64,000 nucleotides of DNA from Naegleria gruberi (GCA_000004985.1 GG738884.1); one strand, 5' to 3'; counted from the stretch's first letter, positions 1 through 64,000 are shown. Numbers and translations are program-made. Notes: generated by a model not told the origin, from the sequence alone.

Positions 1-1508
1 GTCCATTCAAGTTTAAATTCTGAAATGACAAGAGCTGTATGGAACATGCCAAATGCAGGAAGAATTTTAACTGGTGACAAGAGTGGGCTCACTATTTGAC
101 GAATAGTTTGTTTCGTCTTGTTATGGTGATGCATATCTGTCACAATCAACTTGATTTTGATGGATTTTTCAAGAGTTGGATTCGAACGCCACCAATCTTT
201 CAAATTATCTTCTGACAAATTTTCAGTAAATGATCCCTGAGTATTATTACTTGTTCCAGCAAATGATTCTGAAAGTCCAGCACTTGTCATGGAAGCTCCA
301 ATATTTGCAGAATTGCTCTCAATTCCATGATGACTCAATGTCAAATCTCTTGGAATATCAGCTGCTGCACTACTTCTTGTTAAATTACTTCCTGGAGTTG
401 ATTGTTGAATGTTTGAAGGAGTATTTGATGAATTATTGATGAATTGAGGTGGTGTCATTAATACCTGATCCATTACAATACTAGTGGTGAGAGCTGTAAT
501 TGGAGTATGATTAGAATGTAAGTTTGGAGTATTAGAAACTGAATTACTTGTTGGTTTCTTGATTGGAGTGTTATTGTTACTATTGGCGAGGTCTAGAATT
601 TCATCTGACCACTTGACTTCCTTCTTATTAGTTTGATTTGAGGAATCGTCTACTGTTTCACTTTGTGAAGTAATATTATTCGAAAGACCTTCAAATACTT
701 TGGCTACATTTTCTTGAATCATATTCGAAGAACTATTCTCAAAATCCATCTGAGAAAGTCCAACATCAAACGAAAGTATTTCATCAAGTTCTTTCTTTTC
801 ACTTTCCAATAAATTTTCTTCATTTCCTGAGTCACTTTCGTTCAATGTTTTTTCTGTTGTAGCTTTAGCACTTGCAATAATTTCATAGAATTGTGGAGAG
901 AATAGATGCATATTCTTTGCATTCTTCTTTTTGACCGTATGATTTAAAGTAGCATTCAAGGAAGAAGAATTATTCGAAAGTGTATTTTCAGAAGAAGAAA
1001 CATTTTCAGTTTTTTCTTCATTTTCATGAATATGTTCATCTTCACCTGCACTGCTCATCATTTCACTTTCTAACATTCTCACCTTCTCATCCCATTGTTT
1101 CGTAATTGTATTATCCAAGTTTAGGTAAGTTTCCAACATACTCTTCGGATCAGACAAACACATTGAATAACGTTCCATAATATACTCATCATTATGAATA
1201 TCTTCAAAAAGCACACAATTCTTAATTTTCGAATAAGTTACCCTTTGCGGAGGTAAAAGATGTGCCGGAGCATTTAAATTAGCATGATTAATTAATTGTT
1301 GATACATTTCTTCATCGATAATGATGGAATTTGTTGTGGTTGTGGTTTGTATTGATGAATTGTGAGTGGAAGTTGATGTAGAGTTGTGAGTTTCAGAATT
1401 TGTCTGATTGAAAGAGTCAGTTGATTGGTCATGTTGATGGGTGGCAGGTGGCAGGGAGTTGTTGTTGTTGGGGTTATCACCAGCTAGACGGCTAGTTTTG
1501 GAACCCAT
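1..1508 (-). CDS. Partial CDS whose 3' end runs off the window start. It encodes an N-myristoylation-type N-terminus (MGSKTSR), a long Ser/Thr/Asn-rich low-complexity middle and a C-terminal PPPDE/DeSI-like putative peptidase domain that is cut off at position 1.
   Basis: ATG at 1508..1506. I translated the minus strand by hand and the frame stays open to position 1. It is absent from the ORF track because no stop lies in the window. The last residues, ...IKLIVTDMHHH...PAFGMFHTALVISEFKLEW, resemble the PPPDE motifs V-x-L-x-V-Y-D-L and G-x-W-H-T-S-I-V. Both the domain call and the exact frame over about 1.5 kb come from memory and hand translation. Confidence 0.5.
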   Translation of the reverse strand, partial: MGSKTSRLAGDNPNNNNSLPPATHQHDQSTDSFNQTNSETHNSTSTSTHNSSIQTTTTTNSIIIDEEMYQQLINHANLNAPAHLLPPQRVTYSKIKNCVLFEDIHNDEYIMERYSMCLSDPKSMLETYLNLDNTITKQWDEKVRMLESEMMSSAGEDEHIHENEEKTENVSSSENTLSNNSSSLNATLNHTVKKKNAKNMHLFSPQFYEIIASAKATTEKTLNESDSGNEENLLESEKKELDEILSFDVGLSQMDFENSSSNMIQENVAKVFEGLSNNITSQSETVDDSSNQTNKKEVKWSDEILDLANSNNNTPIKKPTSNSVSNTPNLHSNHTPITALTTSIVMDQVLMTPPQFINNSSNTPSNIQQSTPGSNLTRSSAAADIPRDLTLSHHGIESNSANIGASMTSAGLSESFAGTSNNTQGSFTENLSEDNLKDWWRSNPTLEKSIKIKLIVTDMHHHNKTKQTIRQIVSPLLSPVKILPAFGMFHTALVISEFKLEW

Positions 1509-2008
1509 TTAAATGTTGTTGTTTGATAGTATGTTGTGTGTTATGAATTTTGATTTTTTTTTAAATTGTTTTTTGGCGGGCAATGATTGGTGACATTTTT
1601 ACATGAGCATGTTCATTCTACCACAATCTTATTTAAGGTTGTGGTGATTTCATTGAAATTGGATTCAAAGTTTTTTAAAGGTTAGTTTTTGATCAAACTC
1701 TTCACATTGTGGAGTTGGAACTATTCGAAAGTTGTAGCAAAACCTGGCTAAAGATCTCATAGACTGTTTCACAAATTGAAACCCAAGATTGATAAGAATG
1801 AAAAAGAGAGAATGTTGGTGATTGGAATTATTGATGAGTTGAATTTATTAATAATTAAGAAATTAAGCAAATCAGTTGCACATATATATTATCATTATTA
1901 TATGTAAAAATGGTGATTGGAGCGAGAGTGGACATCATCTCCCTTATTAGAGTTATTAGTTTATTGAATCACACACAATATTTATCTTCTTCATCAGGAG
2001 ATTTAGAA

Positions 2009-3109
2009 TCAGAATTGAAATTTTCCAAAACCATCCTCATTACCTCCATGTAATTCATTCCGTGTTGATGATCTAAATCCAAGAAATGTTAAACTGGGCA
2101 TTGATTTCACAAGTAAAAACCCCTCTTGTGTGATGGGATTTCTTCCAATTTGCAACTCTTTCAAATGTCGCATTTCACTTATTGAGCTGGCTCCTTGGAA
2201 TCCAATTTGATTTTCTCTCAAATCGAGAATTTCCAAAAACGAAAGTTTTGAAAGGCACTTGGCACCATCGTTTCCAATACGATTGTACGTGATGGATAAT
2301 TGTTTCAATAATTCTAGTTGACCAATTTGTTTGGCTCCTTCATCACCCAAATTATTGTAATTAGCATCCAAATATGTTAATTTCTTCAATTTACTTAAAT
2401 ATTTTCCTGATTCACTTGATAAAACATTTCCAGAAATATTTAAATGTGTTAAATTGCATAATTCACTCAAATATTGAGCTCCTTTATCTCCTAAATAATT
2501 TGAATCCACACTTAGTAATGTCAAGTTGGTCAATTTGGTCAAATATTGAACTCCTTCACCAATTGAATTATTAAAAAGATTCAATTTGGTCAATTGGGAC
2601 ATTTCACTAATTATTTCAACACCAATCGCTCCAATACTATTACCTCCCATATTAAGAGATTTTAAATTAGTCAACCTCTTCTTCATTAAAACAATACACG
2701 ATTTTGTTACCTTATTAAATGAAACATCAAGTTCCTCTAAATTTTTCAATTTGCAAAAATGTTTAAAACCCTCCTTTGAAATTTCATTACATGTTAAATT
2801 TAAATATTTCAAATTTATCAAATGGTGAATTTCTGAAATATTCTCATCTTTAAAACAGTATGCTTTGGCTTCGTATCTTTGAATATTATTGACTAATTGA
2901 CTGTTTTTAACAATTTCCAAATTTACAATAGAAGGAGTGATGGAAATTGGTATGTTGCGTTCGATAATTATTCGAAACCATTGTTTGGAAAGTAGAAAAC
3001 AACAAAGAATACTTTTAGAATCTAAAAATGTTAAAATTTCATAACAAATATCATCGGGAAAGGTTGAATGTGGAGGTGATGAATTGATCAGCGAATCATC
3101 TTGTTGCAT
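2009..3109 (-). CDS. F-box-like N-terminus followed by RNI-type leucine-rich repeats.
   Basis: The 374-aa ORF begins at a TTG; the first real ATG is at 3109. The N-terminus FPDDICYEILTFLDSKSILCCFLLSKQWF is F-box-like. It is followed by about 10 LRRs of the LxxLxLxxNxIgxxG type, for example LNLSGNSIGAIGVEIISEMSQLTKLNLFNNSIGEGVQYL. Confidence 0.6.
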   Translation of the reverse strand: MQQDDSLINSSPPHSTFPDDICYEILTFLDSKSILCCFLLSKQWFRIIIERNIPISITPSIVNLEIVKNSQLVNNIQRYEAKAYCFKDENISEIHHLINLKYLNLTCNEISKEGFKHFCKLKNLEELDVSFNKVTKSCIVLMKKRLTNLKSLNMGGNSIGAIGVEIISEMSQLTKLNLFNNSIGEGVQYLTKLTNLTLLSVDSNYLGDKGAQYLSELCNLTHLNISGNVLSSESGKYLSKLKKLTYLDANYNNLGDEGAKQIGQLELLKQLSITYNRIGNDGAKCLSKLSFLEILDLRENQIGFQGASSISEMRHLKELQIGRNPITQEGFLLVKSMPSLTFLGFRSSTRNELHGGNEDGFGKFQF

Positions 3110-3259
3110 TTTTTTAAAATGTTTATTTTGCAATTATACTAATATTAACTTTCAATTGTGATATTTACAATGAGAATTGTAATGAAAGCCCAAGAAAGTA
3201 TTCTGGAAAGTGAAGATTTATTTGTGCCTACCAAAATCATACACTATTCTTCATATAAC

Positions 3260-5299
3260 TTAGATAAATCTACTCTCCACAAGTTTGGAAACTTTGTTGT
3301 AAACTCGCTCAATATCAATCTCAACTTGACCCAATGAATCTGACTCTGTAAAATGGCTTGCCTTTACATCTTCTTGTGTCAAACTTAAAACTTGCATGTG
3401 AGATAGTGAATGATGGAAGGCAAGAGAGCTACTTGAAGGTTCGTGGCATGATTGTTTGTTTTCGCTTGGTTGTTTGGATGCACCTACCTTATTGACACCA
3501 TCTGCAGCTGCTTGCTTTTGACGAGGACAAAAAGGAGTAATGATGAGATGAGAATTTTCTGGCATAAACAAAGACCAATAGGATGCACTTCCAGAATTTG
3601 TAATAAAAACATCAACCGATGAGAAGAATCTCACCATTTGAATTAATGAATTTTCCTCATTCTTTCCATAGAGTCCTGATGAAGTTGCTGATGAAACATC
3701 GAGTGGAATTATTTGAACAGAATAACCCAAGTCAATCATGAATTTTTCCTGTGCAAGATTTTCCAATTTCTTTTCCAATTCTTTAGAGTTGAAAATATTG
3801 TTGCTTTCGTGTGTTGTTAATTTTCCTAAAACTACAATCTTGATAGTCTTTTTAGGTTTTCCTCCTCCAAGTAAACCCAAATTTGAAATAATTCTCTTTC
3901 TCAAAAGTTGAATGGAAATATCTCTATATTTTCCATAATTTTTACCAAATGAAATAGATCGTTCTCCAACTCCAAATACGAGCTTTTTGAAACATATATC
4001 AACTTGATTTCTATCGAGAATGGCTTTTTCCTCAGAAAATATCATTGAAGTTGGTCTCTTGGATTCTGGATCATCCATTGGACAAGGTGCTTTTTCAATT
4101 CTATAAATGAGTTGACTGGAAGGTTGTTCAGAGATTTTCATTTCTCTCTTTTCAATCTTGTACGAGCATTTCTGTAAAATAGGTTGTGTAGAGAATATCT
4201 GAGTCCACTGCAAAGATTGTTGAATGGCTTCCTTCTTTTTTCCGTGATAGGTAGACATTTCCTCCGCACAGAATAAATGTTTTCCAGTTTTGACATTCAC
4301 TTGATGTTGTAAATGGACTTGTCTCGAAGGACTAGTTTCACACGAACTATCCTCTTTAACTCCTCTCTCATAAATTATTTCATCCATGAATAAAATAGCA
4401 AGATCCTTAACATCCAAATCAAATTTGTAAATAAGCTCATTGAGTGCAATCAAATTATCATTGAAAAAGTGAGCTAAACTTCCTGCTGCATATCTATTCA
4501 TGGCAATTGTTGGATTTTGAATGAAATTAAAGTCCTTATTAGTCTTTTTGAACATGAAATTCAAACTGACTGATCCTCTCTTTCCACTTCTCCATGTTTG
4601 CAAGAAGGAAATTACCTTTTCATTATGTGTAATTCCAAATAATTGTTTGTAAACCGAATCATATAATTCCTGAGTTGTGTAAAAGATCAAATCTCCCTTC
4701 TTATTCATGCAAACATTTTCCATTACAAATGATGCTTGTGAAAAATCAATCGATTGTCCATTGCCATGATGCGCCGAATTGTGAAATCTCAATTTACTAT
4801 ACAATTCCTCATTCTGTTGTTTGTGTGAAATCTTATCATTCATAGGATCAATAAGTCCACCCACTCCCGATGTGGATGCATACTGATTCACCACTAAATG
4901 TCTAATCCTATTCGTTATTTGTGTATAGTCTGCTCTTTCAAAATTATTTAATGCTGATGAGGGTCCATCTGGCACTACAAGTATATTTTCCTTTCCGACA
5001 ATTTCACTCTTCGACTTGTTCATCCGAATGGAAACATATCCACAACCCATTAACACTACAAGTACTAGAAAGACAAATAGTAATCGTGCCTTGAGTGAAA
5101 ACTTTCCAAAGCCAGAATCAATCTTGTATGGGTCCTTCCTCCGAGTATTATTTAAATTATTGTAATTTATTGCATTGTGATGATGATGCTCTGATGTCTC
5201 GTCATCCGAAGGTGAACCAAATATTTCATCCAAGTCATCAAGTACTCGTTCTCTTTCTTCGTTAATTTTCACATCAACTGTTGTTGTTCGTTTAGACAT
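3260..5299 (-). CDS. Putative type II membrane glycosyltransferase resembling GT61/DUF563.
   Basis: The ORF 3260..5443 starts at a TTG; the first ATG is at 5299 (MSKRTTTV). A single TM helix, LLFVFLVLVVLMGCGYV, sits near the N-terminus. The C-terminal stretch ...DVFITNSGSASYWSLFMPENSHLIITPF resembles the GT61/DUF563 signature (hGAGLTNxxFmxxgsxvIEi). The family call is from memory. Confidence 0.4.
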   Translation of the reverse strand: MSKRTTTVDVKINEERERVLDDLDEIFGSPSDDETSEHHHHNAINYNNLNNTRRKDPYKIDSGFGKFSLKARLLFVFLVLVVLMGCGYVSIRMNKSKSEIVGKENILVVPDGPSSALNNFERADYTQITNRIRHLVVNQYASTSGVGGLIDPMNDKISHKQQNEELYSKLRFHNSAHHGNGQSIDFSQASFVMENVCMNKKGDLIFYTTQELYDSVYKQLFGITHNEKVISFLQTWRSGKRGSVSLNFMFKKTNKDFNFIQNPTIAMNRYAAGSLAHFFNDNLIALNELIYKFDLDVKDLAILFMDEIIYERGVKEDSSCETSPSRQVHLQHQVNVKTGKHLFCAEEMSTYHGKKKEAIQQSLQWTQIFSTQPILQKCSYKIEKREMKISEQPSSQLIYRIEKAPCPMDDPESKRPTSMIFSEEKAILDRNQVDICFKKLVFGVGERSISFGKNYGKYRDISIQLLRKRIISNLGLLGGGKPKKTIKIVVLGKLTTHESNNIFNSKELEKKLENLAQEKFMIDLGYSVQIIPLDVSSATSSGLYGKNEENSLIQMVRFFSSVDVFITNSGSASYWSLFMPENSHLIITPFCPRQKQAAADGVNKVGASKQPSENKQSCHEPSSSSLAFHHSLSHMQVLSLTQEDVKASHFTESDSLGQVEIDIERVYNKVSKLVESRFI

Positions 5300-5399
5300 T
5301 TTTTTGATGATTGATTTGTGAAAATTGATGGAGTTGTTCAACTCTTCTAGATTGTGATAATCAGGTTGAGTGTATTGTGATAATTGAATAATGGATGAC

Positions 5400-6932
5400 T
5401 TATTCAATGCTGAAATTAGAACTGTTACCCTGTCTGTGTTCAATCAAATCAATTGAAGAACGAACATCTGTACAATATTCGAAAAGAACACCAACCAGAG
5501 CTTCATCCTTGTTGGTTTTGATTTCAGCCAAAAGTTGACCTTCTTTTCTGTCTTCAAGAGTGACATGAGTAGTTGGGTGATTCTCATTCAAAGATCCATG
5601 CCACACTTGTCCAATCTTATCGTGTGTAATACAGTGGAGTGTATATCCAAGTTTGAGAGGCAATGTCTCAACAATAACAACCCTACTCGAGGTAATCATG
5701 TAGTGAATGCCCTGATAGACTGGAATGAGTTTAACCAAACTGGTGTGAGTAAGGAAAAAGACAATAATGATAGAAATTTCCCACAAGAATAATGAAATAA
5801 TAATACTCTCCAACAAGACAAGTGAAAGAATGGCCATAATGAACATGATGAAGAATGTTGGAATGACCAAAATCCAAAATATCATCAACATTCTCAATGT
5901 ACTCTTTCTAGAACGTTTCATATTGTCTGTTGAAGGTCTTTCATAGTAGAGGAGTGTTTCATGTTCTTCAGTGGCAGTACTTCTCATGAGTAAATAAACT
6001 GGATGTACCTTATTACCATCATCATTGGTATCGAGTGAGGCAAGAGCAATTTCTTGAAGTTGTGAAGTTGGCTCCTCATCTTGTTGATTGTTTTCCGATA
6101 ATAACAATGCTCTCTTATCAAGTCTTAAAAGAACTTCCTTGTGTCTTTCTGTTGGATCTTGCAAAATAACATTCATTGAAGAGCTCTCCTCCAATCTGTA
6201 TGTTGTTGAATCTCCGCTCAACACGAACGGATCCTTAATAACTTGTCTAACAAATCTATCAAGTGAAAACTTGCTTCTTCCCTCAAAGTAGAAAAATCCA
6301 AACAGAATATAACCAACAATAATAATTAGAACAATAATTAATGCAAGTGGAATGGCCCAATACAACTCTGCAATGTACTGTCTGGTCATATCCATTCGGA
6401 GAGAAATATTAATACTATTTCCTCCAATATTATTAATCTTTTTAGTGGCAAATCTCTCAACATTTGCTTGAATAGCATAGCAAGTGAATGAATCGTCATG
6501 ATCACTTCCAATATATTCCTCCAGACACTTCTTACTCTCTGCAGATGAAGAAGTCTTACAAAAATCATCCCATAGCACTGATGATAAAACAACCAAGTCT
6601 TGTCCATTAGTACTAGCATCATCATGATACAGGGTAACATTGAGAATATAATAATAATAGGTAGAAGAGGAATCAGCACCCTTGTATTCAATCAATGATG
6701 GAGCACTCTCATCAATATATTTACAATCATATGATTTGTAGTGTAGTATCGAAGAGGTATCAACAGATAAACACATGGCAATAAATAACGCATTCACAGT
6801 TATCAAACATAACAGTAATAAACTCCATAGCCATCGTGGTACTTTAAGAAAAGTCTTTGAAGTCATGTTCCCATAGAGGAGGGAATTATCGGATGATCCC
6901 GAACATTTCAATAGGTTCATAACTTTATCCAT
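5400..6932 (-). CDS. Hypothetical multi-pass membrane protein.
   Basis: A 510-aa ORF with an ATG at 6932. There are several hydrophobic helices: one near the N-terminus, one mid-protein (AIPLALIIVLIIIVGYILFGFFYF) and a C-terminal cluster. I recognise no family. Its 3' end overlaps the alt-start extension of the downstream ORF by 44 nt. Confidence 0.35.
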   Translation of the reverse strand: MDKVMNLLKCSGSSDNSLLYGNMTSKTFLKVPRWLWSLLLLCLITVNALFIAMCLSVDTSSILHYKSYDCKYIDESAPSLIEYKGADSSSTYYYYILNVTLYHDDASTNGQDLVVLSSVLWDDFCKTSSSAESKKCLEEYIGSDHDDSFTCYAIQANVERFATKKINNIGGNSINISLRMDMTRQYIAELYWAIPLALIIVLIIIVGYILFGFFYFEGRSKFSLDRFVRQVIKDPFVLSGDSTTYRLEESSSMNVILQDPTERHKEVLLRLDKRALLLSENNQQDEEPTSQLQEIALASLDTNDDGNKVHPVYLLMRSTATEEHETLLYYERPSTDNMKRSRKSTLRMLMIFWILVIPTFFIMFIMAILSLVLLESIIISLFLWEISIIIVFFLTHTSLVKLIPVYQGIHYMITSSRVVIVETLPLKLGYTLHCITHDKIGQVWHGSLNENHPTTHVTLEDRKEGQLLAEIKTNKDEALVGVLFEYCTDVRSSIDLIEHRQGNSSNFSIE

Positions 6933-7314
6933 CTTGTTAATCCGATAGAGTTTGATAATATTAAAAACTTGATGATGATAACAAAAATTTTAGGGTTTGA
7001 TGTTGCGAAGATTTTTTTGTATTTATTTTTTCGTTTTTTCTTCCAATTCTTTTCTATTTTATTTCTTTCGGCCTTAAAATAGATTCGAATTAAGGAATGA
7101 ATAGAAAATTGACTTTTTAATTGGTTTTGATGACGAATAATCTCTGCTTATTGGCGCTGTTTTAAAGGGCTGATTTTTGAATTAGAAATGATTTTATTGT
7201 TCATACAATTAGTTCAATTAGAATATACAGTTTGTTGTTTCCTCGTTTCGTGGTGTCAAAAATTAAAGAGTTTAAATAATCAAAATATCGAATAATTATT
7301 CTATATAATACTCA

Positions 7315-8571
7315 TTATACATTCAATGATGTATTATTGAGTGGATTAACTGTTTCAGTATTTTCCTTACTCTTCTTTTCTCTCTTTCTTTGTTTGGCAA
7401 AGAGACAAGTTGAGGCACAGCAGAACCAGCAACAACAGACAAAGGCCATGAAACCACAAACCAGAATTGTCAATACACACAGGCCAAACATTGCCAAAGC
7501 AACCATGAGAGGAGCGGCAGCAATATTGTCTTTAAGGGTTGAAAAATCTTGGAAAACTGGCATAATCTTGTCAACTATGAGTTTTGTCGAGTAACCTTCC
7601 ACTCCTCCTCTAACAGCCAATAATAGGAGAAAAACTGCAGTAAAACCAATGACAATCATTGAAACAACAAATCTATTTTTGGTATCAATCTTACTTTGGG
7701 AATTATCACACATTGAGGAAACTGCCAATAAGGTTGCACCTGCACAACATAGCATGACAGCAAGGAAAGTCACTGCTTGTCCAACAATGACCATAATAAA
7801 GATTGTCTTATTATTGGCATGGTCAGTTGGATCGTATCCAATGGTTTGCAATGAGTTGAACAAGACAATGGCAGCCACTTCAACAATTGAGAATAAACAA
7901 ACAAGTGTAAGCATTGGACATGCACAGACGAAACTGAAACATCCACAAATAGTCTTGGAGAGGGATGATTTGTCCTGAATACTTCTTGGACTAGCAATCT
8001 TTTCTTGTGGCATTTCTTCATTATTCAATGCAGCAACAGTTCCAGTTCCTTTCAAGGAAATTCCTCCAACCTGTTGTTGAGGAGATATCTCAGTACTTGT
8101 ATTCATCACTGTCGAATAAATATTATTATTCCTATTGGCATTTGGATCAAATTTCGATTGTGAATAGGAGGGTGGCTTTTCTGCCTTTTCCTGTTGTTGT
8201 AGAGCTTGAGCTGCAGCAGAATCCCTCGAAGGTGAAACACTCACTGCATTATATTGTCCAGAATTTCTATTATTCAAATGACTTCTTATTGAATCAGTTG
8301 GTGAATGGGCTGCACTAAATCTCCTCAGTGGATCCAAAGCATCACCTCTAATAGCTCCAATAGGTTGTTGTTGAAGGGAGAATCGATTGTGTGCTGCTGG
8401 GTTGTTGTTGATTCCTACTGGTGATGGAGTGGATGGAGTATGATGATTCGGTGATGGATAAACATTTGTATTGACAGCATTTGGTAATGTGGAGGCGTAG
8501 AATGGAGATTGGTCCATTGCTATGGAAGCTCGGAATGAAGGAGGTGGACCAGTTGGAGGTGATGATGACAT
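7315..8571 (-). CDS. Hypothetical membrane protein with a Pro/Ser-rich N-terminal half and a Cys-rich four-helix transmembrane C-terminal half.
   Basis: A 418-aa ORF with an ATG at 8571. The N-terminus is MSSSPPTGPPPSF... with a low-complexity disordered region. The C-terminus has four hydrophobic segments and a CCCWFCCASTC cluster; the topology is MARVEL-like or tetraspan-like. No family assigned. Confidence 0.35.
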   Translation of the reverse strand: MSSSPPTGPPPSFRASIAMDQSPFYASTLPNAVNTNVYPSPNHHTPSTPSPVGINNNPAAHNRFSLQQQPIGAIRGDALDPLRRFSAAHSPTDSIRSHLNNRNSGQYNAVSVSPSRDSAAAQALQQQEKAEKPPSYSQSKFDPNANRNNNIYSTVMNTSTEISPQQQVGGISLKGTGTVAALNNEEMPQEKIASPRSIQDKSSLSKTICGCFSFVCACPMLTLVCLFSIVEVAAIVLFNSLQTIGYDPTDHANNKTIFIMVIVGQAVTFLAVMLCCAGATLLAVSSMCDNSQSKIDTKNRFVVSMIVIGFTAVFLLLLAVRGGVEGYSTKLIVDKIMPVFQDFSTLKDNIAAAPLMVALAMFGLCVLTILVCGFMAFVCCCWFCCASTCLFAKQRKREKKSKENTETVNPLNNTSLNV

Positions 8572-9075
8572 TTTGATGGAATATTTTGTTTGGAATTAAA
8601 TTGTTATATGTATTTGCTATTTTTCAATATTCGAATAGTTTAGAATAAATTCTATGGGAAAGTTTGGATGAAGGCTTGGTTTTAGCCTAATGTTTTATCT
8701 TTGAAAGCTTAGGAAGAATTGGGAATTGACAATTTTTTCTTGTATTAAAAATTACGATTTTTGTTTTTGGTGGCATTTCAAGGCATGTCATATGGAGATA
8801 CAAGTTTACTGCACTTTCGAATAATATGTAAAACAATTGTAGGATTTGAAGGAGGGTGACAAGGAGAAGACTTTGGTTGATTGAATTCGATATTGAAAAA
8901 TAGGAGTGTTTAATGTCATAATAGTTAAATGGTGTTGACATGTTCTAATTTGGGAACTTTAAAAAAGGAACAAATTCAATTTCATATTTACAAAGTTTTA
9001 ATAGGAAATCAAACTGATCAATAATTTTGAAGGTGGAATGAGAAGGTGAATGAATTATAGAAAATTCACACAATA

Positions 9076-10146
9076 TTATTGGAAAGATATGGAAATATCT
9101 GAAACTTTACAACCAGTGTAACAATCATAGAGTCTATTTCTGAAACGAGAGGGTTTTTCTGAATGTCTATGATCGAAAGCAACACAGCAATGCCAACCTG
9201 CATTCACAACAGAATTGTAAGCTGCTCCATTTCTTAATTCTCTTGTTCGAACAGCAATTTCGTCCAAATTCATCACCTGGACGAAACTATACTTTTTGTG
9301 AGTGAATGCAGTTTTAAAGTCGCCAAACATTTCAGCCACAAAAAATACATCATTCTTTGCATTGATGAGATAGTGACCTCGAGAAAAACATCCAATTCGA
9401 ATACAAGAATCCAAGTTCAAAAGGTTTGATTGTTCCATAAAATTGGGTTGACCATCCATGTTAATACCAAAAGTAATTTGATTTAAATTGTCAAAACCTG
9501 CAGCAAATACTCGTCCATCCCATGTTCTGAAAACACAATGGAAAAAACCACATTGTACATCAGCAATAGGTCCCATCACTGATTTGGTTACTGATTCAAA
9601 TTTAGGACCTAAAATGTGATCATTTTCCAGTGTTGAATTTATACCCAGCTCTCGCTTAATATACTCTGAAGATTCATAAACATGAATATTATCAAACTTA
9701 TCCACTAGCACAATACCTGTGTTTGTAGCACTTCCACACTTGATTTCAACCTGTGGATAATTTAATGTGGTTTGTAATTTCCCACTCAGATCCACAATTT
9801 TCCAATCTTTGAATTGAACCAAAAAATAGGGAGAAACAGGTCCTGTAATAATCTTGATCGCCTCCTGTTCCAATGTCAAGAAATTCACAAATTCCAATGT
9901 TGATCCCAATTTCAACACATGTCTATTCCACCGATCCACAATATAAAAGTCCGAATAATTTCTAAAATATTGACCAGGAATAAATTGAACCTTCTCAGGA
10001 ATGTACTTTTCAATATCGACAATCATTCCCTTGCATTCCACCTTCTTAAGGAATGTCATTTCGGGATAATTATACACCTCAAGAGTGTGATTTTCAGTGG
10101 TTGCATGTTCGGTTTTATATGTATCGTGAATGGGTCTCAACATCAT
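9076..10146 (-). CDS. Hypothetical protein, possibly a beta-propeller repeat protein.
   Basis: The ORF 9076..10167 starts at a GTG; the first ATG (MMLRPIHD) is at 10146. There are weak repeats of the type G..F.AG and W.CC.AFDH. No confident family. Confidence 0.3.
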   Translation of the reverse strand: MMLRPIHDTYKTEHATTENHTLEVYNYPEMTFLKKVECKGMIVDIEKYIPEKVQFIPGQYFRNYSDFYIVDRWNRHVLKLGSTLEFVNFLTLEQEAIKIITGPVSPYFLVQFKDWKIVDLSGKLQTTLNYPQVEIKCGSATNTGIVLVDKFDNIHVYESSEYIKRELGINSTLENDHILGPKFESVTKSVMGPIADVQCGFFHCVFRTWDGRVFAAGFDNLNQITFGINMDGQPNFMEQSNLLNLDSCIRIGCFSRGHYLINAKNDVFFVAEMFGDFKTAFTHKKYSFVQVMNLDEIAVRTRELRNGAAYNSVVNAGWHCCVAFDHRHSEKPSRFRNRLYDCYTGCKVSDISISFQ

Positions 10147-10461
10147 CAACCGATCATCGGGCAACACGAAACAAAATTTCCGATCACCAGCAAATATTAA
10201 TTTGTATGAAAAATCGAGTTGAACAAAAACAAAACTCTTTGATACTTGTTCAATTGGAATATCTAAATTGAAATGAATTAATTATTAATTAATAGAGGAA
10301 TTTAATAAGGCTAAATACTAACCATGTGATTCAAATCCGCAACAGTAAAGGAACGAGCTGCATGATGACATTTTTTTTTTAAATTTAGAAAATTATTCGA
10401 ATCAAATTCTGATACAATTACAATGAATTGTTTATTGATTGATTTTTTCATATTTCTTGAA

Positions 10462-12264
10462 TTAAAATATGCCATACTTTCCAGGAGAGAGAATATTATT
10501 AGGATCAAGCGTTTTCTTTAAAGTTTGAAGAAGAGGTGGAACTGCATTATTGTCTTGTAACCAATTGACTGATTGAATTCCCAATCTGTATGGAACGTAG
10601 CCCAGTTTTTGACCTGCGTTCATTAGTTCATGATAGCACACTTGTGCACGTTTCATTTCTTCCTCATTATTTCTATCAAATAATAGAGGAATAGTACCAA
10701 CGCAACATCTATCCGAAAGACTGGTCAAAGTCATGAGTGGTTCAGTTTTGTGTTTCTTACAAATTTCATTGACCATTGAGGTGAATGAGTTCAAGTCTTG
10801 AGGAGTGATTGGTATGAGTGGATTGTACCAAATAATACCAGCTCCATCTTTGGATGGATTCCAAGGTTTATCTGTTGGTCTTTCACCTGATTTCCAATAA
10901 GCAATACGAAGACCAGTTTCATTTGGAATACCAGAAAATAACTCTAAAGATTTGGAAAGAACATTCGCATAGGTTGCCAAGTGTGTCTTGTTCACAATTG
11001 GAATTTGGTTTAAAAAGCTGGAAGTGGAGTGGACGAAATTGGCAGAAAGAAAGATATTTCTCTTACTTCCATACCTTCTCAAAATCTTCTTGATATCACT
11101 TCTTGCAGCTTTGATCACTGCAGAACTGCCATACAAATTACCAACTCCGTTCCATGCTGTGAATTGATTCTTCTTACAGAACGAATCAATATACGATTGT
11201 GGTAGCATTCCATCGACTGCTTGATCTTTCGGATAAGGCCCAGCCATAGGCACCATGGCATAGTTATTGATTAGTTTTACAGAACCAATAATTCCATTAG
11301 AACATCTCAAGATTTCTTTGGAAGCAGAAACAGCATTCGAAAGGTCATCAAAAAAGAAGAAGAAACTTTCAACCTTTTCTGGTTTAGGATACAAGGCAAT
11401 CGACATCTTGGTTACAATTCCCAAATTACTTTGAGAAAACAAACCCTCCAAATAAGGACCAGTTTGCCATTTGTAAAGTGTGGAAACATGTTTCCCGCCC
11501 ATTTTGTCCAACATGGATTCATGGACATTACCTGTTGGTAACACAATTCTCATACTTGTAGCAGCACCAAAATGATCAATGTATGGTGAGATTCCATATC
11601 CTCTTTCCAGAGCATTGGAAAGTAAACTACATGTTGGACCAGCACCAGTAACAGGAACTGTATAGTCAAGATTCCTTTCTTGTAAATAATCCAAAAGTTG
11701 TTGTTGAGTAACACCTGGTTCGACATGTGCAACACCATTTTCTTCATCCATATCTAATCTTGTCATTTTACTCATCTTTAACAAGACAGTTCTTTGATTA
11801 GTGGCAGGAAGAGCTGAGCCATAACCCCAATTCTGACCAGAACTGACAGGATTTAAAGGTACTTGATATCTGTTGGCTATCTTGACAATCTGAACAACCT
11901 GATCATGACTTGTTGGATAAACAATAGCTGGAACGTTTCGAATATTTCCAGAGCAATCAGCAAGCTCTCTCGAAAGACTTTCCTCATCTGTTGCCACATT
12001 AGTTGCACCAACAATAGAACGAAAGTGTTCCAGAGCTCTTGCCAACAAAATATCACCATTCGTCAAAGAGTCTTTGTTAGTAATCTTGAGTGAAGCTTGC
12101 TCGACATGTGAAAGCTCTTCTTTGACTTTCAATGGAGAATGAGTAATAATAGAAGATGAAGAATAGAAAGAGAGTGTATTAGGTGAAGTATTATTGGTAA
12201 AAGAACCAATGAACAACAACTTATTCTTATGGACATTCGCTAATTGATTTCGAATAGTTTTCAT
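10462..12264 (-). CDS. FAD-linked oxidoreductase of the VAO/PCMH family with an FAD_binding_4 N-terminal domain.
   Basis: A 600-aa ORF with an ATG at 12264. The FAD_binding_4 region is clear: ...VPAIVYPTSHDQVVQIVKIANRYQVPLNPVSSGQNWGYGSA...VEPGVTQQQLLDYL...VTGAGPTCSLLSNALERGYG. A large C-terminal substrate domain follows. About 60 N-terminal residues form an extension that could be a targeting peptide. Confidence 0.65.
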   Translation of the reverse strand: MKTIRNQLANVHKNKLLFIGSFTNNTSPNTLSFYSSSSIITHSPLKVKEELSHVEQASLKITNKDSLTNGDILLARALEHFRSIVGATNVATDEESLSRELADCSGNIRNVPAIVYPTSHDQVVQIVKIANRYQVPLNPVSSGQNWGYGSALPATNQRTVLLKMSKMTRLDMDEENGVAHVEPGVTQQQLLDYLQERNLDYTVPVTGAGPTCSLLSNALERGYGISPYIDHFGAATSMRIVLPTGNVHESMLDKMGGKHVSTLYKWQTGPYLEGLFSQSNLGIVTKMSIALYPKPEKVESFFFFFDDLSNAVSASKEILRCSNGIIGSVKLINNYAMVPMAGPYPKDQAVDGMLPQSYIDSFCKKNQFTAWNGVGNLYGSSAVIKAARSDIKKILRRYGSKRNIFLSANFVHSTSSFLNQIPIVNKTHLATYANVLSKSLELFSGIPNETGLRIAYWKSGERPTDKPWNPSKDGAGIIWYNPLIPITPQDLNSFTSMVNEICKKHKTEPLMTLTSLSDRCCVGTIPLLFDRNNEEEMKRAQVCYHELMNAGQKLGYVPYRLGIQSVNWLQDNNAVPPLLQTLKKTLDPNNILSPGKYGIF

Positions 12265-12472
12265 TTTGTTTTTTAAATTGATTGCAAAGAGTTCACTGGT
12301 GTGAGCACTCTATCCCAACAAAAACACAAAATGATTCAAACAAATTCATTTGAGATGGCTATACTGGAATGTTTACAATATTTTTCATTGGTTGAGTAAT
12401 TGATCTTGTGCACAGCATTGGGAAACCTAATCCTTTCCGGTATTTTGAACAAGATTTTCTCATGAGACTTCT

Positions 12473-12522
12473 NNNNNNNNNNNNNNNNNNNNNNNNNNNN
12501 NNNNNNNNNNNNNNNNNNNNNN
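12473..12522. other. Assembly gap of 50 N that lies inside a gene.
   Basis: A run of N in the sequence. The coding exon of the PRXL2-RGS gene resumes immediately at 12523. Confidence 0.95.
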
Positions 12523-14122
12523 GTCACAAAAACACAACATTCTCCTCATCTTTCGTCGATTTGTAAGTTTCGGCGGGTGTGCCTTCTGCAATAGACGAAT
12601 GGTAGAGTTGATGGAATTTTACAGATCGCTCACACAGTTGAACATTGTACCAATTGTTGTTTATCCGGAAACTGAGGAAAGAGGAGAAGATTTTTTCAAT
12701 TCTGTAAGTTTACTACTGTTCAATGTTCAATAATATTAAATATTAAATACTATATTTACAATAATAATTAACTATTACTATTGAATATTTAACAACTTAC
12801 AAAAAAAATATTTAAAGTGGGAAATTCCCGAAATTTCATCACTCATTCGCGTTCCCGATCCAAACAATGAATTCGCCACTGTTTTTGATATTTACTCCGG
12901 CTCAGTTTCCAAAAAAGTAATCCTGACCTATCTCATTCCACAACTACTACTCACCAAAATGGATGGATTCTCACAGGAACGTAAGAAGAGGGATGAATAC
13001 CATGGGAAAAGTTTCTACATTCGACCTGCAATGTTTCTGATTAGGAGAGGGAAGGTCATCCATTCGTGGCGATTGAATTATGCCGATCATTGTCCTAAGG
13101 TTTTGGAAGAAATTGTTTTGAAATTGGATTTGAAAAGTGGTGGAGGTGATGATTTGGAAAGTTTGAAAATGAATGAGAAAAATGTTGTGAAAATTGAAAG
13201 TAAGAAAGTTATTGGAAAGGAAGAAGAGATGTTGAATGAAGTTTCTAATGAAAATGAAACAAGGAAGGAAGAATGTCAAAATGTAATAATGGAAATGGAA
13301 TTGAAAGAATGTGAATCTCAAATCAAGGAACAAATTCAAATGGAAGAAACTAAACTTGACGAATCTACCCTTCAAACCATTGAAATTTCCACACAAATCG
13401 ACATGCCAATCATTGACACTTCTAGAGAAATTCCAATCTACAAGAGAAAACAAGCAAGCTCATCATTGGAAATAATCACACCAACTGAAAAGAAGGAAAA
13501 TGAAAAAATTCAAACAATCAAAGCAAAGAAATCTCTCCAACCTAAATATTCCTGTTTTGGAAATCGAAATGTGGTAGGAGATTCGGATTTGAACATGTTG
13601 GTAGTTTTGGAAAATCCGAAACTTCGTAAATATTTCAAACTGTTTGCACATATGGAATTTAATATTGAGAATATTCTATTTTGGGAAGAAGTTAATACTC
13701 ACTACAAGCCAATTGCTTCATTTTCCAAATTTGACAAGACGAAATCAATTGCTACAAGTATTGGAAACCTTTTCCTATTCGATTCTCATTCAGTCATGCA
13801 CGTAAATACTTCGGATAAATTAAGGGAACAAGTAAGGGAACAAATTCAATTTCATTTCGAATCAAAATCCATTACTGAACTATTACCATCGAAATATAGA
13901 GTTAATAGATCATTAGAAGACACTGCTGTCGATCCACTTTCGAATACACCAGAAGAATCTGACAACATTTCACAACTTTCAATTGCTGATCGATTTAATG
14001 AAACAGTTACTGGAATATTTGATCCCATCATTAACGAAATGTTATCCTCTTCCATACAGGACATGTTTTTAAGATTCAGGACAAGTGATTTATTCTCCCA
14101 AATGATTTCTTCAGTAAAATAA
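12523..14122 (+). CDS. Fusion protein with an N-terminal PRXL2/FAM213-type thioredoxin-fold (AhpC/TSA-like, CxxC) domain and a C-terminal RGS domain. It is 5'-partial because of the gap. Exons are 12523..12703 and 12818..14122.
   Basis: The exon after the gap reads ...ILLIFRRFVSFGGCAFCNRRMVELMEFYRSLTQLNIVPIVVYPETEERGEDFFNS and ends at a GTAAGT donor (12704). The acceptor is ...tttaaag|TGG (12817/12818), in frame. Translation then continues ...MDGFSQERKKRDEYHGKSFYIRPAMFLIRRGKVIHSWRLNYADHCP, which matches the PRXL2A C-terminal half (NGGFSG...GGVFVVG..GKQGIL). It runs directly into the ORF-track ORF 12959..14122, whose C-terminus carries RGS motifs (YFKLFAHMEFNIENILFWEEVNTHYK ... SIQDMFLRFRTSDLFSQMI). 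A candidate first exon lies upstream of the gap, with an ATG at 12331 (MIQTNSFEMAILECLQYFSLVE, resembling PRXL2A ...AALEYLEDIDL); this is uncertain. Confidence 0.6.
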
Positions 14123-14657
14123 ATCTACAGATTTTTGGTCAACTAATCCAACATGATTACTATATGATTTTTATACACTTTGGTTACAATGAGTAGAGTG
14201 TTATGTGTAGTAGAACATGGAAACATGGAAAACATGGAAACATCCACAAGAAGAACAAGCTGGTACTCACTAGTTTCGTATTGACCTTATGGTTTCACAT
14301 TTTGTAATAAAAAAGTTTTAACAAGTTGCGTTTTCAAAGGTATTACAATCCAAAAGAGTGAGGTGAATGGATATTGTTATTTCGATTTCCTTATGTCGTT
14401 CATAATCATGAAATGTCATGATTATTTTTTTTATTGACATGTAAATGGTTCCAGTTGGGTTAATCGATGTTTCGAACAATATTGAGAGATTACCTCTTGA
14501 ATGTAGCTACAATTCATGATAAATCAGCTTCCATTACAAATATTCGTGAGCCTCTCCCGTGATTTTGATTTGCTTTTTTGGAGTATTACATATTGTTTCG
14601 AATAGTTTCCACAAGTTATAATAAAAATCAAGAAAAAATAGAGTAACAACAATAATA

Positions 14658-16415
14658 ATGGATATACTCAAAGCCAAACTCAATCCTCAACATGCTGGCA
14701 TGCTGCTTAGAGACCAGGTGTTAAAAACAGACAAGGAATGGAATGTCCTCCCATCAGATTCGAATAACATTCCTTACTATTTCTTCTGGTTGATGAATCC
14801 TGATAATCAAGCAGCCGCTCAACTGCAACATCGCTTACTCATCAAACAAGCAACTACTCCACAAGAACTCTCTTATAACTCTCTATTAGAAACTCTAAAC
14901 GATAGAGATGACATTTACCATGATGAACAAGATTGGTTTCAGAGAGAATTATACGATTTAGATGTTCAGAAGGAGAATCTCAATGAATACTTTTACTACT
15001 TTCAAAAGCATACGACTAAGAGTATGTTGAAGGTGCATGAAAACGTTCATGATAGATGGGCACAGTTTTCTCGAGTGGTTAGGGAACCAACAGCAAACGA
15101 AAGTCAACTAAACATATTCGAAACCTCAAAATTCACTCCCATGCAAAGTATGAATAATAGATCCCACTTTATTGTTGCGCTGAAGATATTGGACACTGAA
15201 TATCATGCACAGAATCCTACAATGCCACCAAAATATAACTCTGTTGGTCATGTTGCCTTCTCTGTAAAAGATCTATACATTGATGGGAAAGTTTACAAAG
15301 TTGGGTTGGCTGGTTCTGGATGGTGTGCTCAGAAATACCGTACCCAATGTCCATCTATCAAGTTTAGTGCATGGTTTATGAAGATTCTAATGATGATTCA
15401 CATGAATATTCGTTACTGCTATGCCCATGTCTTTGCTGAAAATTCGAAAAGTTTCGGTTACATTGCAAAGAGTGGAATGGCTGCAACAAGATTTCGTTTA
15501 AAGTATTTAGGTTTCAATTTGAGTTTAGAAGATCATGTCAACATTTCTTCCTTTGACTCTCAAAAACAATTGCAAAACAAGGCAACTCCTCAATTGACCG
15601 ATCTTCACAAGGTCCAATCTTTGGAAGAATACAAAACTCTGATGGACAAAATCTATGGGAAATCCAATTTCCTCATCACACACTTGGACAACATCTTTTA
15701 CCATCCATTCTTTGCTGGATGTTTCATTGACGAGAAGGCACAAGCTTCCTTCCAAGTATGGAAATGTAAATATGCCACCGATCAAAAGACAAACACTCAA
15801 ATTCCAGCATTCATCATCTTTAACACTGTACATTTATCACAATGTGATATTCCACTCACTTCTCAACAAGGTGATCAACTCATGCACTCCATTCGTGAGT
15901 CACTCATTCCACAACTTGTCAAACAAGATACCAAACTTGTCAATTTAGCATTTGCCACTCATGGCGGATCCATTTATCAATATCTATTGAGAAATTACTC
16001 CCATTTAGAGAGTATTTCATTTGCCTCATTGTACTATACCTTTCAGGATAACTTTAAATTGGCTGGCTTGACTAAGAGAGCTCAGCAAACATCTCTTGAT
16101 CCAGTTTCGAAATTCCTCATGCCATCTCAACAAGATTCTAATGAAGAAGAAGCAACAGGTCAACAAGAACAACATATGGAGAGGAATCTCTTTTTGGATA
16201 TCAGAGATTGCACTGGTAAGCCAATGGTATGGTCGGAGGAAATTAAGGAAACTGAGATGGCCACAATCAAACATGTTTCATTGTCTGCATCTGGCATTGT
16301 TGATAGAACAGCAAGACTTGCTGATCAATTGGCTACTAGTAAGAGTACTCCTCCTCCTCCAATTGCTGTATCTTCTCCATTCACTTCACATTCATTGTTT
16401 GCCTCCAAATTGTAA
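14658..16415 (+). CDS. Hypothetical protein of 585 aa.
   Basis: ATG at 14658. I recognise no family. The C-terminus has a PPPP tract. Confidence 0.35.
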   Translation: MDILKAKLNPQHAGMLLRDQVLKTDKEWNVLPSDSNNIPYYFFWLMNPDNQAAAQLQHRLLIKQATTPQELSYNSLLETLNDRDDIYHDEQDWFQRELYDLDVQKENLNEYFYYFQKHTTKSMLKVHENVHDRWAQFSRVVREPTANESQLNIFETSKFTPMQSMNNRSHFIVALKILDTEYHAQNPTMPPKYNSVGHVAFSVKDLYIDGKVYKVGLAGSGWCAQKYRTQCPSIKFSAWFMKILMMIHMNIRYCYAHVFAENSKSFGYIAKSGMAATRFRLKYLGFNLSLEDHVNISSFDSQKQLQNKATPQLTDLHKVQSLEEYKTLMDKIYGKSNFLITHLDNIFYHPFFAGCFIDEKAQASFQVWKCKYATDQKTNTQIPAFIIFNTVHLSQCDIPLTSQQGDQLMHSIRESLIPQLVKQDTKLVNLAFATHGGSIYQYLLRNYSHLESISFASLYYTFQDNFKLAGLTKRAQQTSLDPVSKFLMPSQQDSNEEEATGQQEQHMERNLFLDIRDCTGKPMVWSEEIKETEMATIKHVSLSASGIVDRTARLADQLATSKSTPPPPIAVSSPFTSHSLFASKL

Positions 16416-16582
16416 CATTCTTCCGATAATAATAATTATTATTATACTATTATTATAATAATACTCATCATTAAAATCATGTAAATATTATATTAATATT
16501 GTTAGTAATATATTATTTAATTCCGATAATAAATACTAAAATCATCATCATCAATAAATTAATTTAATTTAACAAAATTGGT

Positions 16583-17068
16583 TTAATTGAAACCCAACAA
16601 TTCAATTTCAAAAACAAGAGTAGAATTTGGTGGAATGCTTGGAGGTGCACCTCTTTGACCATATCCATAAGTTGAATCCAATTCAAAGATACTCTTTTCT
16701 CCGACCTTCATTGAAAGACAAGCATGTTCCCATCCACTAATAACTTGATGAGCACCTAATTTGAATTCAAAAGGTTGATTTCTAGTACGAGAGCTATCAA
16801 ATTGAGCACCTGTTGATTTAAGAGTTCCTACATAATGAACACTGACTGTATTTCCGTTTGATGGAGAAGCAGCATCATCCTTTGCAGCAGTGATAATCTT
16901 CTTCTTTACCAATCCGTCTTGAGTCAAAGAAATCCACAAAGCAGCCTTCTTTTGTTCCTTTGCATCCTTCTTCTTTTGTTTTTGTTCATTCTTCTTGGCC
17001 ATATCTTGCAAGAACTTTAAATCATCATCATTTTGCTTTTTTGTTGTTGGGGCCTTCTTGTTGGTCAT
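16583..17068 (-). CDS. FKBP-type peptidyl-prolyl cis-trans isomerase with a Lys-rich N-terminal extension.
   Basis: ATG at 17068. The FKBP core is VHYVGTLKSTGAQFDSSRTRNQPFEFKLGAHQVISGWEHACLSMKVGEKSIFELDSTYGYGQRGAPPSIPPNSTLVFEIELL. The basic N-terminus, KKQNDDDLKFLQDMAKKNEQKQKKKDAKEQKK, suggests a nuclear or nucleolar FKBP. Confidence 0.75.
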   Translation of the reverse strand: MTNKKAPTTKKQNDDDLKFLQDMAKKNEQKQKKKDAKEQKKAALWISLTQDGLVKKKIITAAKDDAASPSNGNTVSVHYVGTLKSTGAQFDSSRTRNQPFEFKLGAHQVISGWEHACLSMKVGEKSIFELDSTYGYGQRGAPPSIPPNSTLVFEIELLGFN

Positions 17069-17290
17069 TTTTTTTAAATATTAATTTTCAATTTTTTAAA
17101 AATAGAAATTTCACGATTTCCTTCAGAATTTTTCAATCTTTTCATGAATTTTATTAAGGTGATAATCTGTTCGAAACGATTGATCTATTGGTTGTATCAA
17201 TTCTCAAAGGAACAATTACATGGAGGAAATCAAGTTACAATAGAAATTTAGTTTACTTTCAATTTATTGTGAATTAGAAAATGAGAAACC

Positions 17291-17728
17291 TTAATAAACT
17301 GGCCGTATTTGGCGACCATCATCAATGTTTGAATTGTTGAGAAGTGAATCATTCAGAGAAGATTTTTCATTCTTCTCCAAATCCTTCTTCTTTTCACTAG
17401 CTCTCTTTTTACATCGATCTGAAATTTTAATAAAACTAAAGAGAAGCATAGTTGAAAAACAACAACATGAGCATACGAGAATTACTGAACAAGTAATTAT
17501 TTCATCAACATTATATTGTATCTGGTGAGAATAGTAAATTCCATACGCTGAACCTCCAACTAGTGCCATTGCAATTAGAAGCGCAAGAATGAAAAAGCAA
17601 TAAAGTACTGAGGGTGGTAATGGTCGAACTGTTACGGGGGGAAGTTGTCGAGCTGGGACAACTGGCTCGTAGACCTCCTCTACTCTATGGACTGTGATAA
17701 TGTAATTTCCTTTCTTGATTACTGACAT
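17291..17728 (-). CDS. Small hypothetical membrane protein.
   Basis: The ORF starts at a TTG; the first ATG is at 17728. It has a PP-rich stretch, one or two TM helices and a CSCCC cluster. No family. Confidence 0.3.
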   Translation of the reverse strand: MSVIKKGNYIITVHRVEEVYEPVVPARQLPPVTVRPLPPSVLYCFFILALLIAMALVGGSAYGIYYSHQIQYNVDEIITCSVILVCSCCCFSTMLLFSFIKISDRCKKRASEKKKDLEKNEKSSLNDSLLNNSNIDDGRQIRPVY

Positions 17729-17981
17729 TTTTTTATGTGATTTGAATTGCAAGTAAGAATAACCAACTATTTTAAACCTCTGCAGACGAAACGTGATTTC
17801 TCAAAATAGATAATGCCATAACGTGATTTGAATTATGAATTTGAATATTAGAATCTCTTTTCATTCATTAGTTGATGATGACAATTCATATTGTGTAAGA
17901 TCAAATCTGAAAACAAGTTTATGTGTATTTTTTAAGGGTTGTGTGTACAATATTTACAGTAAAGGTAAGAAGTTTAGTTTT

Positions 17982-19370
17982 TTACCTGTAGAATGATGTG
18001 ACCATGTCAGTAACAGAATCCTCATAAACTCCAATAATGTGCATGAGAATGATACCAGCAGTGACGCTTCCAATGGCATAGTAGAGCTTGGTTGGGAAAT
18101 CAGAAGTTTGAGCATCCTTATGAACCTTCTTTTCAGTCTTTTCATCTTCGTTTTTAATTTCTGGAACGGCCACTAATTCACTACTTTCCACTAATTGATC
18201 CAAGATTATTGGAATCATGGATGTGGCAATGTACATAAAACTACCAGCACTCAAAGCAACCAGATGCTTTTCATTAATAAACAAAAATTCAAATCCATGA
18301 TCAGATGTCAAAATTAATCCAAATAAGCAACCAACAACTGACAAGACTCCACTCAGGAAATTGAAGAATAGAGCCTTCTTTACACTAAATCCAGCACTCA
18401 ATAAAATTCCATAATCTGACAATTCTTGTGGAATTTCATGCATACAAATACACAAAACATTGGCAATACCAACAGGAATTGAAACTTGAAAAGCACCTGC
18501 AATTCCTGCACCATCCATAAAATTGTGAATACCATCTCCAATCAAATTGATCCATCCTACTGCCTTAATATGAGAATGACCGTGGTGGTGAGAGTGTCCT
18601 CCTAATTTCACCTCATTGGCCTTCTCCTTCTTTTCCTCTCTCCTTTGACGAACTCTGAGATAGACCTCAATCAACAAACACAAGATGAATCCAAATAATA
18701 TGACAAATGAGTGACCAGAAGCTTCCAAATTATGAACATGTTTTCCTCCACTGCCATGACTGTGACCACTATCATGGCTGTGTTCTTCCGAAGCATAGAG
18801 AATTGGCAACAAGTGCAAGAAACAATCTCCTAACAAGGATCCAACAGCCAAACAACTCAATATAAATTGTAAATTACTCATTGTTGCACCATTCTCTTGT
18901 CCTCTAATACCATAAAACAGTAAACTAGCCCCAACAAAAGACAATAAAGAAACTCCAAAGGAACTTCCCAACGAATACATCCAAATCGATAATTTAGAAG
19001 GTTGATGTTGTTGCTTTTCTTCATGAAGGTTGTGATCATGGTGATGATGATCTCCTTCCTTGTGTATTTCTTTTGTTTCCAATAAATGTCGATGAATTTG
19101 CTGATGTTTTTCATTGTTATTATTTGTATTAACTTCCTTGTGCTCATAATGATGCTCGTGATGCTCATGTTCGTGATGATGCTGGCACTTGTGTTTCTCC
19201 GAAGAGTGTTGTTTATGATGATGGTGATGAGATCCATGAGCATTCACGAGTGAAGATTCGTAATGATGAAAATTTAATAACAACAAGCTCGCCACCAACA
19301 CAACTCCCATCAGCAATAACAAGACGGCTGAGAATCTTCGTGGCCGCTTCTGTTGTTGTATTAAAGACAT
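17982..19370 (-). CDS. ZIP (Zrt/Irt-like, LIV-1 subtype) metal-ion transporter with His-rich loops.
   Basis: ATG at 19370. Signature motif HEIPQELSDYGILLSAGFS (consensus HEIPHELGDFAVLL). Long His-rich runs (HHHHHKQHSSEKHKCQHHHEHEHHEHHYEHK, GHSHHHGHSH). Multiple TM helices. Confidence 0.75.
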   Translation of the reverse strand: MSLIQQQKRPRRFSAVLLLLMGVVLVASLLLLNFHHYESSLVNAHGSHHHHHKQHSSEKHKCQHHHEHEHHEHHYEHKEVNTNNNNEKHQQIHRHLLETKEIHKEGDHHHHDHNLHEEKQQHQPSKLSIWMYSLGSSFGVSLLSFVGASLLFYGIRGQENGATMSNLQFILSCLAVGSLLGDCFLHLLPILYASEEHSHDSGHSHGSGGKHVHNLEASGHSFVILFGFILCLLIEVYLRVRQRREEKKEKANEVKLGGHSHHHGHSHIKAVGWINLIGDGIHNFMDGAGIAGAFQVSIPVGIANVLCICMHEIPQELSDYGILLSAGFSVKKALFFNFLSGVLSVVGCLFGLILTSDHGFEFLFINEKHLVALSAGSFMYIATSMIPIILDQLVESSELVAVPEIKNEDEKTEKKVHKDAQTSDFPTKLYYAIGSVTAGIILMHIIGVYEDSVTDMVTSFYR

Positions 19371-19710
19371 TTTTTTGTAATTTAATATTTATTATAATTT
19401 AATTTATTATTAATATTGATAAGGTCCTAAATTGAACTCTTAGTAGCATTCGTAGTCACCCTTAATATAGTTGTTGGTTTTGCTATTGGAAATCTGTAAA
19501 TGCAAAGCAACTAGAGTAATTAAACAAGTTGGTTGAACCCAATTACTTTATTGGATGTGGTGTTATTGGAACGGATGAGATTTTAGTTGCGATCCAAAAA
19601 TTGATACTTTCCATTTAATAACAGCTTTGACATTTGCAACTTTTATGGATCAAAGGGAGAAAATATGAAATTAGATTGAGTGAACCTTGTAAATACTAAA
19701 CAACAAATAA

Positions 19711-21339
19711 ATGATGCAAGTTCATCAAAAAAAAATGCAAGATTTATCCATTCTCATTCCACCAGAATTATGGCGAACTGTTTATTCATTCCTCAACACA
19801 CCATATCGACCACATTTTGAAAGAGTCAATCTCCTATTCAGATCTTTATGTCTCGAAGAGGAAAGAAGAGAAATCAATGAAATATTTCAACTCCACAATA
19901 GGTATTTGTTAAAGCCACTATGTGAAGCACCTGTTGCAGAGGAAAAGATTAGAAAAATTGAAGAAATGATTCAGAGAAAGATTCCTTTCCACTTGAGAGA
20001 ATTTATTAAAGTATCGGATGGAAGAATCAAGACTATTAGAAGAAGAGAAATGCCTTCAGTGATTAATATGTCTCCTCATTGGAGTAATTGCTTGTATAGT
20101 TTTGATAATTGGTGTTTTTCTGGAAGATTTTTGACAATTTCAACTTTTCACAAACAAAAAACAGAGTTTCGTATTGACTTGGAGAATGGGAAAGTAGAAA
20201 CTTGTTCAAACTCATGTAGAGAAGGGATTTCTGTAAAGGAGTGGTTGAAGATGAGCTTTGATTGTTCAAGAACTATTAATCCATTTAATATTGACAAGCT
20301 ATGTCATGAATCGAATAGAAATGATCTGAAATCAATTTTAAGACATTGTGGGTATTTATTTGAAATATTACCAGAAAATCTCAGAAAAGATAGAGAACTT
20401 GTAAAAAGTGCTTTAGTTTCGTCCAATTTACCTTTCCGATTAACCAGCAAAGAGATTGCAGATGACACTGAATTAGTGAGATGGTATTTCGAGAATGGAA
20501 ACACTAAATTTCAATATCTTTCAGATAAGTTTCGACAAGATAAGAATCTAATACTCAAATATTCCAAAGAATGGGAAGATGCTCATGAATCCCTTTACAC
20601 CGATACGGAAATATTATTGCACTATTTAAAGACGAGTAGACAGAGAATAGTTCCAGAGTTGAAAACTCTCTCAGAAGATTTGATTATTGAAGCCACCAAA
20701 TATGGAAAAGAAGTTAACATTGACAATTGCTTTTCTAATGAGCTTGTTCTAAAGATGTTGGAATATACAACACCCAAGGAAAGAAGTTTACTTGGAAAGA
20801 ATCTCAAAAACCATGAAAAGAGCCTTGATGAGAGAGTTCTGAAAAGACTTTTTGAAGTGAATCCAATTTTTGTGTGTCTCAATTTTGAAAATGAGAATTT
20901 CAAGTTGACAAAAGAACAACTATTACTTGACTTGACTGAATTGGGAGAAAACTTTAAGAATCTTCCTTATCAATGGAGAATGGATAGAGAGGTAGCAAGA
21001 GCAGCCACTCAAAAACAGTTTTATAATTACATATATCTTGATAATGAATTGGCAAATGACATTGAATTCCTGGCACCAATTCTTGAAAATGCAAAAATTC
21101 CACTTTCATTGCCACAACAATATTTCAATCAATTACTTCGAGTTATTAATAAGGATGAGGAAATATTGAGGAAGATACTAACCAATAATCCATCATTACT
21201 TGCTCATACTCCCAATTTGGATGAGGAATTTGTTAATTCTTTGGATTTTAAATATTGTAGTGGAAGATTTATTGAAATCTTGCAAAGGACTAGTTTCGAA
21301 CAATATTGCGAGCACTACAAGCAAAATTATGATTATTGA
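19711..21339 (+). CDS. Protein with an F-box-like N-terminus and DUF4116-type repeats.
   Basis: The N-terminus LSILIPPELWRTVYSFLNTPYRP is F-box-like. Repeated units follow the pattern ...LRKDRELVKSALVSSNLPFRLTSKEIADDTELV / ...FRQDKNLILKYSKE..., matching DUF4116 (x-e-L-r-x-D-k-e-v-v-l-x-A-V). Coordinates are from the ORF track; my hand count of the start differs by 1 nt. Confidence 0.45.
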   Translation: MMQVHQKKMQDLSILIPPELWRTVYSFLNTPYRPHFERVNLLFRSLCLEEERREINEIFQLHNRYLLKPLCEAPVAEEKIRKIEEMIQRKIPFHLREFIKVSDGRIKTIRRREMPSVINMSPHWSNCLYSFDNWCFSGRFLTISTFHKQKTEFRIDLENGKVETCSNSCREGISVKEWLKMSFDCSRTINPFNIDKLCHESNRNDLKSILRHCGYLFEILPENLRKDRELVKSALVSSNLPFRLTSKEIADDTELVRWYFENGNTKFQYLSDKFRQDKNLILKYSKEWEDAHESLYTDTEILLHYLKTSRQRIVPELKTLSEDLIIEATKYGKEVNIDNCFSNELVLKMLEYTTPKERSLLGKNLKNHEKSLDERVLKRLFEVNPIFVCLNFENENFKLTKEQLLLDLTELGENFKNLPYQWRMDREVARAATQKQFYNYIYLDNELANDIEFLAPILENAKIPLSLPQQYFNQLLRVINKDEEILRKILTNNPSLLAHTPNLDEEFVNSLDFKYCSGRFIEILQRTSFEQYCEHYKQNYDY

Positions 21340-22290
21340 TGTAAAGGTCAACTTTAAATGTTCTGGTTGACCTTCCAAGGATGTGTGGTGGCATCCAGAT
21401 TAGAAAGTATTAGAAACTTCTTAAGCATGGATATCTAGATATGGAAAGCGAATATTTCTATAAATGCATTTTTGTATGAGCAACTTGGGAAAGTGAAGAT
21501 ACGATACAACGAAACTGTAATGATACGTTTGTATGCCACGTCTGGAGATTGGCTTCGCACATGATTTTAAGCAATTTGGCAAAACAACTTTTTTGTGTTT
21601 TAAAGTGCTTTATTTTGAAACAACACAAGAAATCAAACAACAATCTTTTGATAATTAGCTGAAGATTGAGCCAACTTTGAAATCTTTTCAAATAACATCA
21701 AGTCTTTATTCAATAATTGCCAAATCCTTAAAATTTTCATCTCACGATCTGGCAATTTCTGCAAACTAGTTGAGAATAGGTTTAGTTTAGTCTTGTCCAC
21801 CTTCTATTTCAGTATTTTGTTGAAACACTGAAAACCGCTACATATCCATCTCCACTAATTTTAAAAATCTAGTCATCAAATATGGAATATTTAAAAATCT
21901 CTATATAAAACCCTTCCTTTACTTATTGGCGATCGCTACAATGCAATTCCTTAATAGCTTTATTCGAAACTTAGAAAGTCTTTATAGCCAAGCTTCAAAC
22001 ACTATCAAAAAAACATTCAAACTGGTTTAGAGCATTTGTTCAGTCTTTAATTCAACGTTTCGTACAAAATAGACAGCTTACTTTAATTTATTAGAAACTC
22101 CAAGCTAACCTAAAGGTTTCGAATACTTCATCCCTCCTATTTCAAATTTACTTCCTCGATCAGTCAATAAGAAACTTGGTCATTGTACATTTCAGATAAG
22201 CTGTTATCTAAAAGAAATTTAATATTTATGTAGATTGCTGACAAGTTGCTTATTTGGAAACACCTAATTTATCTAAAACAACATTTTGCA

Positions 22291-23151
22291 ATGTGTCTTC
22301 ACACCCAGAAAAAAATGTCAAGTCCTTCAACCTCAGTTTCGAATAATTTGGTTTCGTCTGGTTCATTTCACTTTCACAATTTTGATCCAAAAGCAAATGA
22401 AGAGAAGAAACGATTGAATAGAGAAATGATTGCAAAGAATACACATAATGGAATGGCATTTAAACCAAGCAAGTATATGGTTGATATTCAACATTCGAAT
22501 AATAATCAAAGACAAGTTTCACCTGCATCTCCAGTTTCGTATAGAACAAGCCGATCAAATTCTTCTTCGAACAAGTCTGCTGCTAAAACGATTAGCAATT
22601 CTCATTCATCGATTTCCAAACAACACAAGCTACTTTCGAATAATCACCAATACTCTAAGAGTAGAATCTGTGAGAAACAACTGACCATTAATGCTTCTGA
22701 ATGGAACTCCATCAAGCAATCTATTGAATCAAGAAGCAGAAATGTTTCTAATTGTTCAAATTCAAGCACTCTAAGCAAATCTAGTTGTTACATTGACAAA
22801 AACTCTGTAAATGGTGATTATTCGAAAGGTTTCGTAAATTGCCCGTCCAACCGTAACTATTCAAGCAACTACCAAGTCTATTCTCCTCTGGCTCACTACT
22901 CTGAATACTCTCAAAATATATCACTAAGCAACACATCAAATCTGCCAAGTCAATTATCAATCAGCAAAACTATTCCACTAACCAGTTCAATATCACCAAA
23001 TAATGTCCCGTTCACCCGCTCCATGGCCACTCATTGTGAAAGATTACCCTCCATTCAACATTTACTTGAAACTATTCCAATAACAAAATTCGAAAGACGA
23101 AACAATAGTCAATTAAACACAGTTTCAATAATTGAATTGTTGAAACAATAA
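22291..23151 (+). CDS. Ser/Asn-rich low-complexity protein, paralog A of a tandem pair.
   Basis: The ORF 22246..23151 starts at a TTG; ATGs lie at 22291 and 22315. It shares the motif FHNFDPKANEEKKRLNREMIAKNTHNGMAFKPSKY with the next gene. The rest is S/N-rich. Confidence 0.35.
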   Translation: MCLHTQKKMSSPSTSVSNNLVSSGSFHFHNFDPKANEEKKRLNREMIAKNTHNGMAFKPSKYMVDIQHSNNNQRQVSPASPVSYRTSRSNSSSNKSAAKTISNSHSSISKQHKLLSNNHQYSKSRICEKQLTINASEWNSIKQSIESRSRNVSNCSNSSTLSKSSCYIDKNSVNGDYSKGFVNCPSNRNYSSNYQVYSPLAHYSEYSQNISLSNTSNLPSQLSISKTIPLTSSISPNNVPFTRSMATHCERLPSIQHLLETIPITKFERRNNSQLNTVSIIELLKQ

Positions 23152-23371
23152 ATGTCATGAATTAAATTGCCTTCAAAAGATGTTAACTCTGCATAACATT
23201 AAAATTTGGAAAACCAAGATTTCCCTTCCTGCCAAGTTGTCATTCCCAAAATGGACAATTAAAAAAGTTGAAAGGCCAGTTACAGAGATAAATGCCGACG
23301 CATCTTTTATCGAATTGGTAACATCATACTAACATGAAGTGGTTTGTTTTGCATCAAAAAAAACAAAAGAA

Positions 23372-24064
23372 ATGCAACAAGACAGTCCTCGTCAAGTTTT
23401 GAATGCAAATTGTAATTATTCAAGCTCAACTGTTGTGAGTAGAAGGAAGGGAAGGGGAACGTCTGGAAAATGTAGTGGAATGATGGAGAGTCATCATTTG
23501 GTTTCGAATAATAATCCATGGTTGAGGTTTCATTCTTATGATCCAGTTGAACATGAAGAAAAGAAGAGAAAGTTGAGAGAATACTCAAAACGAAACGCAT
23601 ACAAGGGTTTACACTTTAGACCAAGCAAGTATAATCAAGAGGTAGTTAAATTTTCAGTACAAGCTCCTAACATGTTGAGTGAGCAGAATCTAACAGAAAG
23701 GTCTGTATTAAAAGTTGATGAGAAGGCATGTAGTGCACATCAAGTGATCACCAACTCAAAGATACCACTCACTCATTTTCAAGTTTCTTCCATTATTCAG
23801 TTGGAATCGAATAGCTTAATTTCAACAACAAACAACATCCAAGCACCAACCGCCTCCAAATCAACATGCATTCAATTCACCCATCAAAACTCTAGAAACG
23901 TTCTTCCCTCCATAAATGAAATACTATCTCTCTCCAAAATTCAAAAAGCACCACACAAAATGATTCACAACTCATCTCTCCAAATCATCCAACAAAACTC
24001 AATCAATTCTGACAATTTTCAATTGGAAAATCTAACTCTTGCACCAATCAACATGTACTTCTAA
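23372..24064 (+). CDS. Ser/Asn-rich low-complexity protein, paralog B of a tandem pair.
   Basis: The ORF 23339..24064 starts at a GTG; the first ATG is at 23372. Shared motif RFHSYDPVEHEEKKRKLREYSKRNAYKGLHFRPSKY. Confidence 0.35.
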   Translation: MQQDSPRQVLNANCNYSSSTVVSRRKGRGTSGKCSGMMESHHLVSNNNPWLRFHSYDPVEHEEKKRKLREYSKRNAYKGLHFRPSKYNQEVVKFSVQAPNMLSEQNLTERSVLKVDEKACSAHQVITNSKIPLTHFQVSSIIQLESNSLISTTNNIQAPTASKSTCIQFTHQNSRNVLPSINEILSLSKIQKAPHKMIHNSSLQIIQQNSINSDNFQLENLTLAPINMYF

Positions 24065-24208
24065 CTCTCCCCAACCATTCCCACACGATCATTCTCAACC
24101 AATTCTCTCATTCAATTTTACAATAAACCACTCAAGAAAATCTTCGAACGATGTTCTTGTTCAACAAAAAAGCTCAAAATCAAAAAAAACTCTTAAAAAT
24201 AAAAAAAA

Positions 24209-26140
24209 ATGGGAAAGAGAGAATTATACAGAAATAAACAAGCTTTGGCTAATGCTGCTCCTCTGGCTCAAGCACACTCCCAACCGCTTGGTATTACCAT
24301 CGGAGCACGTACATCTAATGTAAAGATGCCTAAGGAGGCCATTCCAGCCATCTATTATGAAAAGATTTTAAAATACATGAAAACAAAGGAAATGTTGAAT
24401 GATATTGCAGGAGCTTGCACTAAATATTTGTACAAACCATCGGATTGGAAGTATTATTACTTTGAACATCGTTGGAAGGAATATTCTAACGTGAGAAGAG
24501 CCTTGCGTAAATTAATTCAAATGGGAACACTTCAAGTCTTGTTGAGAGGAAAGTATTATAAGGAAGAGACTTCTGATCCAGAAGCTATTACAAGTGGTGG
24601 TGCCTCTTCTTCTACTGATAATAATCAATCAGCTGATGCTAGTAATGTTGCTTCCGAAGAAGTTTTACAAGTAAAAGAAGAAGAATTTGAAACTTTTGTA
24701 ATTGGAGGAAGAACATTAACTAGAAAAAAGTATGTAAAGGCTTCTTCTGTGCCATCGAATAAGAAGGCCACCACTCCAGTTGATCAAGAGGAAATTCAAA
24801 TTGAAGAAGAAGAAACAATTAATCAACAAGCAATGAATAAGAAGAATAAGAAGAAGAATAAGAAAAACAAAAAGAAGGATCCTTTTGAATTGGATGAGGA
24901 AAATGATGATCAAGATGATGGAACTTTTGATGGATTTGAAATTACCAGAGATGAGGATCGTCCACAATTATATGAATTGAATGAATGGAAAGATGATCCA
25001 AAGAAGAATAAGAAACAAAATAAGAAACAAAACAAAAAGCAAAGTTCTAGTTTGGAAATTGAAGAAGATACTTTTGTAAAGGAAGAAGAAGGTGGTGATA
25101 AGGGAATTCCTTCTAAAGCTGTACATATTGATTTTAATAATATCAAAAAGATTGTAAAGGCAACTGAAAAGATTGATTGTGCTGAAAATGAAGCAGTTCA
25201 GAATATTACTCTCAACTTGACAAGAAAATCAAAGGAAGAATCATCCAGCTCTCAGAAAACTGTGATTCAGGTTGTTAAAGGTGACATGTTGGAAACTGCA
25301 ATTAGTTTGAGAAGGATTTGTAAACTTAATCCACTCGTTTTGGTCTCTGGTAGCCAAACTGTTCCAGGAGGATCTTTTGCTAAGGGAGGAAATACTCAAG
25401 AGGAAGATTTCTGTAGAAGATCATCATTGTCTTTAGCAATTGCTGATCCATACAGATTTGATGAAACTAGAGAGTGGACTTACCCATTACCTGAATTTGG
25501 AGGAATTTATACACCAAATGTTGTAGTGTTAAGAGGTCCAAAGAGCGATGGATATGCCTTCTTGGATAGAACATGGGCTTGCTCAATGTTTATCACCTAT
25601 CCTTATGTGAATCCACCAACAGAGAAGAGAAAGGTAGCCGATCCAAATACTGTCATTCCAAATGAAGAGGACGATGACGAAGAAGTAACAACTGAGAATT
25701 TCCTCTCTACCAAATTGTCCAACTCAATGAAGAAGAAGATTGCTGCCTACTTTGATGTTGCATTAAAGAAGGGTCATGATTCTCTTGTTATTGGTGCTCT
25801 TGGTTGTGAAAATACTCACTCCAATCCTGCCTATCATATTGCTCAACTTTTCAAGGAAGTATTGGCAAGTGAAATTTTCAAGGACAAGTTCAAGGTTGTC
25901 ATTTTCTCTATTTTGGTTGATAAGGAAACTGATAGCAAGTTGGCCAATGAAGGTGGTGCTGACGATGTGGAAGAAGTTGAGGATAATGATGACGTCGAAG
26001 ATCAACAAGATATCTCAACCAATCTGCTCGATACTTCAATTGAAAGAAAGAATAATCTTTCAGTATTTTCCAAATTATTCCACGGAAAGGAAGAAGCTCC
26101 AACAGCTGAAGAATTCATTCCAACCATTGAATGTAAATAA
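24209..26140 (+). CDS. Protein with a C-terminal bacterial-type PARG / DUF2263 (TIGR02452) macro-like domain and a Lys/Glu-rich central region.
   Basis: ATG at 24209. The C-terminal domain reads ...PLVLVSGSQTVPGGSFAKGGNTQEEDFCRRSSLSLAI...YTPNVVVLRG...DSLVIGALGCENTHSNPAYHIAQLFKEVL. This matches the mPARG diphosphate-binding loop and the catalytic QEE (NFAS.GGG...G...AQEE.LCR.S.L) and the second loop (LVLGA.GCGVF.NDP). The central region has KKNKKKNKKNKKK and KKNKKQNKKQNKKQ repeats. Confidence 0.6.
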   Translation: MGKRELYRNKQALANAAPLAQAHSQPLGITIGARTSNVKMPKEAIPAIYYEKILKYMKTKEMLNDIAGACTKYLYKPSDWKYYYFEHRWKEYSNVRRALRKLIQMGTLQVLLRGKYYKEETSDPEAITSGGASSSTDNNQSADASNVASEEVLQVKEEEFETFVIGGRTLTRKKYVKASSVPSNKKATTPVDQEEIQIEEEETINQQAMNKKNKKKNKKNKKKDPFELDEENDDQDDGTFDGFEITRDEDRPQLYELNEWKDDPKKNKKQNKKQNKKQSSSLEIEEDTFVKEEEGGDKGIPSKAVHIDFNNIKKIVKATEKIDCAENEAVQNITLNLTRKSKEESSSSQKTVIQVVKGDMLETAISLRRICKLNPLVLVSGSQTVPGGSFAKGGNTQEEDFCRRSSLSLAIADPYRFDETREWTYPLPEFGGIYTPNVVVLRGPKSDGYAFLDRTWACSMFITYPYVNPPTEKRKVADPNTVIPNEEDDDEEVTTENFLSTKLSNSMKKKIAAYFDVALKKGHDSLVIGALGCENTHSNPAYHIAQLFKEVLASEIFKDKFKVVIFSILVDKETDSKLANEGGADDVEEVEDNDDVEDQQDISTNLLDTSIERKNNLSVFSKLFHGKEEAPTAEEFIPTIECK

Positions 26141-26258
26141 ACATATCTGTGAATAAATCGTTGAACATTTTCAATAGAATTTTTTTGCTAGATCAGAAAT
26201 TAATTGATCATCAAATATTATTCTAAATTAACTTTACAATTTTTAATTTACATAAATA

Positions 26259-27131
26259 TTAATTACTCTTGTCTGATTCTTCGCTCTTCTTGGCATTCTT
26301 GATGAGCCATTGTAAAGTCTTGTCAATATTTACAGAATTTTTAGCACTAATTGAGTAGCAAGATACTTCTCGTCCAGTAATAAGTTTGAGATCCAATTTG
26401 TCAATTAATTCTTGTACACCTCTAGCATTTGGTAAATCATTCTTATTTCCAAGTACCAGTAAAGGAATAGTCGAAAGAGAGGCTTTTCCAACCAATTCAT
26501 GAAGCTCCTTTTTGGCTACTTCCAATGTTTGTTCATCACTTGCAGAGTCCACAACATATACAATAGCTCCAACTCCTCTACAATATCTCTGTGTTTTTTG
26601 AAATGTAATATTATAACAATCATAATATTAGATAGAATGTGATGACAACAAGTATGAAATTAAAATTAAATATATTACGTTCATATCAAATACATACCTC
26701 CCACATGTTTCTGAATTTGGATTGACCTATTATTGTCAATTTAAATCATCGTTAGTATCATGATAATCCAAAGTTATTAGAAAAATATTAAATGATTAGA
26801 ATAACAATTTGTCATCACAGTTGAACAACATATGATGGACCATCATCATAGTTAATAGTGATGATTATAATAATAAATAATTGAATAGTTTTCAAAAGAA
26901 TGACATACCTCCGATATCCCACAACTTGATTTCTACACCTCCTTTACTCACTTTTCGCATATTAAAGCCAATAGTTGGTATAGTATCCTCATTCATCTGA
27001 CCAAATGAAATTGTATTTACAAGTGTCGTTTTACCAGCATTTTGCAATCCGACCAATGTAAGTTCCAACTCTTGCTTCCAGAAGAGTGATTTAATCCAAT
27101 CCATCAATGATTTCAAAGCTGCTGCTAACAT
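26259..27131 (-). CDS. ARL8: ARL8-type Arf-like small GTPase encoded in three exons: 26909..27131, 26698..26726 and 26259..26588.
   Basis: Exon 1 reads [75 protein letters not shown] and ends at a GTATGT donor (26908). A 29-nt micro-exon encodes (G)QSKFRNMWE, flanked by aatag| and |gtatgta. Exon 3 starts at acacag|AGA and reads [20 protein letters not shown]...[12 protein letters not shown]...[23 protein letters not shown]. The splice joins restore the canonical WDIGGQxxFRxMWERYCRG switch II of ARL8. Confidence 0.75.
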
Positions 27132-27531
27132 TTTCCTCTATTATTACTATTATTTTGTACAAATTTTGCTTTCTCTATGATGTGCTATCTCAACGACTAC
27201 GATAATGATGACTATTAATGACGATGAAATAATATTATCGTTGTTGCTCGGTGATGACAAGATTTTTTTAATAAATTTTTTTTAAAGTTGTTGTTTGCTT
27301 TGCAACGTTTATTTGCTAAATTAAAAATTGATGACGAAAATAAACTCGACAACTCCAATTGGAAGAGGTTTTGAAAAAGATTCTCCGGTAAGAGAGACTT
27401 AGTGAAACATTGAAGATTGTTAAATAGTATTAATAGAGGAATGTACATTGAATATTTGTTGAATTTGATGAAATAATAATGATATCTGCTGTCAGCCATC
27501 AAACAACTTCAGTGAAAGGAAAAACAAAAAA

Positions 27532-29586
27532 ATGGGACAAAACCATTCAGGTGGATCAAATTCTGTGGGTGGAATGGGAGGAACACTAGTTGGAGATCAA
27601 TACAAACCACCAGATCGTACCACAAACAATCTAGCTTCCTCCTTTCATACCAAAGAATCCATCAAAATTCAACAGCAGCAACAACAACAACCCGATTCAA
27701 ATACAAACAACAATAATACATCGTCAGGTAATCTTGTTCTGATAGCAGCATCCAACACTTCCGATGCCTTGCTCATGTCCATCGCAGAGTTAGTCATTGT
27801 TCTCCAACAATTGGGTGAGATTCATCTCGTTGTCTTGCTGGAGGAAATTTCTCGTCACTACTACGAGATTCAAATTGGAGGCAATTTTTCTTCTCTGGAA
27901 GCAATTGCTGCTGCTAACAATAACACACAAGGAAATGGCGCCACTTCTCCAACACAAAATTTACAGGGTGGTGGCCCTCTCGCCAGTACATCATTTAAAA
28001 ATGGCGCCACTGGAAATTATGGCAACTCGAATGTAGATAATGGTCTGAAGAAGTACATTAATTGTGCCAAGTATACTCCCACTTGGTTGGAAGATGAGGG
28101 TGTATTTGGAGGTGGTGGTGGTATCGGAAGTGGATCGATTGGTAGAGGGAGTAGAATTAGTATTGGAGCAACATCAGGAAATAATGGCATGGATGAAGAT
28201 GATATGGAGGAGGATTATGGTGTAAATTATAATACGGATTCTGCTTTTCAGGTCTGGTTGATTGCATTGAAGGATAGACAATTACCGAGATTTAAGAGAA
28301 AATTGGAAAAGTTATTTGTGGATAATAGTGGAGGAGCAAGGAAGGTTGCCTTCTCTTTCAATGTACAAATGTCAACCTCATCGACAAATAGTTTGAGAAG
28401 AGCTTCTTCATTCCTACACGCACAAACTAATCCAAAAACTAATTATGTCATTGATATGGATAGTAAGCAGAAATATTTTGAGGTGAGGTCAGAGATGGAA
28501 ATTATTCTCACTCATACTCTTGAGGAAATTAAAGATTTGAAAGAATGTTTGGATGCAAAGAGAAAAATCGAAGGAGGAACATCAAGTACCAGTGGAGCTG
28601 ATGTTGCCGATGTTTCGGTTCTCCTTCAAGATTTTGATTTTGAATGTAGTTGGTGGGAGAAGAAGATTGGCTCCTCCAATTTCAGTGTCAAGAAGAAGGC
28701 ATTTATTGATGCCATTGAAGAAACTTTTGCTCACTTGAAAGTCAAGTTTGAAATTGAGGTTTTGGAAGAGATTTCAGATCCAACTTGTGATGGAGTTGTA
28801 AGTGTGACAGATTTGAAAACTCTCACTAGATGGTTGGGCAGTATTTACAAGTGGAATACTGACGAATTGAAATTGAGAAATATTGCTGGAAAAGAAGATG
28901 CTGCACCAGTTATTTTCCTTCCTCATTTTTGGGGTTCAGTGACATGTTACGATGCACAAGATATTTTACAAAAGGAAGAACCTGGAACGTACATTATTCG
29001 TTTCAATGAGAACGAGCCTGGGCATTACTACATTTCATGTGTTCAGGAAAATGTTGTGGAAAATGAGGAGACTAGCTCAAATACTGGATTTTTTGCCACT
29101 CGTCAAGTGTATCACTTTGTATTGAAGAGAGGAAAAACTGAGAAGGGAGAACCTTACTATTACTTGTCCGATGCTGATAAGAGTCACAAATTCAAGACCA
29201 TTACTGAGCTACTTGATAAGAATTACTTTTTGACATTCAAATATCCATATGTCAATGACGATCTCAAGTCTGCATTTGTTTCAAAGAAGAGAGATGTCGA
29301 TGTCTTTGGTGCATTGAAGAGTTTATCAGGAGAGGGTGATGATTTGAATCCTTATCCATTTGTTGTATATAAGGGAAAGTTCAATGTTAATGAAAAGAAG
29401 AAGGAATCAGACATGAAAAAGATTGCCAATTTAGCTAAAAAGACTACTGAGCCGTCATTGGGCAATCCAGTCAATAATAATTCATCCTCAAGCATTAAAG
29501 ATCAAGAACCAGGTATGGTACGAGTGGATTCCCTCAATTTACCACTGAGTAATAGCAAGGAAGAAACTTTAGATTTATCTGAATAA
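27532..29586 (+). CDS. N-myristoylation-motif protein (MGQNHSG) with a C-terminal SH2 domain.
   Basis: ATG at 27532. SH2 core FWGSVTCYDAQDILQKEEPGTYIIRFNENEPGHYYISCV ... YHFVL (pattern W.G.ISR..AE..L....GTFLIRxSES.PG.Y.LSV), with the Arg in IRFNE as the conserved phosphotyrosine-binding Arg. The N-terminus has a polyQ tract and Gly-rich segments. Confidence 0.6.
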   Translation: MGQNHSGGSNSVGGMGGTLVGDQYKPPDRTTNNLASSFHTKESIKIQQQQQQQPDSNTNNNNTSSGNLVLIAASNTSDALLMSIAELVIVLQQLGEIHLVVLLEEISRHYYEIQIGGNFSSLEAIAAANNNTQGNGATSPTQNLQGGGPLASTSFKNGATGNYGNSNVDNGLKKYINCAKYTPTWLEDEGVFGGGGGIGSGSIGRGSRISIGATSGNNGMDEDDMEEDYGVNYNTDSAFQVWLIALKDRQLPRFKRKLEKLFVDNSGGARKVAFSFNVQMSTSSTNSLRRASSFLHAQTNPKTNYVIDMDSKQKYFEVRSEMEIILTHTLEEIKDLKECLDAKRKIEGGTSSTSGADVADVSVLLQDFDFECSWWEKKIGSSNFSVKKKAFIDAIEETFAHLKVKFEIEVLEEISDPTCDGVVSVTDLKTLTRWLGSIYKWNTDELKLRNIAGKEDAAPVIFLPHFWGSVTCYDAQDILQKEEPGTYIIRFNENEPGHYYISCVQENVVENEETSSNTGFFATRQVYHFVLKRGKTEKGEPYYYLSDADKSHKFKTITELLDKNYFLTFKYPYVNDDLKSAFVSKKRDVDVFGALKSLSGEGDDLNPYPFVVYKGKFNVNEKKKESDMKKIANLAKKTTEPSLGNPVNNNSSSSIKDQEPGMVRVDSLNLPLSNSKEETLDLSE

Positions 29587-29765
29587 ATACTTCAGAAGAT
29601 TCAATGTAAATAGATTAAGTATATTCAATTAAACAGAAAAGTTTGAAACTGGTATGACTCTTGCATTCTTACATAAGAATGTATACCCTGTTTTGGAGTG
29701 TCAAGACAATATGATATTCATTGTTAGCTATGGTTACTGGCAATAAAAATATGTGAAGCCAAAAG

Positions 29766-29852
29766 CTCCGATGAGACGGAATCGAACCGCCGACCACAGG
29801 ATTACAGTTTTTCTTGCTACAGTCCCATGCTCTACCAGCTGAGCTATCATCG
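29766..29852 (-). tRNA. tRNA-Tyr(GUA): tRNA-Tyr (anticodon GUA) with a 14-nt intron after position 37.
   Basis: Minus-strand sequence CCGATGATAGCTCAGCTGGTAGAGCATGGGACTGTAG[CAAGAAAAACTGTA]ATCCTGTGGTCGGCGGTTCGATTCCGTCTCATCGG A. The acceptor stem is 7 bp. D-arm GCTC/GAGC. Anticodon loop CUGUAGA. T-arm GGCGG-TTCGATT-CCGTC. Discriminator A. Confidence 0.8.
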
Positions 29853-29967
29853 GTTACATATGTAAAGAAAAGTTTTATGTTCATCATGTACTGAGTTCCA
29901 AGTCCAATTAAGGGACTTGGGTGAAAACATTGCTCACAATCGTGTAGTTCAGAGTATAAATGTGAAA

Positions 29968-30038
29968 TCGGGTGTGGTATAGTGGTAGCATTCCAGACTG
30001 TCACTCTGGCGACCCGGGTTCAATTCCCGGCACTCGAG
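29968..30038 (+). tRNA. tRNA-Asp(GUC): tRNA-Asp (anticodon GUC).
   Basis: TCGGGTGTGGTATAGTGGTAGCATTCCAGACTGTCACTCTGGCGACCCGGGTTCAATTCCCGGCACTCGA G. U1-A72 as in metazoan and fungal tRNA-Asp. Anticodon stem CCAGA/TCTGG, loop CUGUCAC. T-arm CCGGG-TTCAATT-CCCGG. One A-C mismatch in the D-stem. Confidence 0.8.
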
Positions 30039-30317
30039 TAATAATTTTATGTTTATTCAATTCTTCGATATTTTTGCTTTTCAATATTTTGTGATCTGAT
30101 AGTCCACATCCTTATCTTGATTATTCATTTTTTATTTTTTAATAATTATTCTTATTTCCTTTTTTAGAAGCCTCGTCCTGACCACTATTTTTTTCAAATG
30201 AGTTAACAAGCTCTCTAAACTCAAAATCATCATGTTCTATAGAGGAAACGTATCTCTCCCATCCAATGTATGGTAAAATTTGAATAATAATAACAATTCT
30301 GAACTTTTCAAAAAAAA

Positions 30318-31407
30318 ATGAAATTTCTTGAACTTCCTCCTGAAATCGCTTGCATTATTCGTTGCTTTCTCATACGGGAAAATAATTCATCATCAATATC
30401 GGAATGTAAATTCAAATTTTCACATATTTCTACCAATCAACACGAGGAAATTATTTCATTCTATATGAAATTGGAAACTGAATGGTTTAAATTAAAAAAT
30501 GATCATATTTGGGTCGATTTATTGGAATATGAAGCTAAAAATTGTAATTTATCTGATTTGCAATTGAGCAAGTGGAAGAAACAATTTAAAAAGAATATCA
30601 ATTTTAGAAGGAAAGTATTATTAGTGAGATGGGCAAGAGCTCAATATATTACAAATATTTTGGAAAAAGACCTGCCAATGAATGGTGTGAAAGAGAGTTT
30701 GGTCTCCTTATTGGGAATAAGTATGTATTATAATGTCGTTTCATATAATTTCTAAATTTCAATTCGATTGTGTGTGAAATTCTAATATATAGGTGGAGTT
30801 GGTAAAACATCAATTTGTAATTACTTTGCAATGGGCCATTTCTATGAAGATTATTCGTGTGGAATTGAGGACACTACACGAAAAATGATAAATCCAAGCT
30901 TTGGTGGAGGTTGGTGATTCGTATGGAGATTACGAATTCTCAGCCATGCTGGAACACACTCTGAAAAGGTATCATTCATCAATTTATGTATTTTCCACAT
31001 CTCATTCCCTAGATGAACAAGTTGTGACTTCTACACGAAAGTTGTTTAATTCATTGCTGAGAGCGAGAGATAGGGAGTGGAATGATTTCCCAGTTCTGTT
31101 TGCAATTAACAAAGTTGATATTCCAGATCAGAAAAGAAGGAGCTCCATTGAAAATATTCAATCATTCATTGGAACAATTATTGAGGAATTTGATTTGAGA
31201 AATACAGCAATATTCGAAACAAGTGCAAGAGAAGGAATTAATATCAATGAAATATTCGAACATGTTGTGCTGAAAATGGAATATTATGAACAGTTTCCAT
31301 TCCTCCCTGCCTTGGAAGATGTACTTGTTAACGATATTGAAGCCCTCAAAAACTTGGAATTATGGAATATAACAAGAAGAAAACAAAGAAAGTGTCTTGT
31401 TTGTTGA
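30318..31407 (+). CDS. Divergent Ras-family small GTPase with an approximately 130-aa N-terminal F-box-like extension and a C-terminal polybasic-CaaX (KQRKCLVC). Exon 1 is 30318..30720, the intron is 30721..30792, and exon 2 runs from 30793. There is an apparent +1 frameshift at about 30900..30915.
   Basis: Exon 1 ends ...LVSLLGI-S, with a GTATGT donor at 30721. The acceptor is tatatag|GT GGA GTT GGT AAA ACA, giving the P-loop GISGVGKTSICNYF. Switch I reads YSCGIEDTTRKMINPSFGGGW* and stops. Frame +1 continues VEVGDSYGDYEFSAM...LFAINKVDIP (NKxD)...FETSAREGINI (G5)...KQRKCLVC. The catalytic DTAGQ is replaced by GDSYG, so there is no Gln61 equivalent. Confidence 0.55.
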
Positions 31408-31846
31408 AAAGTGGTAGGAGGATAAGCATTAGTTGGAGTCATGATGCTTTGTAATGACTATCATCCAATTTCACCATTTCGAAATCAAGTAAATAATAAT
31501 ATTAATTTGCACAACAATAATTTTTATTAATTGTTGTGGTGCAAAACAGGAGAGAAGTGATGCAACAAAACTATAAACACCACAACCCTTTTTCGTTCAA
31601 CCTAAGTGACTTCATGTTCGGAAGCGACAAACTTGCTATTTACAAAATAATAACAATAACAAGCTTGGCACTTTCAAAGTATTCCAAAATCTTTTCGCAT
31701 AGAATCTTTGAGACATGAGGTAGGAGTGCTGTTCTAAAATTTAGAAACGAGCACATCCTGGCGGAAATCACCTCAGTCGAAGATGGAGAGAAGAACCAAC
31801 ACAATTACACCACACTCTCCTCTTTGCTTTTTAGAGATGAGGGCGT

Positions 31847-32125
31847 TTAGACCTTGGTTGGTGCTCTCTTCAATGCCTTCTTTTCAGCAATCAAAGCAGC
31901 ATGCTCCTTCTTTTGAGCAACAACTTGTTGTTGTTTATCAATGCTGTTCAACTTCATCTTCATTGGATCTTGACCAGTCTTCAAGGATTCATATCTACAA
32001 TTGCAGAGGTATCTCTTCTTGGCTCTACCAGTCTTTTCCTTTTCAGTGTTCTTTTGTGGGTCGACCTTTGGAGTTTGGTTCTTAACTTTACCAGCACGTG
32101 CGAGGGATCCGTGAACTTTTGCCAT
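31847..32125 (-). CDS. RPS30: Ribosomal protein eS30 (40S S30) with a C-terminal extension of about 28 aa.
   Basis: ATG at 32125. [61 protein letters not shown] matches yeast eS30 ([50 protein letters not shown]). It then continues [31 protein letters not shown]. Confidence 0.6.
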
Positions 32126-32390
32126 TTTGTGTCAATATATTGTTTCTGTTTTTTTTTTGTTTTATTTTTAAAATAATTTTTTATTGGTTGGGTTATTTAT
32201 TTTACAATGACCGGTTCAATTTTGAGTTTTATCTTACCTTCAGCCAAAATCAAATCTGTACTTGCTTTTCTTTTAATTTACAATAGAAAATTTATTACAC
32301 AACTAGGTATGCCAATTGTAGTCACCACAACGTTATTAACTGTGAAAAGGTAATTATTTATTCAAATATTATCATGTAAAATAACTACTC

Positions 32391-33566
32391 TTAGTCTTGG
32401 TCTGCATAGACAATTGGTTCACTTCTTGCAAATGAATGGTCATATCTGGTCAAATCAATATTATCCTCAGCCTCACCGAGTCCTGTAATTCCCTTTAGAA
32501 TGGTATTCAACTCTATTACTTTCCATTCCAATGCATCTTCTGTTGATCCATTGACAAGTCCCAAATCTAATGTGAAATTATCAAATGGAACGTGCTTGGT
32601 AATGAGAGAGCACATCTTTCTAATTGGTTCCATCATGTTATCATTATATTTAATATAATTCTTTCCTGTGACAAAGGACCATCCTTCATTTCCTTCATCA
32701 ATAACATAGTGCAACATTTGATCGATAATGATACATCTCATTTCTTTGAGAATGTTAACTTTTGGTCGAGCAATGTATAATTCTTCATACAGATTCAAAT
32801 CTCTCATTCTCTCAAAGAAGAGATTGCAACGAGTTGATCTTTGAATGTGATCCATCAATTCATTCCAACCATTTCTGGTGGTTTCGTACAAACATTCTGC
32901 AGAAACATCTTTAGGGGAGCAACCATCACATCTCACAAAGACTGAATCAAGATGATGAACTGATTTCAATTCGAGGAATTCCTCCTCTTCCCTAATAATA
33001 TGAATTGGAGATATTAACAATTGATTAACAGCTTGCTCAGATCCAAACGATTTCTTCAATGTTTCAAACCATTGTGAAAGATCGAAACTTCTCTGAATTT
33101 TAGCCAACACAGCAGTCATTGACTTTCTCATAACAAAAACAACATTATCATCGTGAAATAGATCATCTTCCTCGGAGGCTTTCTTAGAATGTTTGATAAT
33201 AAACTTGTCCATCTCCTTACTCTCATCTTGCTCCAATCTAAATTTTCTAAGATTTTGCAAATCATCAAGATGAATCATTCTACAAGTAGATTCTTCATCA
33301 CCATTATTGGATTCCTCTGCTTCTTCATCACCATTTAGAGGCTCATCAAGAAAATGATCCATAAAGATTCTCCTAGAGATTAAACTCCATTCATGATTGA
33401 ATTGTTGAAGATTATTCTCTTCCGAGGAAATAGCTTGCACATTATCCAAATGCGACATTCTACCCAAATCATTCGGATAGGCCCACTTGAGAGAATACAT
33501 TTGTTTAATACTCTCCTGAAGATTATTATTCGGCAAGGGACGAAACTCTAACTTGGCAACGAACAT
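32391..33566 (-). CDS. Hypothetical acidic protein of 391 aa.
   Basis: Single ORF. I recognise no family. Confidence 0.35.
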   Translation of the reverse strand: MFVAKLEFRPLPNNNLQESIKQMYSLKWAYPNDLGRMSHLDNVQAISSEENNLQQFNHEWSLISRRIFMDHFLDEPLNGDEEAEESNNGDEESTCRMIHLDDLQNLRKFRLEQDESKEMDKFIIKHSKKASEEDDLFHDDNVVFVMRKSMTAVLAKIQRSFDLSQWFETLKKSFGSEQAVNQLLISPIHIIREEEEFLELKSVHHLDSVFVRCDGCSPKDVSAECLYETTRNGWNELMDHIQRSTRCNLFFERMRDLNLYEELYIARPKVNILKEMRCIIIDQMLHYVIDEGNEGWSFVTGKNYIKYNDNMMEPIRKMCSLITKHVPFDNFTLDLGLVNGSTEDALEWKVIELNTILKGITGLGEAEDNIDLTRYDHSFARSEPIVYADQD

Positions 33567-33692
33567 TTTTTTTCAAAAATTCTTAAAAATAGAAAATTTC
33601 AAAGATTTTAAGTGAATTAAGGTGAATGCATTTTGAAATTTACATCTCACACTTGGAATAATTGTTAATGCAGCTTGCTTTGAATTATTTTT

Positions 33693-34871
33693 CTATTCCC
33701 AATCTAGATGGACTAAATGTGTTAAATAGGGAGATGTTGAAATTGGGGCACTTGTGGTCAATTCATTGCATGCTACTGTGAATGATGTTAAATGTTTCAA
33801 ATTGGGAGTATTGCATAATATTTCACATCCTTCATCCAGTATTTCATTAGAGGAAATGTCCAATTTAGTCAAGTTGGTGAGGGTTTTACTTTCTGCAATT
33901 GCCTTGCAACCGTTCAGACCTAGCTCACATTCTTCCACCAATAGTGTTTTCAAATTGGAGGCATTAGGTCCATGGACAATCTTTTCAAATGCTTTACTTC
34001 CAATTACACAATACATCAAGGAGAGGAGCGTTAAATTTCTCAAGGCAGGACCATTTCCTATATACTCACAACCTTCAATTCCAATATTGTGACATTGATC
34101 CAAAATAAGCTCACTAATGTTGGAGCATACAGAGCTGAAACAGAGATTACGAAGCGAGGATAGCGAGATAGGATTACAGGAAATATTCAAATGAACCAAT
34201 CGATGTCCAAACAGGGAAATTTCTTCAATAGCACTCGAATTATTTAGACAATCAAAAATTCTCAAAATTTCAATTGGACTAGCTTGAAGGAATTGCCTCA
34301 ATAAATCAGCACTTATTCTCATTCCATCCATGCGAAGGGATGTTAATTTTGGTAAATATCCATTAGAAAGATCAATCTCACGACAGAATATTTGCAAGGT
34401 TTTCAAATTTTCCAATGCTGAAATCTCAATTGTTCCAATGTCATGTCCTTCCAACTCTAAAACTTCCAATTTCGAAAAGGCCCCACTAGAAAAGCTCAAA
34501 TAACTAATTTCTCTGAGAAAATTCATTTTCAGAACCCTCAACTCTCTTCCTAAATTCTCGAAAATACATTTCAAATTTTTCTGATTAATACTCGGACTGA
34601 CTTTCAAACTTGTTAATTTTTCTAACATTCCACTCTCGAATATATTTGTTAATATTTCATCATCATTGATATCTTTTACATGTAAACTCTCGATCATGTA
34701 TTTACATTTAAAATTAACATTACAAGGAAAGTTTCTAATAGTAATAGACAACGGAATATTTCTAGCTTTTTCACACCAAAATTTGTTAATTAATGAGAAG
34801 GCTTTGATGATCTCCATGTGATCCGAGAAGAGAAGAATGTGATAAATCTCATCAGAGAGTTGTAATGTCAT
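33693..34871 (-). CDS. F-box-like N-terminus followed by RNI-type leucine-rich repeats.
   Basis: ATG at 34871. The N-terminus LSDEIYHILLFSDHMEIIKAFSLINKFWCEKAR is F-box-like. At least 10 LRRs follow, for example LRNLTLLSLMYCVIGSKAFEKI... and LTNLTKLDISSNEILDEGCEIL. Confidence 0.6.
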   Translation of the reverse strand: MTLQLSDEIYHILLFSDHMEIIKAFSLINKFWCEKARNIPLSITIRNFPCNVNFKCKYMIESLHVKDINDDEILTNIFESGMLEKLTSLKVSPSINQKNLKCIFENLGRELRVLKMNFLREISYLSFSSGAFSKLEVLELEGHDIGTIEISALENLKTLQIFCREIDLSNGYLPKLTSLRMDGMRISADLLRQFLQASPIEILRIFDCLNNSSAIEEISLFGHRLVHLNISCNPISLSSLRNLCFSSVCSNISELILDQCHNIGIEGCEYIGNGPALRNLTLLSLMYCVIGSKAFEKIVHGPNASNLKTLLVEECELGLNGCKAIAESKTLTNLTKLDISSNEILDEGCEILCNTPNLKHLTSFTVACNELTTSAPISTSPYLTHLVHLDWE

Positions 34872-35199
34872 TTTTTGATGTTTTGAATATGATGTTTACT
34901 TTGAATATTTGACAACCAAAAGAAAAAAATAGTAATTTCAATAAATTTTCTAATAGATCACTGCATCACATTCTTGGTAGCAATCATACTGCAAACCAAA
35001 CTCTCTCAATGCCTCGAGCTGCAGGTTAGGGCCGTTGAAGGGGATTGCTGTGAAGGACCTTCAGTGACCTCTGCAGTTTTATCCTTCTCAAATTTTGTTT
35101 GGTATGTTATTAAGAATTCAATTTTCTCTATTAGCCATTGGTGGAGCTATGTTTTTTTCGTTTTCTTAACAACAATGAAAAGTTTACAATGAGAAGAAG

Positions 35200-35593
35200 N
35201 NNNNNNNNNNNNNNNNNNNNNNNNNNNNNNNNNNNNNNNNNNNNNNNNNNNNNNNNNNNNNNNNNNNNNNNNNNNNNNNNNNNNNNNNNNNNNNNNNNNN
35301 NNNNNNNNNNNNNNNNNNNNNNNNNNNNNNNNNNNNNNNNNNNNNNNNNNNNNNNNNNNNNNNNNNNNNNNNNNNNNNNNNNNNNNNNNNNNNNNNNNNN
35401 NNNNNNNNNNNNNNNNNNNNNNNNNNNNNNNNNNNNNNNNNNNNNNNNNNNNNNNNNNNNNNNNNNNNNNNNNNNNNNNNNNNNNNNNNNNNNNNNNNNN
35501 NNNNNNNNNNNNNNNNNNNNNNNNNNNNNNNNNNNNNNNNNNNNNNNNNNNNNNNNNNNNNNNNNNNNNNNNNNNNNNNNNNNNNNNNNNNNN
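35200..35593. other. Assembly gap of 394 N.
   Basis: A run of N. The ORF-track ORFs 35131..35951 that span it are artefacts of translating N. Confidence 0.95.
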
Positions 35594-36036
35594 CCAATCC
35601 AACACCACAACATGCAACAAAGTGTGTGCTGCTGTGAGATCCAACAAACACACAAGAAATAAGAGGAGATTCGGAATTTTGAATACTGTAAAAATACCTT
35701 TGTTTACCATCAACAAGATCATCGTAAGTGCGCATCACTCTCTTAATAAACCTTCTGATCATGATGAGTTTGCCAGTTTTCAAGAGTTGCAGCTGAGAAA
35801 TTTCTTGTTTTTTTTCAACTTGGCGAAAAAAAGAACAAGACATCTCCTCCCTTATTCTTACCACTCGAAAAAAATCTGCCTCAATCTGCCTCGCACCTCT
35901 GTAAGATCTTAAATCTATTTTTACCTCCCCTCGCACCTTGTATGGGAGCAAAGTGAACCTTACCTTAATAAAACCATCATTGAAGAAGAATATTCATTTT
36001 TAAGAAGAATATTATTTATAAGAAGTTTGTGCGCAG

Positions 36037-37305
36037 ATGAAGACTGATAGAAAGCCTTATCATCCACAAAATTCAGAGAGTAGTAATAGCAGTGGCGATG
36101 ATGAAGATAATTTTCTGGAAATTAAGGAAAAAAGAAGCGAACCTCAACAAGAAGGAATCATGAGCAATTCACTTCCTTCGTCTTCAACGTATCATCATTT
36201 CAAATTGCCTTCAACTGTTCTATCGAAGAGAGAACGTTCAATCAATTATCATTCTAATAGTACTCCTCCGCCTTCCAACAGTTCGCAAATATATCAGAGA
36301 CAATCTGTTAGCATAAGTGGATCCACAGCAGTTGCCATGGAACAATCATCTTTGAATATTGTAGATGAGACTGATAAGACAACCATTGATATTGAGAGAA
36401 GGAAAAAGAAGAGGAAGAAGATGAAAAACTCTCATAACTACTTGAATGGAGGTGGTGAAAACTGGCTTCATGATGATACCTTGAAGAAGGATGAAGAAGA
36501 TGAGCATGTCCAAGATGACTCTCCCAATTCAACTAATAGTGAAGATGAAACTTTGAAGGTTTATGCCTTTGAAAAGCCCCTCCTCAGCAATAGTTCAACA
36601 TTCAAAGATAATTATTTCATATTGGCACCAGTTTCCAATTCATCTTCAACCTCCTCATCAGGCACAACTTCCAGCTCTAGAAAACAAAACTCATTCTCCA
36701 ATGATTCTTCAAGCCATCATAGCGCACAGTTTCATTCCAACAACAAGAAGAAACAATTTTCACCCCAAGCTCACAATCACCACTCAACTAATTCATCCAA
36801 TTCATTACCCTCATCATCACTGAGTCCCTCTCCACATGTTGTTCAAGCACAGAGTCCATTATTTATTTCACCACCTCAACCAGTGAATGTTCAGAAATAC
36901 ATGTGCAATTCACATTCAGACTCTAACACTTTCACAAGGAGATTTGTTCTGAATGAACCGACAATGACAATCTATGAGAAGAATCCACTTAATAACTCGC
37001 CAGCTAATCAACAAGAATCGATTGGCTATGCAAATGTGCAAGATTCCATGTCAATGCAACTCTTTTCTCAAATAGTGCAATTATTAATTCAAAGATATCA
37101 ACATCAGCTCGATGATTTATTGGAATCTCCAAATTCTCTCGCTCAGAATATTATTAGAGGGTTGAATAATAATGAGCAATCTCAGCAATTCAATAATTTA
37201 TCCTCTGCTGAATCCACACCATCCAATAACGTGTCCATTGAAGAAATTTACTCATTCATACTGCAAAACCAGAATCTTCTTTCGAAGAAAGACAATAATC
37301 AATAA
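36037..37305 (+). CDS. Ser/Asn/Gln-rich low-complexity hypothetical protein.
   Basis: A 422-aa ORF. Extensive S/N/T/P low complexity. No recognisable domain. Confidence 0.3.
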   Translation: MKTDRKPYHPQNSESSNSSGDDEDNFLEIKEKRSEPQQEGIMSNSLPSSSTYHHFKLPSTVLSKRERSINYHSNSTPPPSNSSQIYQRQSVSISGSTAVAMEQSSLNIVDETDKTTIDIERRKKKRKKMKNSHNYLNGGGENWLHDDTLKKDEEDEHVQDDSPNSTNSEDETLKVYAFEKPLLSNSSTFKDNYFILAPVSNSSSTSSSGTTSSSRKQNSFSNDSSSHHSAQFHSNNKKKQFSPQAHNHHSTNSSNSLPSSSLSPSPHVVQAQSPLFISPPQPVNVQKYMCNSHSDSNTFTRRFVLNEPTMTIYEKNPLNNSPANQQESIGYANVQDSMSMQLFSQIVQLLIQRYQHQLDDLLESPNSLAQNIIRGLNNNEQSQQFNNLSSAESTPSNNVSIEEIYSFILQNQNLLSKKDNNQ

Positions 37306-37401
37306 AGGAATGGGATCTTAACACTAAAATGACTGCCTAGCCTATTCTATTTAATTTTTCGTTTGTAAAACAGCAAAAAATTTCATGGCTCGCCACGTTT
37401 A

Positions 37402-37472
37402 CCGTCTCGGGAGGAATCGAACCTCCGTCAATGGATTCAAAGTCCACTATGCTACCATTACACCACGAGACG
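37402..37472 (-). tRNA. tRNA-Gln(UUG): tRNA-Gln (anticodon UUG).
   Basis: Minus-strand sequence CGTCTCGTGGTGTAATGGTAGCATAGTGGACTTTGAATCCATTGACGGAGGTTCGATTCCTCCCGAGACG G. Acceptor stem CGTCTCG/CGAGACG. Anticodon stem GTGGA/TCCAT, loop CUUUGAA. T-arm GGAGG-TTCGATT-CCTCC. The D-arm TGGTGTAATGGTAGCA is typical of tRNA-Gln. Confidence 0.8.
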
Positions 37473-37586
37473 AGCACATTCATAATGTTTGTAGTTCATT
37501 TATATTCACGAAAAGTTTTGTTGCTTTAGCTGCATTACTGCCCAAGTTATAAAATTTTATTAGAGTTCGTTCCAATCTTTTAAAAT

Positions 37587-39194
37587 TTATTGAGGATTCA
37601 TATTTGTCATATAATTATCTAACAAGTGACATGAAACACCTCCATTCTTTGGACAACCAACTTGAACTTCAGCTCCAGCATGAGCATATCCAAACAATTT
37701 AGGAGGAACTTCAGTTACAAGATCTTGCTTTGTCTTTCCATTCTTTTCGAAAGTATTTACAACACGAACATAATCCTTAACATTTTGGTTGACCACTTCA
37801 GCATGTTTCTTATCACCAACTCTAGGACCTCCAAAAGTAACCAATTCAACCTTAACTCCTGAATTCTTGTTACTCAATTCATAATCAGTTGCTGCAATTT
37901 CACTAATGGCTCCTCCCTTACTATGTCCAGTAAAAACAATCTTGTCAATTTTACCTTCTTTTTGATATTGAGCAATGACCTTGTTGATTTCTTCTCTGTC
38001 TTTCATGTAATTACTGAGGAATCCAGAGTGGATTTTACCAGCATATTGACCATTGAAATAGGTTGATTTCAATCCAATCTTCAAGTTATTTCCCCAATCT
38101 TTCAATGAAGTAGAAACAGTTCCTCTATACGAAACTACAAGAGTCTTATCTTTTTCATTGTACAAGACCTTGGAAGCGACCATTTCCTTCTTGTGATCAG
38201 TTGCTAGAACGACTTGATAACCTTGCTTTTCCAAATTCTTATCATTTGTCTTTTCGTATGCATTATTAGAAATTTGAGAAGCAATCGAAACTGTCTTGGC
38301 TGTAATTGATGTCAATGGAGAAACCTTTTGATTTGCCTTCATTCCATTAAGTGATTTAATCTTTTCAACACCTCTTGTTTGATCATTCTTCTTGGAATTC
38401 TTAATTGCTGAAATGACATTCTTTGCTTTCTTTAATTGCTTTGAAATAATCTTCCAAACTTTAGTTCCCTTTAGTTTACCGCCAGCTTGCTTTAATTTTT
38501 GCAATTTCTTCATGACATTATTCTTCAATGATTTGGAAACTTTCTTAATCTTTTCCTTGAGTTTCTTCTTTCCATTCTTGAAGAGATTGTCAACCTTGGA
38601 ACCTGCCTTTCTGAGCTTTTGCTTTGTAGTTTCAACTTTCTTTGAAATCTTCTTTCCAAGTTTGCTATTCTTCAATTTGGAACCAAATTTCTTCAATCCA
38701 TTCTTGAATTTTTTAGATTTTTCTTTCAATTTCTTTCCAAATTTGCTATTTTTCAACTTGTTTCCAATTTTTTTAATTCCATTTTTGAATTTTTTAGATT
38801 TTTCCTTCAAATTACTTTTAACTTTTCTGAAATTTTGTTTTACCTTGTTGAAATTATTCTTAAATTTGGAAGTTCTCTTGGAAATTGCATTCTTTACCTT
38901 GTTAAATGTCTTTGGAATTGCTCTTTTCACTGATTGACCTATTTTTCTTTCGACAGATGACTTGAAATTCTTAATCTTGTTGGTTGTTGACTTGACCTTG
39001 TTAATTCCACCTCTGATCTTTGATTCAACAGACTTGACCTTGTTAGAAATTGAAGATCTGGCCTTGCTGACGGCTGACTTGAAACCAGAGAAGAATTTGG
39101 CTTCAGTTGGTTGGATGGAACACAAACCGACAAGCGAAATCAAAAGAAACAAGATGAACATGGATGTCCATGTTGGAATAAGTTTTCTCTTCAT
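37587..39194 (-). CDS. Secreted class-3 (fungal-type) lipase-like protein with a long Lys-rich repetitive N-terminal region.
   Basis: ATG at 39194. Signal peptide MKRKLIPTWTSMFILFLLISLVGLCSIQPTEA. About 250 aa of KxxK-rich repeats follow. The C-terminal alpha/beta-hydrolase domain carries the nucleophile elbow FTGHSKGGA (class-3 lipase GHSLGGA) and ...VTFGGPRVGD. Confidence 0.65.
   Translation of the reverse strand: MKRKLIPTWTSMFILFLLISLVGLCSIQPTEAKFFSGFKSAVSKARSSISNKVKSVESKIRGGINKVKSTTNKIKNFKSSVERKIGQSVKRAIPKTFNKVKNAISKRTSKFKNNFNKVKQNFRKVKSNLKEKSKKFKNGIKKIGNKLKNSKFGKKLKEKSKKFKNGLKKFGSKLKNSKLGKKISKKVETTKQKLRKAGSKVDNLFKNGKKKLKEKIKKVSKSLKNNVMKKLQKLKQAGGKLKGTKVWKIISKQLKKAKNVISAIKNSKKNDQTRGVEKIKSLNGMKANQKVSPLTSITAKTVSIASQISNNAYEKTNDKNLEKQGYQVVLATDHKKEMVASKVLYNEKDKTLVVSYRGTVSTSLKDWGNNLKIGLKSTYFNGQYAGKIHSGFLSNYMKDREEINKVIAQYQKEGKIDKIVFTGHSKGGAISEIAATDYELSNKNSGVKVELVTFGGPRVGDKKHAEVVNQNVKDYVRVVNTFEKNGKTKQDLVTEVPPKLFGYAHAGAEVQVGCPKNGGVSCHLLDNYMTNMNPQ
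38651..38810. repeat. Direct tandem repeat of about 80 bp, two copies, within the lipase coding region.
   Basis: 38651..38731 and 38732..38810 are about 85% identical. They encode KLKEKSKKFKNG(I/L)KK(I/F)G(N/S)KLKNSK(F/L)GKK twice. Confidence 0.5.
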
Positions 39195-39557
39195 TATCTA
39201 CTTTCTAATATCGTTGACGAAACTAAAAGAATCTATGAATCGTGATGAACGAAAGCAAGTGGTCTTGATGGAGTTTTTTTAAAGATGATTTTTTGTGTAG
39301 TTTGATGTTGAAGCTTTCGTTTGCATATGTTGGCGGTTAAATCTCCACTACTTGTGAATTTGGATTTGACACTTGACGTTATAACGAACTGTCAGGTCAT
39401 TAAAAGTGGAATAGTTAATACAAAAACAAGACTTTGAACGTGAATACATGATTACAACACTTTAAGGACATATTTTCGTACATGATTCTAATCATTTCTT
39501 TTGCATTCTCCAAGATTCGGCTTCAATATTCCATTGGCACTTTTAATTTTAAAAAAT

Positions 39558-42086
39558 TTAAGGAGATTGCACACTCTTAATATGTTCTTTCCATTTCCTT
39601 GAATTATTAAATCTATAAAACGAGTCCATTAAATTTTTGTAAACCTCTGTTTGTAAAGTTGGGAAAATATTTGGTTTACAAATGTTTGTAATGAGCGGTT
39701 TCATGAGTTCTTCTTGGGATTGATCGATATTTGGGAAATATCTCAATGAAATATCTTTCATGATACGAGGAAGTTGGTTGATTTTGAGTTTGTGGTTGTT
39801 GAGAAGGTTTTGAAGTTCTTTGTAATCTTTCAGTTCAGTGTGGATGATTTTGGAAGGAACGTTAATTTCGAATACTGAACTGCTTTCGGATAGGTAGAGT
39901 TTAGTCATTTCCTTGATTTTCATTACTTTGGAACGAACGTGTCTTTCGTTAATCTTTCTCAATCGATTTAAATCCTCAATGAAGAGTAAATTTTCAACTG
40001 AATATTCTTCTCTCAAATATTGATAGAATAAATCTCTTTCCTTCTTGTGTGAAATGATAAAGTCAATTGAGTAGGAACAAATTGGAGAGGAGAGTAATTG
40101 TTGAATACTTTGAATAGCGTTGGCGTTCTTATCATTGGAGGAATCACTGTTATTGAGATTGGCGGCTTTTCTCTTTTCTTTAAAGGCAAGGAAAAAGTTC
40201 CAAATGCCTTTCATTACAGTTATGCCTGGATTACTGATCGAGCCACCAAGGAAATTGAGACCAATAGCTAGTACGAGTGATGAAGTCAATTGTGAACTAA
40301 TTGGGCCATATGATGGGACAATAACGAGAACTATTCCAGAAGCAATATCGAAAATGACAATGAAAAGACTTTCCACTCTATATACGAAAGGATCAGTTTC
40401 GTAAAAGTAGTAAATAAAGAAATTTTCAGTCTTTTCTCCCTTTTCCTTATTGATTCTTCTTGTTTGGATGTATTTGTAAATGGAAAATATGAAATCCACT
40501 GCCAAAAATAATGGAATAGCAAGGAATAGTATAAAAAGAACGATAATTGCATAAATAGAAACATTGTCTCTATCAATCTTTCTACAATATCCACTGTTTT
40601 GCTCCCAAGAGTAAAAGACACTCTCCCAGGAGTCTTTCGCATGAGAAGCAACTCTAACACTGATAATTACAAACCAAACAATGACCCACAAGGAAATATA
40701 CGATATTTCAACAATTCGATATTTGATAATCTTCTTCAACAAGTTGGCAAATCTTCCTTGTTTGGAAATTTCTTCGTAAGATGTAGAGATGGCATCGTCA
40801 TCGGTTGTCAAATCCAAAGCAATGTCATCGTAATCAGAGTAGGCATTGGAAATTTCATCAAGTTCTGAAGGCCTTGAACCTCTGGCAGACATTGGTGCAT
40901 CACTATTGACTGATTGTGAAAGAGAACTCAAATCCAAAGTCGAAACACCCTCATTAAGAGCAACATTTGAAGCACTAGAAGGGAATTGACCTAAATCTTC
41001 AGTACTTTCTGCTGGTCTCCTCAATGATTTTCTGTTTTGAATTGTATTGGAAGTAGCGTTTTGCTGTTCTGTCTTGTTTTGTAATTTGATGTTTTTGAAT
41101 TTTTCCAATTGCTTTCGTTTGAAATCTTCCAATGATTTTACAATATCCTGTCTCTTGTCCTTTAAAAGTGTCAAAAGCAAGAGTTTGATAATCTGAATAC
41201 TATACAGAGCTACACTGAGAACGACAAGCCCATAAAGCACATACGAATTAACGAAACAATACACATTCTCAAATGTAATATAATTGACCAACCAATTTGG
41301 CAAACCATTGCTAGAATTCAAGTTATTTTGATAAAAAGTTGCAGCGCTAACCGATTTAGTACTCTTTTCCATTAAAAATTGATTCCAATAACTTTCAAAA
41401 TACATCTTAATCCACGGTAAAAAATCAAGTGTACCCTGAATATGACTGATAACATTCAAACCAACCAAAATTAGTGAAACAAAGAATTTCGACTTGATTG
41501 GTTCATAATTTCTCAACAGGAAAATGCAACATGTGAGAAAAATATCAAAAATGACAATTACTACTCTGATAGCAATTGTCACAGTCGTAACCAAATTATT
41601 TCCACTAATCATGACAATTGCCTGCTGAGCTGTAGTCAAATTATAAGTAACATTTCCCAACAGGATTGAAAATTCTGTCGTGTTATAATCCTTCAATGCA
41701 ACATCAGATGGTGCTTGAATTACTTCATGTTGTGAAGAATTATCAACAACAACAACTGAGAGATGATGCATTGTCATGAGTGATGGTGAGTCGATATCAT
41801 TTGGGATAGAGTATGTTTTAAAACGATCTGCTAGGTGACCAATTGTGTTGATTAGGAAGTTCTCCTGACTTTCTAAATGTGTTTTTGTTGAGGTGGAACG
41901 TGTTGATGGAATACTGGTGGCTGACATTGTTTCGGCAAAAAAGCATGTATTGCACAAAAAGAGAAACAAGACTACAAGTATGGTAAGAGTATAAATTTTT
42001 CTAGAACGGCTTTTTGGAAAGTGGCTTGTTGATGGAGACATTTTGTGTACGAATGATGACATGTGGTGGCAATGCTGTTTCATCAA
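39558..42086 (-). CDS. Seven-transmembrane receptor-like protein with a C-terminal RGS domain (7TM-RGS).
   Basis: ATG at 42086. The N-terminus has a signal or TM segment and an ectodomain with N-glycosylation sequons. Seven hydrophobic helices are split three and four around a large acidic loop. The C-terminal RGS motifs are ...SIDFIISHKKERDLFYQYLREEYSVENLLFIEDLNRLRK ... LMDSFYRFNNSRKW. Confidence 0.65.
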   Translation of the reverse strand: MMKQHCHHMSSFVHKMSPSTSHFPKSRSRKIYTLTILVVLFLFLCNTCFFAETMSATSIPSTRSTSTKTHLESQENFLINTIGHLADRFKTYSIPNDIDSPSLMTMHHLSVVVVDNSSQHEVIQAPSDVALKDYNTTEFSILLGNVTYNLTTAQQAIVMISGNNLVTTVTIAIRVVIVIFDIFLTCCIFLLRNYEPIKSKFFVSLILVGLNVISHIQGTLDFLPWIKMYFESYWNQFLMEKSTKSVSAATFYQNNLNSSNGLPNWLVNYITFENVYCFVNSYVLYGLVVLSVALYSIQIIKLLLLTLLKDKRQDIVKSLEDFKRKQLEKFKNIKLQNKTEQQNATSNTIQNRKSLRRPAESTEDLGQFPSSASNVALNEGVSTLDLSSLSQSVNSDAPMSARGSRPSELDEISNAYSDYDDIALDLTTDDDAISTSYEEISKQGRFANLLKKIIKYRIVEISYISLWVIVWFVIISVRVASHAKDSWESVFYSWEQNSGYCRKIDRDNVSIYAIIVLFILFLAIPLFLAVDFIFSIYKYIQTRRINKEKGEKTENFFIYYFYETDPFVYRVESLFIVIFDIASGIVLVIVPSYGPISSQLTSSLVLAIGLNFLGGSISNPGITVMKGIWNFFLAFKEKRKAANLNNSDSSNDKNANAIQSIQQLLSSPICSYSIDFIISHKKERDLFYQYLREEYSVENLLFIEDLNRLRKINERHVRSKVMKIKEMTKLYLSESSSVFEINVPSKIIHTELKDYKELQNLLNNHKLKINQLPRIMKDISLRYFPNIDQSQEELMKPLITNICKPNIFPTLQTEVYKNLMDSFYRFNNSRKWKEHIKSVQSP

Positions 42087-42488
42087 AATGATGAAAATTG
42101 ATAGTGGCTAATGTTATGTTGATGATGGAGAGAGGCTTTTTTATCTCAATATTATCTCTCAATAGTAAAATTGATAATATTTAAAGATTCTAATAGTTTC
42201 GGCAAGTTGTTTGTTTTTTTTAGATGGTTCAATGTTCAAAAGGCATGTACAAAGTTTCCGTGTTTTTTGTTGAACTTGTAAAGCTCAAAAGTACAGTGCT
42301 ATTGTATGTTGGTGTTGAGCAATTTTTTTTCGTAATTACGAAATAACAGCCAAATCAACAAGAAACGTCAAATCATGCAGATTAAATTCCAAAAGGGAAG
42401 CATGTACCAAATTTAATAGAGAATGAACTTTACAGCCACAATACAACAACAACCATATTTATTTACAATGTATCAGTTCTCAAAGTCC

Positions 42489-45400
42489 TTATTTATCTTC
42501 ACGTCCTGGTGAATAGGCAGGAGATGATGGACTATAGCTTGGACTAGTTGGTGAATAGCTAGGACTGGTTGGAGAATAAGCAGGTGAAGATGGACTATAA
42601 CCACCACCAGGATTGTAACTTGGACTGCTTGGTGAATAGGCAGGAGAAGATGGTGAATAGTTTGGACTGGATGGTGAATAAGCTGGTGATGATGGTGAAT
42701 AATTTGGACTGCTTGGTGAATAGCTTGGACTAGTTGGTGAGTAAGCTGGAGAAGATGGACTATAACCAGCACCAGGACTTGTAGCACGTGGACTAGTTGG
42801 AGAGTAAGCTGGTGATGATGGTGAATAGTTTGGACTTGTTGGAGAATAAGCTGGTGAAGTAGGCGAGTAAGCAGGAGATGTTGGTGAATAATTTGGTGAA
42901 GTTGGTGAGTAAGCTGGTGATGTAGGACTGTAATTTGGACTTGTTGGTGAATAAGCTGGTGAAGTTGGTGAATAGTTTGGACTACTTGGAGAATAAGCAG
43001 GTGAGGTTGGACTATAATTACCTGGTGAGGATGGAGAATAGCCACCTTGATGTCCAGGAGAAGTTGGAGAACTAGCAACTGGAGAGAATGCAGAATTATA
43101 AGGTGAAGGACTGAATCCACCTTGGTATTCTGGTGAAGGAGTTCTTCCAAGAGGAGTCATTGCACCTTGAGTCCATGGACTTGAAGCACCACCATGATAT
43201 GGGGTAGCAACACCACCATGATAAGGTGTAGCCAAACCACTTGTATGATAAGGTGTTGTTGCACCAAGACTTCCATACATTGATTTAGTTTCAGTAACAA
43301 AGCTTGGTTTAACAGCAACAGCTTGCTTCAATAATTCTTCATCCAAATACAAACCAAAACAACCAGTACCAATTGGAGCCAATTGACCAACCATAACGTT
43401 AGCAGAAACACCCTTCAAAGTATCAGTATCAGCAAATGTAGCAGCTTCAATAAGAATTTCAACAGTTTCTTCGAAAGAACATCTCATCAATGGACCAGTG
43501 TCACTACGATTAATACCGTGACGAGTAATAGCCATCAAACCACCTCTGTGAGTCATAACATCACACAAAATGGCCAAGTGACGATAGTTAACATAAGAAC
43601 CGTCAAATTCAATAACCTTTCTCATTTCTCTCATGAGGGCATTTCTACATGCTTCAATACCCAAAACATCAAGAATTTCATTAACATCGTTAGATGTTGT
43701 AATAGTATGATCAACATAAGGGTGAGATAAGACAGCCAACAAGTTACATCCTTCAGTATCCAAAACCCATTGTTTAACAGTAGCAACACCAGAACTGCTG
43801 AAAACCTTCTTGTCATTTTCTTCTCTCAAAAAGACCTTCTTGAGATCCTTATAACCCTTAAGGGCCAATTCGTTCAACATGTTTGATTCGAGTCTTCTCA
43901 AAAATTCAACAGTACTATTTTCAATGTCTTCTTCTTCAAGCTTTCTGAGAACTTCATCACTTGGATCCTTTGCAACTTGAGCATCCTTTTCCTTTTCTTT
44001 ATCATCCTTGTGAATACGAACAACGAGAATAAGTTTGTCAGCGTTATCGTCAGAGTAGAAACAAGTAATGTCGTTTTGGAATTCTTCTTGAATCTTCTTA
44101 GCAACTTGAGCCATAGTCAATGTGTCACTCATCATCATCTTGTCAAGTTCAAATCTGAGAGACCATGGATTGAGAGTAGTTGAATCCAAAACTGCTGTAT
44201 CCTTGAGTTCTTCCAACAATTCTTCTATGAATTCTCTATCTTCTTCAATAACAGAGTTTGCTGGCTCTGGATCGTAAACAATTGAAGTAGCAGCAGTAAC
44301 ATGTCCAAGAGTAGTATATTCCAAATCTTCCTTAACCATCTTGGCCTTTTCAAAGTCACCAATATATTCATTATTCAAATAAATAGTCAAACCTGGAGTC
44401 TTAATATTCTTGGCAACGTTCAACAATTCCTTCAAACGAGGAACACCCAAAGTAACGTTCTTTGAAGACACACCGGCAAAGTGGAAAGTATTCAAAGTCA
44501 TTTGAGTAGCAGGTTCACCAATAGATTGGGCAGCAACAGAACCGACCATTTCACCTGGTTGAGCCAAACAATTGTGGAATCTCATTCTAATTTCACCAAC
44601 CAAAAAGTCAAAGGCTTCTTGGGTAAGACACAATTCTTTAAGAACAACCTTTGAAGAGAAGGTTGATCTCAAGAACATACTGAAAAGTAAAGTTGCATTA
44701 GTTTGAGCTTCAGTTGACAATTCATCAGTACCCTTGATAACAACCAAGTCGTCACACAACTTCTTAATCTTTTCAATAACATAAATAGGATTCATGTCTG
44801 ATGGCTTACCAATACTTGGATGGATACCATATTCTTTTTGAGCATTCTTAATAATACGTTTCAAGTTGACAGGCATGACAATCTTATTTTCAGCATTAGG
44901 GAAGATTTCAGTACGTAAAATGTGACGATCTTCCATCAAAGTCTTGTATTCTTCACGGACCTTTGAGAGATAGGTTGCAGGATCCTTCAAAATTTCATCA
45001 TAAACCTTAGTAGAAATGAAAGACTCCTTAAGAATACCACCTGATGGCATTGAAACACTAGATTCAGTTGGGTTTGTGAAAGAAGGAGAACTACCAAGAG
45101 AATTGTACCAATACTTGTCTTGGAATTTAGCATCACTCAAATTCATAATATCAATTGATTGAGATTCAACCTTGTGGGCATCCATACCATCTTCACCATA
45201 CAAGAATTGGACAACATTACCTTGAGCATCACGGACAGTACCATCGTACTTGACCATGATATCTTCCATAGCCTTTATCAATCTTCTTTGGATATAACCA
45301 GTTTCAGATGTCTTGACGGCAGTATCGATCAAACCTTCACGACCACCCATAGTGTGGAAGAAGAATTCTTGAGGAGTTAAACCTCTGAGGTAACTGTTAG

Positions 45401-47989
45401 CAACGAAACCACGACTTTCAGGACCATGGTCATCTTGGGCAAAGTGAGGTAAAGTTCTATTACGGAAACCATAAGGAATACGTTTACCTTCGACGTTTTG
45501 CTGACCGACACAAGCAATAATTTGTGAAATGTTAATGTAAGAACCCTTAGAACCGGCTGTCACCATGGACTTGATGTTATTGTCATCCTTCAATGACTTC
45601 TTAGCCTTGTTACCAGCATCTTCTCTGGCCTTGTTAAGAACCTTGTTAACTTGATTTTCGAAAGATTGTTGAATAGTTCTACCAGCTTCAGCTCTCAATT
45701 TACCTTCTTGAGCATCCTTGACAATAAGTTTGACGTCCTTTTCGGCTTTTCTAATAGTTTCTTCGATTTGTTCCATAGTAGCTTTATCGGCAATAGTGTC
45801 ACCAATACCAATACTGAAACCACGGTTAATAAGCCAATGGTTAATAACTCTTTGACATTGGCCCAAGAATTTCTTTCCTTCATTAACACCCTTTTCATTG
45901 ACAATAATGTGAATCAATGAACCGTGAGAAGAACCTAGAGATTTCTTGTCCAAAACACCTGAAACTAATTCACCTCTGTCAATTAAAACCTTTGTATCAA
46001 ATTCAGGTATGTCGTGATCCAAGTGATCTTTCTTATCGGTCAAATCTTCGTGGGTTGATGATGTATTTTCAAGATTGACTTTTGGAAGAAGGAATGTGAA
46101 AAGTTGTTTACCAGTCCACAATGGTTTTGGTTTCAAAATAGCTGGAACAGGTAATTTACCATCAAAATCAATCAAGTGCATTAAGCAATTCATCATTAAA
46201 TCTTTAGCAATAAAGACATCACGACGTGTAAGTTTAGAAGCAGCCAATAAAGTATCTTGGACAAGGGCAATAACTGGTCTGTTACTTTGAGGAGTAATAA
46301 TATTCCTAGGGACCATCATTAATTCTAACAATTCGGCTTTTGTTTGAAGAGATTGTGGAACGTGCAAATTCATTTCGTCACCGTCAAAGTCAGCATTGTA
46401 TGGGGTAGTGACTGACAAATTCATTCTGAATGTACTGTAAGGCATGACCTTAATTCTGTGACCCATCATAGACATTTTGTGGAGAGAAGGTTGTCTGTTG
46501 AAAAGAATAACATCACCATCTTGTAAGTGACGTTCAACTTTGTAACCATATTCCAATTGAATTTGATCGTTAGCTTTTCCTGAAGCAAATCTCAAATCGA
46601 TACGTGTACCATCTTCACGAATAACATACTTGGCACCAGGATAAGTTAAAGGACCATTTGTAACTAATTCATTCAATCTTTCAAAATTGAAAGGTGTAAC
46701 AATTTCAGGTACTGTCATATTTGAAGCAACAGTACGAGGAACACCAACTTGATCAATATCAATATTTGGATCGGCAGTAATGACAGTTCTTGCAGAAAAA
46801 TCAACACGTTTACCCATCAAGTTACCTCTGACACGTCCTTCCTTACCCTTCAATCTTTGTCTGATTGACTTTAAAGGTCTTCCACTTTTAGTTGTAGCTG
46901 TTGGAACACCTGGATATTCATTATTCACATAGGTAGCACAGTGATATTGTAACATTCTAACCATTTCTTCCATTTGATGAAGTGGTGTACCTGACTTTTC
47001 ATTCTTTTGAATGGCAGCATTAGCCTTGATAATATCTGCAAGTTTGTGTGTCAAGTCATCTTCAGAACGATCAGCTGAACCGTGGTGAACACTTGGACGA
47101 ACCTGTGGTGGAGGAATAGGTAAACATGTAAGAATCATCCATTCTGGACGAGCATTATCCTTATCAAAACCTAACAATTCCAAATCCTCAGCAGGAATTC
47201 TCTTAAAGATTTGAAGAGCACGTTCTGCTGTCAATTCTTGTTTTGTTAATTCTTGTTTAGCTTCGGCGCTAGTATCCTTCTTATATTCTGCAAAAATCTT
47301 TAATCCATCTCTGGAAATCTTAGGTTGGAGACCACCACAACCATTTCTTGGTTGGAAAGTTGGGTCAATATTAGCTTCTTGATTTTGTTCATTTTCCTTG
47401 TTTCCTGTTTCTATTATACATTTGTCTTTTCTACACAGATCGATCATTTCTTTGAATCTTTTACGTCTGTTCACGAATTTTGATGCCTTCTTAAATTGTA
47501 AGCTACTCTTATCCGCTAAAAGTTTACCACAATGAATACACACACTTTGTAGCACCTTCACTACTGTATTAATAAAGAGAACATTAAACACTGGATGTAT
47601 TCTAACGTGGCCAAAGTGACCAGGACATTCTGTAGCGTTACCTCCACAACTATTATTGTTAATTAGTTATTATTATTAGTGATGTTGTTGTTGTAATAGT
47701 TTGTTATCATTGTTGATGAGAGAAATTATGAAGAACAGGATTTTTGTATTAAAGATTAGAGGCTTGTTAAATTTCCTCCAAATACTTACGTCAGACAAGA
47801 AAGATGGTGATCAATGGTACCCATACGAAGATCCATCAAACCACTTTCCTTTGGTTTTCCCTTTTCTTGTGTTTCAGCGTGAAGCACTTCACAGACAGAC
47901 ATCTTTTCAATAACTTCAGGATTCAAGATACCGAATTGAATTCTATCAACTCTGGCCAATTCGATTGGCGAGAACGAGAAGAGAGACAT
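42489..47989 (-). CDS. RPB1: RNA polymerase II largest subunit. Exon 1 is 47790..47989 and exon 2 is 42489..47649, separated by a 140-nt intron (47650..47789).
   Basis: Exon 1 reads MSLFSFSPIELARVDRIQFGILNPEVIEKMSVCEVLHAETQEKGKPKESGLMDLRMGTIDHHLSCL and ends at a GTAAGT donor. The acceptor is aataatag|T TGT GGA GGT, restoring ...CLTCGGNATECPGHFGHV. Exon 2 carries all the conserved Rpb1 blocks (NADFDGDEMNLHVPQS, the bridge helix, the trigger loop). The C-terminal domain has about 24 heptads YSP(T/S)SP(A/N/S). The ORF-track 'M' at 47591 is a GTG inside exon 2. Confidence 0.95.
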
Positions 47990-48569
47990 TGTAAAGAAGT
48001 TTTATAATTAGTGTTCGATGATTAAAATTTGCTAACAACAATCACACACGGGTAGAGTGTTTTTGATGTTTGCGTATTTTTTTTAAAGAAAAAAGCGTGG
48101 TTGTTTTATTTTAATTTTTTTTGAGCAACTGTTGCTGCAGATTGAATAGCGATACAAGGCTGGTGAAGAATGTGAAGTTTATGTTGTTTGCTCAAAGCAG
48201 CTTCAAGAGATGTTTATTCGTACTGACAATATTCTTAGTATTTAATACTTGCTATTCATCTTCCACAATATTTGATCTGAAATACAAAGTAGAGACTCAA
48301 TTTAATTAATTTTTTTATGTAATTTTCCAAACGTAACGGTTTTGTGGCTAGAGGTACATACAGGAGGTTAGTACCACACCCATCTAATAAGAAAGTAATA
48401 TTAACAAAATACCAGAACAATGATATTAAGAATAGATGTAATCATATAGTGAAGGTGATCTTGAACTTTAATATTACAAACCAATATTGAATACAATAAT
48501 AACAACAAAAAAATCTTCCTTCACCAAATTAATTCAATCGTTAAGCTGCTATTCATCAAATCATCACAG

Positions 48570-50130
48570 ATGTTGAAAGCAAATAATGATGGAAAGGAAA
48601 TTACTTTTCGGTTCAACTCTCTACAAGTTTTATCCAAGACACCAACCCTTCTCTCCTTGGAAGAATTGGTAGAAATTGAGAAACAATCTTCTGAAGACGA
48701 ATTATCAGAACAGGAATTAGAACTCACTCCAATAGCAACAAGTTTCCACAGTGGTTGTCTGATTCATGCTCCTTACAATCAGCTTATCATTGTTGGAGGA
48801 TGCTTTGATGAAGATGACGAGTGGTACGAGGAAGAGTCTTGTACCAATGAAGTAATGTCATTCAATTATATGGAAAATAAGTGGAAGTTGCTCTTTAGCA
48901 GAGTATTGAATGATGATGAAAGTACTAGTACAACAGTTGAGGAAAGTGATACAAACAATGTGCAAGAACAAATCTCTCATATTAACATCTCATCCGATGA
49001 ACAATATTTGGAAAGAATTGTACAATCACCAATTATTCAACAATCATCATCGACAGCAGAAAGAAGAAGTAATACTCCTCCTAGAATTTGGGGACATTCC
49101 TGTTCTTACAGTCCTCTCACAAGAAGTCTTTATGTCTTTGGAGGAATTAACTATCACGATGAATATAATGAACATTTGTTTTCCTTCTCATTGGATAGAA
49201 GAGAGTGGAAGAAGATTGATGCACAAAAAGACTCATCAATGGAGGAGCTTCCCTGTGGAAGACAAGGACATAGAACAGTCTACATTCCTTCCATTCACAA
49301 GATGGTCTTATTCGGAGGCTTTTCTAGTTCTCATCTTGATGACTTTTGTGAATTTGATGTTAGAAATAATACGTGGAGTCGAGTTGAAGAAGATCCAGCT
49401 TTCCTAATGAATAGACCAAGTTGTAGAGAAGTTTTTAGTATGATTTATGCTGAGAATAGAAATTCAATTATCATATTTGGAGGTAAAACTGAAGATGAGA
49501 GGTTTGTTATTTATCTAATAATTAATTTTTAATTCCAAAATTTTATTTAATTTTTAATATTATTTTGATTAATATGATACTATTATTTAAAATGGAAAAA
49601 TTGGAATTTGAAAATATAGATATTCGGATTTACGTGAATTTTCCCTCACAACAAGAAGGTGGACACTACTTTATCAAGGAAAAATCAAAAAAACCAACCA
49701 TAATGGTAACACAAAAAAAGTAACAAAATTATTCAAGGATATTCCATCGGAAAGAAGTAGTCACACTGCAGTCTATTTGGAAAATTACCAGAAAATGATA
49801 ATTCTGTCTGGATATGATGGCGAGGAATGGTTCTGTGATTGTTACGAATTTGATTTTAATACCATGCAATGGGATGGAATTAAATTGGAAACAAAAGACT
49901 TACCAGATACAGATAGAGAGATCTTTACTAAGGGATTTAGTAGTCATGTAGCTGAATTTAACAATATTACTAATGAAATGCTCGTTTTTGGAGGTTGGGA
50001 TGGTGAAATAGATAGTAATATCTTATTCTCTATCAAGATTCCAAGCTATCATTCAGTTGCAATGAAATTTAAATTACTCAGCATGAATGATTTATTCTCA
50101 GATGTTTCCATTCACTGTAATGAACATTAG
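48570..50130 (+). CDS. Kelch-repeat protein. Exon 1 is 48570..49501 and exon 2 is 49620..50130, separated by an intron at 49502..49619.
   Basis: ATG at 48570. Exon 1 ends ...SIIIFGGKTEDE-R at a GTTTGT donor. The acceptor is atatag|A TAT TCG, giving ...RYSDLREFSLTTRRWTLL...PSERSSHTAVYLENYQKMIILSGYDGEEW, which continues the kelch motifs. Earlier kelch units include RIWGHSCSYSPLTRSLYVFGG and CGRQGHRTVYIPSIHKMVLFGG. The second ORF-track ORF (49777) begins at a TTG inside exon 2. Confidence 0.65.
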
Positions 50131-50171
50131 CTGTTAGAGTCTCTTTAAAGAGAGACAATTTCAGGATTTTA

Positions 50172-51734
50172 TTAGATCATTAGGAGAGCACTTTCTTCAT
50201 CAAAGTGGACTTTGAGGAATCTTTGTACAATTCTTCTTCCAAAAGCATCCATATCGAGAGTGAGATCAAACTGGAGCACATTGAGGATTTCAACTTCTAA
50301 TTGATTGAATTCTTTGAATGTAATTCTCTTGTGATCTTCTCTCTTTCTACAAAGACTACTGAATAATTTGAAATAAGTCTTGCTCTTCCAATAATTGTCC
50401 TCATCATACATTTTACTGGACAACATGACACAAATACACATGATTGTTTTCAATTCATTCCTATTGAAGGAATTCCTTAATGAATGATCCTTATTGGATC
50501 CATCGTGCTGACCTTTCAAAAGTGGAGAAGAAACTCGTTCATTCTCCAACAATGAAATAACCTTTTCGAAATATGACAAGCCAACAACAATACACTTTGG
50601 ATCTACAATCAATTTGAGGAAGATAATTTCAATGAACTTTCTCCAATAGATTTCTTCAGATTTACGGAGAATGGTCTTGTGAATTCTGCCCAACATGTGA
50701 GGAGACAAGTTGTTATTGGCGCACTTCTTTTCTGTTCCATTCGAAACTGAATTGAGCTCATTCTCCAATTCCCACTTTGAACAACACAATGGAGATTGAG
50801 TTACAACAGAATAGATCATCTTGGTACAGAGTTGAACTACCAAATCGAATTGATCGACAGCCAACTCATTCTCACTCTCAATTAATCTTAAAGCCATTTG
50901 GAAATTCTTCTTAAAACCTGTGCATGTTTCTGGAGAGGTTTCCAGCTGACCACGTTTTCCATTCTCAAAATCTTGTGAGGAAGTTGAAGATTTGGAAGAT
51001 TGATTTTGAACCAATTGAGTATTTTCCTCTCTTTCTCTCAAGAGAAGAGTATCTAACTTGAGCCAATTACCTCTTTCCATTGGAATTCGATGAGGTTGAT
51101 ATCTGGCAGCCCATTTCATTTCCTTTTCGATAATTTTCACATTCTGAACCCAATCTGTTGAAGGTAAAGTGTGTGACTTGTTGTGGTGATGGTGACCATG
51201 GTGGTGATTTTGATGTGCTGTCGATCTCTCTTGAGCCACATGTCCACCATGATGGTTATGTCTACTTCCATTTGTTGCACCACCACTTTGATTCGAAAGT
51301 ATATTAACAGAAATTGATTCTGATTGTTTCATTTTCTGAATTTCTTCCCAAGTCATTTCATTATTAGATTTGTTAAGGAATTCCTGGAGAGAAACAAAAT
51401 CCTCATCATTGAAAGAAGGTTGTTTTCTCTCGTGTATTGAATTTACACCTAAATTTCTAGCAAGTCCTTGACCAGTAGTCGATGACATTTGATTTGAATT
51501 ACCAGTGCTTGCTTGATCTTTCATCACTACATCGGAATCATCGTCACAATAATCAAGTACTTTCTGCGCTTTTTGTTTTAATTCCCTCAATTCATTCAAT
51601 TGAGAACAATACAATTGATGAAGTTGAATTCTTGCACTTGATTTACATTCATGAGAAGTATTAAAATAATGATCGTGGACAGGAGAAGGCAACCAACAGA
51701 GTGGAAAGAAGAAAGATGGATGAATGGATGGCAT
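50172..51734 (-). CDS. Hypothetical His-rich protein with a possible cyclin-like C-terminal fold.
   Basis: ATG at 51734. There is a HHGGHVAQERSTAHQNHHHGHHHHNKSH tract. The C-terminal region ...IFLKLIVDPKCIVVGLSYFEKVI...LKTIMCICVMLSSKMYDEDNYW... loosely resembles a PHO80-type cyclin box. The call is weak. Confidence 0.3.
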   Translation of the reverse strand: MPSIHPSFFFPLCWLPSPVHDHYFNTSHECKSSARIQLHQLYCSQLNELRELKQKAQKVLDYCDDDSDVVMKDQASTGNSNQMSSTTGQGLARNLGVNSIHERKQPSFNDEDFVSLQEFLNKSNNEMTWEEIQKMKQSESISVNILSNQSGGATNGSRHNHHGGHVAQERSTAHQNHHHGHHHHNKSHTLPSTDWVQNVKIIEKEMKWAARYQPHRIPMERGNWLKLDTLLLREREENTQLVQNQSSKSSTSSQDFENGKRGQLETSPETCTGFKKNFQMALRLIESENELAVDQFDLVVQLCTKMIYSVVTQSPLCCSKWELENELNSVSNGTEKKCANNNLSPHMLGRIHKTILRKSEEIYWRKFIEIIFLKLIVDPKCIVVGLSYFEKVISLLENERVSSPLLKGQHDGSNKDHSLRNSFNRNELKTIMCICVMLSSKMYDEDNYWKSKTYFKLFSSLCRKREDHKRITFKEFNQLEVEILNVLQFDLTLDMDAFGRRIVQRFLKVHFDEESALLMI

Positions 51735-52452
51735 GTTTTTTGATTTGTTTTTAAAGTTGTTGTGTTATTGTTTTTTCTGAAAGAACACAATCAAATATGT
51801 TTGAGATTAGATGTTGGATAATTGGAGTTTACAAAACGAATTTTGAAATTTGTATTTTGGATAATGGATAGTTTACAATGAAAAGTTTCAATCTTGACGT
51901 TTTTTTTGAGAATTTGCAAGTTTGCATGAATTGAATCGTTAAGAAGAAAACCTATTCAACGTGTGCATCATGTGTCTATATTTATGGAAAGACAATAACT
52001 ATTAGAAAGAAAGTAAAAAAAGATCTTGGCCAAAGAATGAAAAGGAAGAATGAGAAGTAGTTTCAAATTAGAGTTACCACTTTATGTTTGGAATGTTTCC
52101 TAAAATGGTTCTATTTGAAGAGATTGATAATAATATTATTGATGGGTTATATAATTGTTACTTGAATCGCATATGAAGAGTGAATGGAAGATGAGAAAGA
52201 GTGTCAGCCAAATCACCATTTTCATGAATTAATTTAAAAATGGAAAGTTTTTGATTTTTGAATCTTGGCTCGAAAGAATTGAAGAGTTTTATATAATTTT
52301 TAAAATGACTTTCATGTATGTGATTCTTTCATGTATTTGATGATTGAAATGATACAAACTAAACAATAAGATGAGCTTTAAATTAGAATTTTTGTATTCC
52401 TATTATGTATCAATAACGATATATAAATAATATTTTTTAAAATATTGTGTAA

Positions 52453-52526
52453 GCAGCGATAGATCAGTTGGTTAGATCGTAAGCCTAACACGCTTAAGGT
52501 CGCGGGTTCAAGCCCCGCTCGCTGTA
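52453..52526 (+). tRNA. tRNA-Val(AAC): tRNA-Val (anticodon AAC).
   Basis: GCAGCGATAGATCAGTTGGTTAGATCGTAAGCCTAACACGCTTAAGGTCGCGGGTTCAAGCCCCGCTCGCTGT A. D-arm GATC/GATC. Anticodon stem TAAGC/GCTTA, loop CUAACAC. T-arm GCGGG-TTCAAGC-CCCGC. G1-U72 wobble pair. Confidence 0.8.
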
Positions 52527-52566
52527 AACTTTATATTTTAATATATTGGTTTTTGCTTTACAAAAA

Positions 52567-54144
52567 ATGCACTATGATGCCAATCTCCCTCTCATATGCA
52601 GTGATGGAATCTACCTCACCATCTTTTCACAATCAATCCACAACACGAATCCACTCCGATTTATTAGAAATAATTTTCCAATTTCTTCCAAATTTCTTTC
52701 TCTTGAGTCCTCCGATCATTGCCATGTGGAGAACATTTTCAAATTTAATGGAAATGATGAGAATATTGTTGATCAATTAATTCAACAATTAGTATTAAAT
52801 CGATTCTTGAAATTAAAAGTTTTGGGTGGAATGACAACTTTTGAATTATTATCAGAGATTGTGAGTGCTAATAAGAATGGAAAATATTTTGGATTTTATG
52901 GAACGAATCCACAAATAATTGTTGAAAAATTGGGATTAACTTATCATGTAAATGAATGGGCATGTCTATTCGAAAGGTTGTGGAGTTATTGTTCCTGTGG
53001 AGAGAAATATCCAGAAAATCCTCAAAAATTACAATTGGATTTGAAACAATTATTGATGGTGAATGAGTTGGTGTCTCGTTTCAGTCCAATACTTTGTAAT
53101 AGATTGATGAATGGAGGAGGATTCGAATCATTAGTTTTGAATTCTCCACTCGAGTTTAGTTTATTATATTTTGAAGATTTTGATTGTAAATTTTACAAAC
53201 AATCACTTTTGTACAATTATTTTATGCCAGATGATAAATGGAATGTGGATTTTTCAGAAACAGTTGTTAGAGTGAGAGGAGAATTGGTCAAGAGAAACAA
53301 TAGAATTGAATTTCATCCTTATTTGAATTGGTTTAGTCAACCAACTGAATCTAAACAAGTTAGAATGAAAGGATGTGAAAATTATTTAAAAATTATGAAA
53401 GAAAAAGGAAATCTTGGTGAACACAGTGAAGATTTTCTCCAAAGATATTGGTTTAAAGCATGTGTCAGAGAAAGTGAACTATTCTATTCCTATGCAAAGA
53501 ATGAGAGTGGTTTGTATGGAAGAGTTCTTAATCTAATCAATTCAAAGAATGGAGAAATGGCAAGAGCAGATGGAAATATCAATGAATACTTGGCTGTGAA
53601 ATTTCCAAAATTGTTTCGACATCAGCGATTTGGACCAACTGAAATTGCTAAATGCAACATTAGTTTGAAACCCAGGACTAATTATATCAGAGCTCTCATT
53701 ATTCCACAAAATATTTCTGAATTGGTTTTTGCAATTGGAGGAAGAGCACTTGTTTCCACAATTTTATATTATAATGATTGGTTTTTCACTTGGAAATATT
53801 CGATTCAATTTTTTAAAACCAATAACTTTTCATTTTGGGGAAAGGTTTCGTTCATCATGTTGGATTTATTGACAGTGGTAGGATATCCATTTAAGGCAAT
53901 GTATAGTCTTTATCATGGTTTTTGGTTTCACCACCATGTTACTCTATTCGAAACGTTTTTATACCTTTGCTTGGCTGTTTCCTACATGGATCTATTCAAA
54001 TATATGTATTCGTTTAGATTTACTAAAAAGATATGGGAAGGTTCTTTCATTCAAAATAATGAGCAAATCAAGTTACTCAACTGGAATGAAACAACACGTC
54101 ATTATCCTAACTTTTACAAAAAACCGCCTTTGAAATTACAGTAA
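52567..54144 (+). CDS. Hypothetical protein with C-terminal transmembrane segments.
   Basis: The ORF 52546 starts at a TTG 20 nt after the tRNA-Val; the first ATG is at 52567 (MHYDANLPL...). The C-terminus has two or three hydrophobic helices. No family. Confidence 0.35.
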   Translation: MHYDANLPLICSDGIYLTIFSQSIHNTNPLRFIRNNFPISSKFLSLESSDHCHVENIFKFNGNDENIVDQLIQQLVLNRFLKLKVLGGMTTFELLSEIVSANKNGKYFGFYGTNPQIIVEKLGLTYHVNEWACLFERLWSYCSCGEKYPENPQKLQLDLKQLLMVNELVSRFSPILCNRLMNGGGFESLVLNSPLEFSLLYFEDFDCKFYKQSLLYNYFMPDDKWNVDFSETVVRVRGELVKRNNRIEFHPYLNWFSQPTESKQVRMKGCENYLKIMKEKGNLGEHSEDFLQRYWFKACVRESELFYSYAKNESGLYGRVLNLINSKNGEMARADGNINEYLAVKFPKLFRHQRFGPTEIAKCNISLKPRTNYIRALIIPQNISELVFAIGGRALVSTILYYNDWFFTWKYSIQFFKTNNFSFWGKVSFIMLDLLTVVGYPFKAMYSLYHGFWFHHHVTLFETFLYLCLAVSYMDLFKYMYSFRFTKKIWEGSFIQNNEQIKLLNWNETTRHYPNFYKKPPLKLQ

Positions 54145-54213
54145 ATCTACAGTTAACTAACTTGGTTTTTATAGTTGAAAGATAACGTTTATTATCCATT
54201 CGAAAATGATTCA

Positions 54214-55647
54214 TTATTTTGCCTTTCTAATTCTCTGATCGTATAATTCACTCTCAACGAATCTCAAAAACGAATCCTTAATTGCATCTCCTTCCATGCT
54301 AACTTTCACATCATCGAACAATTCAGGAATTGCTCCTTCCTTTTCAAAGGTTGACAAGACTCTCTTTTTCATGGCTGACGAAATGTTAATTTCCAACATG
54401 GAATCCGAATTCAAATATGTATCAATTATATATTGAGCAAGTTGTCTTCTCTTTTTCAGAGTTTTTAATTTCTGATAGGCAGTTGCATGTTCCCAAAACA
54501 GTAAACTTTCAATGGCATAAATTTTGGCAGCAAATAGTTTGAAAACTTTTCGATATTGTGGATTGATTAATGATTCTTCGAGTGAAATGGTACACGAGAG
54601 GTCAATTTGAGCTGATGTACAACTAAATGATCGTTTGTCTTTCATTTTCATTACTTCTTTTGGGAGAGAAGCAAGTTTTCGAGCCATTGGATAATTCTGC
54701 AAAAGTTTTTTCATATTTTTTCTTTCCACAAGGTTGACCTGTGAGGTTTCTACAAATTCTGGAACAATTTCTTCCTTATCAATTGATTCTTCATCATTTG
54801 TTGAAGAATCGTCTGATATACTCAATAAATCGAATAGATTATCACTTCCTTTTCCTTCGACATCAAGTAATAATTCGAGAAAATCTGGAATTTTCGAAGC
54901 TGAATGAGTTACAAATTGATTAACTATTCTGCCATGTGCCACAATGAAAGAACCAGCCAATTGATCTCTATCTGCCTTCTTTGAGGCATCAGGTGTCAAT
55001 TTATAACCTTCTGTCAATGACAATTTAAAAGCATCCAAAGTTGACGTGAAAGTTACCATCTTTGTGGCTGAAGGCACAACTCCAAATTGCTTATAATAAT
55101 AAGTACCTTCTGGATCTTCGACTCTTAGAAATTGTTTCATCAGTTTACTCCTTGCACTCTTTTCAAAAGTTACTGACACTGTCTCACTTGTCAAAGCTTG
55201 ATTATTGACAGTTATTTCTTTATCTTCCTTCTTTTCCAACTTGATCAATGGCTTAGGCATTCCCTTCTCTGAAAAGAATTCATCAGCTTCTTCCTTACTT
55301 TCTTGATGAACAAAAACGGGCACACAATTCAACTTGATTAAATTTGACAAACAGCTGACAATCTGAACAACACTTTTTTGACAGAAAACACAACCAAAAT
55401 AGCGAAGGAATATGAGAAGGACAATATGCTTTCTACTCAGCTCTTCAACTGTTACTCCAATATTAGTTTTCATTTCGGATAGAAGGTGGTGAGGTAATCC
55501 TTCAATACCAGTTAATTGTATTTGTGATTGAATATCATCGGGATGATAATCTGTTGCGTTATTATCGTTAGGTTCTATGATGATTGCATTGTCATCATTT
55601 TGGGATGTTTCTTTTTGGTTTAGGTTAGTTTCTTCTTGTCCTAACAT
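54214..55647 (-). CDS. PRXL2/FAM213-type thioredoxin-fold (CxxC) domain fused to a C-terminal RGS domain. It is a paralog of the gene at 12523..14122 and has no intron.
   Basis: ATG at 55647. ...IVLLIFLRYFGCVFCQKSVVQIVSCLSNLIKLNCVPVFVHQESKEEADEFF ... GSFIVAHGRIVNQFVTHSASKIPDF parallels the other copy (ILLIFRRFVSFGGCAFCNRRMVELMEFYRSLTQLNIVPIVVYPETEERGEDFF ... GKSFYIRPAMFLIRRGKVIHSW). The C-terminal RGS motifs are YRKVFKLFAAKIYAIESLLFWEHATAYQKLK ... IKDSFLRFVESELY. Confidence 0.6.
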   Translation of the reverse strand: MLGQEETNLNQKETSQNDDNAIIIEPNDNNATDYHPDDIQSQIQLTGIEGLPHHLLSEMKTNIGVTVEELSRKHIVLLIFLRYFGCVFCQKSVVQIVSCLSNLIKLNCVPVFVHQESKEEADEFFSEKGMPKPLIKLEKKEDKEITVNNQALTSETVSVTFEKSARSKLMKQFLRVEDPEGTYYYKQFGVVPSATKMVTFTSTLDAFKLSLTEGYKLTPDASKKADRDQLAGSFIVAHGRIVNQFVTHSASKIPDFLELLLDVEGKGSDNLFDLLSISDDSSTNDEESIDKEEIVPEFVETSQVNLVERKNMKKLLQNYPMARKLASLPKEVMKMKDKRSFSCTSAQIDLSCTISLEESLINPQYRKVFKLFAAKIYAIESLLFWEHATAYQKLKTLKKRRQLAQYIIDTYLNSDSMLEINISSAMKKRVLSTFEKEGAIPELFDDVKVSMEGDAIKDSFLRFVESELYDQRIRKAK

Positions 55648-55937
55648 GTTTCCTTCCAGTACAGTTGTGGGATATTATTATTTTGAGGGCTTGTATGGCT
55701 AAAATCTGGTTAGCTGCTTGACCGGTAAAGATGTTAGATAATTTTTTTGAACGTTTTTTTGCATGAAGTTACATGATTTTTCCACCTTCCCAAAATAAAC
55801 GAAATGAGATGTTTCTTTGATTTTTTGATTTCGAGAATCCTAAAGTTCGTTGTGGTGATCATCAAGTAGTACAATTGAGTATGATCTAATTCAATTAAAA
55901 TGTTAATAAGGAAATTGATAATAATAGTTATTTACAT

Positions 55938-57509
55938 TTATTTACATTTTGGAAATTGATCCATTGCATTTTGAATTAAAACATTGATGGCTTGAACTTT
56001 CTTTGCTGATTTCTTCTTGGTAAGGTAAGAAGCTTTGATTTGTTTCAGATATTGGACACGATCTTCTAGAGCTCCCTTAAGTCTTTGTCTTTTGAGTTGA
56101 GCATGGGAGTGAACATTTCTATCTTCTACGATTCGTAAAGTGACTTCTTCAGAGATGGAGAATAAATTTCCCAATGTTTTGACTCGAGAATTTTCATCAT
56201 CGACCATTCTTTCTTCGAGAGCTAGGATCATTCGGACACAATCAGTGAAGGTCTTGTTCATACTGGCATAGAGAGAATCAATGAATATCTTGTGTCTTTC
56301 TAAACAGAGAATGCTCTCGTAGGATTCTAATCTTCCAAGACACATGACAATCTGCTTGCACAATTCAATTTCATCCATGTCGAGCAGTGTGAAGAAGGTG
56401 TTGGTAAAATCAATCTCTCTTGATAGCATTGCATCAGCAATTGAGTGAATCAATTCAGTATTCACTTCAGAGCTCAATGCCTTATCTTTCTTTGAAGTGT
56501 GAATCTTGACCACATTCTTCAATCCTTGATGATCCATAATCAGAGCAATATTGGAAATCAAACTTCTCAATAAATCCTCATCTTCACTAATGAAAGGAAT
56601 GACATGCTTGAAATTGATACGTTTCTCCTTCAAAACTTCAATCAGGGTTGCTTCATTCATTATCATTGGAGGCTCGCTAACTATAACTTGCACCAGTTCA
56701 GTTTCCATTACTTGATCACTCTCCTTCACTGCCTCAAATATTGTTGTCACTGAAGTATTATTCGGACTCAAAGGCTTGGCAATGACTGTCTTGACTACCA
56801 CTTGTGAAGGACTTGCCGATTGAACTTTCTGCTTTTTTCTTGCAGGTGAGAATGAATCCGAAACATTAGGCTTTCTAAAATTCACCACCACAGTTTTAAC
56901 ATTCTTATCAACAATAATCTTTGGAATCTCTTCAATTAATTGAATAAATTCTCCAACATTATAATAAAAGCTTCCAACAACGAGAGTTTGCTTCTCTCCA
57001 GGAACTGAAAATTCATACACTTTCTTTCCGAATACATGATACAATTCAATTCTTTCATCATTTTCCCAACAATGACTGTAAATAGGCTTACACCAATAAT
57101 CCAATTCATTTCTATTCACCCAACTACACTTAACATCATCGCCACGTTCAACATGAAACTCAATCATATTCTCTGATCGGTCCTTTCTGCAGGTTCCTCT
57201 GTACAAATAATGAAGATCGGATCGTTTTAAATAAACTCTTGCTCCCAAATTAATTTCATTAAAATCTCTCGTGTACATCATCTTGTAGATGGTCAGCAAT
57301 TGATTTCTTAATTTCATTGGAGGATCAATTCTAATAGGAGTTGACCACAATCTTCTACAAATTGAATCGCCAGAAGAAAGTGAATTCACCAAGTAGGTGG
57401 TATAGGTATTGTCGCAAAGAACATCCATGATGAATTGTTTTTCTTCAGTGAGGCTTCTTGCAAGAGAGAGGAATTGATTGTTAGGAAGAGTTTGATGTTG
57501 TTGAGACAT
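55938..57509 (-). CDS. Hypothetical protein of 523 aa.
   Basis: ATG at 57509. No family recognised. Confidence 0.35.
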   Translation of the reverse strand: MSQQHQTLPNNQFLSLARSLTEEKQFIMDVLCDNTYTTYLVNSLSSGDSICRRLWSTPIRIDPPMKLRNQLLTIYKMMYTRDFNEINLGARVYLKRSDLHYLYRGTCRKDRSENMIEFHVERGDDVKCSWVNRNELDYWCKPIYSHCWENDERIELYHVFGKKVYEFSVPGEKQTLVVGSFYYNVGEFIQLIEEIPKIIVDKNVKTVVVNFRKPNVSDSFSPARKKQKVQSASPSQVVVKTVIAKPLSPNNTSVTTIFEAVKESDQVMETELVQVIVSEPPMIMNEATLIEVLKEKRINFKHVIPFISEDEDLLRSLISNIALIMDHQGLKNVVKIHTSKKDKALSSEVNTELIHSIADAMLSREIDFTNTFFTLLDMDEIELCKQIVMCLGRLESYESILCLERHKIFIDSLYASMNKTFTDCVRMILALEERMVDDENSRVKTLGNLFSISEEVTLRIVEDRNVHSHAQLKRQRLKGALEDRVQYLKQIKASYLTKKKSAKKVQAINVLIQNAMDQFPKCK

Positions 57510-57888
57510 TTTTTTTTGAAATTATTTGGAGGCTTGTTCTTGTTTTTGCTCGCAGTTTTTATAGCTTTGAAAAACAAAATATTTTGTGGATATTTTTAAG
57601 GTTGTGCGAACACAATAAAATGAATTTTGTGAAGAAGCAATTAAAATTGTTTTTTTCAAAGTTGTTGTGGTGGAAATTAATGAAATGGTTGGGAAACGTG
57701 TGAGTGTTGTTTTTGGTAAGAACGTGCTTGGGAATTCATTTACAATACTAATATTTGAAAATGTCACGTTGCTTGAGAACAAGTGTTCACACGTTTACTT
57801 AACCACCTTCCAAGTTTATATTAAATCATATTTACAATACCATTGAAGGTAGTAAATTGGTCTGGGTTGGTTTCAAAACAATAAAAAA

Positions 57889-57965
57889 TTGATGAACGGA
57901 TTGTTACCAAGCTCGGAGTGATGGGTGTTACCGAAGTGACAATCAAAATTCCAACCAAATTAAGC
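57889..57965 (+). repeat. Degenerate duplicate, about 88% identical, of the first 75 nt of the coding sequence of the gene at 58930. It is a gene-fragment pseudocopy.
   Basis: attgatgaacggattgttaccaagctcggagtgatgggtgttaccgaagtgacaatcaaaattccaaccaaatt aligns with atgattgaacagattgttaagaagcacggagtgatgggtgttacagaagtgactatcaaaattccaaccaaatt at 58930..59003. Similarity ends there, and the fragment has an in-frame stop shortly after. Confidence 0.45.
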
Positions 57966-58929
57966 CATAAAAGGAATTGATATTAATCGAAAATCATCAA
58001 GAATGAACGTACTCTTTTCATCATGTTTCTTAATGTTGTCATGTTGCTTAGTTGCACAGTTTCCAACTCTGAAAAAGCAGGATAAAGTGGTGTTCAATTC
58101 GTTGAGTTTATTTCCTGGTCTGTTCAGTTACCTGTTGAGAGTTACCCTCATTCTCTAACTGTTTCTTCGATAATGATCTCTTGATTGATGTAATGTTAAT
58201 AGTATTAATTGGAAGATTTCACATCTCAAAATTGTAGCCGGAAAGATTTTTGTTCCAAATTCTTTACTGGAATTTCCAGACTTCTTTTTCAAGGTAGTAA
58301 AACTCCAGCTATTTTGATATGAGCTGATGAAATACCTTCTATCTCAATTAATTTGACAGATATTGAAATAATAAATTGTACAGAGAGAGAATATATTACT
58401 GGTAATCTATCTTCTTCTAATGAATGTTTCTCATCCCTTATTCATTGAATATAATAGTAAAGTATCACAAATATTAAAAGTAATATATCCAATAGTGAAA
58501 ATTACAGTAAAAGATAATTATCTGGTAGAGAATGGATGAATGACATGCTATTCGTGATGTTTCAGTGAGAAGTCAATATCCACATCATGATAAAAACAAT
58601 AAAAACATGAAAATATCAGATATCCATGATTTTCACAAATTATGCTACAGGGCGCAGGAGTTACCTTACTGTATTTGAAGAATTCTAGTGTATTTTCAGA
58701 GCTGTACAGACAGGCAGAAGAATGTGACGAATCTATCAATTACCAGAAATCGATGAAAAGTTTAGTTTGGAGTAACGCAGAATTTGGCCAAATGGTCATG
58801 AAAATGGTAGATTTAAATCCAAAAACAGGCCTTCAGCTCACTATTTAGAGAATTATTTCCCAATCCTAATTGATAATATGGAGTAGATAAATCTCAATCT
58901 TGGGATTTGTTACAAAAAACTTAAAAAAA

Positions 58930-59622
58930 ATGATTGAACAGATTGTTAAGAAGCACGGAGTGATGGGTGTTACAGAAGTGACTATCAAAATTCCAACCAA
59001 ATTTACATTTACTCCTTTTGAATATTGTACCTCTATCTATCGATTACTTTCTCGAATCGTGAATTTTCAGAATAATTTGATCAAGAATTTGATGAATAAT
59101 TCATTTCATGATATTGATATCATCACGGAAGGGAATAATTCAGCAAGTAATTCCTTCAAATTGCTACAAATTTATCCAACCAACAGGAATAGTAGGGAAT
59201 CTATTAATTTATTGACCTTTTATATATCTACGGAATGTTTGAAGAAATCTTTGGATGGGAAATATTCGGAAAGTCTTTGTTATTATTCTCCTCTTCAGAA
59301 ATTTAATATTGATTTTACAAATTATCAAAATCTTACTCGGGAGACTTTATTTAAAATTATAATGACATGTGAATCAATTAATGAAATATCTGAATGGGAT
59401 ATGGACAAGAAATTGGTAGATATCAGTTCAGAGCATCCAGAGACAATAATCAATTCAGTATTTCCTTTACTATTTGGATTTGAAAAGGGGAAGAGTGATT
59501 ATTTTACACCTATGGAAAGTGTGATTGATAATTGTATTCGTAATTTTCTTAAATCTGCTAGTAAGGGATTTTTTGAAAAGGTTAGGATTAAGAAGGTAGC
59601 AGAAGCAGCAATTAAATTGTAA
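58930..59622 (+). CDS. Hypothetical protein.
   Basis: The ORF 58900 starts at a TTG; the first ATG is at 58930 (MIEQIVKKHGVMGVTEVTIKIPTKF...). No family. Confidence 0.35.
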   Translation: MIEQIVKKHGVMGVTEVTIKIPTKFTFTPFEYCTSIYRLLSRIVNFQNNLIKNLMNNSFHDIDIITEGNNSASNSFKLLQIYPTNRNSRESINLLTFYISTECLKKSLDGKYSESLCYYSPLQKFNIDFTNYQNLTRETLFKIIMTCESINEISEWDMDKKLVDISSEHPETIINSVFPLLFGFEKGKSDYFTPMESVIDNCIRNFLKSASKGFFEKVRIKKVAEAAIKL

Positions 59623-59909
59623 TATAAAATTAAATAATATTAAATATTTAAAAATTACAAAAAATATTTTCAAAAAAATGTCATCAATCACACCAGCGGG
59701 AGGTGTTAAAAATCAACAACAACAACCCCAACTTAACCTTCTTCCATCTTCGCTCAACAATAGTATCATGATGGATTTGGATGATGATGAATTAACCAGT
59801 ACATCAACACTCAACACTTCAACTTCCTATCACAATAATCATCGAACAATTTCTCATCAATTCCTTGCCTCTTCTTCCTCTCTTCATAATCGATTCGGTT
59901 CCACATCAT

Positions 59910-59946
59910 CTAATAATAATAATAATTAATTAATAATAATAATAAT
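59910..59946. repeat. (TAA/AAT)n microsatellite: two (TAA)5 blocks separated by TAAT.
   Basis: taataataataataat taat taataataataataat. It sits exactly where reading frames switch between the 59678 ORF and the long downstream ORF. Confidence 0.7.
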
Positions 59947-60003
59947 GGAAAATATCAAGCAGCCGATTCCGATGATGAACATGAAGAAGATTTGCAGAGT
60001 TTC

Positions 60004-63000
60004 ATGTTGGAGAGTAGTACTGAACCGAATATGATCATCGGATCGGCACGAGTTGAAGCAGATGATGATGATCACCATCAAGAACCCTATAAACAATACT
60101 TGTCATCAATTTTAGATGAAATTTCGGATGAATCATCCAATGATGATGAAAGTGGTGTCGATGAACAAAATCAACAAAAGAGAAATGGAGCAGCAGCATT
60201 GGTGAACAAACAAGCAACAAGTAAGAAACGAAAAATTACTGTAAAAACAATATTGAGAGATGATGGACCAACACAAATGGTTACTACAGGTGCTAGTGGC
60301 CATAAACAACAAGAAGATAATGATGACAATTACTACTCGGATGAATTTATGGAAGAGGAGAATGAAGCAATTTTCATGTCAAATCCGTATGCTTCATTGA
60401 TGCCCTCCTCATCCAACAGCACACCAACAACAACATTGGAAAACAATGAAAAACAAAGGAAACCAAATTCGAATACTGCAAACACTGGTGGACAACAATC
60501 ACTCTACTTTTCACCGTCGAATATTTTGTTGGATATGAAATTAGAAGATTCTGAACGATTTGAAATTCTAAAGCAAGCCAGTGTTTTGGAACAGACTAAA
60601 TATCAATTGCAGAAATTGTTCATTCCCTATGATCCATCGAATAAGAGAGCTTCATTGAATAATCAACAACTTTCGAATAATCATCATGTAACTCATCATC
60701 ACCATCATCATGGAAGAAAACATCAAGATTTGGTAACAGTTCTCACAGTACCATCCGAAGAGGAATATGAAAAGAAAAAGATACTCCTGAGAACTCTTCG
60801 TGTTAAGCACACTGACAAGGTCATTGACTCAATTTTAAATTCACCACATTCTTCAGCAGTTTCTTCTTCTTCTTCTGATAATGAGGAAGAGGACTACAGA
60901 GGTAATGAAATTGCAAATATTGTAAAACATGCCAGAAACAACAAGTTTGACTCTGATGATGACAATTTATCCACTTCAACAACTTCTGAAATGGGATCGG
61001 ACTATATTCACAATCTCATCAATAATGGTGATATAGAAGATGATGATTCATTGGCATCAGATGATTATGATCCAGAGGCACTTCAACAAGGATCAATCAG
61101 TCGTCAAAATTCCTCACAACAATTAGTCAAAAATACTGAGGAAGCTAGAGCTCTGATAACAGCCATGAGAAAGAAGAATATCAAGGATTTGAAGGAATTC
61201 AATTCTATTGATAATTGGAAAGATTATTATGGAGGGGTAGTGGCTCACAACCTGTCCATGATTAAGCTCGACATGATCAAATCAATTAATGAATATTTGG
61301 AGTTGCATCGTCAAGAAATTGGTATTTGTAAAGTAATCAAAGTTTCCTCTACCATTTTGGCTATTGGTACATCTAATGGAACAACAGTTATATTTTCCAA
61401 TAGCAGCAGTAAGGTAGCTCACTTGAAATTGACCAAACAAGGAAAGGGAACACCAACAAAGAATCCACAACCAATTGTAAATCAATATAACAGTGTAACT
61501 TGTATGGATATTACATCGACAGGAAATTACGTTGTTTGTGGCTATGAATACGGTGATATAGCCTTTTGGAGTATTCAAAATGGTGGTGAGTTAATCAAGA
61601 GAATTAATGGTAAAGGAGAGGAAAATGTAAATAGTAATAGTTCAGAGTTCATGACACCAGTAGATAATATTCAATTTGTAAAAAATAATCCTTTCAAGGT
61701 ACTTGTTTCTAGTCAAGGAGCTGTCAAGTTGATAACACTCAAGGAAAAGTTAATCAAATTGGGAGGAAATTCATACGTGTATGATAGTTTACGAGTCACT
61801 GATGACAATTTTGATAGAGTAGTCGATGTGAAAATTCTTGCAGAAGGAGAAGCTTATCACGCTAGTAATGATTACCTTGTTGTTGCTATGGCAACAAGTA
61901 TGGGAGTTTTTGTAATGGCTCTTGAACCATTCGTAAAGATTCTTTGCTTTTTATCTAAACCTGAGGAAGTTTCTCCAACCACACTTCCCTATCTGTCTTG
62001 GAGAAAAGTTTTGGCTCCAATTCAGCTGGCAACCTCCCACGAAACTACACTCAACCAAATTTTAAGACTCAATAAGACTAAACCACCTCTGTTAGCTATT
62101 GCTTGGGGTAATATTTTGAATATTTTCCAATTGGAGGTGGAACCTCAACCAAAAGGATCAGTTCCAAACGACAGTGTAAATAGTGAAATGTTCAGAGTTT
62201 CATGTATGGAATTTAAGAATGATTTGATTGGAGCATTATGGTGTGGAGAGCAAGTCATGCTTTTATTGGACAGAGAGCATCAACTGCTTGTTGTTGATCC
62301 ATTCGCAACAAAGAATGTCGAAGAGAGAAAGATTACATTCGAAATACCAACAAAAGCTACACAGGAGAAGGTAATTTCAACTCACCACCTAACCTATCAC
62401 TCCAGATTCGATGTAAAGAGTAATGATGGAAAATTTACTCTCCATCCTGTTCCATCTTTTCATTCTACTCTTTGTACTAGAGCTTCATCTGTTGATGGAG
62501 TTGCCTATTTATTGTGTGATAACGATATGAATATTAATAATCAAGTTGTTATCACTGTAAAAGTGTTGAGTTGGAAGGAAAGAATTGATCAGCTATTGGA
62601 TATGGGATCTTGGAATCATGCACTCAAGATGGCTCTCAATTTCTATCAAGGAAGAGGTATTGCTGTTATTGGTCTGCCAACCGATTCCAGTCTCAGAAAA
62701 CAATTGGCTGGTGATGTTATTGGAGATATTTTACAGGGCTATGTAGATTATTATACTTCTCAAGTTAACACTCCAGGAGATCAAGATGAAATGTCTGATA
62801 ATGGAATTGATGAGTATTATACAGAACTTGCCAAGACATGTATTAGGTATTCGATAGAGATTGAAAAATCTGACAAGATTTTCACAACCTTCTATGAAAT
62901 ATTTAAAGGGAAAAACAAGGAACGACTTTTCATTTCAATTATTCAAGAGTATATCATCAAAGGTTTATTAATATCGAGCGAGTCTGAAATTGTTATTGTT

Positions 63001-64000
63001 CCCAATAATTTCGTGGATAAGATTATTCAACAACATTTGGAAATTTATCAAGCTTCTAACATGCCAGCTCTCGAGAATTTCCTTCTTTGCTTGGAATATA
63101 ATGATCATTTGAGTACGGATGAGTATGCCAATGTAGAATTTTGCAAACAATTAATTGAAAAGTGTATTAGACTGAGAATGTTCAAAGCCATGGTTATTAT
63201 TTACAATAAGGGATTGGACGACTATGTTACTCCGCTTAAAGAATTATTGACCATTGTTTTTGATCCAAATAATAATTCGCAAGGAGACAGGCCTGCATGT
63301 ATTGAGTTGGTTTTCGAATATTTGGAAAAGCTATTCATTCAAGGAACTTCCATTACGAATAATCGTATTTCTGCTGGACTTCTCTATGACATCAAACTCC
63401 AAGTTTTGAATACCATCTTTAAAGCCAATGAGAATATTAGAGACCAATTCTCTAGCTCTGCAATGCCATTCAAGTCATCAGCGCTCTCTAAGAACTTTTC
63501 CTACAAGAAGTATTACATGCTCTCTCGGCTGCTCATCTTATCTGCCAAGAGATTCTTTGCTTGGTTAGAAAAGGTCAACAATGATAGTTCTTCATCTAGT
63601 TTATGGTACTCTACTGAGGAAAAGGAGGTTTTAGCTCATCCACTATTCAAGCCAATCACCAAACAAGAGTTAACGAATTGTTTGATTTATATTTTCAGCT
63701 ACTTGTCTGGAATTGAAAATCCTTTCTCTCCGTGGGAAATGAAAACAAAGAAATTTACCATAGAGGAGGAACAATCACCACAAGCACATTGGGCTCCAAA
63801 TCTAGAAGATACTGTCTACTTTTCATTATTCTTAGCTGAACAATTGTCCAAGTCTGGAAAACAAGCTATTGATAAGAATTCAATCTTTGTCTCTGTGGAT
63901 ACTCTTCATAGAATTTTTTCCACGTTATGTTATGAAGGAAACTTGTTTGATGATGATATTGCCACCACACAATTGGAACTGGTTGAAATTTTAACCAATG
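60004..64000 (+). CDS. Partial CDS whose 3' end runs off the window. It encodes a large protein with an acidic S/N-rich N-terminus and a VPS8-like (CORVET/HOPS-type beta-propeller plus alpha-solenoid) body.
   Basis: The frame is open from 59926 to the window end, more than 1,350 codons, and I checked it by hand. It is absent from the ORF track. The first in-frame ATG is at 60004. Motifs include ...KVIKVSSTILAIGTSNGTTVIF... (compare the Vps8 or Vps41 ALGTSHG..) and ...LDMGSWNHALKMALNFYQGRG... (Vps8-domain like). The family call is from memory and is moderate. The gene may instead start at the ATG at 59678, which would require a 1-nt indel in the microsatellite. Confidence 0.5.
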   Translation, partial: MLESSTEPNMIIGSARVEADDDDHHQEPYKQYLSSILDEISDESSNDDESGVDEQNQQKRNGAAALVNKQATSKKRKITVKTILRDDGPTQMVTTGASGHKQQEDNDDNYYSDEFMEEENEAIFMSNPYASLMPSSSNSTPTTTLENNEKQRKPNSNTANTGGQQSLYFSPSNILLDMKLEDSERFEILKQASVLEQTKYQLQKLFIPYDPSNKRASLNNQQLSNNHHVTHHHHHHGRKHQDLVTVLTVPSEEEYEKKKILLRTLRVKHTDKVIDSILNSPHSSAVSSSSSDNEEEDYRGNEIANIVKHARNNKFDSDDDNLSTSTTSEMGSDYIHNLINNGDIEDDDSLASDDYDPEALQQGSISRQNSSQQLVKNTEEARALITAMRKKNIKDLKEFNSIDNWKDYYGGVVAHNLSMIKLDMIKSINEYLELHRQEIGICKVIKVSSTILAIGTSNGTTVIFSNSSSKVAHLKLTKQGKGTPTKNPQPIVNQYNSVTCMDITSTGNYVVCGYEYGDIAFWSIQNGGELIKRINGKGEENVNSNSSEFMTPVDNIQFVKNNPFKVLVSSQGAVKLITLKEKLIKLGGNSYVYDSLRVTDDNFDRVVDVKILAEGEAYHASNDYLVVAMATSMGVFVMALEPFVKILCFLSKPEEVSPTTLPYLSWRKVLAPIQLATSHETTLNQILRLNKTKPPLLAIAWGNILNIFQLEVEPQPKGSVPNDSVNSEMFRVSCMEFKNDLIGALWCGEQVMLLLDREHQLLVVDPFATKNVEERKITFEIPTKATQEKVISTHHLTYHSRFDVKSNDGKFTLHPVPSFHSTLCTRASSVDGVAYLLCDNDMNINNQVVITVKVLSWKERIDQLLDMGSWNHALKMALNFYQGRGIAVIGLPTDSSLRKQLAGDVIGDILQGYVDYYTSQVNTPGDQDEMSDNGIDEYYTELAKTCIRYSIEIEKSDKIFTTFYEIFKGKNKERLFISIIQEYIIKGLLISSESEIVIVPNNFVDKIIQQHLEIYQASNMPALENFLLCLEYNDHLSTDEYANVEFCKQLIEKCIRLRMFKAMVIIYNKGLDDYVTPLKELLTIVFDPNNNSQGDRPACIELVFEYLEKLFIQGTSITNNRISAGLLYDIKLQVLNTIFKANENIRDQFSSSAMPFKSSALSKNFSYKKYYMLSRLLILSAKRFFAWLEKVNNDSSSSSLWYSTEEKEVLAHPLFKPITKQELTNCLIYIFSYLSGIENPFSPWEMKTKKFTIEEEQSPQAHWAPNLEDTVYFSLFLAEQLSKSGKQAIDKNSIFVSVDTLHRIFSTLCYEGNLFDDDIATTQLELVEILTN

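What the first reader, a model, noticed from the sequence alone, without database searches (positions are those of the whole stretch)
59678..64000. Unlisted ORF of more than 4 kb, VPS8-like, running off the right edge, with a frame switch at an (AAT)n microsatellite
The ORF track has no + strand ORF after 59929, yet the + strand is open in one frame from 59926 to position 64000. The product has an acidic S/N/D-rich N-terminus and then motifs reminiscent of the CORVET subunit Vps8 (ILAIGTSNGTTVIF, WNHALKMALNFYQGRG). The upstream 83-aa ORF (59678..59929) is also S/N-rich and ends in a different frame inside (TAA)5TAAT(TAA)5. A 1-nt microsatellite length error would fuse the two.
Basis: partly seen in the sequence, partly recalled or inferred. 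Interest (0 to 1): 0.5.

Follow-up and report, generated by a model that had tools for sequence, protein, structure and literature searches.

The report
Naegleria gruberi VPS8 gene, 5' end uncertain
The long open frame is the first two-thirds of the already annotated Vps8 gene (an endosome-tethering CORVET subunit) of the amoeba Naegleria gruberi, so it is ordinary; the only open point is where the gene really starts, because a small coding-like ORF upstream is cut off from it by a frame break inside an interrupted AAT repeat.

Summary
The + strand is open for 1358 codons from 59926 to the window edge. It was "unlisted" only because the ORF lister omits ORFs that run off the sequence.

The Vps8 call also holds:
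- It matches the Pfam Vps8 beta-propeller (2.4e-32) and Vps8 central TPR (PF12816, 3e-11).
- A profile search of PDB finds Vps8 of the solved CORVET complex (8qx8_F, 2e-31) and no paralogue.
- The DNA is Naegleria gruberi. The product is 100% identical to the public protein NAEGRDRAFT_58764 (2230 aa), which has a RING-H2 motif at its C-terminus beyond the window.

The frame break is real. The repeat is (AAT)5-T-AAT-T-(AAT)5. Inserting 1 nt or removing the two T's fuses the 83-codon ORF to the main frame, whereas whole-unit slippage would not.

The 83-codon ORF has typical coding codon usage and follows a 55-nt spacer of 4% GC. However, the Willaertia magna orthologue starts at the position that corresponds to ATG 60004. 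The public model instead splices an orphan upstream ORF onto Vps8 through a 402-nt predicted intron, which is probably a chimera.

No transcript or second-assembly evidence could be obtained. This is a known gene and a gene-model question, so interest is low.

The parts
59926..64000 (+). Open reading frame of 1358 codons without a stop, running off the right edge of the window. It is 100% identical to residues ~199-1545 of the public N. gruberi protein NAEGRDRAFT_58764.
60004..64000 (+). Vps8 coding sequence counted from the first in-frame ATG. The conserved LDEIS motif lies 37 residues from this Met, against 34 residues from the annotated Met of the Willaertia magna orthologue.
60004..61299 (+). 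Lineage-specific N-terminal region of ~430 aa, low in complexity and rich in S/D/N/E, ahead of the propeller. It contains motifs shared with Willaertia, such as ERFEILKQ at 60553..60576.
61300..62325 (+). Vps8-type beta-propeller (PF23410 2.4e-32; PF23306 6e-12). By analogy, this is the Rab5/Vps21-binding module.
   Evidence: function from PMC3688683 (abstract shown)
62611..64000 (+). Start of the alpha-solenoid. The Vps8 central TPR domain PF12816 matches residues 1074-1216, which is 63145..63573. The profile also aligns to 8qx8_F Vps8 residues 407-1044.
59678..59929 (+). 83-codon ATG ORF, S/N/T-rich, with coding-like codon usage. It is a candidate original first coding segment of VPS8, or else a uORF or relic.
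59912..59946 (+). Interrupted trinucleotide repeat (AAT)5-T-AAT-T-(AAT)5. Each AAT run encodes Asn5 in its own frame. The 5-nt interruption carries the TAA stop of the 83-aa ORF and shifts the frame.
59623..59677 (+). 55-nt spacer with 4% GC, ending in caaaaaaaATG. It looks intergenic or promoter-like, but it would also fit inside an intron.
59561..59962 (+). 402-nt intron implied by the public gene model (GTAAGG...CAG). It removes the upstream ORF's last 20 codons and stop, the spacer, the 83-aa ORF and the repeat.
58930..59622 (+). Orphan upstream ORF (230 aa from ATG 58930; the public model starts at ATG 58963). It supplies residues 1-199 of the public Vps8 model. No homologue, no Pfam domain, no confident fold.

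Best explanation
Identity, shown here. The region holds the 5' two-thirds of the single-copy VPS8 gene of Naegleria gruberi, already in public databases as NAEGRDRAFT_58764.

Function, from established knowledge of the family and not tested here. Vps8 is one of the two CORVET-specific subunits. Its N-terminal beta-propeller recognises the Rab5-type GTPase on early endosomes. Its alpha-solenoid docks onto the shared class C core (Vps11/16/18/33). A C-terminal RING-H2 finger closes the protein. Together they tether endosomes before SNARE-driven fusion.

The ORF was 'unlisted' only because the ORF lister drops ORFs that run off the sequence.

The 5' end, inferred, with about 0.45 probability. The 83-codon ORF at 59678 is, or recently was, the first coding segment of VPS8. 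It would be continuous with the main frame through an (AAT)11 poly-Asn tract. In this assembly two extra T's (59927, 59931) break the frame. That is either a consensus error of a draft scaffold or a genuine lesion. If it is genuine, translation starts at ATG 60004, the position that matches the Willaertia start. The public model's N-terminal 199 residues are most likely a gene-prediction chimera.
For: Identity:
- No stop in 1358 codons.
- Above-threshold Pfam hits to the Vps8 propeller and Vps8 TPR.
- 100% identity to NAEGRDRAFT_58764 and 44% identity to the Willaertia magna orthologue, whose Pfam domain hits are likewise led by Vps8 families.
- The profile against PDB gives 8qx8_F Vps8 at 2.2e-31, with no Vps41/39/11/18/3 chain at E <= 0.01.
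- A RING-H2 consensus lies at residues 2131-2177 of the full protein. Its central Cys/His core (C2156, H2158, H2161, C2164) is invariant in the 4-sequence alignment.

5' end:
- The 83-aa ORF scores 0.312 bits/codon, against 0.36 +/- 0.14 for true coding windows. It beats 5000 of 5000 stop-free random sequences of the same composition and lies in the top 4.5% of 177 small open stretches. Its other two frames score negative.
- GC jumps from 0.04 in the spacer to 0.36 at the ATG.
- The start context caaaaaaaATG resembles the Willaertia VPS8 start aaaaaaaaaATG.
- The main frame stays open and coding-like (+0.6 bits/codon) for 26 codons upstream of its first Met, right into the repeat.
- Deleting the two T's gives an uninterrupted Asn11 fusion.
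- The window is a draft scaffold with an N gap.
- Against the public fusion: the Willaertia VPS8 has a clean start with a divergent ankyrin gene upstream, and nothing like the orphan ORF.
- The orphan ORF has no relative among 1.84 billion representatives.
- The public model also lacks about 135 conserved residues further downstream.
Against: - No transcript, read-level or second-assembly evidence could be found. Exact-product look-ups for the 83-aa ORF and the orphan ORF returned nothing. A metagenome pattern scan returned nothing. A homology search with the conceptually fused N-terminus returned nothing, but it also failed to return P0001, so it is a weak negative.
- The Willaertia orthologue has no counterpart of the 83-aa segment. 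Its Met aligns with ATG 60004 (LDEIS at residue 34 versus 37). This fits a start at 60004 without any repair.
- Two separate extra T's are not a typical single sequencing error.
- A 55-nt gap between two tandem genes is the shortest in this window. An annotated 61-nt gap does exist in the Willaertia locus.
- Rab5 binding and CORVET assembly are inferred from family membership only.
Confidence: 0.9

Rival explanations
1. VPS8 simply starts at ATG 60004. The 83-codon ORF is not part of the protein. It would be an upstream ORF in a long 5' leader, or a decaying relic of a former N-terminal extension. The sequence is correct as assembled.
For: The Willaertia orthologue starts 33 residues before the conserved LDEIS motif. 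ATG 60004 lies 36 residues before the same motif. No repair of the sequence is needed. Two extra T's are more easily real than a double sequencing error.
Against: The leader would be at least 326 nt and would carry an 83-codon ORF in good context, plus a further out-of-frame ATG at 59945 that overlaps 60004. That makes scanning initiation at 60004 inefficient unless transcription starts inside or after the repeat. The ORF's codon usage is that of coding sequence. The main frame is open and coding-like for 26 codons upstream of 60004.
Confidence: 0.3
2. The public model is right. The orphan ORF 58963..59560 is a genuine N-terminal exon of VPS8, and a 402-nt intron (59561..59962) removes the spacer, the 83-aa ORF and the repeat.
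For: The donor GTAAGG resembles the GTAAGT donor of the Willaertia VPS8 intron. The junction is in frame with no stop. The 55-nt distance between the orphan ORF's stop and the next ATG is very short for two separate genes.
Against: Willaertia VPS8 has no such domain, and a different, divergently oriented gene lies upstream of it. The orphan ORF has its own stop 20 codons past the proposed donor. It has no homologue anywhere, no Pfam hit and no confident fold (pLDDT 34). The proposed intron would contain an 83-codon stretch with coding-grade codon usage. The acceptor has no pyrimidine tract. The same model omits about 135 conserved residues elsewhere, so it is error-prone.
Confidence: 0.15
3. 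A variant of the fusion: one gene made of the orphan ORF, then a 136-nt intron (59561..59696), then the rest of the 83-aa ORF, then the main frame. The frame break at the repeat would still need repair.
For: The same GTAAGG donor joins in frame to the acceptor TCATCAATCACACCAG|cg, which is more pyrimidine-rich than the public acceptor. The intron would be 22% GC. This would explain both the short spacer and the coding-like ORF.
Against: In-frame compatibility has a one-in-three chance. It still needs the frameshift repair. Willaertia lacks both segments. An ATG in a strong A-rich context sits inside the proposed intron.
Confidence: 0.07
4. The frame break is bridged biologically. Either a short intron (for example 59898..59959, 62 nt) spans the repeat, or programmed ribosomal frameshifting or transcript slippage occurs on the AT tract.
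For: A 62-nt GT..AG interval exactly spans the repeat and restores the frame, giving ...HNRF|AADSDDE.
Against: None of the 48 frame-restoring GT/GC..AG intervals has a GTAAG or GTATG donor. The 62-nt one starts GTTCCA and ends without a pyrimidine tract. The only homologous intron seen is GTAAGT...TTTTTAG. The sequence AAT AAT TAA has no X XXY YYZ slippery heptamer for a -1 shift (read directly). No downstream structure was sought.
Confidence: 0.03

Closest known systems
Vps8 of the CORVET tethering complex (solved structure PDB 8qx8 chain F, deposited as 'Vacuolar protein sorting-associated protein 8'; Pfam PF23410, PF23306, PF12816)
   Same: Same order of domains: Vps8-type beta-propeller, Vps8 central TPR/alpha-solenoid, and C-terminal RING-H2 (the last in the full-length public protein). 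The profile aligns to residues 407-1044 of the solved Vps8 at E 2.2e-31.
   Different: About 430 residues of acidic, S/N/D-rich low-complexity sequence precede the propeller, and there are long low-complexity inserts near the C-terminus. The single-sequence search against PDB finds nothing; only the profile reaches Vps8.
Willaertia magna ABK040_016716 (2104 aa), the orthologue in the sister heterolobosean genus
   Same: 44% identity over 87% of the query, a closely similar set of Vps8-family Pfam hits, and shared pre-propeller motifs (LDEIS..., ERFEILKQ..TKYQLQKLFIP).
   Different: It has a clean ATG after an AT-rich spacer and a shorter N-terminal region. It has no counterpart of the 83-aa ORF or of the orphan upstream ORF. 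It has one 44-nt intron, at a site where N. gruberi is continuous.
Vps41 (the HOPS-specific paralogue)
   Same: Same overall propeller, solenoid and RING plan. The RING region gives sub-threshold hits to the Vps41 RING model (21 bits against a cut-off of 30.3), and the Willaertia orthologue hits TPR_Vps41.
   Different: No Vps41 propeller hit, no Vps41 chain in the PDB profile search, and the Vps8-specific models score far higher.

Membership tests
Vps8 (CORVET-specific subunit) | N-terminal Vps8-type beta-propeller | tested here: met
   PF23410 E 2.4e-32, 112.7 bits (cut-off 28.9), residues 459-800 of the window ORF. PF23306 45.6 bits (cut-off 27).
Vps8 (CORVET-specific subunit) | Central Vps8 TPR / alpha-solenoid | tested here: met
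   PF12816 E 3e-11, 43.7 bits (cut-off 27), residues 1074-1216. The profile aligns to 8qx8_F residues 407-1044.
Vps8 (CORVET-specific subunit) | C-terminal RING-H2 finger | tested here: met
   This lies outside the window, in the 100%-identical public protein. C-x2-C...C-x-H-x2-H-x2-C...C-x2-C lies at residues 2131-2177, and its central C2156, H2158, H2161 and C2164 are invariant across 4 homologues. The Pfam RING models are all below their cut-offs (best 21 bits). The profile hits RING E3 ligases RLIM and RNF38 at about 1e-3.
Vps8 (CORVET-specific subunit) | Closer to Vps8 than to the paralogues Vps41, Vps39, Vps3, Vps11 and Vps18 | tested here: met
   The only tethering-complex chain found in PDB at E <= 0.01 is Vps8. 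The top Pfam families are Vps8-specific. No phylogeny was made.
Vps8 (CORVET-specific subunit) | Binds the Rab5/Vps21 GTPase and assembles with the class C core Vps11/16/18/33 | not testable with these tools
   Inferred from family membership. The role of the N-terminal domain comes from PMC3688683 (abstract).
Vps41 (HOPS-specific subunit) | Vps41-type propeller and TPR_Vps41 as the best-scoring models | tested here: not met
   The window ORF has no Vps41 family among its hits. There is only a sub-threshold Vps41 RING hit, plus a TPR_Vps41 hit in the Willaertia orthologue that is weaker than its Vps8 hits.
Programmed -1 ribosomal frameshift site | Slippery heptamer X XXY YYZ in the upstream frame at the point of the shift | tested here: not met
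   The upstream frame reads AAT AAT AAT TAA TTA. No heptamer of that form is present. A downstream stimulatory structure was not examined.
Spliceosomal intron bridging the two frames | GT donor of the GTAAGT type, a pyrimidine-rich 3' end with AG, and a length that restores the frame | tested here: not met
   48 frame-restoring GT/GC..AG intervals were listed. None has a GTAAG or GTATG donor, and the shortest (62 nt) is GTTCCA...ATATCAAG. The reference intron in the Willaertia VPS8 is GTAAGT...TTTTTAG. No N. gruberi splice-site model could be built here.

The most novel reading that the evidence does not exclude
The frame break is genuine and is bridged by recoding, meaning ribosomal frameshifting or polymerase slippage on the 35-nt pure-A/T interrupted repeat. 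The cell would then make two Vps8 isoforms, with and without an ~110-residue N-terminal extension. A milder version is that the 83-codon ORF is a translated upstream ORF that throttles Vps8 (CORVET) levels.
Probability: 0.04. Interest if true: 0.45.

Novelty: already known. Interest (0 to 1): 0.1.

Why it matters
It matters little beyond annotation quality. Vps8 and CORVET are ancient pan-eukaryotic machinery, and this gene is already in the public N. gruberi protein set. The useful by-product is that the public model looks wrong in two places: a probably chimeric 199-residue N-terminus, and about 135 conserved residues missing just past the window. Comparative studies of HOPS/CORVET that use this sequence would inherit a false N-terminal 'domain' and a false deletion. 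Settling the true start needs only RNA-seq or read-level data.

Tried and rejected
- Dictyostelid origin was my first guess from the AT-rich, poly-N sequence. I rejected it after the exact match to Naegleria gruberi.
- A single-sequence PDB search found nothing. Only the 4-sequence profile reached Vps8.
- Contig look-ups by exact product for P0001, the 83-aa ORF and the orphan ORF found nothing on record.
- The N. fowleri orthologue was found only as a C-terminal fragment on a contig that starts mid-gene. It says nothing about the 5' end.
- The metagenome scan for the repeat flanks gave 0 hits.
- The homology search with the conceptually fused N-terminus gave no hits, not even P0001, so it is uninformative.
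- The exhaustive search with the orphan ORF found only itself. Its AlphaFold model was useless (pLDDT 34), so I ran no fold search.
- Two attempts to derive an N. gruberi intron consensus from ORF joins in the window were too noisy to use. GTAAGT occurs 13 times against 21.6 expected, which did not help.
- The genome paper (PMID 20211133) is not in the held library. No paper names NAEGRDRAFT_58764.
- Rfam and tRNA scans of 57000..64000 found nothing.
Full report
**1. The observation**

Translating 59926..64000 on the + strand gives 1358 codons without a stop. The ORF lister shows nothing there because it does not list ORFs that run off either end. After 59929 it shows only + strand ORFs of 40-53 aa.

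The 83-codon ATG ORF at 59678..59929 is real. It sits in a different frame from the long ORF (2 mod 3 versus 1 mod 3).

It is (AAT)5-T-AAT-T-(AAT)5 at 59912..59946, which equals (TAA)5-T-TAA-T-(TAA)5. TRF calls it a period-3 array of 11.3 copies with 5% indels.

**2. What the long ORF is**

Pfam gives three above-threshold, Vps8-specific hits:
- Beta-prop_VPS8 PF23410: E 2.4e-32, 112.7 bits against a cut-off of 28.9, residues 459-800.
- VPS8_N PF23306: 45.6 bits.
- TPR_Vps8 PF12816: E 3e-11, residues 1074-1216.

The homology search returned a 100% identical public protein, "hypothetical protein NAEGRDRAFT_58764 [Naegleria gruberi]". It is 2230 aa, and UniRef names it a RING-type domain-containing protein. 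The next hit was a 44% identical protein of Willaertia magna, 2104 aa. The window is therefore N. gruberi nuclear DNA (GC about 0.34), and the gene is already annotated.

A profile built from four homologues finds Vps8 of the solved CORVET complex in PDB (8qx8_F, E 2.2e-31). It finds no Vps41, Vps39, Vps3, Vps11 or Vps18 chain. A single-sequence search had found nothing.

The Pfam RING models stay below their cut-offs.

The window holds residues corresponding to about 199-1545 of the public model. No RNA family or tRNA lies in 57000..64000, and the minus strand shows only short antisense ORFs.

**3. How it most likely works**

This section rests on family knowledge, not on tests made here. Vps8 and Vps3 are the two CORVET-specific subunits. 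They interact with Rab5/Vps21 and need their N-terminal domains for localisation and function (PMC3688683, abstract). The other four subunits are shared with HOPS (PMC4935465, abstract).

By homology, the propeller at 61300..62325 is the Rab5-recognition module. The solenoid from about 62611 onwards is the arm that docks on the class C core.

About 430 residues rich in S, D, N and E precede the propeller. This region is lineage-specific and shares only a few motifs with Willaertia.

**4. The 5' end: three incompatible models**

(a) The public model. It starts at ATG 58963 in an upstream ORF and leaves it at 59560 through a GTAAGG donor. It re-enters at 59963 after a CAG acceptor. The implied intron is 402 nt and swallows that ORF's last 20 codons and stop, a 55-nt spacer, the 83-codon ORF and the repeat.

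(b) The 83-codon ORF is the first coding segment and is joined to the main frame at the repeat.

(c) Translation starts at the first in-frame ATG, 60004.

Evidence against (a):
- In Willaertia, VPS8 begins at a clean aaaaaaaaaATG about 160 nt from a divergently transcribed ankyrin-repeat gene. Nothing in 26 kb of that locus resembles the upstream ORF.
- The upstream ORF has no relative other than itself among 1.84 billion representative proteins, no Pfam hit and no confident predicted fold (pLDDT 34).
- The public model also lacks about 135 residues that are conserved in Willaertia, N. fowleri and a distant homologue. It is therefore demonstrably imperfect.

Evidence for (b):
- The 83-codon ORF scores 0.312 bits per codon on a codon model trained on the long ORFs of the window. 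True coding 83-codon windows score 0.36 +/- 0.14, and stop-free random sequences of the same composition score -0.12 +/- 0.10. None of 5000 such random sequences reached the observed value. The ORF is in the top 4.5% of the 177 small open stretches of the window. Its two other frames score negative.
- GC rises from 0.04 in the spacer to 0.36 exactly at the ATG.
- The main frame is open and coding-like for 26 codons upstream of its first Met, up to the repeat.
- Both AAT runs encode Asn5 in their own frames. Removing the two T's gives an in-frame Asn11 bridge.

Evidence for (c):
- The conserved LDEIS motif lies at residue 34 of the Willaertia protein and at residue 37 counted from ATG 60004.
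- Willaertia has no counterpart of the 83-residue segment.

On the nature of the break:
- A trinucleotide repeat that slips by whole units keeps the frame. Adding or removing one AAT leaves the stop in place. The break is the 5-nt interruption, meaning the two extra T's. A 1-nt insertion or a 2-nt deletion repairs it, but a 1-nt deletion does not.
- A splice cannot be ruled out formally. A 62-nt GT..AG interval (59898..59959) restores the frame. However, none of the 48 frame-restoring intervals has a GTAAG or GTATG donor. The only intron of the orthologous gene seen here is GTAAGT...TTTTTAG.
- There is no X XXY YYZ heptamer for a -1 ribosomal shift.
- The window is a draft scaffold with a 50-N gap at 12474..12523, so a consensus error is possible. 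Two separate extra bases make that less likely than a single slip would be.
- The same GTAAGG donor also joins in frame to an acceptor at 59696. That gives a 136-nt intron and one continuous product of the orphan ORF plus the 83-aa ORF. I treat this as a minor rival.
- The 55-nt spacer is shorter than any other tandem gap in the window. A 61-nt gap is annotated in the Willaertia locus.

My weighting is:
- (b) about 0.45: the 83-codon ORF is or was part of the gene, broken by an error or a recent lesion.
- (c) about 0.30.
- (a) about 0.15.
- The three-part gene about 0.07.
- Splicing or recoding across the repeat about 0.03.

None of these can be settled without transcript or read data. Every route to independent sequence failed.

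**5. Comparison with what is known, and novelty**

The protein meets every sequence-level defining feature of Vps8 that could be tested: the propeller type, the central TPR, the RING-H2, and being closest to Vps8 among the paralogues. Its biochemical features are untestable here. It is a member of a known family and is already in the databases, so the finding is "already known".

The remaining content is a gene-model correction. It is useful to people who use this sequence in comparative studies of HOPS and CORVET, but it would not surprise a specialist.

**6. Verdict**

The frame break is real, but its cause is unresolved. Interest is 0.1.

Noticed in passing
window 12474..12523: A run of 50 N, which is an assembly gap. 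The window comes from a draft scaffold, and this gap inflated codon scores of ORFs spanning it.
   Followed up: partly
window 57883..57961 and 58925..59003: A 79-nt direct repeat at 89% identity. The start context and first ~24 codons of the orphan upstream ORF are duplicated 1042 nt upstream, and the rest of that ORF is not. The stretch 57510..58925 between the neighbouring gene and the orphan ORF has no ORF of 100 aa or more.
   Followed up: partly
beyond the window, about 220-230 nt past 64000 (P0001 residues ~1618-1621): The public N. gruberi Vps8 model lacks about 135 residues that are conserved in Willaertia magna, N. fowleri and a distant homologue. In those proteins this is the region that matches Pfam TPR_Vps41 PF23556. 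It is probably a falsely predicted intron or an assembly gap.
   Followed up: partly
window 58930..59622: A 230-codon ORF with a good A-rich start context but no detectable homologue in 1.84 billion representative proteins. It also has no Pfam domain and an unfoldable AlphaFold prediction. It is either an N. gruberi orphan gene or a non-gene.
   Followed up: yes
window 59561..59696: The GTAAGG donor used by the public model can also be paired in frame with a more pyrimidine-rich acceptor (CACCAG at 59691-59696). That gives a 136-nt, 22% GC intron linking the orphan ORF to the 83-aa ORF.
   Followed up: partly
window 3260..6932, minus strand: Two long same-strand ORFs (3260..5443 and 5400..6932) overlap by 44 nt in different frames. 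This could be another intron or another frame break in this scaffold.
   Followed up: no
L001 12385..12428 (Willaertia magna): The Willaertia VPS8 has one 44-nt intron (GTAAGT...TTTTTAG) at a position where the N. gruberi gene is uninterrupted.
   Followed up: partly
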